DNA from: Vicugna vicugna | Taxonomy: Eukaryota | Assembly: GCA_013265495.1 (NCBI GenBank) | Contig: MU059829.1 | Span: forward strand, 868,001-932,000 | DNA length: 64,000 nt | Direction: 5' to 3' | Part shown: piece by piece, positions 1-64,000 of the stretch | Numbering within the stretch: the first letter of the stretch is position 1 | Layout: every line of letters begins with the position of its first letter | Made by a program: the position numbers and the translations under genes | Notes under the pieces: generated by a model | The model's database searches: none | The model's input: only the letters and a program-made list of their open reading frames with translations | Told to the model about the DNA's origin: nothing

Positions 1-225
1 CAGCAGCAGTGAAGTCCAGTTCCTGGTGTCCCACCCACAGGGGCTGCAGCCCAGGGCCCTCTGGTGGAGGGCAGACACTGTTCCCGGAAGCTGAGCTTAT
101 AAGCCGGGTCCTCCAGGCGCCCCGTGATTCTGTGAGCTACTCCACGTCCTCGTAAGAAACTCCTCTCTTGCTTAATCAGCCAGAGCTACTTTTGTTGCTT
201 GCAAATAAGAACCCTGACGGAGACA
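1..225 (+). mobile_element. 3' end of an MLT1-type (MaLR) LTR, truncated by the window start
   Basis: Ends in ...cttgcttaatcagccagagctacttttgttgcttgcaaataagaaccctgacggagaca, resembling the MLT1 LTR terminus. Recognised from memory. Confidence 0.6.
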
Positions 226-499
226 TTACGAAAGCTGCCGACAGAATTACCGTGAAAATTAACAATAAACAAAATATTTTCTAAATCTTTAGAATGGATG
301 AAGGCTTGAGAGCAGCTCAGAGATTAGCTAACACGGTTAACCCCTCAGTTGGACAGTTGGAAGAGTAAGCTCCAATCCGTGCAGCTCAGCGAGACTCAGC
401 CCAGCCTGGACCCCAGGCCTCCTGACTCCAAGGGCCCACATGACAGGTTCACCTTCTGAGAACCCATAGCTGAAAACTTCCCGGAAACACATGTCCAGC

Positions 500-1432
500 T
501 GGAAAAAAACAAAGGCTGGATGTGAAAAGATTCTCCGTTTCATATGTCATCAGCTACCACTACACACCCATCAGAACAGCCAAAGTCCAGAGCCCTGGCG
601 ACACCGGACGCCAGTGAGGACGTGGAGCCGCAGGAACCCCACTCTTTGCTGGTGGGGGTGCAAAATGGNNNNNNNNNNNNNNNNNNNNNNNNNNNNNNNN
701 NNNNNNNNNNNNNNNNNNNNNNNNNNNNNNNNNNNNNNNNNNNNNNNNNNNNNNNNNNNNNNNNNNNNNNNNNNNNNNNNNNNNNNNNNNNNNNNNNNNN
801 NNNNNNCGCTTACAGCAGCTGTATTCATAATTGCCAAAACTTGGAAGCCACCAAGGTGTCCCTCAGTAGGTGAGCTGGTAAATAAATGATGCTACGTCTA
901 TAATGGAATATTATTCGGCACTGAAAGAAATGAGCTTTCAAGCTATGAAGACACACGGAAGAACTCTAAATGCTGTATATTACTAAGTGAGAGAAGCCAA
1001 TCTGAAAAGGCTACGTACTGTGTGATTCCAACTCTATGACGCTCTGAAAAAGGAAAACCGATGGAGACAGTAACAAGATCAGTGGTTGCCAGGGGCTTTG
1101 GGGGAGGAAGGAATGAACAGGTGGAGCACAGAAGTGTTTTAGGGCAGTGAGGCTATTCTGTACGATACTATAATGGCAGGTACACAACGTTATACGTCTG
1201 TCCAGCCCATAGGAGGCACACCACCAGGAGTGAGCCTGAATGTAACCTACAGACTTTGGGCGACAAAGACAAGTCAGTGTAGGTTCATTATGGTGACAGA
1301 TGTTCTACAAATGTTCTGTCTGGTGGGGATGTAGACAGTGGGTGAGCCTGTGCATGGCTGGGCCAGGGGTTACATGAGAAATCTCTGTACCATCTCCTAA
1401 ATTTTGATGTGCACCTAAAATTACTCTTAAAA
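500..1432 (+). mobile_element. L1MC-type LINE-1 3' fragment, interrupted by an assembly gap
   Basis: Diagnostic L1 3' strings: cataattgccaaaacttggaag, aagccaatctgaaaaggctac, gagacagtaacaagatcagtggttgccagggg. Confidence 0.8.
669..806. other. Assembly gap (138 N)
   Basis: Run of N. Confidence 1.
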
Positions 1433-1860
1433 AATTGTCTTGATTTTTTAAAATGTGATAAAAGAGGCACATAGATTTTAAAAGATTTCATAGGTGCATT
1501 AATCTAAAAAACCCAGAAACTAGAAAGGCTGGACCAACCAAGGACAAAGTTCAACCACAGAAGCAGAGTCTAGAGAAAGCAGCCTTCACCTGGGGTGAAG
1601 AGGGGGAAGCCTGGGGCATCATGTAGAGAACACAGTCCAGCCAAGGGGCCTGACGCCGGCTGCAGCTTCGCAGCCGGGCAGCCACCAGCTCAGCACCTCC
1701 CCGGAGCCCTCCCAGCAGGAGGGCTTCTAGCCCAGGTGCCTTCCCCAGGAACGCCATCTGAACTGCCCAGCTAGGACACAACACAGAACCAGCAGGAGGA
1801 GCCGCCTCCAGGTTCCCGGGCTGAGAGCTGGATCCAGCTGCAGCCAGCCAGAGAAAAGTG

Positions 1861-1990
1861 TGTCCACGTGACTCACAGACAGGACTTGAGACTTGACATG
1901 AGGGTTATTTATTAGAATTTCACTCGGTGGATTGCAACACCACCCTTCAGATTGGTCTCTGCGATTGGGCAATCCTCTAGCCCTATAAAT
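1861..1990 (+). promoter_or_regulatory. DEFB1 core promoter: E-box/AP-1, C/EBP-like sites, TATA box
   Basis: CACGTG (1865) overlaps TGACTCA (1869). ATTGCAAC at 1931, ATTGGGCAAT at 1964, TATAAAT at 1984-1990, 95 nt upstream of the ATG. Confidence 0.75.
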
Positions 1991-2078
1991 AGGGTGCCAT
2001 TCCAGCCTCTGGAAGCCGCTGGCAGCTCAGCCTCCAAGAAGCCACTCCTTTCCGGCATCAGGGCGCCCGCCAGCCACC

Positions 2079-2139
2079 ATGAGGGTCCTCTACCTGCTGC
2101 TGCTGACACTCTGCCTGCTCGCCTCGCCGCTGGCCGCAG
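2079..2139 (+). CDS. DEFB1: DEFB1 exon 1 (signal peptide)
   Basis: Kozak gccaccATG, 61 nt, donor CAG|GTGAGT at 2140. Confidence 0.96.
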
Positions 2140-5100
2140 GTGAGTGTTGGGCCTGCAGAGCACGCTGGCCCCGGGGCTGGGAACTCGGGCAGGTTCTGAG
2201 AGCTGCCTCTTGTGTCCTGAGGACGGAGCAGCAGGAAGGCATCCCCACGGCTGAGCCCTGCGGTGGCAGCAGGTGAGACTACTGGGCCTGCAGCGTCTGG
2301 GGCGTTCCTGACCACTAGGAGCGAGCCTGCCTGTCAGGAGCATCCCCAGGCTGACTCCCCGGTGCCGAGAGAGGCCCGGCTGCAGGAGGGACAGACTCCC
2401 ATCTCTCCCGGTCTGTCTCTCAGGGCTCCCTTCGCTCTGCGCTGGCAGGGATGTGGGGCCAGTGCCAGGCAGCTCCCAGCACCTCCCAGCTCTGTCTTTG
2501 TCTCAGACACCCAGAAAGTATCCTATGGGTAAGGGGCTCACCTACTCCATCTGCAAGACAGCTCCCCACACTGAGGTCAGCATCCCGGCCAGTTGGGAGG
2601 CCAAGCTGCTGCCCATCTCTCTCCAGCTCGCAGGGTGGGGCCTCCCAGGTGCCTCCCAGGTGCCTGCTGCAAGCAAGGTGCCGCCCGCCCCGCCCACAAG
2701 ACCAGTTCAGCCGGAGCTTTGACTCACCTGCAGGCAGGCAGGCAGGGATCCACCTGTCTTAAGAAATCCATTCACATCCTCCAGGATAAGCCCTTCCCTG
2801 GAGCCCAGGAGGGGAGCGCTCTCTCAGGCCAGAGGCCAGCTCCTCTGGATCAAGGCAGCAGTGTCCATGATGCAGGAGAAGGTGAAGCACATTTTATCGC
2901 AGCCCCGTAACCCACTCACCAAGTGACCTTGAGCAAGTCACATATTCTGGGTTTTAGTTTCCTCAGCTGACAGCTGAGGGGGCTGTGGCAGATGGCTGTA
3001 AAAGCATCCGCGCTCTGGGGTTCCCTGAAAGGTCCAGGTGTGCTTTTCTCCCGGCCACGACTCTTATCATGCGGACATGCCTAACCTACTCCAGGTGTGC
3101 CTCAGGGCCCCCGTCTGACCACTGGGCACAGAAGCATTCCAGTGCAGAGGTTCAGTGGTTCCAGCTGGAACCCGGTAGAGAGGCGGAGAAATCAATTCAG
3201 TGGTTTTTCAAATAGAAACTCGCAGCTGGGCAGGCCACACAGCTAGGGGCCCTGCAGTTCAGCGTGCTGTCATTTTAGCTGCGTGTGCGCGTGCGTGTGT
3301 GTGTACTGAGCAGCTGCGCAAAATTCCTTACTGAAGCTCAGTTCACACTCAAAAATGTTTGAAAGCCACTATGTTAATGTGAAGAGTTATTCTCAGCCTG
3401 TGACCTCTAAATATGATTATGAGCATCTCATCCAAAGCACAGGAAATAAGTTTCCAAGGATATGCAGGAACAGCTAAGCTCACTAACCGCACCGCACAGA
3501 ACTATCAGTGACATAACGGGGCACCCAGGGTATACCGCGCTCGCTGAGATACCCCCAGGAGAAGCGTCTCTGACGACAGGCAAACCCTGTCCACACAGAA
3601 CCTTCCGGAACCGGATTCTCAGCAGGGGGCTCGGGACCCTCGGGACTGGTCGCCGACACCCGCTCACCTTCTGTGAGGGGAGGAGCAGCGCCCACGTACC
3701 CCGCGGGGCTGAAGCCGGGCGGCCTTGAGCACCCGAGGCCTCTGCAGGCCCAGCTCCACCTTTAAGGTGCTGCCACTGTCCTGACACGGTCGCATCTTGA
3801 AAGAGGCCACAGGGAAGGGCAAACTTAACACAAGTGTTTTCTAGAGGGGTGTCGGGTGCCAGGCGCCACTGTCTGGAGGGGAAGGAGAGCCCCAGGTGTC
3901 TTCTGCCTTAGAACACGTGGTGTCCCCAGCCTGTGTCTCCCAGCCCTCACCCGCTCTCTGCTCGGCTTCCAGGCACCGTGTGGGGTGTTCTGTGTTGTTG
4001 TTGTGCCACTGCTGTGAGGTTGTCACTGCCGCTGCAGCTGCCCACAGGCTGTCCCCCCACTGCCAACCGATGGACAGCTCGGGGTCAGTGCAGGAAGCCG
4101 AGCTGCTCAGCCCAGCCTCACACCCGCCCCACCTGAGCCCCCAGGGTCGGGGGTGAGTGCATTCACCCCCTTTAGCCCCAGTCGTTTCACAGGTGGGGAA
4201 ATCAAGACCCACACGACTGGACGAGGGTTTCTCAGTCATTGCAGGAAACAGTGAGACTGACGTTCCCTTTAGGGGTTCTCATCACTGAGAGAAGAAAGAA
4301 ACGGGTTGCCCACTGTTACTGCACACAGATGGTTCTCTGTGAACACAACGATGTCACAGTGACAAGGCGGCCCAGGTCCCTTCCTCAGCTGGACGGGACC
4401 CCAGCCAAGGTGTCTAGAAATCGAGACAGGTGGCAGTTGTTCCCTCACAGATTCAACAAATACTTAGTTAGGAGCTACTGCGCGCAGGCATTGCCCTGGG
4501 AACGTGGGGAAGGCCAGGAAAACACAGCCCCTGACCTTGCGACCACACATTCGAGAAGCAGAGCATGATGAGAAAACCGATTGTATGACTAATCACCTAA
4601 TTACAAACGTGCCGTGAGAGGCTGTTAAGGGCACGGGGCCAAGAGGACCCCTGACAGTGGGGCTGAGCTGGTCTTGAGGAGCCAGGAAAGCTTTCTTGAG
4701 GAAGCTGAGAAGGGAAGGAAAAAGGGATGTCATTTTGATGTTCACAGTATTTTCCAAAAAAAAAATTCCTTCCCAACATTTAAGAGGCAGGATATGCTCC
4801 CCCAAAACCAGATTTCCATCTTCTCTTAAGAACACAAAAGATGTGGCAACAGTGGGCTGCAACTAAAGAGTGGCTGTGCCTCTGGACGGGCACCCTCGCC
4901 CCAGGCCCCACCACTCCCTCTCGCCTCGCCTAGCCGGTGGGTACCTGGACTTGCAGCCCTGAATTACATAAACTGGTGAGAGGGGAGAGGGCAAGGACAA
5001 ACCAGATGGAAAGATGCGGGTATGAAAGCCCAGAGATGAAAAGAAAGAAAACAAGAGCTCTCACTTTGAATTTAGTCCTCACGGCGCCCTAGGGGGCGTT

Positions 5101-8100
5101 ATCCCCATTTTGTAGGTAAATAACTTGACTGGTTAACGGCAGAGCAGGGACTCAAACCCAGGCCACCTCCAACGCCACCCTGCCAGCCTCTCAAAGCACA
5201 GAGGGCGGGGGGCGGGGGTGGGAATCAAGTGAGGCCTCGAGTGGCAGGAAGCGCATCTGGGCTCGGGGACCCCCAGAGGGTTTGTTTTGAGTGTTTTTGC
5301 AATAACCTCTTTTACTTTTGTAGAAAGTGATATATACTTATTTTTGTTGTTGTTAAAATGTCTTCCTACTTTATTATTTCTTTAATTGAAGTCTGGTTAG
5401 TTACAATGTGTCAATTTCTGGTGTGCAGCACAATGTCCCAGTCATGCATTTACATACATATATTCATTTTTATATTCCTTTTCATTAAATGTTATTACAA
5501 GATATTGAATATGGGTCCTTGTGCTATACAGAAGGAATTTGGGGGGGGGTTTTAATCTATTTTTATGTATAGTGGCTACCATTTGCAAATCTCAAGCTCC
5601 CAAAAACCTGGAGAGTGACACACTCAGAAACAGCTTCTCTAAGGGGCTGGTGTGCTGCAGCACGGAGGCTGGTCAGGGGCTGGTCAGGGGCGGCGGCGAG
5701 GCTGCTCCTCCCGTACACAGAGCCGTTTCCCTTACAGCTGCACTTTTTTGCCAGATGATCAGCAAAATTAAACCAAAATTAGTGCTCCTGACAGAGACAT
5801 CGCCCGCTCATGAGGACCCTTCTCTCCTCTCCCTCCGGGACACCACATGCATTCGCGGGAATCCAGGCTCCAATTTCCTCACCTTTAAAATGAGGGATTC
5901 AGCAGAGTGACTCCCAGCCCCGATGTTCAGTGGCCCTCCACCTCCACCTCCACCTCCACCTCCACCTCCACCTCGCCTTCTCCACACCTGAGTGCCTCAC
6001 TTTAATCCCCACTCCAACCTGCTTGCCTGAATTCCTTCCACCTATCAGACCTCGGGCAACAGCCACCAGGAATGTGCCTGCTACGGCCCCGGGATCCCAT
6101 CCAGAAAAACATGCTTCCTTAGAAACAGGCCCCTGTGACCTATGAATCAGGCTTGACGGAGGCACCTGGTTAGCAATGCAGGAGAAACTCAGCTGGCCTC
6201 CAAAACACCGGTCCCAAGTGCCACCTGAGGCACTTCAGAGCTGACAAAAGCAGTTCCCAGGGCACGGTCTCACTAATTGTCCCCAGAATCTGCGTCACAC
6301 GGACTGCTATTATCCCCACTTGATAGCTGTTTTGCTGTGAATCTCAAAGAGACTGACTTTTCAAATACCCAGCCTGCAAATAACAAGAACTCGAATCCAG
6401 CTCTGCCTCCAGACCCTATATTCTTTCCCCACACCTCCCAAGGACCTCTGGATATGTCACCGGGCGCATGGGTTTATCTTAAGGGTAATCTAGATGAGAT
6501 GGAATTGAATTAAAACTTAACAATAACTTAATGTGAATTTAATAAGAGGCATTGCAGGTTGTCGACGGCCAGCATGGGTTTTGGGGCGAGCAGGGACTCC
6601 AGGGGTTACATGTTTGTGAAAGTGGACCCCAGACCTTCGGTTATATCCTGGTTTGGTTTGCAGTTTTGTTCTTTGTTTTGCAGGAGTGGCTTGTATATAT
6701 TTGATTTCTTCCCCAGATAGTTTGAAAGAGGCGAAGTCTGTTCCTCTCGGGCCCCCACTGACCGCCTGGGCAGCACCAGCCCCTCTCCTAGGTTGACAAT
6801 TTTATTTTAACGCCCCCAGTGGGAGGGAACCCACATACCGGGGAGCAACCCTTCCCCAGGCAGGACTGCCAACCAACCACCTTGTCCTGATCAGGGAAAG
6901 AGCCTCGCCCACCTGCCAGGGCCCATGCGGCCCCCATAAGCTTGCTTCCCCCGGACAAGTCCGAAGACGTGTCCACACAGGTGTGGGGCTCCACGCTGGC
7001 GCGGAGGAAAGCTGGGCTGCCTTCTCCGGCTCCTTCGCCTCTGCCTCCGTGTCTGCTCCCCTCTCATCTCAGATCCACAGGTCACGTGAGCCCTGCCCTG
7101 ACCCCTGGCACCCTCCGAGCCTGTGTGTTCACTGCTGGCTCCGCACTGCAGCCCCGGCAGGAGAGCGGGTGGGCGTCCTGGCAGGGGCTCGGGTCTCATC
7201 TCCTCCAAGCCTTGTCGTCTCCGCAACTCGCTCCACACTAGCCGGGAGGTCTTTTCCTCCACAAGTGTATATCCTTCAGTCAGAAGCTCTCCAACTTTGC
7301 CTTTAACATCGTCCTAAAACATCACCTGCAGCCAGTTGCAGGCGCCGGTCCGACCTGAGTGCTGCACGTGAGAGGAGAGCATCGGGAGCGGGGCCCACCC
7401 CCCACAGCCTGAGGCCCTCCCTTCCAACCTCGGGGCCCTCCACTCCTGTCTCTCCTTCCCTGAAAGGCTCAGTGAGAAATTTTATTTTCGTGGCTCTTTT
7501 ATATGAAGTTCAAAAACCTCGCTCTGTGTTTCTAATACATCTTCTTTATAGACTTACTTTTCCACCGACTCGTCCTTGATCCTCCACCGTCTGACCTGCA
7601 CAGGCGGTCCCGTCCCAGCAGCCCTGACAGCTGTCGGGGCCCCTCACGCAGATTCATTTCCTGACGACTCTGTAACCGGCAAGCTTCTCCTGTGCTCCGT
7701 GCTGCGAACATCCTTCCTCTCTTTTCTCCCCAGACTATTTCCCAGTTAGTTCCCTGCTACTTCATCACATCTGCCCTTCATTCAACCAACACCTGTCATT
7801 ACACTTGACTTAAAAAACGGTGAGTGTTATGGTCCCACTTGGGTGGGATTATTAACCATCCAGCTGTAACTGGCCTCATAAAGGTAGAGTTTGAAAGAGT
7901 CACTCTTTTCACTGCAAGTGTAGACACTGCTTTCCCATCAGGCCTGCTCCCCCCTCCACCCTTCATTCTTACCTATAAGCAAGTCTCCTCTTTCCCACGT
8001 TCCTCTGGCTCACGGTGCTCCAGAGGCCACCACGTGATGTGTCGGGTTGTGTTTCTCAGGCCAGCTGAGTGAGGGCCAAGACAAGAATGAGCAAAAGTCC

Positions 8101-11100
8101 AGGCAAGTGCCATCCTTAGTGGGAAAGGGGAGGAGGGGGTGGGGCTGTGAGTTGTCTGAGGAGCTCCTGTGCCCAAGGAGTGGACGGAAATGGCCCAACG
8201 CGCCGACGGGAGAGGACGTGGGAAGCTACACGTAGCACAGGATGTCCTCGGCGCTGGGAATACGCAGAGGAAACGTTTATTTTTTTTTCAGTTTTTTAAT
8301 TGTAAAATGTAACATGCATCTGGAAAAGCACATAAAACACGAGCTTGACGAATTATTATAAAACAAGCACCCCAGTAACCCCGATGTAAGGCAAGAGCCG
8401 GGACTCGGCTGGCACGAAAGGAGCTCTCCTCCCCAGGCACGGCTCCCTCCTGCCCCCGAGGGCGAGCAGCCCTCCTCTTTAGGGCAATAACTTCCTGGAT
8501 TTCTTACACTCTTACCAGGTGAACATTCAATCACAGAGCTTGGTTTGTGCGTGCGTTTCAGATGTCTGCGTATCAAGAGCTGGTGGCGTGGCCGGGTGGC
8601 AGGACGTGCTCACGGCACTGAACCTCAGTGCACAAGGCCAAACCATTCTCCGAAGCCTTTCTGTGCCAACACACACTCCCGCAACCAGTGAAAGGAAGCC
8701 CCCGTCCCTCCACACCCTCCACACTCACGCTGACCCTTGATGATGCCAGTCATTCTTATATTATAGCCGTCCGGCGAGCGTAGTGGCATTGCCCTGGAGT
8801 TTCAATGTGCGTCTCCCTCATAAATAAGAAGTCGAGCACTTGTGTATATAATCACCAACCATCTTTTGTGAAGTGCCTGTTCGTCCTCTGCCTCTGTTTT
8901 CTGTCTGATTGTCTGTCTTTTCTTTAATGCTTTGTAGCAGTTTTTTTATATACTCTGCAGAGAAGCCCTTTGCCGGTTGTGAAGCATTGCAAGTATCTCC
9001 TCCTGTGTCGTGCCTTAATTTTTCACCGTCTTCATGGAAGCTCTCTCAGAGGTTTTCCACGTTATTTTAATGTGGCTAAATGTGTCACATATTTTCCTTT
9101 AGGGTTACTGCTTTTGTTCCTTAAGGAATCTTTTTTTTTTTTTTACCCCAAAGGCATGAAGAAAGGCTTATTGTTTTTCCTTTTACAGGCAGGCTTATGA
9201 TCCATCTGGCAGGGGTTTCCCATGCGTGTGTCTGGTGTGAGTCAAGGGTAACGTTTCTCCTTTTTCACCATGAATATCCAGTCGTCCCAGAACCGACTAC
9301 TAAGAAATCCACTTCTCCACTGTCCTGAGCCACTGCTGTCCCACAGCAGCTCCCCACACGCGCACGGGCCTCCCCCTGCACTCCTTATGCTGAGACTTGC
9401 CTGTTCGTCCTTGCATCTTCACTGCATAGTCTGATTACAGTGGCTCTATAATTAGCCTCATAATCCAGGAGAGCAAGTTCTCCCACCTTCTCCTCCAGGA
9501 GTGTCCTGGCTATTCTTGGATCTTTGAACTCCATATGAATTTTAGAATTAACTCATCAAGTCTCACTGAAAGAACCTCCTGGGATTTTCATGGATTTGGG
9601 TTAAATCTGCAGATTAATTTGGGGAAAATTGACATTTTTACAATGACCTTCCAATGCTTAAATAGCATTTCCACTTATTTGGGGCCTTTTTAACTTACAA
9701 AAATACTGTATTTATTGATGGAGGTATTGCACATAATTTCTTAGATTTATAACTAAGCATATTTTATGCTATTCTATATGGTGTTTTTATTTTATTTTAT
9801 TTGTTCCTGTTGGTTGCAATATACAGAAGTAAAATTCTTTTTTTGTATATTGATCTCATATATAGCAAATTTGATAAATTTTCTTGTTAATTCCTTTCAG
9901 ACTGCCTACATATAATCATAATGTCTGCAAACAGAGATAATTTTCCTTCTTCCTCTCTGACCCTTGCACTTTTTACTTTTTCTTATCTTGTCCCCCTGGC
10001 TAGCACCTCGAGCACAATGTGGAAAGGCGATGACAACAGCAGCTGTGCTGGTCTGACGGTCAATCTCACGGGACATTTTCAGTGCCTGACCTTTAAGTGT
10101 ACCGTTTGCTGCAGGCTTCTGCAGGTGTTCTTTGTCAGATTAAGGACGTTTCCTCCAGTTCCTTATTTGTTAGAAGTCTTATCATAAATCAATGTTGAAT
10201 TTTTCCAATATTTTTCTGCCTCTATAGCGATAATCTAATCATTGACTGATCAGATTACAGGAACATCTAATCTCTCTGGGCCTCAATGTCCTGGTCTGCA
10301 AATTAGGGAAAAGGATAAAATGCAACCATAAATGTGTTAGTTCCCCACCAAGGGAAAGATGATCAGCCTCAGAATCTTGGAAATGGATCCCATAGTATAG
10401 TCTCCTCAATTTTAAATTTGAGAAGCTGGGCTCAAAAGTTTGAGTGCTTTGCTAAAAATCACACATGTTCCTTCCAGAACACGGACTGTAACTAAAGTAT
10501 CCTGACCCTAAACATGCTGCTATTTCTTTTGTGTCTTATAACACACTGGATCCTTGAAGATAATACCAGAAATGAGTTCTTGGTAATTGTGATGACACCA
10601 TGATCCACCAGCAGAGAGGGGGCGTGAGAACGGGGGTAGAGGTCAGGGGGTTTGCATCCGGTCCTGGCTCTGCCTCTGGAGCTGCTTGCCCCGGGGGGTG
10701 TTGCCGGACCTCAGCTTCTTCATCTGGGGAGAAGATTATAGAGAAGTTGAAGTAGTTGAGCTCACAGGTCCATCTGGTCTCTAAACATCTATAGTTAACT
10801 GTACTTGGCTAGTGTAGTTTTGACTAATTCAAATATAAGTCACCACGTGTAGCTGGGGCTACCCTACTGGAGAGCACGACTGTGTAGTGCCAGTGAGACA
10901 GGGGAAGCCTCCTTGCTGTTGGTAGCTGGGACACATCTATTCATTCCAGGACTCAGACTTCAGGAAGTCTATACATGAACCTGAACACGTCCAGAGGAGA
11001 CTGAACAGGACTGTGAAGGGCCTGGAAACTAGGCACTGAGAAAAATGAGAAAAAGAAGGCTTTTAGAGAAGAAGAATGACTTAAAATGGGACTGCCTTTT

Positions 11101-12434
11101 GAGTGATTAGACTTATCTGTATAAAGCAGGGAAAGAGCCACTAGCTGGAAGTTATTGAAAGGACAATTTCAATCAGTATAAAACCCAGCTTTCCGGCAAG
11201 CAGAGAGCAGAATGCCTGCCTCCTAGGTTGGTAATGACCCACTGCATTGGTCATGCCGGGCTGCCACAGCAAAACGCCGCAGTGCGGGTGGGTGGCTTCA
11301 ACAGCACACACTTGTCTCTCACAGCTCTGGGCGGCAGAAGTTCAAGATCAGGGTGAAGACGGGTTTGGTTTCTTCTTGACTGGCAGAGGGCTTCCCTCTC
11401 TGTCCTCACACAGCCCTCCCTCTGTGTGCTCACACATCCCTCGTGTCTGTCTGTGTCTAAATTTCCTCTTCTTATAAAGACACCATCACATGATTAGGGA
11501 CCGTCCATAAGACCTCATTTAACCTTCATCACCTCTTGAAAGGCTCCATCTCCAAACACAGTCACATTCTGGCGTAACAGGGTATGAACCTGAGGGGGCC
11601 ATAACACTCATCAACAGAGGCACACAAAACAAAGGCTCGGAGCAGTGTCCACTTACCAGGGGTGCCAGAGGGTGGCTTTTTCTGTTGGATACAGTGAAAG
11701 ACGAGTCCAGAGACCTTCACATTATGGTTGGCAGGAAGAAAATAAATTTTAAATGGGAAAATGATGAGAGCATTATAGAGTAGCTGTAATTTCAACCTGA
11801 CATTAAAGGATCTTAGATTTCAGCAGACACAGTGATGGGGGAGGTGGGGGATCAGGGATTCAGGCCAGAGGGACTTCTAAATGGCACAGGACTGAGGGGA
11901 GTTTGGGAATTCTCCTGGAGTTAGAGAGATGCTTCCGCACTCCTGGAACAGACGGTGGTGTTCGGGCAACAGTGCGATGTGGTAGGACGTCCATTTGGCG
12001 ACTAGCTCGAACTCCCTGCACACCTTAAGGCTCTCTGGGCAGGAAAAATCCCACTCAGAACCCTGCTGCTTGTCCCTGGCTTTCGTTTGGCCAAAGCTGG
12101 CAGAGACCGCAGACAGAGGGGCTCTTCAGATGTCTCACTGCCGGAGCGGCCCCACAGACCAGCTGGGTGCAAAGACCTTGGAAGGGAAAACTGTGTGAAG
12201 TGGTGCTCTGTCCTTTCACCGAGTGTTTACAAGTCCCTGCGGCTGTAAACCGAGACTCTGAAGTGCTTTCCTTCCCTTCCCACAGGTGTCAGCCTCCTTA
12301 CAGGTCTCGGCCAGAGGTCTGACCACTACATATGTGCCAAGAAAGGGGGGACCTGCAACTTCTCCCCCTGCCCGCTCTTCAACAGGATCGAAGGCACCTG
12401 TTACAGCGGGAAGGCCAAGTGCTGCATCCGTTGA
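2079..12434 (+). CDS. DEFB1: Beta-defensin 1, join(2079..2139,12286..12434), 69 aa
   Basis: Spliced product [69 protein letters not shown]. Signal peptide, canonical C-X6-C-X4-C-X9-C-X6-CC motif, phase-1 GT-AG intron of about 10.1 kb, 210 nt in total. Position upstream of XKR5 matches DEFB1. Confidence 0.96.
2910..2980 (+). mobile_element. MIR SINE fragment
   Basis: gtgaccttgagcaagtcac...agtttcctcagctg matches the MIR core. Confidence 0.6.
4445..4545 (-). mobile_element. L2 LINE 3' fragment
   Basis: attcaacaaatacttagttaggagctactgcgcgcaggcattgccctggg is the reverse complement of an L2 3' end. Confidence 0.55.
5083..5101 (+). promoter_or_regulatory. Candidate CTCF site
   Basis: GCCCTAGGGGGCGT resembles the CTCF core CCACCAGGGGGCGC. 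Confidence 0.4.
5375..5600 (-). mobile_element. Lineage-specific (camelid-like) L1 3' end
   Basis: ttaattgaagtctggttagttacaatgtgtcaatttctggtgtgcagcacaatgtcccagtcatgcat...aagatattgaatat...gtgctatacagaa resembles the camelid/cetartiodactyl L1 3' UTR in reverse. Confidence 0.75.
5935..5974. repeat. (CCTCCA)n hexanucleotide microsatellite
   Basis: About 6.5 perfect copies. Explains the LHLHLH and WRWRWR ORFs. Confidence 0.95.
8277..10235 (-). mobile_element. Old L1ME-type LINE-1 fragment(s)
   Basis: T-rich start (ttttttaattgtaaaatgtaacatgca) and reverse L1 strings such as gagcacttgtgtat, gttaaatctgcagattaatttggggaaaattgacatttttacaat, aaatcaatgttgaatttttccaat. Confidence 0.75.
10260..10790. mobile_element. 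Cluster of MIR/MIR3 fragments
   Basis: aatctctctgggcctcaatgtcc..., ctcagctttcttcatctgggg, catctggtctctaaacatct. Confidence 0.5.
11245..11610 (-). mobile_element. MLT1A/B-type MaLR solo LTR
   Basis: gggctgccacagcaaaac...gggtggcttcaacagc...ctcttcttataaagacacc...gacctcatttaacct...ccaaacacagtcacattctg...ccataaca. Confidence 0.8.
12286..12434 (+). CDS. DEFB1: DEFB1 exon 2 (propeptide and mature six-cysteine peptide)
   Basis: Acceptor cttcccttcccacag|GT. Encodes [37 protein letters not shown] then TGA at 12432-12434. Confidence 0.97.
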
Positions 12435-12498
12435 CTCTGAGCTGGAAGCCACGGCAGAGGACCCAGGGGCCAAGTGAAGTATTTGTACCCGTTGTTTT

Positions 12499-12504
12499 AA
12501 TAAA
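12499..12504 (+). terminator. DEFB1 polyadenylation signal
   Basis: AATAAA 65 nt after the stop codon. Confidence 0.8.
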
Positions 12505-15500
12505 AGAAGTTTTTCGAAGCATACCCACTTCAAACCAAAATGATGCTCGTGTCTCCTTTTGGAAGTGGTTAAGAGAGTGTGATGGTCGGAAGGGCAGACA
12601 GGCCAGGCCCAAAGCCAGGGTAGGACAGGACTGGGGGTGACGACTGGGGCTCTCCACCTCGTCTTACTGCCGGAGCTCCAGAGCCACGTCAGCATGAGAC
12701 CAAGGACGTGTGATGAGGGGAAGCTGCAGCTAAAGGCCTTCCCTGGTCCAAGCAGAAGCTCATCTCAGCAGCCTGCTCACTAAGACAGTTCACCTGCTGA
12801 GCCAGGAACTGCTGCCCTTGCTCCTTCCGGGGCCTGGGGCACAGGGGAGGTTAACCCCAGCATCTGAGGACTAGTCCCTGTAAGTGTCGCTCTGTAGGCC
12901 TCATAGCTGGGTTCCCAGGTGACCATTTTTGACTCCACAACAATCACATGATCTATTTACAGGTCACTTAGAAAAGCATCCTGTGCCACCCCTGCTCCCG
13001 CGTGCCATCGCGTCCGCGCCATCGCATCTGCACCACTACCCCCGAGACGCCCACTGACGGGGAAGGGGCCGCCCTCCCTGCTTTCCTCATTGACAAGCAA
13101 ACAGATGAGGTGCTGGCTTGGGGTCACTGCCAAGGTCACTTCTACAGGAGCTAAAAGAAGAGGAGATTCCACAATGGGACAGGCTACAGGCAGAGCTCAC
13201 CCAGCTGCATATGGAACCAGAGACCCATCCACCGCGGGGCTGGGAAGTTACCCCCTCACTGTCAGCCTCCCTCCCAGGTTCACCCATCACCACCTGCTGC
13301 CTGTGTGAGCTGGCCCTGGGGGCCTGCCTCATCACCCCCTGGTCCGGGGGCAGCTGAGCAGAGCAAGACAGGACGGCTATGGGAGCATCAGGAGCTACCA
13401 GCAGAGTCCCTTTGAGAAGGTGTGTTTCTGCCACTTGTCAGAAAGAGAGCAGTCAAGTCAGACGTGCAAACCCTGAAAGCAAAGCAGGTGCCTCCCCTCG
13501 AAGCCTGGAGAGAGGAGCCCCTGTGGGTGGCGGCAGAGGCGGGCTGCCCAGACCCAGACGTCACCACAAAACAGGTGCAGAGCAGAGTATGGGCCCTGGG
13601 GCTTGAGAACTGGCCCAGCGACTCTGCCCTGTGGAAGCCAGGGCACGGTGTGGTTAGAGGCTTCCTGCCACACGGGGCGTCTGCGGTCCACCCCGAGGCG
13701 TCTGTGATCTGCTCTGGACAGCAGTTCTCCCCAGGTGGCCGCGACGCCACCACGTTCACCCAGACTTCCAGGTCTCTTTGTCCTCTGCACCCACGTCCAT
13801 TTCTTTCACCATCCCCTCACACTTTGTGGCCAGTGAGTCCATCTCCCTTAGGTCTTCTCCCTCCAGTCACTGGGGGATCCCTCACCACAGCATCCAGGAC
13901 CCACCACCAAAGTCGGTCCCACCGAAATCCACACTGATTTCCAAGTCATACCGACCTGGGCTTTTGGACAAGCGGCTTAACCTCACTGATCCTTGGCTTT
14001 CTGGAGAATATGAAAAGGCCCAGAATGAGTTCAGGCTCGGGGCTGACGATGAGCTCGCTCAGGTGCAGCACTGGCTTGGCCCAGTCCCCCGCCAAGCAGT
14101 GGCTGTGAGAACTTGGGGCTGGCAGCCCCCTCCCTGTGCTCTGCCTGGTGCTTGGAGGTGCAGCTGTGGGGAGGGAGATGTGTCATTGTCTTGCCCCGTG
14201 ATGAGGAGCCTGGCTGGCCCCCTGCACACGGCTCCTCCGCCACCTCCTGCCCCCCGTCACTTCCTGCCCCCCGTCACTCACAAGCTGGTTCTGCTTCTGC
14301 GGGTTGAAGAGCTTCCCTCCGAGACACGGAGCCTGACTCACGGCTGAGTCAGAGCACGTGCGCAAGAAGAGAGAAGTCACGTGAGGCTGGCAGACCCCAG
14401 AGCCGCAAAGAACCACCGCCGTTCAAGCTGAGAAAGCCTGCAGAAACCGCTCACAGTGCAGGACAGGAGGAGACCCTGGGCTAAGCCCCCTCCCGCCAGC
14501 TCCCAGCCGTGCTAGGAAAATCCACTCAGTAGCTGTGACCCCCAGTCTGACTGACATGTTTCAGCTCACTGGTCACACACCTGAAATGTTTCTTCTTCCA
14601 AAAGCTGCTAACCTCAAGCAGTCCGATTCTGTACCGTTTCCATAACTCTCAGTAAAGAACCGCCTTCTGTCTATTTCGAAGCTTCAGTCTCATGTCCTAT
14701 TTGATGCTGTCCTGCCCCCATGAGGCTAGACTTCAGCTGTGGGGGTGCGAGGGATGGAAGGGGGCGACCACATCGGCCCCTCCTCCCTCCCCTTAGTCCT
14801 TTGGATGGGGCAGGGGTGGGGCATAATGCTTGCTCTCTCAGAAGAGCCACCTTTATTAAATCAGCAGGGTTTCTGCTCCCCTGGCCTCACTGATGCCTCC
14901 CTACCACTGGCTGCCTCCTCTGCGTTCCAGGCATCTAAAGCCTGCCTCTCCCGGGCTGCATCTGCTGGTTCTCCAGAGGGCCCTACAGAGCTCCCCCCGC
15001 TCCACTCATGGGCATGGAACAACTGGTCTGGGCTCAGTCTCTCTCCCTACCAGCCCCCAGCCTCCAGCTTTTGATATCTTTTCACCCAGAAGGTGGCCCG
15101 CTAGCCAAAGGCAACCAGATGGCCAAAGTCCAGAAATTTTAGGTCTCTGAATGCAAAGCAGTCGGTACACAGAGCGTGCACCCCATCCCAGCACCCAGCT
15201 CCATCTGTCCTGGTTACTTCCCTTACTTTTCAAGGCGCCAGCAGAATCTGCACTCCACCCAGTCACAATTCAGTGACGGCAGCACATGGAAACATCACCT
15301 CTACACTTGTAGGGAGGACACACTAGGAGCTCCCCACTAGGAGAGGGAGGGGTGGGCGGTGCAGAACGCTACATGCGGCCCTGGGGACATCAGACAGCAG
15401 GCGCCAGACACACAAAACAGCGTGAGGAGTCTCTGAAGGGAAGCGGGAACCGTGTATGAAGTGACATGACATTAAACACCAGGTGTAAGTAATTAAAATG

Positions 15501-16352
15501 GTGCCACAGGTGAGGAAAAGATCATCAAGTCATTTTGAGGGAAAAAAAGAAGGAAAAGGAAAGAAGGAAGGAAGGGAAGAAAGAGAGAAGGCATGAGTTT
15601 TAGAATCTAGGCTGGTCATTTCTACAATTATTCTTTTCTTTCTTTTTTTTAAAAAAAATCATCTCTAAGCATTGCCACAACAAAGGAAAGTCACAGAGGA
15701 CGTTACAAGTCCCTTAATCTACAGGGGCAGGAACATGTCTACAGCCTGTCAGTCAGCACCGTCCCGCAGGATGACTCCCCCAGCTCCCGAGCCCCAGACC
15801 TCACCCCCCAGCTCCGGGTCCGGGTCCGGTTCCGGGGGGAGCTCACATGTCACTGAGCGGAAGGCTCGCCTGCACGTGGCAGCCCTAACCTCTCCCGCTG
15901 TCACCTGAATGACACCTTTTAATTTGGCTCTTAAAATGCTTGAGTTTGAGCCTGTTCCACAGAACCGAACTGCCCCCGTGTGCTTCGATGTGAGTCCCTC
16001 AAAGTCTTTTTCTCTGCACTTGCCAGGGAGCAGCCCGAGAAAAGCAGCCGCAGCAGAGCAACCGCGAGGAAAGTTATGAACGTGCATCTTCCGAGGCTCT
16101 GCGCCCCCACCGCCGCGCCGGAAGCCCTCTATGTGAGTTGTCCACAGTAACCATCTCCTTGCGATTCTTTTTTACGGCACGTTTTTAAAGAAGGAGCCGT
16201 AGCTCTCAAATTCCGCCTGTTAACTCACTGCAATTGTGAGTGAGCACCTGCATCTCCTGGTTAACACGCAGGTCCAGGCTCCTTGCAGAGGCTGAAAAAA
16301 GAGACCGGTTCGGCCTGGTCCCGAGGGAAAGCGGTTCGGACTTCACCTTCTC

Positions 16353-16371
16353 TGGCGCCACCTAGAGGCAA
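16353..16371 (-). promoter_or_regulatory. Strong candidate CTCF site
   Basis: TGGCGCCACCTAGAGGCAA closely matches the reverse CTCF consensus TAGCGCCCCCTGGTGGCCA and lies in a CpG-enriched patch. Confidence 0.6.
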
Positions 16372-18094
16372 ATGAGGGTAACGTGGGCACCACCGGCCAG
16401 TAGCATCTCTGGCGCCAGGACCTTCTCAGCCACTCAAAGCCAAGCTCTGAATGACCATTCCATCATCCTGTTTTCCAAAACCAGCTCACTGCTCCTCCAG
16501 ATCAAGCCAGTGGGGAAGACGTACTTCAGACCACTGAGGGGCTTGTTGGATTCCCAGCGGCCAAGCCTGAAAAGCTTTGACTTGCTTTGACTGTGGTCCT
16601 GCAGCCTGGGGGTCTGTCCTGCTCCAGGCTCCTCAGCGGGTGTGGCCATGCCGCTGGCTTGTCACTGAACAGAGAGAGTTCAGAAGCCTCATCCCATGGT
16701 GTCCCCACAGGGAAGGTCTCGCTGAAACAAGGGCTGGGGGATGGGGCTGCTTTGAGAGCAGTGGCCCTGCCTCGTGGTCTCTCTGGGCCAAGTTCGGAGA
16801 TTAGATGAACAATGGGAAGTTCAGTGGCACTGAATGGGGCGGGTCAGAGCACGTCTCCCGCTGGCCCTCGGCAGCTGACCGCAGGGGGAAGTGAACTGAG
16901 ACGCCCTAGGGAGCAACAAGGGCCCTGAGGGTCAGAGCCTGACAAAACGCCCACAATTTTATGAGAGCTGCATCCCAGCACTGGTGTGGGTGGAAGCCCC
17001 GTCCTGCCCCGTGTGGAGGTGAGTCATCTTCCCTGGAGGCAACTCGGTGCCGCCCAAAATTCCTGGGCCTTGGGAGGAACACAACCAGAGGCTCATGTGA
17101 CAAGAGACTAGTATTTGACATTTATAAATCAAACCGCTGAATAAACTGCCCTGTCCTCCCCATCCCAGAACACACACACTTCTACAACAACCTGGGGGGG
17201 CAGGTGAAGGCAGATCCTGGGCTCCTGAAAGCCCATCAGCAGAACGAGCCCCACCCCTCGCCCCAGGCATCTCCTGTGCCCAGCGTGGGACAGCGGGCCC
17301 TCCTCTTGGGCATCAGTAATTCTGGCATCACTGAAACCCAGAGAATGATCCTTAGGCAGATGGACATAGGCCTGGTCAGAGAGGAGACCCCCCGAAGCCA
17401 GGACCCTGGCACCTGGCAGGAGTCCCTTTGCCTGGGTCTTGCTGGTGCCGAGACGGACAAGCACAAGGAGAGAGTTTCCAGTTGGCCCTAAAGGCTGAGC
17501 ACAGAAAGCTCCCCAGGTCGAGGGGTAGTCAAGGAAGTGGACTAACCCTAACCCAGCTGGGTCAGGACAGGCTTCTGAGAGTGGTGCAGACAGCCACCAC
17601 GGCCCTGCATCTAGTAAACGGAAGTCTAAGCTCAGGGTGTGTGCATGTGTGAGCAGGGGTGTGCGTGTGCGTGTGTGTATGTGTGACTTCCCTTCCTAAT
17701 ACCCGGCCCCTGGGCCCCTGGCTTCCCCTGCTGAGTTGTGCGTCACCAGCTGTGCAGAACCTGAGCCCTGTGGCCCAGGGGACACCTGGCTTCGGCAGTG
17801 AGCCTGTCAGTTGGTTCTGTGAGAGGCCTTGATCGAAGCCACCTGCAGACTCTAAAAATGAGAAGATGACAGAGACTTCTGTCCATTTTCTGGACCCTGC
17901 TGTCTGTGCTCTCTAAAGCAAGTCGAAAAACCTGTTGAACTGGACTCAAGGGCCTCTGGCAGCAGAATTCAGTTTTCCTGAGTCTTTTTTTTTCCATAAA
18001 GAAGCACTTTATGAAGGGTTTTCACCACTCCCCTTTTCTGCTTTACTCTCCAAACCACGCTGTGATATGAGCCTCATGTAGCTTCTCTGGCCAG

Positions 18095-18248
18095 ACATGG
18101 GAGCTGAGGGCTCGGAGCGCCGAGCTTTTGGGCAGGCCTGGGGGCCACCGCAGCCCCCCACAGCTGTGTCCTGCTGTACATCATGCATCAGGGACACATC
18201 TAGCGCCTGGTCATAGAAATGCTGTGCTGCTGTAGAGGGAAAAATAAA
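18095..18248 (+). pseudogene. Decayed beta-defensin exon 2 relic
   Basis: Manual reconstruction gives W(C1)AGLGAT-[t]gc(C2)-SPPQL-C-PAVHHASGT-[ca]-S(C4)-SAWS*K-CC, followed by AATAAA at 18243. Requires indels and two Cys substitutions. Confidence 0.5.
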
Positions 18249-19139
18249 TCTACATGCTCACCACGAGACCTTAGAGGAGATCCCAAAGGAGCAGGAGGCC
18301 TGAATGCAGACGAGCCCAGGCCCCTCCCTCCTGCACTGACGCTGGACCTCATACTGGTGGGACATTCCTCTCCAGATCTTGAAGCGCCTGCTACCCCAGG
18401 GCCGTATTCCCAACATCACAAGGTGGCAAAGAACCTAAAACACAGCCCTCGCCATCAGTGACCTTGCTCTGCCCTTGATACAATCCTCCTCTAGGTGCCT
18501 GGACGGAGGTCATTTCTCGCTTCACTTCACTTTAAAACTCAAGCTGTAATAATCACCCACCCAAAAAACAGACCTTTCATTTACGCATGGTAAAGGGGCA
18601 AAAAACAGAGTTCCTGACATTCTTGAGGACTCTTTAACGAGGAGGGTAATGGAAACCTCACCTTCCTCCAGCTCCTTGGAAGTAACAGGTCAGCGAGAAG
18701 TCTGGAATTCTGATGGCTGTGGGAAAAGCCAACTGCCCGCTTGAATAACACGATAAACATCATTCACGGTCTCCTGTGCCAGACACTGCCCACAGCAGCT
18801 GCGGCAAATATGTTCTCCTGGGAAGGACAGTCCAGTGAGAACCAGGTAATTCAAACCAGGGGTGAGTCTCCCAGTTTGAGCCTCAAATAAGTGGCATCCT
18901 GATCCTTTCCCTGGGGTCCCGCAACAGGAGGCCGCTGTGTCCCTGGCAAGGGTGCATATTCTCCGCAGCTCCCACACTCCCCACCTGGGGCAGGAAGGCA
19001 GGCCAGTGGGAAGGCTGCCAGTCTGGTGGGCGATGGTCTGCTGCCACCGTGTGGGGCCAATGCACCCCTGGGACCACCAAGCGTGAACCTTGCTTCCTGA
19101 CTGCTTTGCCAGGAAAATGACAATTTCTGAAAGTCTCTG

Positions 19140-19599
19140 TAGCAGCTGGATAGTGGCACCTGGGGTGTCAGGTCCTAATCTCTGGGACTGGTGAATGGGA
19201 ACTTATTTGGAAAAAGCATCTTTGCAGATGGGAGTAAATGAAGGATTTTGAGCTGCAGAGATTATCCTGGATTATCTGGCTGTGCCCTCAGTGACCATAC
19301 ACTCAGCACGAGAGAGTGGCAGGAGATGAGACCCACACAGGAGGAGGGGTGACGGGGCCACGGGGGCAGAGCCTGGGGCGCTGCAGCCGCCAGACGCTGG
19401 ACCAGGCGAAGAACAGATTCCTCCCCAGAGCTTTCGGAGGGAGCGTGGCCCTGCCAACAACTTGATTTCAGCCCAATGCGGATTCCAGATTTCTGGGCTC
19501 CTGAACTGAGGGAATAAATTCCACCAAGTGGAACCACTTTGGTGGTTTTCAACCACCAAGTTCAAGGTGACATTATAGCAGCGTCGGGAAGCTAAGACA
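19140..19599 (+). mobile_element. MLT1D-type MaLR solo LTR
   Basis: gtcctaatctctggg...ctttgcagatg...gattatcctggattatctgg...cagattcctccccagagc...ggccctgccaacaacttgatttcagccc...gctaagaca. Confidence 0.85.
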
Positions 19600-20674
19600 A
19601 GAAGAAGTGAGCTCACATCCTGCTTCAGAGGAGTTCTGTCCTGTCACTGCTTGCTTCCAGAGCAAAGAGGGGCACAGAAAGTGTGCATCCCCTCTTCCAA
19701 GGACCGCTGGTCCATGGCAGACTGGCTTATGCTTCAGACTTGAGTGGCAGAGGCGCCCCACATAGCTGTGCAAGAAAATCTGCAGCTGGGACTCCTGCCT
19801 CAAGCATCCCCAGGGTCCCCATGACTCCTAAAGGGAATCTGGAGCACACACCCCACTTCCAATGTTGAGGTATCGCTGTACCTACTAGCACAAAAGCATG
19901 GCTCTGCTCCCAGGGCCCCCAGCCACCCCCCATCACGGCCGGGCTCCCCCGGGACACGGGGGCACAAGGGGGCAAGTCCCCTGGCTTGGAGGCCCAACTC
20001 CTGCCCCAGGCCAGCCAACACACTTGCAAATAACCGGAAACTCAGCTCAAATTAGATTGAAAAAACCAAGGGCTGCTGTCTGGGCAGTGCAGAGAGGAAG
20101 CCCAGGCGCAGGGCCTCTGGACCGAGTGTGGACATGGCGCCACCAGGAACGCAGGGCATCTTCCCCGGGGTGTGTTATTCCCAGACTCTCGGTGCCGAGG
20201 TGGCTGCTAAAATCCTGGGCGACTTTGGGTTTTGGGGTCTTCTGTGCCCTTGTGGAGAAAAAGCACTTTTCTTTCTCAACCGATCGGACGAACAGTGGGC
20301 TTCACTGGAAGTCCCCGCCACAGCCCTGCCCGATAGGCACGCTGACCCAGGGGATGTCCCGTCTCGCTTGCCGGGCCTGCTGTAGGGGTCTATTCTGGAA
20401 TGCTCTCGGCAGTCAGGTGTGTGGGGAGCCGGAGTGAGGCGGTTCCCACCTAAGCCCTGTGGCCGGCGGGCGGGCGTGGGGTGGCTCCGTTGGCGAGGTT
20501 CCCACATACAGATACCAGTCATTCTGTCACAGCTGGGATCATCACAGCGGCATCCCTGCCCCACACGCCTCGTGCGCGAGCGCCTGGGAGCCCTGTACGC
20601 AGAGGCCGCTCCAGCCTGGGCAGCCCGCTGCCGCAGGCCCACTCCCCTTTCTTCTCTGCCGCCTGCGACCTGCC

Positions 20675-20735
20675 ATGAGGAGCCTCTGCTTTCTGCTCCT
20701 GGCCACCTTCATCCTCTTCGCTCAGTTTGCCTCAG
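20675..20735 (+). pseudogene. Orphan beta-defensin exon 1 (signal peptide MRSLCFLLLATFILFAQFAS-G), partner exon not found
   Basis: 61-nt phase-1 exon identical in length to DEFB1 exon 1, donor CAG|GTCAGC. The 5' flank resembles the DEFB1 leader. Could be a functional gene if an exon 2 was missed. Confidence 0.7.
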
Positions 20736-22836
20736 GTCAGCACGACTGGCCCTTTCGGCTGCCTTCTATCAGCCAAAGCAGGTCAGTAGGCCAGCCCAGA
20801 CTCCAAAGCTGGGGAAACGGCCTCCGTCTGCAGGAGCTGCAAAGGGCCCGGTCAGGGAGGGGTACGGTGGTGCCCAGGCTTGCAGACCACACAGGCCCCC
20901 GATCAGAACTGACGGGTTTCAGCCTAATTTTCCAGCTGCCTCTTCCCCAGCCCTTCCCTGCCCTGTATGTACGACATTCGTGTTGTGGGGAGAGCCCTCG
21001 GACCCCCAGGGCAGAGGGAGATACGATGCCAGTGTCCTGAAAGAACGCCCGCTTCCTCCTTTTCTCACTCTGGGTCTGGAGTCTGTCCAGCCCCAAGTGG
21101 AGGGAGAGGAAGGAGACAAAAAAAGATGCTGCCGCCCAGCTTTCAGAGGTCTAAGGGCTTCCGTTTCTGCCCACAATGCTGCGAAGCACCTCCATGGAAA
21201 CATGTCCTACTGGAGAAGGACCTGGACAGAAGTCAGTCTCACCCGGGTCCTACTCCTGGCTCTGCCACCTACCAGCCAAGAAACTGACCTTAAGCCAGAC
21301 CCTCCTCCTCCCTGCATCTCAGTGAGCAGACACCGCACAGGCTTACGCGCAGGGTCTGTTAAGATAGTATTTCCAAAGCATGTGGAAATTACCCAAGATA
21401 TTCAAGTATAAGAGACTATTTTAATGGTGTTAAAATACATTTCTTTTTACACCAAGTCATTTTCCAACATCCACATGACAGGTTTTGAAGACAAAGGTTT
21501 TCCACCTCCTCCCTCTGACCAGTCAGAATCAGAGTTTTGAGCCCCAGGTTCGGAACAGCTGGTGCGCTGGGGCAGAGGTACTCGCACCAGCACGAACCAG
21601 GCTGAGCTGCGGGACCTCCCTCCACCCATGCTCGCCTCTGTCTGCTCCCATACACACTGGGAACTCATGAGCAGCTGCATGTGCCCACCAGAAAACATAC
21701 CTGCAGGTGCCAGCATGGCCCCAGTATTGGTGGGTTTGAGGGAGGATTCATTCGCACGGCTGAGGTAGGGACAGAAGTCTCTGCGGATGGCACGTGGCTT
21801 CCTCCCAAGCACTATAACCAAGTTGCTAAAGAAGTAGGATCTTAGGGCTCCTGGTGAACTGTTAGCAATCCTCTGATGAACCTTCTGGCTGGAGGCGCAA
21901 ATCTAGTTATTTCCAACCACCACCATCACCCGGCAGGCTGCTTAAAGGAGCTGCCTCAATCAGCACGTTTCATTCTGTTCATGTGGGACTCAGATGAAGC
22001 CTGTGCGCCCACCGATAAGAAATACATTTATAAGCAGTCTTGCTGGTCTTACCTGCCCTATTTGGACTTAGGACAGAAAGCAGTCCCTGGACCCCACATT
22101 GTAAGTGCTCATCAAATATGTTTACTCAAACATACATCATAAAAATGACCCCTTAAAGTCATTCCACTGGGGCCATGGGGCAAGCATGCAGGTGTGTGCC
22201 ACAGCTCCGTTGTGCTCTCGAGGTGCTCCCCCCCGGGCACTGGCCATCTGTCAGGTCGGGGCTAGCGTCAGGCTGAGAGAAGCACTGATACAGGAAGGAA
22301 AACTGACGTTGTGGAGACATCCGAGCACACAACTTCGCTTCCAAAGCTTTATCTGCATTTTATTTCACTAAAATATTGGCTCATGATGGAATGAGCATTA
22401 AAACAAGAAGGTCCTTCATCACAGATAAAGGGGCGTCAGGAAGGGTGTGGACCTGGACCGTTCTGGGTCCACGACTCACCTGTCCATTCCACCCACAGCC
22501 AGCTGCCCCGGGGCCTCAACCCCAGGCAGACTGGGCCATTTGGAGCCTGGGAGGAAGCACCCCGCTCCTACCTACGTCCTGTCCAGTCTGTATTTTCCCA
22601 GGAGTTTCCATGTGGGCCCTTCTGTTCACACTTAGACCTCCAGGCCTCCCTCCTTGGATGCCCCCTAAGGCTCGGGCTGCCCCAGGGGGTCGTGAGTGCC
22701 CCGGCACCCGGGAGCCGTGCTCCCTGTCCTTTCTCCAGAAGCGGCGCTCAGCTCCCTGAGCCCGTCCCGATGTACGCTTCTGAAACGTGCCTGTCACTCC
22801 TGCGGTAGCGCTGACCGCCCTCTCCTCCACCCACAG

Positions 22837-23021
22837 GTGAAGTGCAAGGACTGCGGAGCCTTTGGAGTGAGCAGCCTCAGGTGCCCCATGAAGCGCTGGC
22901 ACAGGGCCCGAGTCCCCCAGCCCCTGGGCTCCACACGCGGGAAAGAGAACCTAGAGGCATGGAAGCTGCGGACCCCGCGGACCTCGAGCACGGCCGCGAG
23001 GGAGGAGGGTCAAAGGCCAAG
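22837..23021 (+). pseudogene. FAM90A-like zinc-knuckle exon relic
   Basis: Acceptor ccacag|GTG, donor AAG|GTGAGC. Encodes VKCKDCGAFGVSSLRCPMKRWHRARVPQPLGSTRGKENLEAWK, resembling the FAM90A N-terminal knuckle (LKCKNC.AFGH...RCPMK...GKENLKPWK, from memory) but lacking the His. No downstream FAM90A exons seen. Confidence 0.8.
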
Positions 23022-23084
23022 GTGAGCAGTGTGGGGGGTGCTGCCCAATGTCTGGGCTGAAATCTCTGGAAACCGTAAAGCACA

Positions 23085-23232
23085 GGTCTGATCGGATTAG
23101 GGACCCACCCTAAAGGAGTCACCTTAACCTAACCACAGTCCTAACTGCCCTACGCTCATGTACAATCACATTCTGATAAATTAAATGTTCGAGTTTCAAC
23201 ATATGAATTTGGGGGAGGGGAACACAATTCAG
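23085..23232 (-). mobile_element. MLT1 LTR fragment
   Basis: ggattagggacccaccctaa...ttcaacatatgaatttgggggaggggaacacaattcag. Confidence 0.7.
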
Positions 23233-23544
23233 TTTATCAAAGTTGCTTCATTCTTTTTTTTATTTTTATGTTGTAAAAACTTACTTTATTTTTTATTGAA
23301 TAAAACAATAATATCCATGAATTAAAGGGTACAAAAAATAAGATTGTTTGAGGCAAGGAGAAATGGTAACTAATGGACTCTGTCCTCAAATTGGATTGAA
23401 AATAATGAGAGGCCGGCTGTTGGAAATAAAGGGAGTTCAAAATTTTAGCATTTTTATTTTAATTTAACTTTAAGTTTGGGTCATACTACGTTGTATTTAA
23501 ATGCTAAGAGGAGGTGGTTCAGAGAGAGAGAGTTTAAAATAAAG

Positions 23545-24565
23545 TGTGTACATTGTTTTACAACTTATACAACTCAATATCAAAAACCAAACAATCCAAT
23601 TAAAAAGTGGGCAGAGGATCTGAATAGACATTTTGGTTGAGAAGAAATACCATGGCCAGAGGCCCATGAAAAGATGCTCAGCATTACTCATCACCAGAGA
23701 AATGTAAATCAAATCCACAATGAGATACCACCTCGCACCTGTCTGAATGCCCTCATGAAAAATCCTACAAATAAAATAGGTTGTCTAGGATACGGAGAAA
23801 AGGGAACCCTGGTACACTTGTTGGTGGGAGTATAAATTAGTGCACTGCTATGGGAAAGGGCACAGAGAGTCCTAAAAGGCTAAACATAGAACTACTATGT
23901 ATCATCCAACAATTCCACTCCTGGGTATATAGCTCAAACACAATTTTGAAAAGAAACGTGCACCCAATGTTCACATCTGCATTATTTACACTAGCCAAGA
24001 CATGGGAGCAATCTATGTGTCCATTAACAGATGAATGGATAAAGAACAAGTGGTGAGTACATAATGGAATATTACTCTGTCATAAAAAATAAAATAAAAT
24101 TTTGCCATTTGCAACAACATGGATGGACTTGGAGGGTCTTATTATTAGAGAAATAAAGTCAGACCAAAAAAAAAGATGAATATTGTATGCATTCACTTAT
24201 TGTGAAATGTAAAAAAAGTGAAGCAAAGAAATGAAATAAGAAAACACAAACAGATTTACAAATATAGGATACAAACTGGGGTTTACCAAAGTAAAGAGAG
24301 AAGGGGGAGGGGCAAATTAGAAATAAGAGATTGAAAGCTACTAATTACTATGTATAAAATTTTAAAACTTTTACCTCCATTAACAAAAAAGGGAAAAATT
24401 ATAAAATTTAAAACTTAGCTACAGGGGTAAATTTTACCACACAGGGAATATAGGCAATATTTTATAATGACTTTAAGTAGAGTATACTGTTTAAAATGAT
24501 TAAATTACCATGCTGCACACCGGAAACTAATATAACACTATAAATACTTAAAAAGTAAAAATAAA
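23545..24565 (+). mobile_element. 5'-truncated LINE-1 (ORF2 end and 3' UTR, cetartiodactyl type)
   Basis: caatccaattaaaaagtgggcagaggatctgaatagacat, aatgagataccacctcgcacctgtc, caattccactcctgggtatat, acatggatggacttggaggg, cacagggaatataggcaatat, then an A-rich tail. Confidence 0.9.
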
Positions 24566-25599
24566 GTGTATTGGTTTTTAATTATAATGTACATTCTGCC
24601 ATGACAGGAGACAGCAGGAAAGAACACAAATATAGAAATCAATTACCCAGCTGAGATTAAAAGCAACTCACTTCCTTTTATGAGGGAGACGGCATAAGTA
24701 ATGAATGACAGGACAGGAATTCTGTAAATCTTGTGGTGGAAAGTATCCACCCAAAATTATCTATTTCATTTGTGAAATAGTTTACACACAATTTGACGAA
24801 TGTGAGTGAAAAGTGTGAGTCCTCAGAGACTGAGTGGTAATAGCGAAGGTTGAAATACTCTTTTTTCAAATCGAAGTATAGTTGATCTACCTTAATATTT
24901 TGGTTTCAGGTGAAATGAAATAAATACTCTTTAATGAGCATGGGCAATGGAACTGAAATGCCTGGCATAATAGGATTTTTAGGCATTTTATGACAAATAA
25001 CCTACATGTCCTCAGATATAGTGAAATATTACGCCCTCTGGTTTAAGTGTTTCCATTTTGGAACCAGGAATTTGTAGCTTAGAGAGCCATCTCCACAACC
25101 ATGAGATTTCCTCTCAAAGGTGAAAGTCAACTGTGAATGACCCGGAAGTAAAATTATTCACTGTATTTTACTACATTGGAGCATTGTGTGATTCCCCCAC
25201 TAACCAAGAAATAAAGTATAAAATTGTCTTCCCATTTTTTTTGCATAGTCAGTAAATTCCTAACATGTTCTTGGAAGTACTACGTGGCCAGTGCAAGTTC
25301 TTCGTTCCATTAATATACCTTATTTTGTCACCTCAGTATTTATATTTCAGATTTTCATTGTTCCTCACCTTTTATTTTTAATTCCATATTTCTCTCAGGG
25401 AATTCCAGCTTCCTTTCCACAGAATCCCATTGTGTCTGACACCCTGCTTATTGGGAATACCTAGAATGTTTCCCAGTACCCAGGAGGCACTCAGAATGGA
25501 GACAGGGATGGGTGTGTCTTTTCACCATCCCTCAGTAATGTCTTTACATCTCTGCGCTCCAACTTTGTGTGGGGGCTGCAATTGTGTATTAGTCTGGAA

Positions 25600-25878
25600 A
25601 AATCCAATCAAACTGAACAGGGCGTGTCTCCCGGGCTGAAACCCTACTGGACAGTTGCATCCATCGATGCAGGGTGTATCCCTGGAACATAGCCCAGATT
25701 GGATTATAAACCATCTCCCAGGTATAAAGGAGCTCAAACAGACATGCAATGCGTTGGCCCCAAGAAGAAGAAACTGGACAGTCTGGGACATTGGAGGACA
25801 AGAAATTAGCTGCTGCTTGCTGTGGAACTTGCCTCAGAATCTACTTGGCTTCACTGGCTCCTCCAATTTTGGGTTCTG
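25600..25878 (+). promoter_or_regulatory. Putative promoter and non-coding first exon of the ZNF gene
   Basis: CCAAT/DUX-like motifs at 25600 and 25696, GGGCGTG at 25621, TATAAA at 25723, strong donor TG|GTGAGT at 25878/25879, all upstream of the ZNF ATG exon. Confidence 0.5.
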
Positions 25879-28203
25879 GTGAGTTCTTCAGACTGGGAGC
25901 TGTGAGCTGTCTTCATTCTGTGAAAATGTTCCAAGTCCTATCTGTCTTAGACCCTGGTCCTGTCAAAGCAGCTCCTCGTGGCCTCTGAGTTCCATCGTGT
26001 CAGTGTTTCCCCATCTCCTCTTCTCGGATTCACTGTTCAAGCCCCTGTTCTTCAGTTCCAATGCTGCTGGCTTGAACGTATCTATTTATTTTAACTGCCT
26101 AACCTAAGACCCTAAACTTGTGCTGTTCAGGACAGTAACTAGCAGTCTCCTGTGACTATAAAATGTAAATGAGTGCAGTCAAATAACTAAGCTTCACATT
26201 CTGGGGACTGCTGTCAAAATTTCCAGTGGTCTGTCACCACCTGTGTGTGGCAGTTACTGCCTCGTACGATGCAGATACAGAGCCTGTCCTTCGACTAGGA
26301 AAGCGCTACTAGCACGCTGATCTACCGCTTCTGCTTCTCTTGCTGTGTTTGTAAATACTTCCTTTCTGCTTCTCTGAATTAATTTCCTCTTAGAACATCA
26401 AGTGATGTTCTTCATTTTATTTCTTAGGTGTCCTGTGATACTTATTTCAAAATAATTATCTCAAGATACAATAAACCTCTTGAGAGGTTTATTTTCATTC
26501 TTCCCAAACAGTAATATACATTAGCCTCCTCTGGTGCCTGTGGCTTGAAAGATGGACGTAGCACAGGGCTGCCAAGCTTCCATCTTCTTCCCACTTCCAG
26601 GGCTGCCCTTCTGCCTAGGCCTGGGGGTTCCCTGGATACCAAGTAGGGGTTTACATGGTCCTATTTTCAACAGAAAAAAGATTCTAAGGGGAAAACAGAA
26701 TGCTTCATCTGACTCAGAAATTTGCCTTGACGTCAAAAACCAAAGGTATTCCGTAGCCAACTTTTGATCAGTTTTCCTGGACAGTCGTTCCCCTTTGGAT
26801 TTTCCCAAAGGCTCTAGGTAATCCAATCATTGAACTGTTTCCTCGAGTGTGTCCTTAAGCGTTGTGAATTTTTCCAGATTCTTCACAAGTTAGCAGATTC
26901 TTGCATTAATCTAGGGCTTCCTCCTAATTGAAGCTGGTAACCACACGATCAGTTTGATTGTGAGAAGAGGACAGGAGAGCAGGGACTTGTGAGCAAACAT
27001 TGTCAGAGGGGATTTCTGTTTCAAGACAGATGGGATGCAGTGAGAGGACTGGCTGCCACTGTATCGAGAGGTTTCCCCTAAAACTGGGTGATAAAAATGA
27101 AGAGACATTACGATGTTTGGAAAGTGGGGTCAATACACTAGAAGCTCCCATGCGTTAGAGAATGGGTACAAGGAGTCATTTTGTGAACATGCAAGAGGAA
27201 AAAGGCTGTAATAAAAGGCAGCTTCTGATTATTAATGTTTGAGATCACATTACAGTAAACCCTAGGGAATCTTTGTTATGCAAAAAGAATTTGAGCACAG
27301 GACACCAACCAAGCAAAATTAAACACTATCTGTTCCTTATCCTAGATGTGTAACTTTGTCATATGCTGAAGTCTTTGGAACCTCTGCATGTAATTGGAAA
27401 TTTGTAAATAAACCAATTTCCTCTTAAACCTCAGACAGTCCCTGTTGCTGAGTATCCTTGGCCTGGAGGGTAGAGACAGCCCGTGGCAGCGACACCGTGA
27501 CTCGTACTTCTGCTCCTTTCTGGTGCAGGGATGCTAGGGACTAGACTGGCGGGATGGGAGCCATGGCTCCTCCCCACGGAACAAGTCCTTGAATTAACTA
27601 CATCATAAGATAGATTCTTAGTAGATTGACTTCCAAGTCCACGGGAGACATCCCTAAAAGTCAGGGTTGAGGGAGAGCTGGAAGGGAGTGAGGTTCCAGA
27701 AGGCTGCCAGGGGTGTTGGAGAACCACTGTTGGTTTCCTAAGGCAGAAGTGATCTGAGGAATTCCACAGTGTTTACCCACCGGAGAGAACCTAAAACTGC
27801 ATGTGCCACGAGTCAAGTTTCCCTAGGTTTTGAATTAGGGAGGACACTGAATAATTCTGGATGCCACAGGAGAGTTAACAAACAAAAGTGGATGCCTAGC
27901 ACCTTCTTACTTGTAAGGTGTCTGTACGTTGAGTTTCTGCATGAGTAACTACAGCCTCAGCTGTCTCACATGTGACTGTGGGGGAGGAGAGACTGCGTGT
28001 TATTCTTAGGATGCACCCCTTGTTTCTGTTTGGAGGGTGGGGGTCCCTCCCAGATGAAGGTCTGGGGCTTCATTTCAGGTGGGTCTGAGAGCTGCAAACG
28101 GGGCTGGAGTCTCATGACTGTTCTTCATCCTCAGATTTGACTGCTTGGTGCTTCGATTGGCTGTGAGTGACCCAGAGAACGACTCCTGGAAACAGTTCTG
28201 ACA

Positions 28204-32827
<4,624 letters not shown>

Positions 32828-33414
32828 CCCACGCGGACGCGCTCAGGCATCGGCCCCCTCAGTCAGGACAGGCATGCGCGCGTGGCAGCGGCTCCGCGTG
32901 CCCACGAGTGACTGAACGCAGCGCAGGTGTCCGCAGCACCAGCTCTCGACCCTGAAGAACCCAGGCGGCTTGAGCAGAGGCGAGCCCCTAGTTCCTCTTT
33001 GACACTTACTGTTAAGCGTGAGCAGACTGCACATGCAGCACCAGGAGGCCTGTAATCTCTCTGCAGGGGCATTCAGCCAAGCGCCAGGACTGATGAGCGC
33101 GAGAAACTCAGTGGAAGAGGAAACACTAAAGGTGACAACTGTGAAATACCAAAGCAAGCCGAGGAGCATCGACGCGTACTTGTAAATAATTCAGCCTGAA
33201 GAAGTGTAAACCCTGAGAAATACTTCACTCACAGAGCGACCCCTCCGGCACGTGTGAGGATCCAGACTGCACAAAAGCCCCTCAGTGTCCTGAAGGAAGG
33301 GACGTCTTCAGCGGTCACTTATTTCCTGGTCAACATAAAACGCTCACGTGGAGGCTGTAGCAATCTTAAACCAGAATGGAACTAGAGATCGATTTCATGT
33401 CAGAAATAAATCAG

Positions 33415-33420
33415 TATGTA
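33415..33420 (+). terminator. Candidate ZNF polyadenylation signal
   Basis: AATAAA about 590 nt after the stop codon, following decayed finger remnants. Confidence 0.45.
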
Positions 33421-35651
33421 GGAGCAGCGGGGCGAGCCTCTAAAAGAAGCCTTCAACACACAATTAGGCAACTTATGATTTGGGGGAAACACCAACTTAT
33501 AAACACGTGGCATAAAATGGAGAATGAATTGATCTAGCCATATGGAATGCAGAATTTTGTAAGAAATCAAAATTTGTAAATGGAGTAATAGTTGCAAATA
33601 TTCAAACAATGAAGTCCATTGATATAGAAGCTAAATGTTGGTGTCCAGTTTTCTTTGCCCCTCTAAACACAGGCATTCAGTTCTACACTCGGCATGTGGG
33701 GAGAGATTCAGCCCCAGACTCAGTCACCCTTTCTCAACAGCTCTTTCCACCCAACTTAGCTCCACTCTCTCCAACATCCACCCCTCCAACCCCATCTGTC
33801 CCCATCAGGCCCTGGTGGTGACACAGCTGTGAGCTTCGCCTCCACTTGCCAGGTTTCCCCAAATGTCATGGCGCTGGTCTGGCAAGGTCATGGGGGAAGT
33901 ATAAAAGTCATCTAGTCCAAAGTTTTGGTGGCCCCTCAGCCTATGTCTCTGTAGATGGAAACAACCTGGGGCCAGAGGGACATTCTTAGTTGAAACATGT
34001 TTCACCTTATTAACTAGGCAAAAATGGGACACTGAAGATGAAAGATTCAGAAAACAATTCAGTTCAGGGGAACCATTGTCCCCAAACACACACCTGTCCC
34101 TGAGGCTCCACAAGGGGGACGCTTCCAAATTCACCCAAATGCTGGACCTAGAAAGGGAGACTCCTTGAAACCAAGATGCCAGAAGCACCAATATCCGCCT
34201 GGGTAATTTTTCTCCACTAATATAATAGTGTCATTTTAGGTCACAAGTTGCCACAAATCTGGGCACCAGGCTGGTTCTGAGAGTGCCTAAAAGCAACCAG
34301 GTGGACGGTCAAAAGGCTGAGATGTAGGGTCAGGTGCCCACACTTTAGTCATACAGGATTCCCCAACTCCAAGATTTCTGCACGACCCCTTCCTCCTGAC
34401 CCATCATCATCTATTTCACCCCATGGCTGTGATTTGGGGTGGGAACCACTATTTTCTGAGCTGAGGATATTCTCCTGGGACAATAAACCCCTTTCTCTAT
34501 GACATTTTCTATCTTTCCTTCCAATAACTCACCCATAGCTTCAAGGCAGGAGACACTGACTGTACCTCTTATTTAAACTGTCCGCTGCTGTCCCAGGAGA
34601 AAGACCCTCTTCTGAACTTTTAAATCACTGGATTCTCTTTTCAACATATGAAAATGGAATATATGTTTATGCCTCAAATAATACCTCAGAACTAGGGGAA
34701 ACATTTTTTTCTAAAACTTGAAATGCTGAGGGGAGTAAAGAATAGCAGAATGATTCTTCCTTTACTCCCAACCCCAATTTCTGTACGTGATTCAATTTCA
34801 TATTCCTTTTCTAGTGGGTGAGAGTCCTGCTCCCAACGTGTACACATTGTGACATACTCCTTCTGCAGGACAACCAGGAGAAGGAGGATCTGGGGACTGG
34901 AAGTCAATAAAAGGGGAGATTGTAGAGGCAAGAGAGAGTGGGACTTTTGGCAATGAGGTTTTGTGGAAAGTGAAGCTGAAGGTATGGAAACCCAGACTGC
35001 AAACCTGTTTCCCTGTATTGATTTAGAGGGAAGAGACTTGAAGGGTTTACAGGGCATTTGACCATCTGTATCACAGAGCTGAGACTCTGAAATGGGGACA
35101 GACCTAGAAGATCAGAATTCATAGTTCTGATGAGAAAACCAGAAATGAGAAGTGAGTGGGAAGCTGGCCGTGAGGAGGAGAGGGAAGCCTCTTAGGACAA
35201 ATAAACATTACCTTCGATGAAATGAAGCATTTTATAAGAATCATATGGAAACTGTAGGGAATAACCAAAGATGTCTGATTTTGCAGTTTATTTTGGTAAA
35301 TGGAAAATAATCATGAGTTTTGTAGCTTCACTTGATTTATAGGTTCCTCTAGGTCATGCAACCCTATTTTTTTCCCCTTCAAGATGGTAAGTTCTTCAAC
35401 TGTGACTTTCTCCACTGCAGGGATTTGGTAGGGAAGGAGGGAGTGCTCCACCTCGCTAAACCAGTGGGATCAGAGCAGCAAGATCCTTTGGAAGTGGCAA
35501 ATCTCTGCCCCAGGGATGGAGACAGAAAACTCCCCCAAAATAAAAAGGAGGGATAGTTTGGTTAATTGCTCACTTTAAAAGTTAAAGACCCCAACTTCAT
35601 CACTGGCATCACCATGTCTAAATACCACTTCTTCCTTAAATTATACAGTAA

Positions 35652-35691
35652 GTAGGTAGGTAGGTAGGTAGATTAGATAGATAGATAGACT

Positions 35692-35723
<32 letters not shown>
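35652..35723. repeat. Compound tetranucleotide microsatellite (TAGG)n(TAGA)n(CAGA)n
   Basis: Directly visible. Confidence 0.95.
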
Positions 35724-35724
<1 letters not shown>

Positions 35725-36368
35725 TATCCTGCGAGGTTTTCCAGCGAGCAGTTTTACTTCTTGCACATTGGAATCTTGATTAACACGCAAGCCCCTGTGC
35801 AAAAAAAAACCTTTTGTGGAAACAGATTGCAGTGGATTCGAGGGTGAGATACAGGGAAAGATGCCAGTTAACATCTCCTGCAAGATTTCGGAAAGACTAA
35901 TTTATGGCTCTAATCCAACTCCTTCCATTGACGTACATGTGCTCTCTGACTAGTGGCTAACCCGAGTGCCTTTCAGCCGCACCAGAGGCGGTGGCCAGTT
36001 TAACCACCTCCTGTCCAACCCAGCTGTGGTCCCAAGACTCATAGTACTTTCCGAAGGCCCGTTATAAAGTTGAGGAACTGCAGAGAAACCGCTTCTGCGC
36101 AAATCAAGAGGCCGGGTCTAACCCGTACTTTCCCTGCTTAGGATTCAGAAAACTCAACACTGCCTGCCTCCCTCCCCCCTCCCCTCTAAGCCACTCAGGA
36201 TAAACCAGAATGAGACACCTCACGCCTTAACGGCTCAGCCAAAAAGCATCCTGCAGTCGGGTCTCCGGCCGGAAACCTCCCCGACTCGGGGCGGCGGGAG
36301 GGGAAGGGGCGGGGGCCCGGGAGGCGGGCCGGTGGCGCGAGGCGCGGGCCGCGGGGCCGGCGCGGAGG

Positions 36369-57238
<20,870 letters not shown>

Positions 57239-58599
57239 CCAGTCACAGGGGAGCAAGAAGCGGGCCAGCGGATCAGGCTGGTCACTGGTGTCGGGACAGG
57301 AGGCATCACACTTCTGACACGTCCACCTGAGCCCACCACCACCCCTCCAGACCTCTACTCGCACAGCCAGAGATGAGGGCAGCCCCAGGCTAGATGCCTT
57401 CCCAGATCGCCTGCCGACACCACGCCCCACGCCTATGCATGGAGCCTTCTCCAACAGTGTGGGAGGTGGAAGGAAGGCTTCAATCAGTATCAGCTGCTTC
57501 TGTTTACAAACTACGTGTTCCTTTTCTCCCTCCTGTGGTTTCTAGGAAACTCAAAGGTAAAACCCAAAGTCCTATTTTATTCTGGGTTCTTGTTACAGCT
57601 AGCTTCTTCTGACACTGATTTTATTAACTTCTCTGTTTGAAAATGCATTTTAACTACATTATTTTATGAAATCTCATGATAAGGTAATGCAAGCCCTGTC
57701 TGGAAGTAGAGGAGAAATGTGTACTTATAGTATCACTGTAAACAAAAACGCAGGTGTCATTCTGAGGTTCCCTTGTCTCTTTGGCAGAACTTGACTGATA
57801 TTCTGTAAAACCCACAGTCCTTCCTGCAGGCTGGCCTGCCAGCAGTTATTAGTCAGAGCCCTCTTCTCCACTACTGGCTTCAGACTCTGTCCCCTTTATT
57901 TCCAAGCTCGGATCCCTCCTCCATTCAGTGTGAGACTGTGATGTAAGCTCAGCCAACAAGGGAATTAGTGCCCCTTACCCCTTTGCTCTGTTTCTTTCTA
58001 ACTCTTCTCCTTAAAGATGTTATTTGTAGATAGTTATTTCCATCATTTTCAAGCCTTCCTTTATAGCTGGTTAAAGAGGTCCAATCAGAAACTATCGAAG
58101 CAAAAGACAGGGCACCTGGGGGGCAACCTGCTTGGTGCTGGTGCTTTTTACCTTTTCCAAACACCTCTGGGATCCAGGACAGTGTCTGAGCCTCAATAAG
58201 GAAGTGAAGAGTAACTCAGCTTAGCTCACACGTGGTAAGAGCTTGTACGTTTTCTGCCCTAAGCTTTCAGATCATCAGCAACCCTGCTGCCAACCACATA
58301 AACCAACCTGAGATAGCAAATGAGTGGCTAAGCACCTTTGTTAACAACAGGTAAACGCGAAGTACAGAGAGTTAATTAACAGGACAAAAGATGGCCCACA
58401 GTTACTGACTGTGCTATTATATTACAGCACACTCGTTCCTCCACAGCCTCTCATCCAACCAGGAGCCTGGGCCTATACATTGATTCCTAACAGACCCCCA
58501 CCCCGTGCTCATCCTCCAAGACTCAGCTCAAACTCGGCCTCTCCAGAGCCTTCCCTAGCCTTGCCTGCCCCCGGCTGTACTCCACAGTTCCCTGCCCTC

Positions 58600-58740
58600 T
58601 AGTGACCTCTTCCTAAACTCGAATGAGCCCTTGCACCAAAGGCTAATTAAGAGTTGCAAATCCCGACCTGTGTAGCTCCAGGGCCCAGCACAGTACCTGG
58701 CACACAGCAGGCACTGGGACACTGGGAGGAGCTCACTCAT
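58600..58740 (+). mobile_element. L2 3' end fragment
   Basis: ctccagggcccagcacagtacctggcacacagcaggcact. Confidence 0.65.
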
Positions 58741-58779
58741 CAGTCATGACTGAGTCACGAGGTGCGGCTTTACAGCAGG

Positions 58780-58910
58780 TCTAGTCCTCACAGGCAGCTG
58801 TAACCAGATGCCATAACCTGGGGGCTAAAACAGAAGACATTTCTTTCTCATAGTTCTCAAAGTCAGAAGTCCAACATGAAGGGACTTCAAGGACTTCCCA
58901 GCTCTCTTTT
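58780..58910 (-). mobile_element. MLT1 LTR fragment
   Basis: gctgtaaccagatgccataacctgggggctaaaacagaagacatttctttctcatagttctc. Confidence 0.65.
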
Positions 58911-59359
58911 AGGTCCTGACCCGAGGGCTGGGTGTGGTGTGGTGAAAACAGATTTTATTCAGAGGCCTTCTCAACAGGGGAAGAGACCTCAGTATCAAAC
59001 CCGCTGGACTCTGAACCCCATGCAGTCTCCAAAAGTGGGCTCCCCGGGTCCGGCAGCAAGGGAAGCCAGTCTTGGGCGATCTGACAGTACCCACCCAGGT
59101 CCCCAAAGCAACACCCTCGGCATCTTCCACAAGCCCTAGAGCACTTACCGCTAAGCCGAGCTGCGACGCAGCTGTTATAAATGTGTCTGCTTTTCCCTGC
59201 TTCCCTCACCCCTCACACAAGAGGAAAATAAAGGGATTTATTTTTATCTATCTAGTTTACTTACACTCTGGATTGCTGGTTAATATCTTTCCATGGCCTT
59301 AGCAGGCACAGTGACGAAATTCACTGCAAGTTCTTCTATTAATAAGCAGGAAAAATGGA

Positions 59360-59500
59360 AAAAAATGTGTAACTCTCTGGGATGATGGATGGTAATGAGA
59401 CTCACTGTGGTGATCGTTTCACAATATGTACAAATACTGAACCATCATGTTGTACCCCTGAATATAACGCAATATGTCAATTATACCTCAATAAAAAAAC
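59360..59500 (+). mobile_element. L1MA/MB 3' terminus
   Basis: ggtgatcgtttcacaatatgtacaaatactgaaccatcatgttgtacccctgaa...tgtcaattatacctcaataaaaaaa. Confidence 0.8.
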
Positions 59501-59679
59501 AAAAGAGAAGCAGAGAAACAAGAGTGGAAGCTTTACATCTCTGCCCTCCTCTGACATCAGAAGAGAGCCTAGAATGAAGACAGCTTTGAAGATCTTTTAT
59601 AACACACACAGGGTGGTCAAGGGGAAAAGAATCAGATACGACGCAATGAGACTAAGTACCTTCTTTAAAAGCAAGTGTA

Positions 59680-59960
59680 TTTGTCAGCTTTGAATGCAAA
59701 GCAAACAGCATAGCATCTCAGTGGCCTAAAACAATAAGCACCTTTCACTCAGGGGCCTGGGTGTCATCTGGGGGCTCCTGTTCAGGCTGTGGGTCAAGGT
59801 CATATGTGCTCCACATCCCAGGGTTGAGGGGCAGTGGACACGTCAGCCAGACACTCCCAGAGGGTGGCTGGAAAGGTGACCACTGCCACGCCTGCTCATG
59901 TTCCGTGACCTCAACAGGTCACACGGCCAAGCCCAAGTTCCGTGGGGTGAAGGAAGAGCA
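59680..59960 (-). mobile_element. Old MLT1K/L-like LTR fragment
   Basis: catctcagtggcctaaaacaataagc...ctcatgttccgtgacctcaacaggtcacacggccaagccc. Confidence 0.5.
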
Positions 59961-60886
59961 GTGGTCTGCCCCAGCAGGTGGAAGTCCCCCCTTCCCTCCT
60001 GTCCTGTTCTCCATCTCAGTCCTGGACTTCACAGCTGTCAAATCTACAACAGCAGAAAGAGTTAACACACATTTGCCAAAGGGATTTACTGAAATTACAA
60101 ATCCAGAGACAGATGCAATTCTCCTCCTGAAGTCTCAGCATTTATAACTCCAAAGACGGGTGTAACATCCATGCCCTAAGGCATCTGGTTTTACAAGTCA
60201 AGAAGAGATCTGACACACATTTCCTCACCCCCTGTGCAGAGGTGTCACAGGGCTCCCTGACTCATGTTTTGGGGTCTTGTGTTGGCCACTTTTTCTAAGT
60301 TTTTATTCCATACTCCTTCCTTTCTCCCTGCCCCAGTCAGCCTACCAGTTCCTAAAAGTCAGAGGTCTTCACAGTCCTCAGAGTGAACCCAGAGGAGACC
60401 CAGAGAGCCGGCCCTGGAACAGGGTGCTGTGTGGGGACCCAGATGGGAAACCCGGCTCCCACATCAGCCCCCCAAGCTGCTCCTCTCCCACATCCTCTCC
60501 CAGTTTGCTGAGCAGTTAAGGGCCTGCAGCACAGGCCTGGAGGAGAGGGGCCCTGGCAGCCACCTTCCAGCTGACCTGCACACCAAGAACTGCCTTTTCT
60601 ATCCCCGCCTCCAGAGACCCACGGACAGATCAGCCTAAGAAACTGCTAGCCAAAGTGAGCAGCAGTGTCTTCGGTTCCTCCAGTTATATTCTGCTGTGCC
60701 GAGTGTGAGATTTCTCCATCCCTTTTGAGTCCTTCCCTGAGTCAATTCTCAAGCAAAGCCTGACAACATTCGGGTTTTTTAAGCACCACAAAGACTTTTC
60801 GTTAAAACTCACTCTGGTTGTTCAGTGTAAAATAGTCTGTTACTTTTCTGTCCTCCCAAATTTGATTTTCAATTTTTCATACTTTT

Positions 60887-60996
60887 TAAGATGACTAACT
60901 ATCCTGGTCAACCAAAGACTAGGGGTTTCCTGGGATGTGAGATTTTAGGGCTAAAACTGGATAGTCCCAGGCCAGTTGGGACAGCTGGTGACCCTG
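60887..60996. mobile_element. MER81 hAT-Blackjack DNA transposon (about 110 bp)
   Basis: Degenerate terminal inverted repeats taagatgactaact and agctggtgaccctg with internal ggggtttcctgggatgtgagattttagggctaaaactgg. Confidence 0.7.
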
Positions 60997-61799
60997 ATAC
61001 CTGTCCGCCCTGCTCGTCTTCTACTTTATGTCACAGCACAGTCAGGGAGCAGAGGAAACACGCCTTGGCTATAGCTGGGAGACCATGTGCGTTTCCTGAA
61101 GTAAGCCCCTCCACCACCAAACCCCTGTCCCTCATCAATCTTGCGAAGATCAGTATGACTAATGTCCCCCTCGCTAATCACGACTACCGCAGCCAATGTA
61201 ACGGTCAACTTTAAGCTAAACCAATGCCAGAAGAGGTCCTGCTCTGAAGTCAGAGCTATAATCCAGATTTTAAGTTAACATCTCTGAGGGAGGAAATCTC
61301 CCATGGAAAAATACCATGGAAAAACCCACAACTTTGACCACAGAGATACATTCATTATGGCAAGACTATAATTACAACACTGCCCGTCAGGGTTTCCATT
61401 ATAAATGGGGTCTAAATCTTGGTGGAACACAATTCTTTCCAGCTGGAGCAAACCACGGACAGGTTTCCAGCCCACTGGGGATTTGTCTGATTTGTTTACA
61501 AATTGGCAAGGCTATGGGTGGGGGAAGGAAAAGAGGGGAGAAGAATAAACAATATGGATTTTTGTTCTTAGTGTGTCCTTTAAACTGAAACTAAAAGACA
61601 CAGACCAACAAAAAAATAACTCATTGAGGTCAATTAGGGATGTCATCAAGATCTGAGAATTTTGGATTTAAAGACACATTTTGTCTTTTACTTTAAAAGA
61701 AGGAACACTCGATAAATGAATACAGATTTGCTTTTTTTTTTTCTTATACGTGAAATTTGATCAACCATGGAAGAGATGAGCTTTGGCTCACCGTGCCCT

Positions 61800-61925
61800 T
61801 GAGGGAAGCAGTGTGATGGGAGACTGGGTGGGACTAGACCTGGGTCCTCCTCTGGCTGTTTCCGGCTACTCTCTGATCACTTCTTTCTGACCTCAGGTTC
61901 CTCTTCTGTGAATCAGGGATACTGT
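61800..61925 (+). mobile_element. MIR SINE fragment
   Basis: ggactagacctgggtcct...tctctgatcacttctttctgacctcaggttcctcttctgtgaa. Confidence 0.55.
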
Positions 61926-63091
61926 TAGTCAGTCTGGCTAGTTTATAGAGTTACTTGTGTATGACCACAAGGCAATGGAGATGAACTGTGTTACCCAAGG
62001 GGCAGAGTTCTTCTGTTTGCTCGTCCCAGCCGCCCCCCAAAGAGGGTGGAGTCTGAGAGTCACTCCATGCAGTTGGGGGGCTGCTGTTCCCAAGGCCATG
62101 GAATAAGGGAGACACCACCACCCCTGGGATACTGACTTACCCCAGAGCAAGTGCATCCTGGATCCTGATGGGGGTTCAAGCTTGTTTTTACTAAAAAGTT
62201 TTACAGTAATTGCTCCAAAGCCATAAACTCACTTCGGGGCATCTTGCCACAGTCTTGTGACCTTGTAAGGCATAAGGAGCAAAAACCTCCTCCATGGAGT
62301 CCAGCAGGGAGAGGGGGTGAGGGCAGAGACCCTTCTCAGGCCTTGCAAGCTCACAGGGTGATGGTCAGGACCTACGATAAAATGGCCCTTATGAAACGAC
62401 TAACAAACCAAACAGGAATTACAAAAATGTTAGGTCCCAGCCTTCCCCTCTTATAACCCCAGAACTTCTAGGAATGCTGGAGGGAACGAGATTGATTCTG
62501 GTTGCCGATCACGTGTTTGCTTTAAGTGACAGCTGTTGCAAAACAAATGATAGAAAGTTTTCCTTAGATATTCAGACCCCACTTTCCTTTCTCAAACGTC
62601 TAAAGAATTTGGAGGTCAATATTTTTTCCCCAGCAGTCAGGAAGTAATGTGATTAATCTGAGTAATGGAGCTAGGTGGACAAAGGTCCAAGCTGCATTTT
62701 GTAAGGTTACAAAAACTTTCAGGATTTTGAGTCATTTATTTTAAATAACATCAGCTAAAAGCTTAATCTGGCCTAGTTTTGACTTGGGTTTGAAATACAT
62801 GGCCAACCGCCTTCTTTTCTCACTTAATTGATGACAAAGTTTAGCCATAATTCTAAGTTGCAAAAAGCTCATTCTTAGTAGAGCTCCACATCCCACGGAC
62901 ATTTTAAGGCATTAAGTGTCTGACGATCTTGCTGACTTTTGCAGTGAAGACGTGCTGTGGGGGCTATTTCCATAGGTGTATGTTGTGGTGTTAAGCATAC
63001 TTCACATCGTGTTTTGTTCTCAGAGCGAACGGGGCCGCAGATGGAGGACTCAAGCTGCACACTGGCTCCGCGCACAGGCAGGGCTGCGTGA

Positions 63092-63110
63092 ACTCAGTAG
63101 GTGGCGCCCT
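63092..63110 (+). promoter_or_regulatory. Candidate CTCF site
   Basis: TCAGTAGGTGGCGCCC matches the CTCF core CCASYAGRKGGCRS at all but the first base. Confidence 0.5.
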
Positions 63111-63749
63111 CGCCCCTCCATCCACCCACGTCCCAGCCAGGAGCACCCCTTCTAGTTAATGCTCCATCTCTCATCCCTTGAAGTGTAAGTTTAGTGGGTC
63201 GAGTTTTCATTTGTTGCTTTCAGCTATGCACATCAATGCCCCACATGGACGGTACCACCAACTCTGAGAGTCTATGCAGGCAGGATCTTTGCATTTTTCC
63301 AGCTAGCTGACAGTCTGCCCTTGTGAGGCATGTACCTAAGGGTTTATTGGGATAAACTAGGTGTTAAGCGCAGAGCTTAACTCCTTCCCATAGAAGGAGT
63401 ACCATGAAGGTCCACTATCAATAGCAAGCGCCCTTATATTTGAAGTCAGCATTTATGAAATGTCTTATTCATGAAGCTCGTTCATGGGACAGAAGCACAC
63501 AATTCCTGCATGCCCGCATTGTATATATTGCACCAAAGGGCGATTTTATTATGGAGACCCATGAGTCAGGCTGCCATTGCTACTGTCATTAAGGAAAAAA
63601 AAAAGTCATTTCTGTATCTTTTCAGGGACAGTGAATTCGGAATGTGCCACCAGTTCCAAGGTGTCCCCAGTTCCCATGATCAGGCTAAATCCCATGGATC
63701 TAGAAAGGGCTTTTCACTTCTATGAGGCAAAAACTATACTTTTCTCAGA

Positions 63750-64000
63750 CAACAGAATGCTATTCAGCACTAAAAAGAAATAAGCTACCAAGCCATGAAA
63801 AGACACAGAAGAGCCTTAAATGCATACGACAAAGGGACGCCAATCTGAAAAGACTACATACTGTGTGATTCCGACTCTGACATCTGGAAAAGACAAAAAA
63901 GTAAAAAGATTCGTGGTTGCCAGTGGTTGGGGGATGGAGAGAGGGATGAGTAAGTGGAACACAGGATTTTTAGGGCCGTGAAACTCCTCTGCATGATGCC
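63750..64000 (+). mobile_element. L1MC-type 3' fragment, runs off the window end
   Basis: aagccatgaaaagacacag...gccaatctgaaaagactacatactgtgtgattcc...gtggttgccag, the same family as the fragment at 500-1432. Confidence 0.8.

Follow-up and report, generated by a model that had tools for sequence, protein, structure and literature searches.

Gene identity and organization

The stretch of vicuña DNA analysed here, a window of 64 kb to which all positions refer, contains the single-copy camelid orthologue of ZNF705, a KRAB zinc-finger gene of six exons that encodes 432 amino acids in an intact reading frame, with splice sites in phase (Table 1). Downstream of the KRAB-A and KRAB-B exons, a single exon encodes the C2H2 fingers, of which seven were recognized as canonical by script and the eighth (H-x4-H) by eye from the translation; the Pfam domains KRAB and zf-C2H2 are recorded for orthologues of this gene. 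The top match of the zinc-finger exon is dromedary ZNF705F (92% identity), with further ZNF705A-like top matches in alpaca, whales, hippo, rhino and bat. The gene adjoins XKR5; ZNF705 is followed by an XK-related gene in dromedary, alpaca and minke whale and, in the last of these, preceded by a zf-CCHC_6 gene. These matches, domain exons and neighbours support the original prediction of a KRAB zinc-finger gene and place it in the ZNF705 family. Judging from a dN/dS of 0.375 against dromedary, the camelid gene is under purifying selection.

The human genes ZNF705A/B/D/E/G at 8p23.1 likewise encode KRAB-A, KRAB-B and a C2H2 array and likewise adjoin XKR5 and a FAM90A-type gene, but they form a multi-copy family, in contrast to the single camelid copy. 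The KRAB domain of the human ZNF705 proteins represses very strongly (10.1101/2023.05.12.540558).

Only one distant ZNF705 paralogue was found by a search with the linker protein sequence. This nearest paralogue, on the same contig (762998-763291, minus strand), is alignable only from window position 27734 onward; the 20 kb examined there contained no DUX consensus and no comparable promoter, and the paralogue is uninformative on the DUX-like motifs described below. The linker-based protein searches recovered orthologues from camelids, cetaceans, hippo and rhino only, and did not recover a ZNF705 orthologue from cattle, pig, horse or dog. The rhino contigs extend only 1.1 kb upstream of the gene, short of the promoter.

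Table 1. Features of the ZNF705 locus; distances are from the inferred start site near 25750
Feature	Position	Strand	Details
Most conserved promoter block	25589-25627	+	TTAGTCTG; holds motif 1 and the KLF-like GGGCGTG box; centre at about -147
Motif 1, AAATCCAATCA	25600-25610	+	About -147
KLF-like box, GGGCGTG	25620-25626	+	Conserved; 10 bp downstream of motif 1
Motif 2, TAATCCAATCT	25696-25706	-	Single mismatch (last base); about -51, with the TATA box 17 bp downstream
TATA box, TATAAA	25723-25728	+	ATAAA core kept in 8/8 species (alignment A2)
Exon 1, putative non-coding	25750-25878	+	Start inferred from TATA position; end fixed by GTGAGT donor at 25879-25884
Conserved block of intron 1	26700-26960	+	Holds motif 3; alignment A5, camelids to whales, hippo and seal
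Motif 3, TAATCCAATCA	26819-26829	+	Perfect DUX4/DUXC consensus, 'CC' flavour; about +1.07 kb
Exon 2, 5' UTR and start codon	28135-28215	+	ATG at 28204-28206; encodes MQPL
Exon 3, KRAB-A box	29882-30008	+	127 nt; local translation and splice sites
Exon 4, KRAB-B box	30713-30808	+	96 nt; peptide matches dromedary ZNF705F and alpaca ZNF705A-like
Exon 5, linker	31291-31373	+	Splice sites and orthologue comparison
Exon 6, linker and eight C2H2 zinc fingers	31847-32827	+	Stop TGA at 32825-32827

Promoter structure and conservation

Alignment of eight Laurasiatherian species from four orders (alignment A2: the window, alpaca, dromedary, hippo, two whales, bat and seal) shows the TATA box, exon 1 and its donor at the same positions throughout; the sequence of exon 1 is also conserved, and the donor is GC in bat. 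The acceptor, ATG and donor of exon 2 are kept in all eight species, and the annotated dromedary and alpaca coding sequences begin at this ATG. Given the conservation of the TATA box, of exon 1 with its donor and of exon 2 with its ATG, the start site near 25750, as deduced from the position of the TATA box, is well supported, and the promoter, exon 1 and splice layout originally proposed hold across the eight species. The promoter is of the TATA type and is CpG-poor. Invariant runs in the alignment are found at 25589-25596, 25601-25610 and 25617-25622, and in bat the homology to the promoter begins at the block containing motif 1.

Both this promoter block and the conserved block of intron 1 are single copy: searched against this genome, the promoter and intron 1 stretches gave self-matches only. 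These results led us to reject an origin of the promoter from an LTR or another repeat; the genome search is sensitive to repeats of about 70% identity, which it detected for 23070-23250 and 10130-10243. An internal duplication was also considered as the source of the motifs but is not sufficiently supported: apart from short internal matches of 12-14 nt, the only likeness is a weak one of 33 bp, in inverted orientation, linking 25575-25606 with 26865-26897 (score 14.5, null 10.0 +/- 1.3, P about 0.003). Known RNA families gave no match in 24500-29800. Three 'reproductive system metagenome' RNA runs contain 6-9% of the words of 25500-28300 and an equal share of those of 31780-33420; as the first stretch is intron-rich and the second all exon, this was not counted as a sign of spliced mRNA.

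DUX-like motifs

Three DUX-like motifs lie in the promoter and intron 1, and they, together with TATAAA at 25723 and GTGAGT at 25879, are found exactly where the original prediction had placed them and on the same strands. That prediction also relied on the rarity of the 9-mer that the motifs share, AATCCAATC, whose three copies in the window all fall within 25600-26829, against 0.43 expected in the whole window. However, for ten different non-trivial 9-mers of the window the three copies all lie within 1.3 kb of each other, and one of these 9-mers, CTGGACAGT, falls in the same stretch as the motifs; the rarity was thus overstated and is not significant post hoc.

Matching to the DUX consensus is a fairer test. 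With TAAYBBAATCA at up to one mismatch as the pre-specified pattern and local dinucleotide shuffles as the null, three matches are observed in 25400-27000 against 0.40 expected (P = 0.005), two against 0.04 in the 210-bp core promoter and eight against 2.2 in 23000-28600 (P = 0.0075). Two of the last eight (at 23089 and 23125) lie within an old interspersed repeat, and a DUX-like word at 10231 is also located in such a repeat. The perfect 11-mer has 2145 copies genome-wide, or about one per 0.95 Mb.

Conservation across species is above background for motifs 1 and 3 and ordinary for motif 2. Motif 1 ranks 3/391 among 11-mers in conservation, and its core AATCCAATCA (25601-25610), at ten bases the longest invariant run of the promoter, corresponds exactly to DUX positions 2-11. 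Consensus position 1 is A, G or C and never T in 8/8 species, and the motif does not contain TAAT. A second copy of the promoter in bat reads AATCCAATGA, with CCAAT kept and the AATCA half of the DUX site broken. Motif 2 (rank 110/391) is conserved no better than its surroundings: it reads TAACCCAATCT in whales, TAACCCCATCT in hippo and TAACTTAATCA in seal and is lost in bat, with the position-11 mismatch present in all artiodactyls and two mismatches in hippo. Motif 3 ranks 5/251 among the 11-mers of the intronic block and has one mismatch each, at different positions, in dromedary, hippo, sperm whale and minke whale. In harbour seal both motif 2 and motif 3 (TAATTCAATCA) are perfect DUX sites from which CCAAT has been lost, which argues against NF-Y as the factor recognizing these two sites.

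Comparison with known DUX targets

Human ZNF705G is a target of DUX4 (PMC11216401), ZNF705A and ZNF705E are 4-cell hub factors (PMC9691860) and ZNF705A/B/D/G rise at human genome activation (PMC11145015), in agreement with the earlier claim that ZNF705-family genes are among the cleavage-stage DUX4 targets; the reported activity falls at the 4- to 8-cell stage. The accompanying claim of a DUX4-like motif for DUXC is also supported in Laurasiatherians: the cattle DUXC ChIP motif is nearly identical to that of DUX4 (10.1101/2023.04.10.536281), and cattle genome-activation promoters are enriched in TAAYCYAATCA (10.64898/2026.03.05.709741, PMC12522504). DUXC has been reported in dromedary (PMC13558733).

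All four TAAT[T/C][T/C]AATCA flavours are bound and activated by human DUX4, with synergy between clustered sites; SELEX selects the consensus base everywhere but at position 5, and half-sites are inactive (PMC4730607). The vicuña promoter resembles DUX4/DUXC target promoters in clustering a perfect site with two one-mismatch sites at a TATA-type, CpG-poor promoter, and the perfect site, TAATCCAATCA, coincides exactly with the cattle de novo motif and with one of the flavours that human DUX4 binds in vitro (10.64898/2026.03.05.709741, PMC4730607). It differs from such promoters in that its only perfect site is intronic and in that both proximal sites deviate from the consensus, motif 1 at position 1 and motif 2 at position 11; these deviations count against DUX recognition because SELEX selects both positions.

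Proposed regulation and alternative explanations

The stretch is probably a conserved DUX-responsive promoter, and the predicted control of ZNF705 by a camelid DUX factor is plausible. The specific reading that we tentatively favour, and to which we give somewhat less than an even chance, is that this is a TATA-type ZNF705 promoter, with exon 1 and intron 1, that is activated at cleavage stages by DUXC. DUXC, the Laurasiatherian counterpart of DUX4, would switch on ZNF705 in the cleavage-stage embryo through three double-homeodomain sites acting together at about -147, -51 and +1.07 kb. At the -147 site, a KLF factor bound to the neighbouring GGGYGTG box would probably contribute as well, and NF-Y may recognize the CCAAT core of the site. 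Here we infer both the binding of DUXC and the embryonic expression.

NF-Y and KLF acting at motif 1 are also the basis of a serious alternative, in which the stretch is a classical promoter of CCAAT, CACCC/KLF box and TATA and the DUX likeness is incidental; we regard it as unlikely overall. NF-Y would occupy CCAAT in motif 1 and, in camelids, its inverted counterpart in motif 2, with a KLF or Sp factor on the GGGYGTG adjoining motif 1. The layout is that of beta-globin-type promoters, which likewise combine an invariant CCAAT, a nearby KLF-like GGGYGTG and a TATA box downstream. The CCAAT of motif 1 is invariant in the eight species and persists in the second bat copy, where AATCA is broken; DUX position 1 of this motif is never T; and the conserved KLF-like box lies close by. 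Expression could still be embryonic under this alternative, since NF-Y and KLF motifs mark the open chromatin of cattle 2- to 8-cell embryos and are among the four dominant motifs of cattle open chromatin before genome activation (10.1101/2023.04.10.536281). The details fit less well. The bases preceding CCAAT in motif 1 are A-T, the sites lie at about -147 and -51, and the distances of the boxes to the TATA box are unusual for the beta-globin type. NF-Y sites typically have a purine pair 5' of CCAAT and are usually located at -60 to -100. Moreover, CCAAT is lost from motif 2 in hippo, seal and bat and from motif 3 in hippo, sperm whale, minke whale and seal, whereas in seal these two further sites keep the double-homeodomain frame as perfect DUX consensus, and in motif 1 the invariant run coincides exactly with DUX positions 2-11.

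Homeodomain factors other than DUXC could instead bind the sites and direct embryonic or germline expression, which we consider improbable. Candidates are K50 paired-like readers of TAATCC (of the OTX2, PITX, LEUTX or TPRX type) and DUXA or PHOX2A-type factors, which recognize nearly the same double site. In camelids TAATCC occurs within motifs 2 and 3, and whales and seal retain a further copy at 26750, within the intronic block of motif 3, where hippo has TAATCT. The four dominant cattle motifs include that of OTX2 (10.1101/2023.04.10.536281), and DUXA and PHOX2A have been named as possible binders of TAAYCYAATCA in cattle (10.64898/2026.03.05.709741, PMC12522504). However, TAATCC is not kept at motif 2 in whales and hippo (TAACCC) or seal (TAACTT), nor at motif 3 in seal (TAATTC), while the double-site frame of both motifs is kept across species, and motif 1 lacks TAAT altogether. 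More improbable still is that the DUX-like words have no regulatory meaning and are chance or ancestral relics, the conserved block serving another purpose or the start site lying elsewhere, for instance immediately before exon 2. Shared 9-mers with three copies inside 1.3 kb are indeed common in the window (the ten cases noted above), DUX-like words also occur in old repeats (23089/23125 and 10231), and the homology of the same-contig paralogue, which begins only at 27734, does not extend to such a promoter. Against this stand the fixed positions of the TATA box, exon 1 and donor in eight species of four orders, the place of motifs 1 and 3 among the top-conserved 11-mers of their blocks, the single-copy status of the promoter and intron block in a search that detects repeats of about 70% identity, and the lack of known RNA families in 24500-29800.

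Biological implications

To our knowledge, few targets of DUX-family factors are common to several mammalian orders. The DUX network is mostly thought to turn over quickly, often by way of retroelements. Here, DUX-type sites persist in species ranging from camelids to a carnivore in a single-copy promoter with no recognizable repeat, and the human relatives of the gene downstream of it are DUX4 targets. The feedback-repressor role originally suggested for ZNF705 would be purely speculative. For this idea there is a precedent in mouse Zfp352, whose DUX-induced zinc-finger product contributes to dissolving the totipotency network (PMC10281998), although its gene is unrelated to ZNF705.

On the sequence comparisons made here, the annotation of the locus is well supported and its regulatory part is a reasonable hypothesis. 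A broader view, speculative and in our judgement doubtful, is that ZNF705 is an ancient core member of the DUX regulon, with sites that predate the split of camelids, whales and carnivores, and that it encodes a DUX-induced KRAB repressor that helps to shut down the cleavage-stage programme, a feedback arm common to primates (through DUX4) and Laurasiatherians (through DUXC). If the regulatory hypothesis is confirmed, the ancestral DUX regulon would gain a conserved KRAB repressor, and there would be a simple, testable promoter at which the input of DUXC, NF-Y and KLF could be compared at genome activation in livestock.

Gene structure and start site

The locus holds a six-exon KRAB zinc-finger gene on the plus strand, whose 432-residue product equals the annotated dromedary protein in length and layout. 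The zinc-finger exon has as its top matches zinc finger protein 705F from Camelus dromedarius (92% identity) and an alpaca ZNF705A-like protein, which supports the ZNF705-family assignment, and its dN/dS of 0.375 against dromedary indicates a living gene. Identity to the window is 98.8% over 3.3 kb for the alpaca locus and 95.2% for the dromedary locus; an XK-related gene lies downstream in both, and a zf-CCHC_6 (FAM90A-type) gene lies upstream in minke whale.

Features of the ZNF705 locus (window positions)
Feature	Position	Strand	Description
Motif 1	25600-25610	+	AAATCCAATCA, read in window
Motif 2	25696-25706	-	TAATCCAATCT, read in window
TATA box	25723-25728	+	TATAAA, read in window, kept across species
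Exon 1	about 25750-25878	+	non-coding
Exon-1 donor	25879-25884	+	GTGAGT, read in window
Motif 3	26819-26829	+	TAATCCAATCA, read in window
Exon 2	28135-28215	+	5' UTR, ATG at 28204 (MQPL)
Exon 3	29882-30008	+	KRAB-A, 127 nt
Exon 4	30713-30808	+	KRAB-B, 96 nt
Exon 5	31291-31373	+	linker
Exon 6	31847-32827	+	linker, eight C2H2 fingers, stop

The TATAAA element, the GTGAGT donor and the exon beginning at 28135 are all present where the original prediction placed them, and its three motifs were confirmed exactly in coordinate and strand. In a promoter alignment of eight species (window, alpaca, dromedary, hippo, sperm whale, minke whale, the bat Eptesicus and harbour seal), the TATA box and much of exon 1 occupy the same positions in all eight, as do the exon-2 acceptor, ATG and exon-2 donor; the exon-1 donor position is kept throughout, as GT in seven and GC in bat. 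Bat homology to the window starts at 25577, on the edge of the motif-1 block. From this sequence comparison, transcription very probably starts near 25750. An alternative start may lie near exon 2. CpG content rises around 28000-28700, and exon 2 itself contains a textbook NF-Y box (AGCCAATCG, minus strand) at 28155-28163, 41 bp before the ATG. In three RNA runs with the label 'reproductive system metagenome', 6-9% of the promoter-to-exon-2 words are present and 7-9% of those from the all-exon 3' stretch; because the shares are equal for intron-rich and exon-only DNA, they give no sign of spliced mRNA.

The promoter region is CpG-poor, and an Rfam search of 24500-29800 matched no family. The promoter and the intronic stretch each occur once in the 2.03-Gb genome. 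As the same search picks up repeats of 70% identity elsewhere, the idea that the promoter is a recognisable repeat, LTR or otherwise, was rejected.

The annotated alpaca protein (L004, 482 residues) has one finger fewer and a different C-terminal tail from the 432-residue window and dromedary products (window exon 31847-32827), which suggests an indel, a frameshift or an annotation problem in that assembly. The annotated ZNF705-like proteins of sperm whale (L005) and harbour seal (L007) have long, odd N-terminal extensions encoded by exons far upstream of the conserved promoter, including a CCHC-knuckle-like piece in sperm whale, and look like fusions with the neighbouring FAM90A-type gene. 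In E. fuscus the promoter and exon 1 are present twice, the second time (L006:25715-26080) ~20 kb downstream; this further copy has lost the motif 2 region, and its motif 1 reads AATCCAATGA, with CCAAT kept and AATCA broken. The two KRAB domains of the annotated bat protein suggest that a tandem duplication was merged into a single gene model. A KRAB zinc-finger paralogue occupies the minus strand of the window's own contig ~105 kb upstream of the window start (G000:C4693:758000-777999; L018, L019), with 44% identity in the linker and ~60% in an alignment from 27734 to the gene 3' end. Neither exon 1 nor the promoter has a counterpart there, and the 20 kb examined contain no DUX consensus; the promoter seems to have been left behind in the duplication.

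Enrichment and conservation of the DUX-type sites

Across the 64-kb window, the 9-mer shared by the motifs has these three copies and no others, where 0.43 would be expected. Its claimed rarity was overstated: the statistic was post hoc, and ten different non-trivial 9-mers in the window have all three copies inside 1.3 kb, so that the shared word by itself proves nothing. One of these ten, CTGGACAGT, has its only three window copies (25647, 25774 and 26777) in the same 1.2-kb stretch that holds the DUX-like motifs. A fairer test allowed up to one mismatch to the published DUX consensus TAAYBBAATCA and compared the counts with those in local dinucleotide shuffles, giving three against 0.40 expected in 25400-27000 (P = 0.005), eight against 2.2 in 23000-28600 (P = 0.0075; two of the eight, at 23089 and 23125, sit in an old interspersed repeat), and two against 0.04 in the 210-bp core promoter (25550-25760), a count reached in 0 of 400 shuffles.

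For conservation among orthologues, motif 1 ranks 3 of 391 11-mers and motif 3 ranks 5 of 251, within a 260-bp conserved intronic block, motif 2 being ordinary (110 of 391). Across the eight species the motif 1 core, AATCCAATCA (25601-25610), does not vary at all, and the 400-bp alignment has no longer unchanged stretch; the ~40-bp block around it holds two more invariant runs, TTAGTCTG and an ACAGGG followed by a KLF-type GGGYGTG box. On the minus strand, motif 2 reads TAATCCAATCT in camelids, TAACCCAATCT in whales, TAACCCCATCT in hippo and TAACTTAATCA in seal, and is lost in bat. Motif 3 is identical in window and alpaca and reads TAACCCAATCG in dromedary, TAATCCAGTCA in hippo, TAATACAATCA in sperm whale, TAATCCAAACA in minke whale and TAATTCAATCA in seal. 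An additional TTATCCAATCA lies between motifs 1 and 2 in seal.

The perfect 11-mer TAATCCAATCA has 2145 copies genome-wide against 743 for the reversed word, a roughly threefold excess; at about one per 0.95 Mb, a perfect copy within ~1 kb of a given start is uncommon. The excess is probably explained in part by repeats such as that at 23070-23250, an old interspersed element with at least 30 genome copies at ~70% identity, which carries TAATCCGATCA at 23089 (minus strand) and TAACCTAACCA at 23125 (plus strand) and, in its sperm whale orthologous copy, a perfect TAATCCAATCA. An inverted pair 16 bp apart, a perfect TAATCTAATCA (plus) and TAATCTGATCA (minus), lies at 10231-10257, at the edge of an interspersed repeat (~10130-10243) ~15 kb upstream of the ZNF705 start. 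In the intron-1 block, the stretches at 26795-26807, 26865-26897 and 26949-26960 resemble short parts of the motif-1 block (25575-25616) in inverted orientation (best local alignment score 14.5, null 10.0 ± 1.3). A homotypic site cluster, an old inverted duplication and chance are all candidate explanations.

Candidate regulators

The reading that we favour, tentatively and at a little under even chances, is a conserved TATA-driven ZNF705 promoter whose cleavage-stage activation depends on DUXC. DUXC would use the full site at motif 3 as well as motif 2, and perhaps also motif 1; KLF, and possibly NF-Y, would join it at the upstream block. DUXC is reported in dromedary (PMC13558733), its ChIP-seq motif is 'almost identical' to that of DUX4 (10.1101/2023.04.10.536281), and motif 3 exactly matches the de novo motif of cattle genome-activation promoters, TAAYCYAATCA (10.64898/2026.03.05.709741; PMC12522504). 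Human DUX4 binds and activates all four TAAT[T/C][T/C]AATCA flavours, shows strong synergy at clustered sites, is inactive on half-sites and selects the consensus base at all positions but position 5 (PMC4730607). None of the eight species has T at consensus position 1 of motif 1: seal has C, hippo G, and camelids, whales and bat all have A. The main rival, a CCAAT, KLF and TATA promoter with motif 1 as an NF-Y site, is rather unlikely overall. At motifs 2 and 3, the seal changes fall at degenerate positions of the DUX consensus, leaving it perfect and destroying CCAAT; in our view, no other sequence argument favours a double-homeodomain reader over NF-Y at these two sites as strongly as this drift does.

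Binding by homeodomain factors of another kind (OTX2/LEUTX/TPRX or DUXA/PHOX2A type) is improbable. OTX2, KLF, NFY and DUX4 motifs jointly mark ~80% of 8-cell open chromatin (10.1101/2023.04.10.536281). The readings involving DUXC, NF-Y/KLF and other homeodomains are not fully exclusive of one another; cattle data suggest that such promoters combine all four motif types. That the motifs have no regulatory meaning, or that the start lies elsewhere, is slightly more improbable still.

ZNF705 is already known as a DUX4 target in human: ZNF705G serves as one in FSHD myocytes (PMC11216401). ZNF705A/B/D/G rise at human genome activation (PMC11145015), and ZNF705A and ZNF705E are hub factors of the human 4-cell module with LEUTX and ZSCAN5 (PMC9691860). 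Among measured repressor domains, the KRAB domain of human ZNF705 ranks with the strongest (10.1101/2023.05.12.540558), a potency that would fit the idea of a feedback repressor, for which mouse Zfp352 is a precedent (PMC10281998). What is new is a camelid orthologue with a single-copy, non-repeat promoter and putative DUX-type sites whose conservation across four Laurasiatherian orders is partial. The result would not surprise a specialist; its use lies in annotation and in a hypothesis that can be put to the test.
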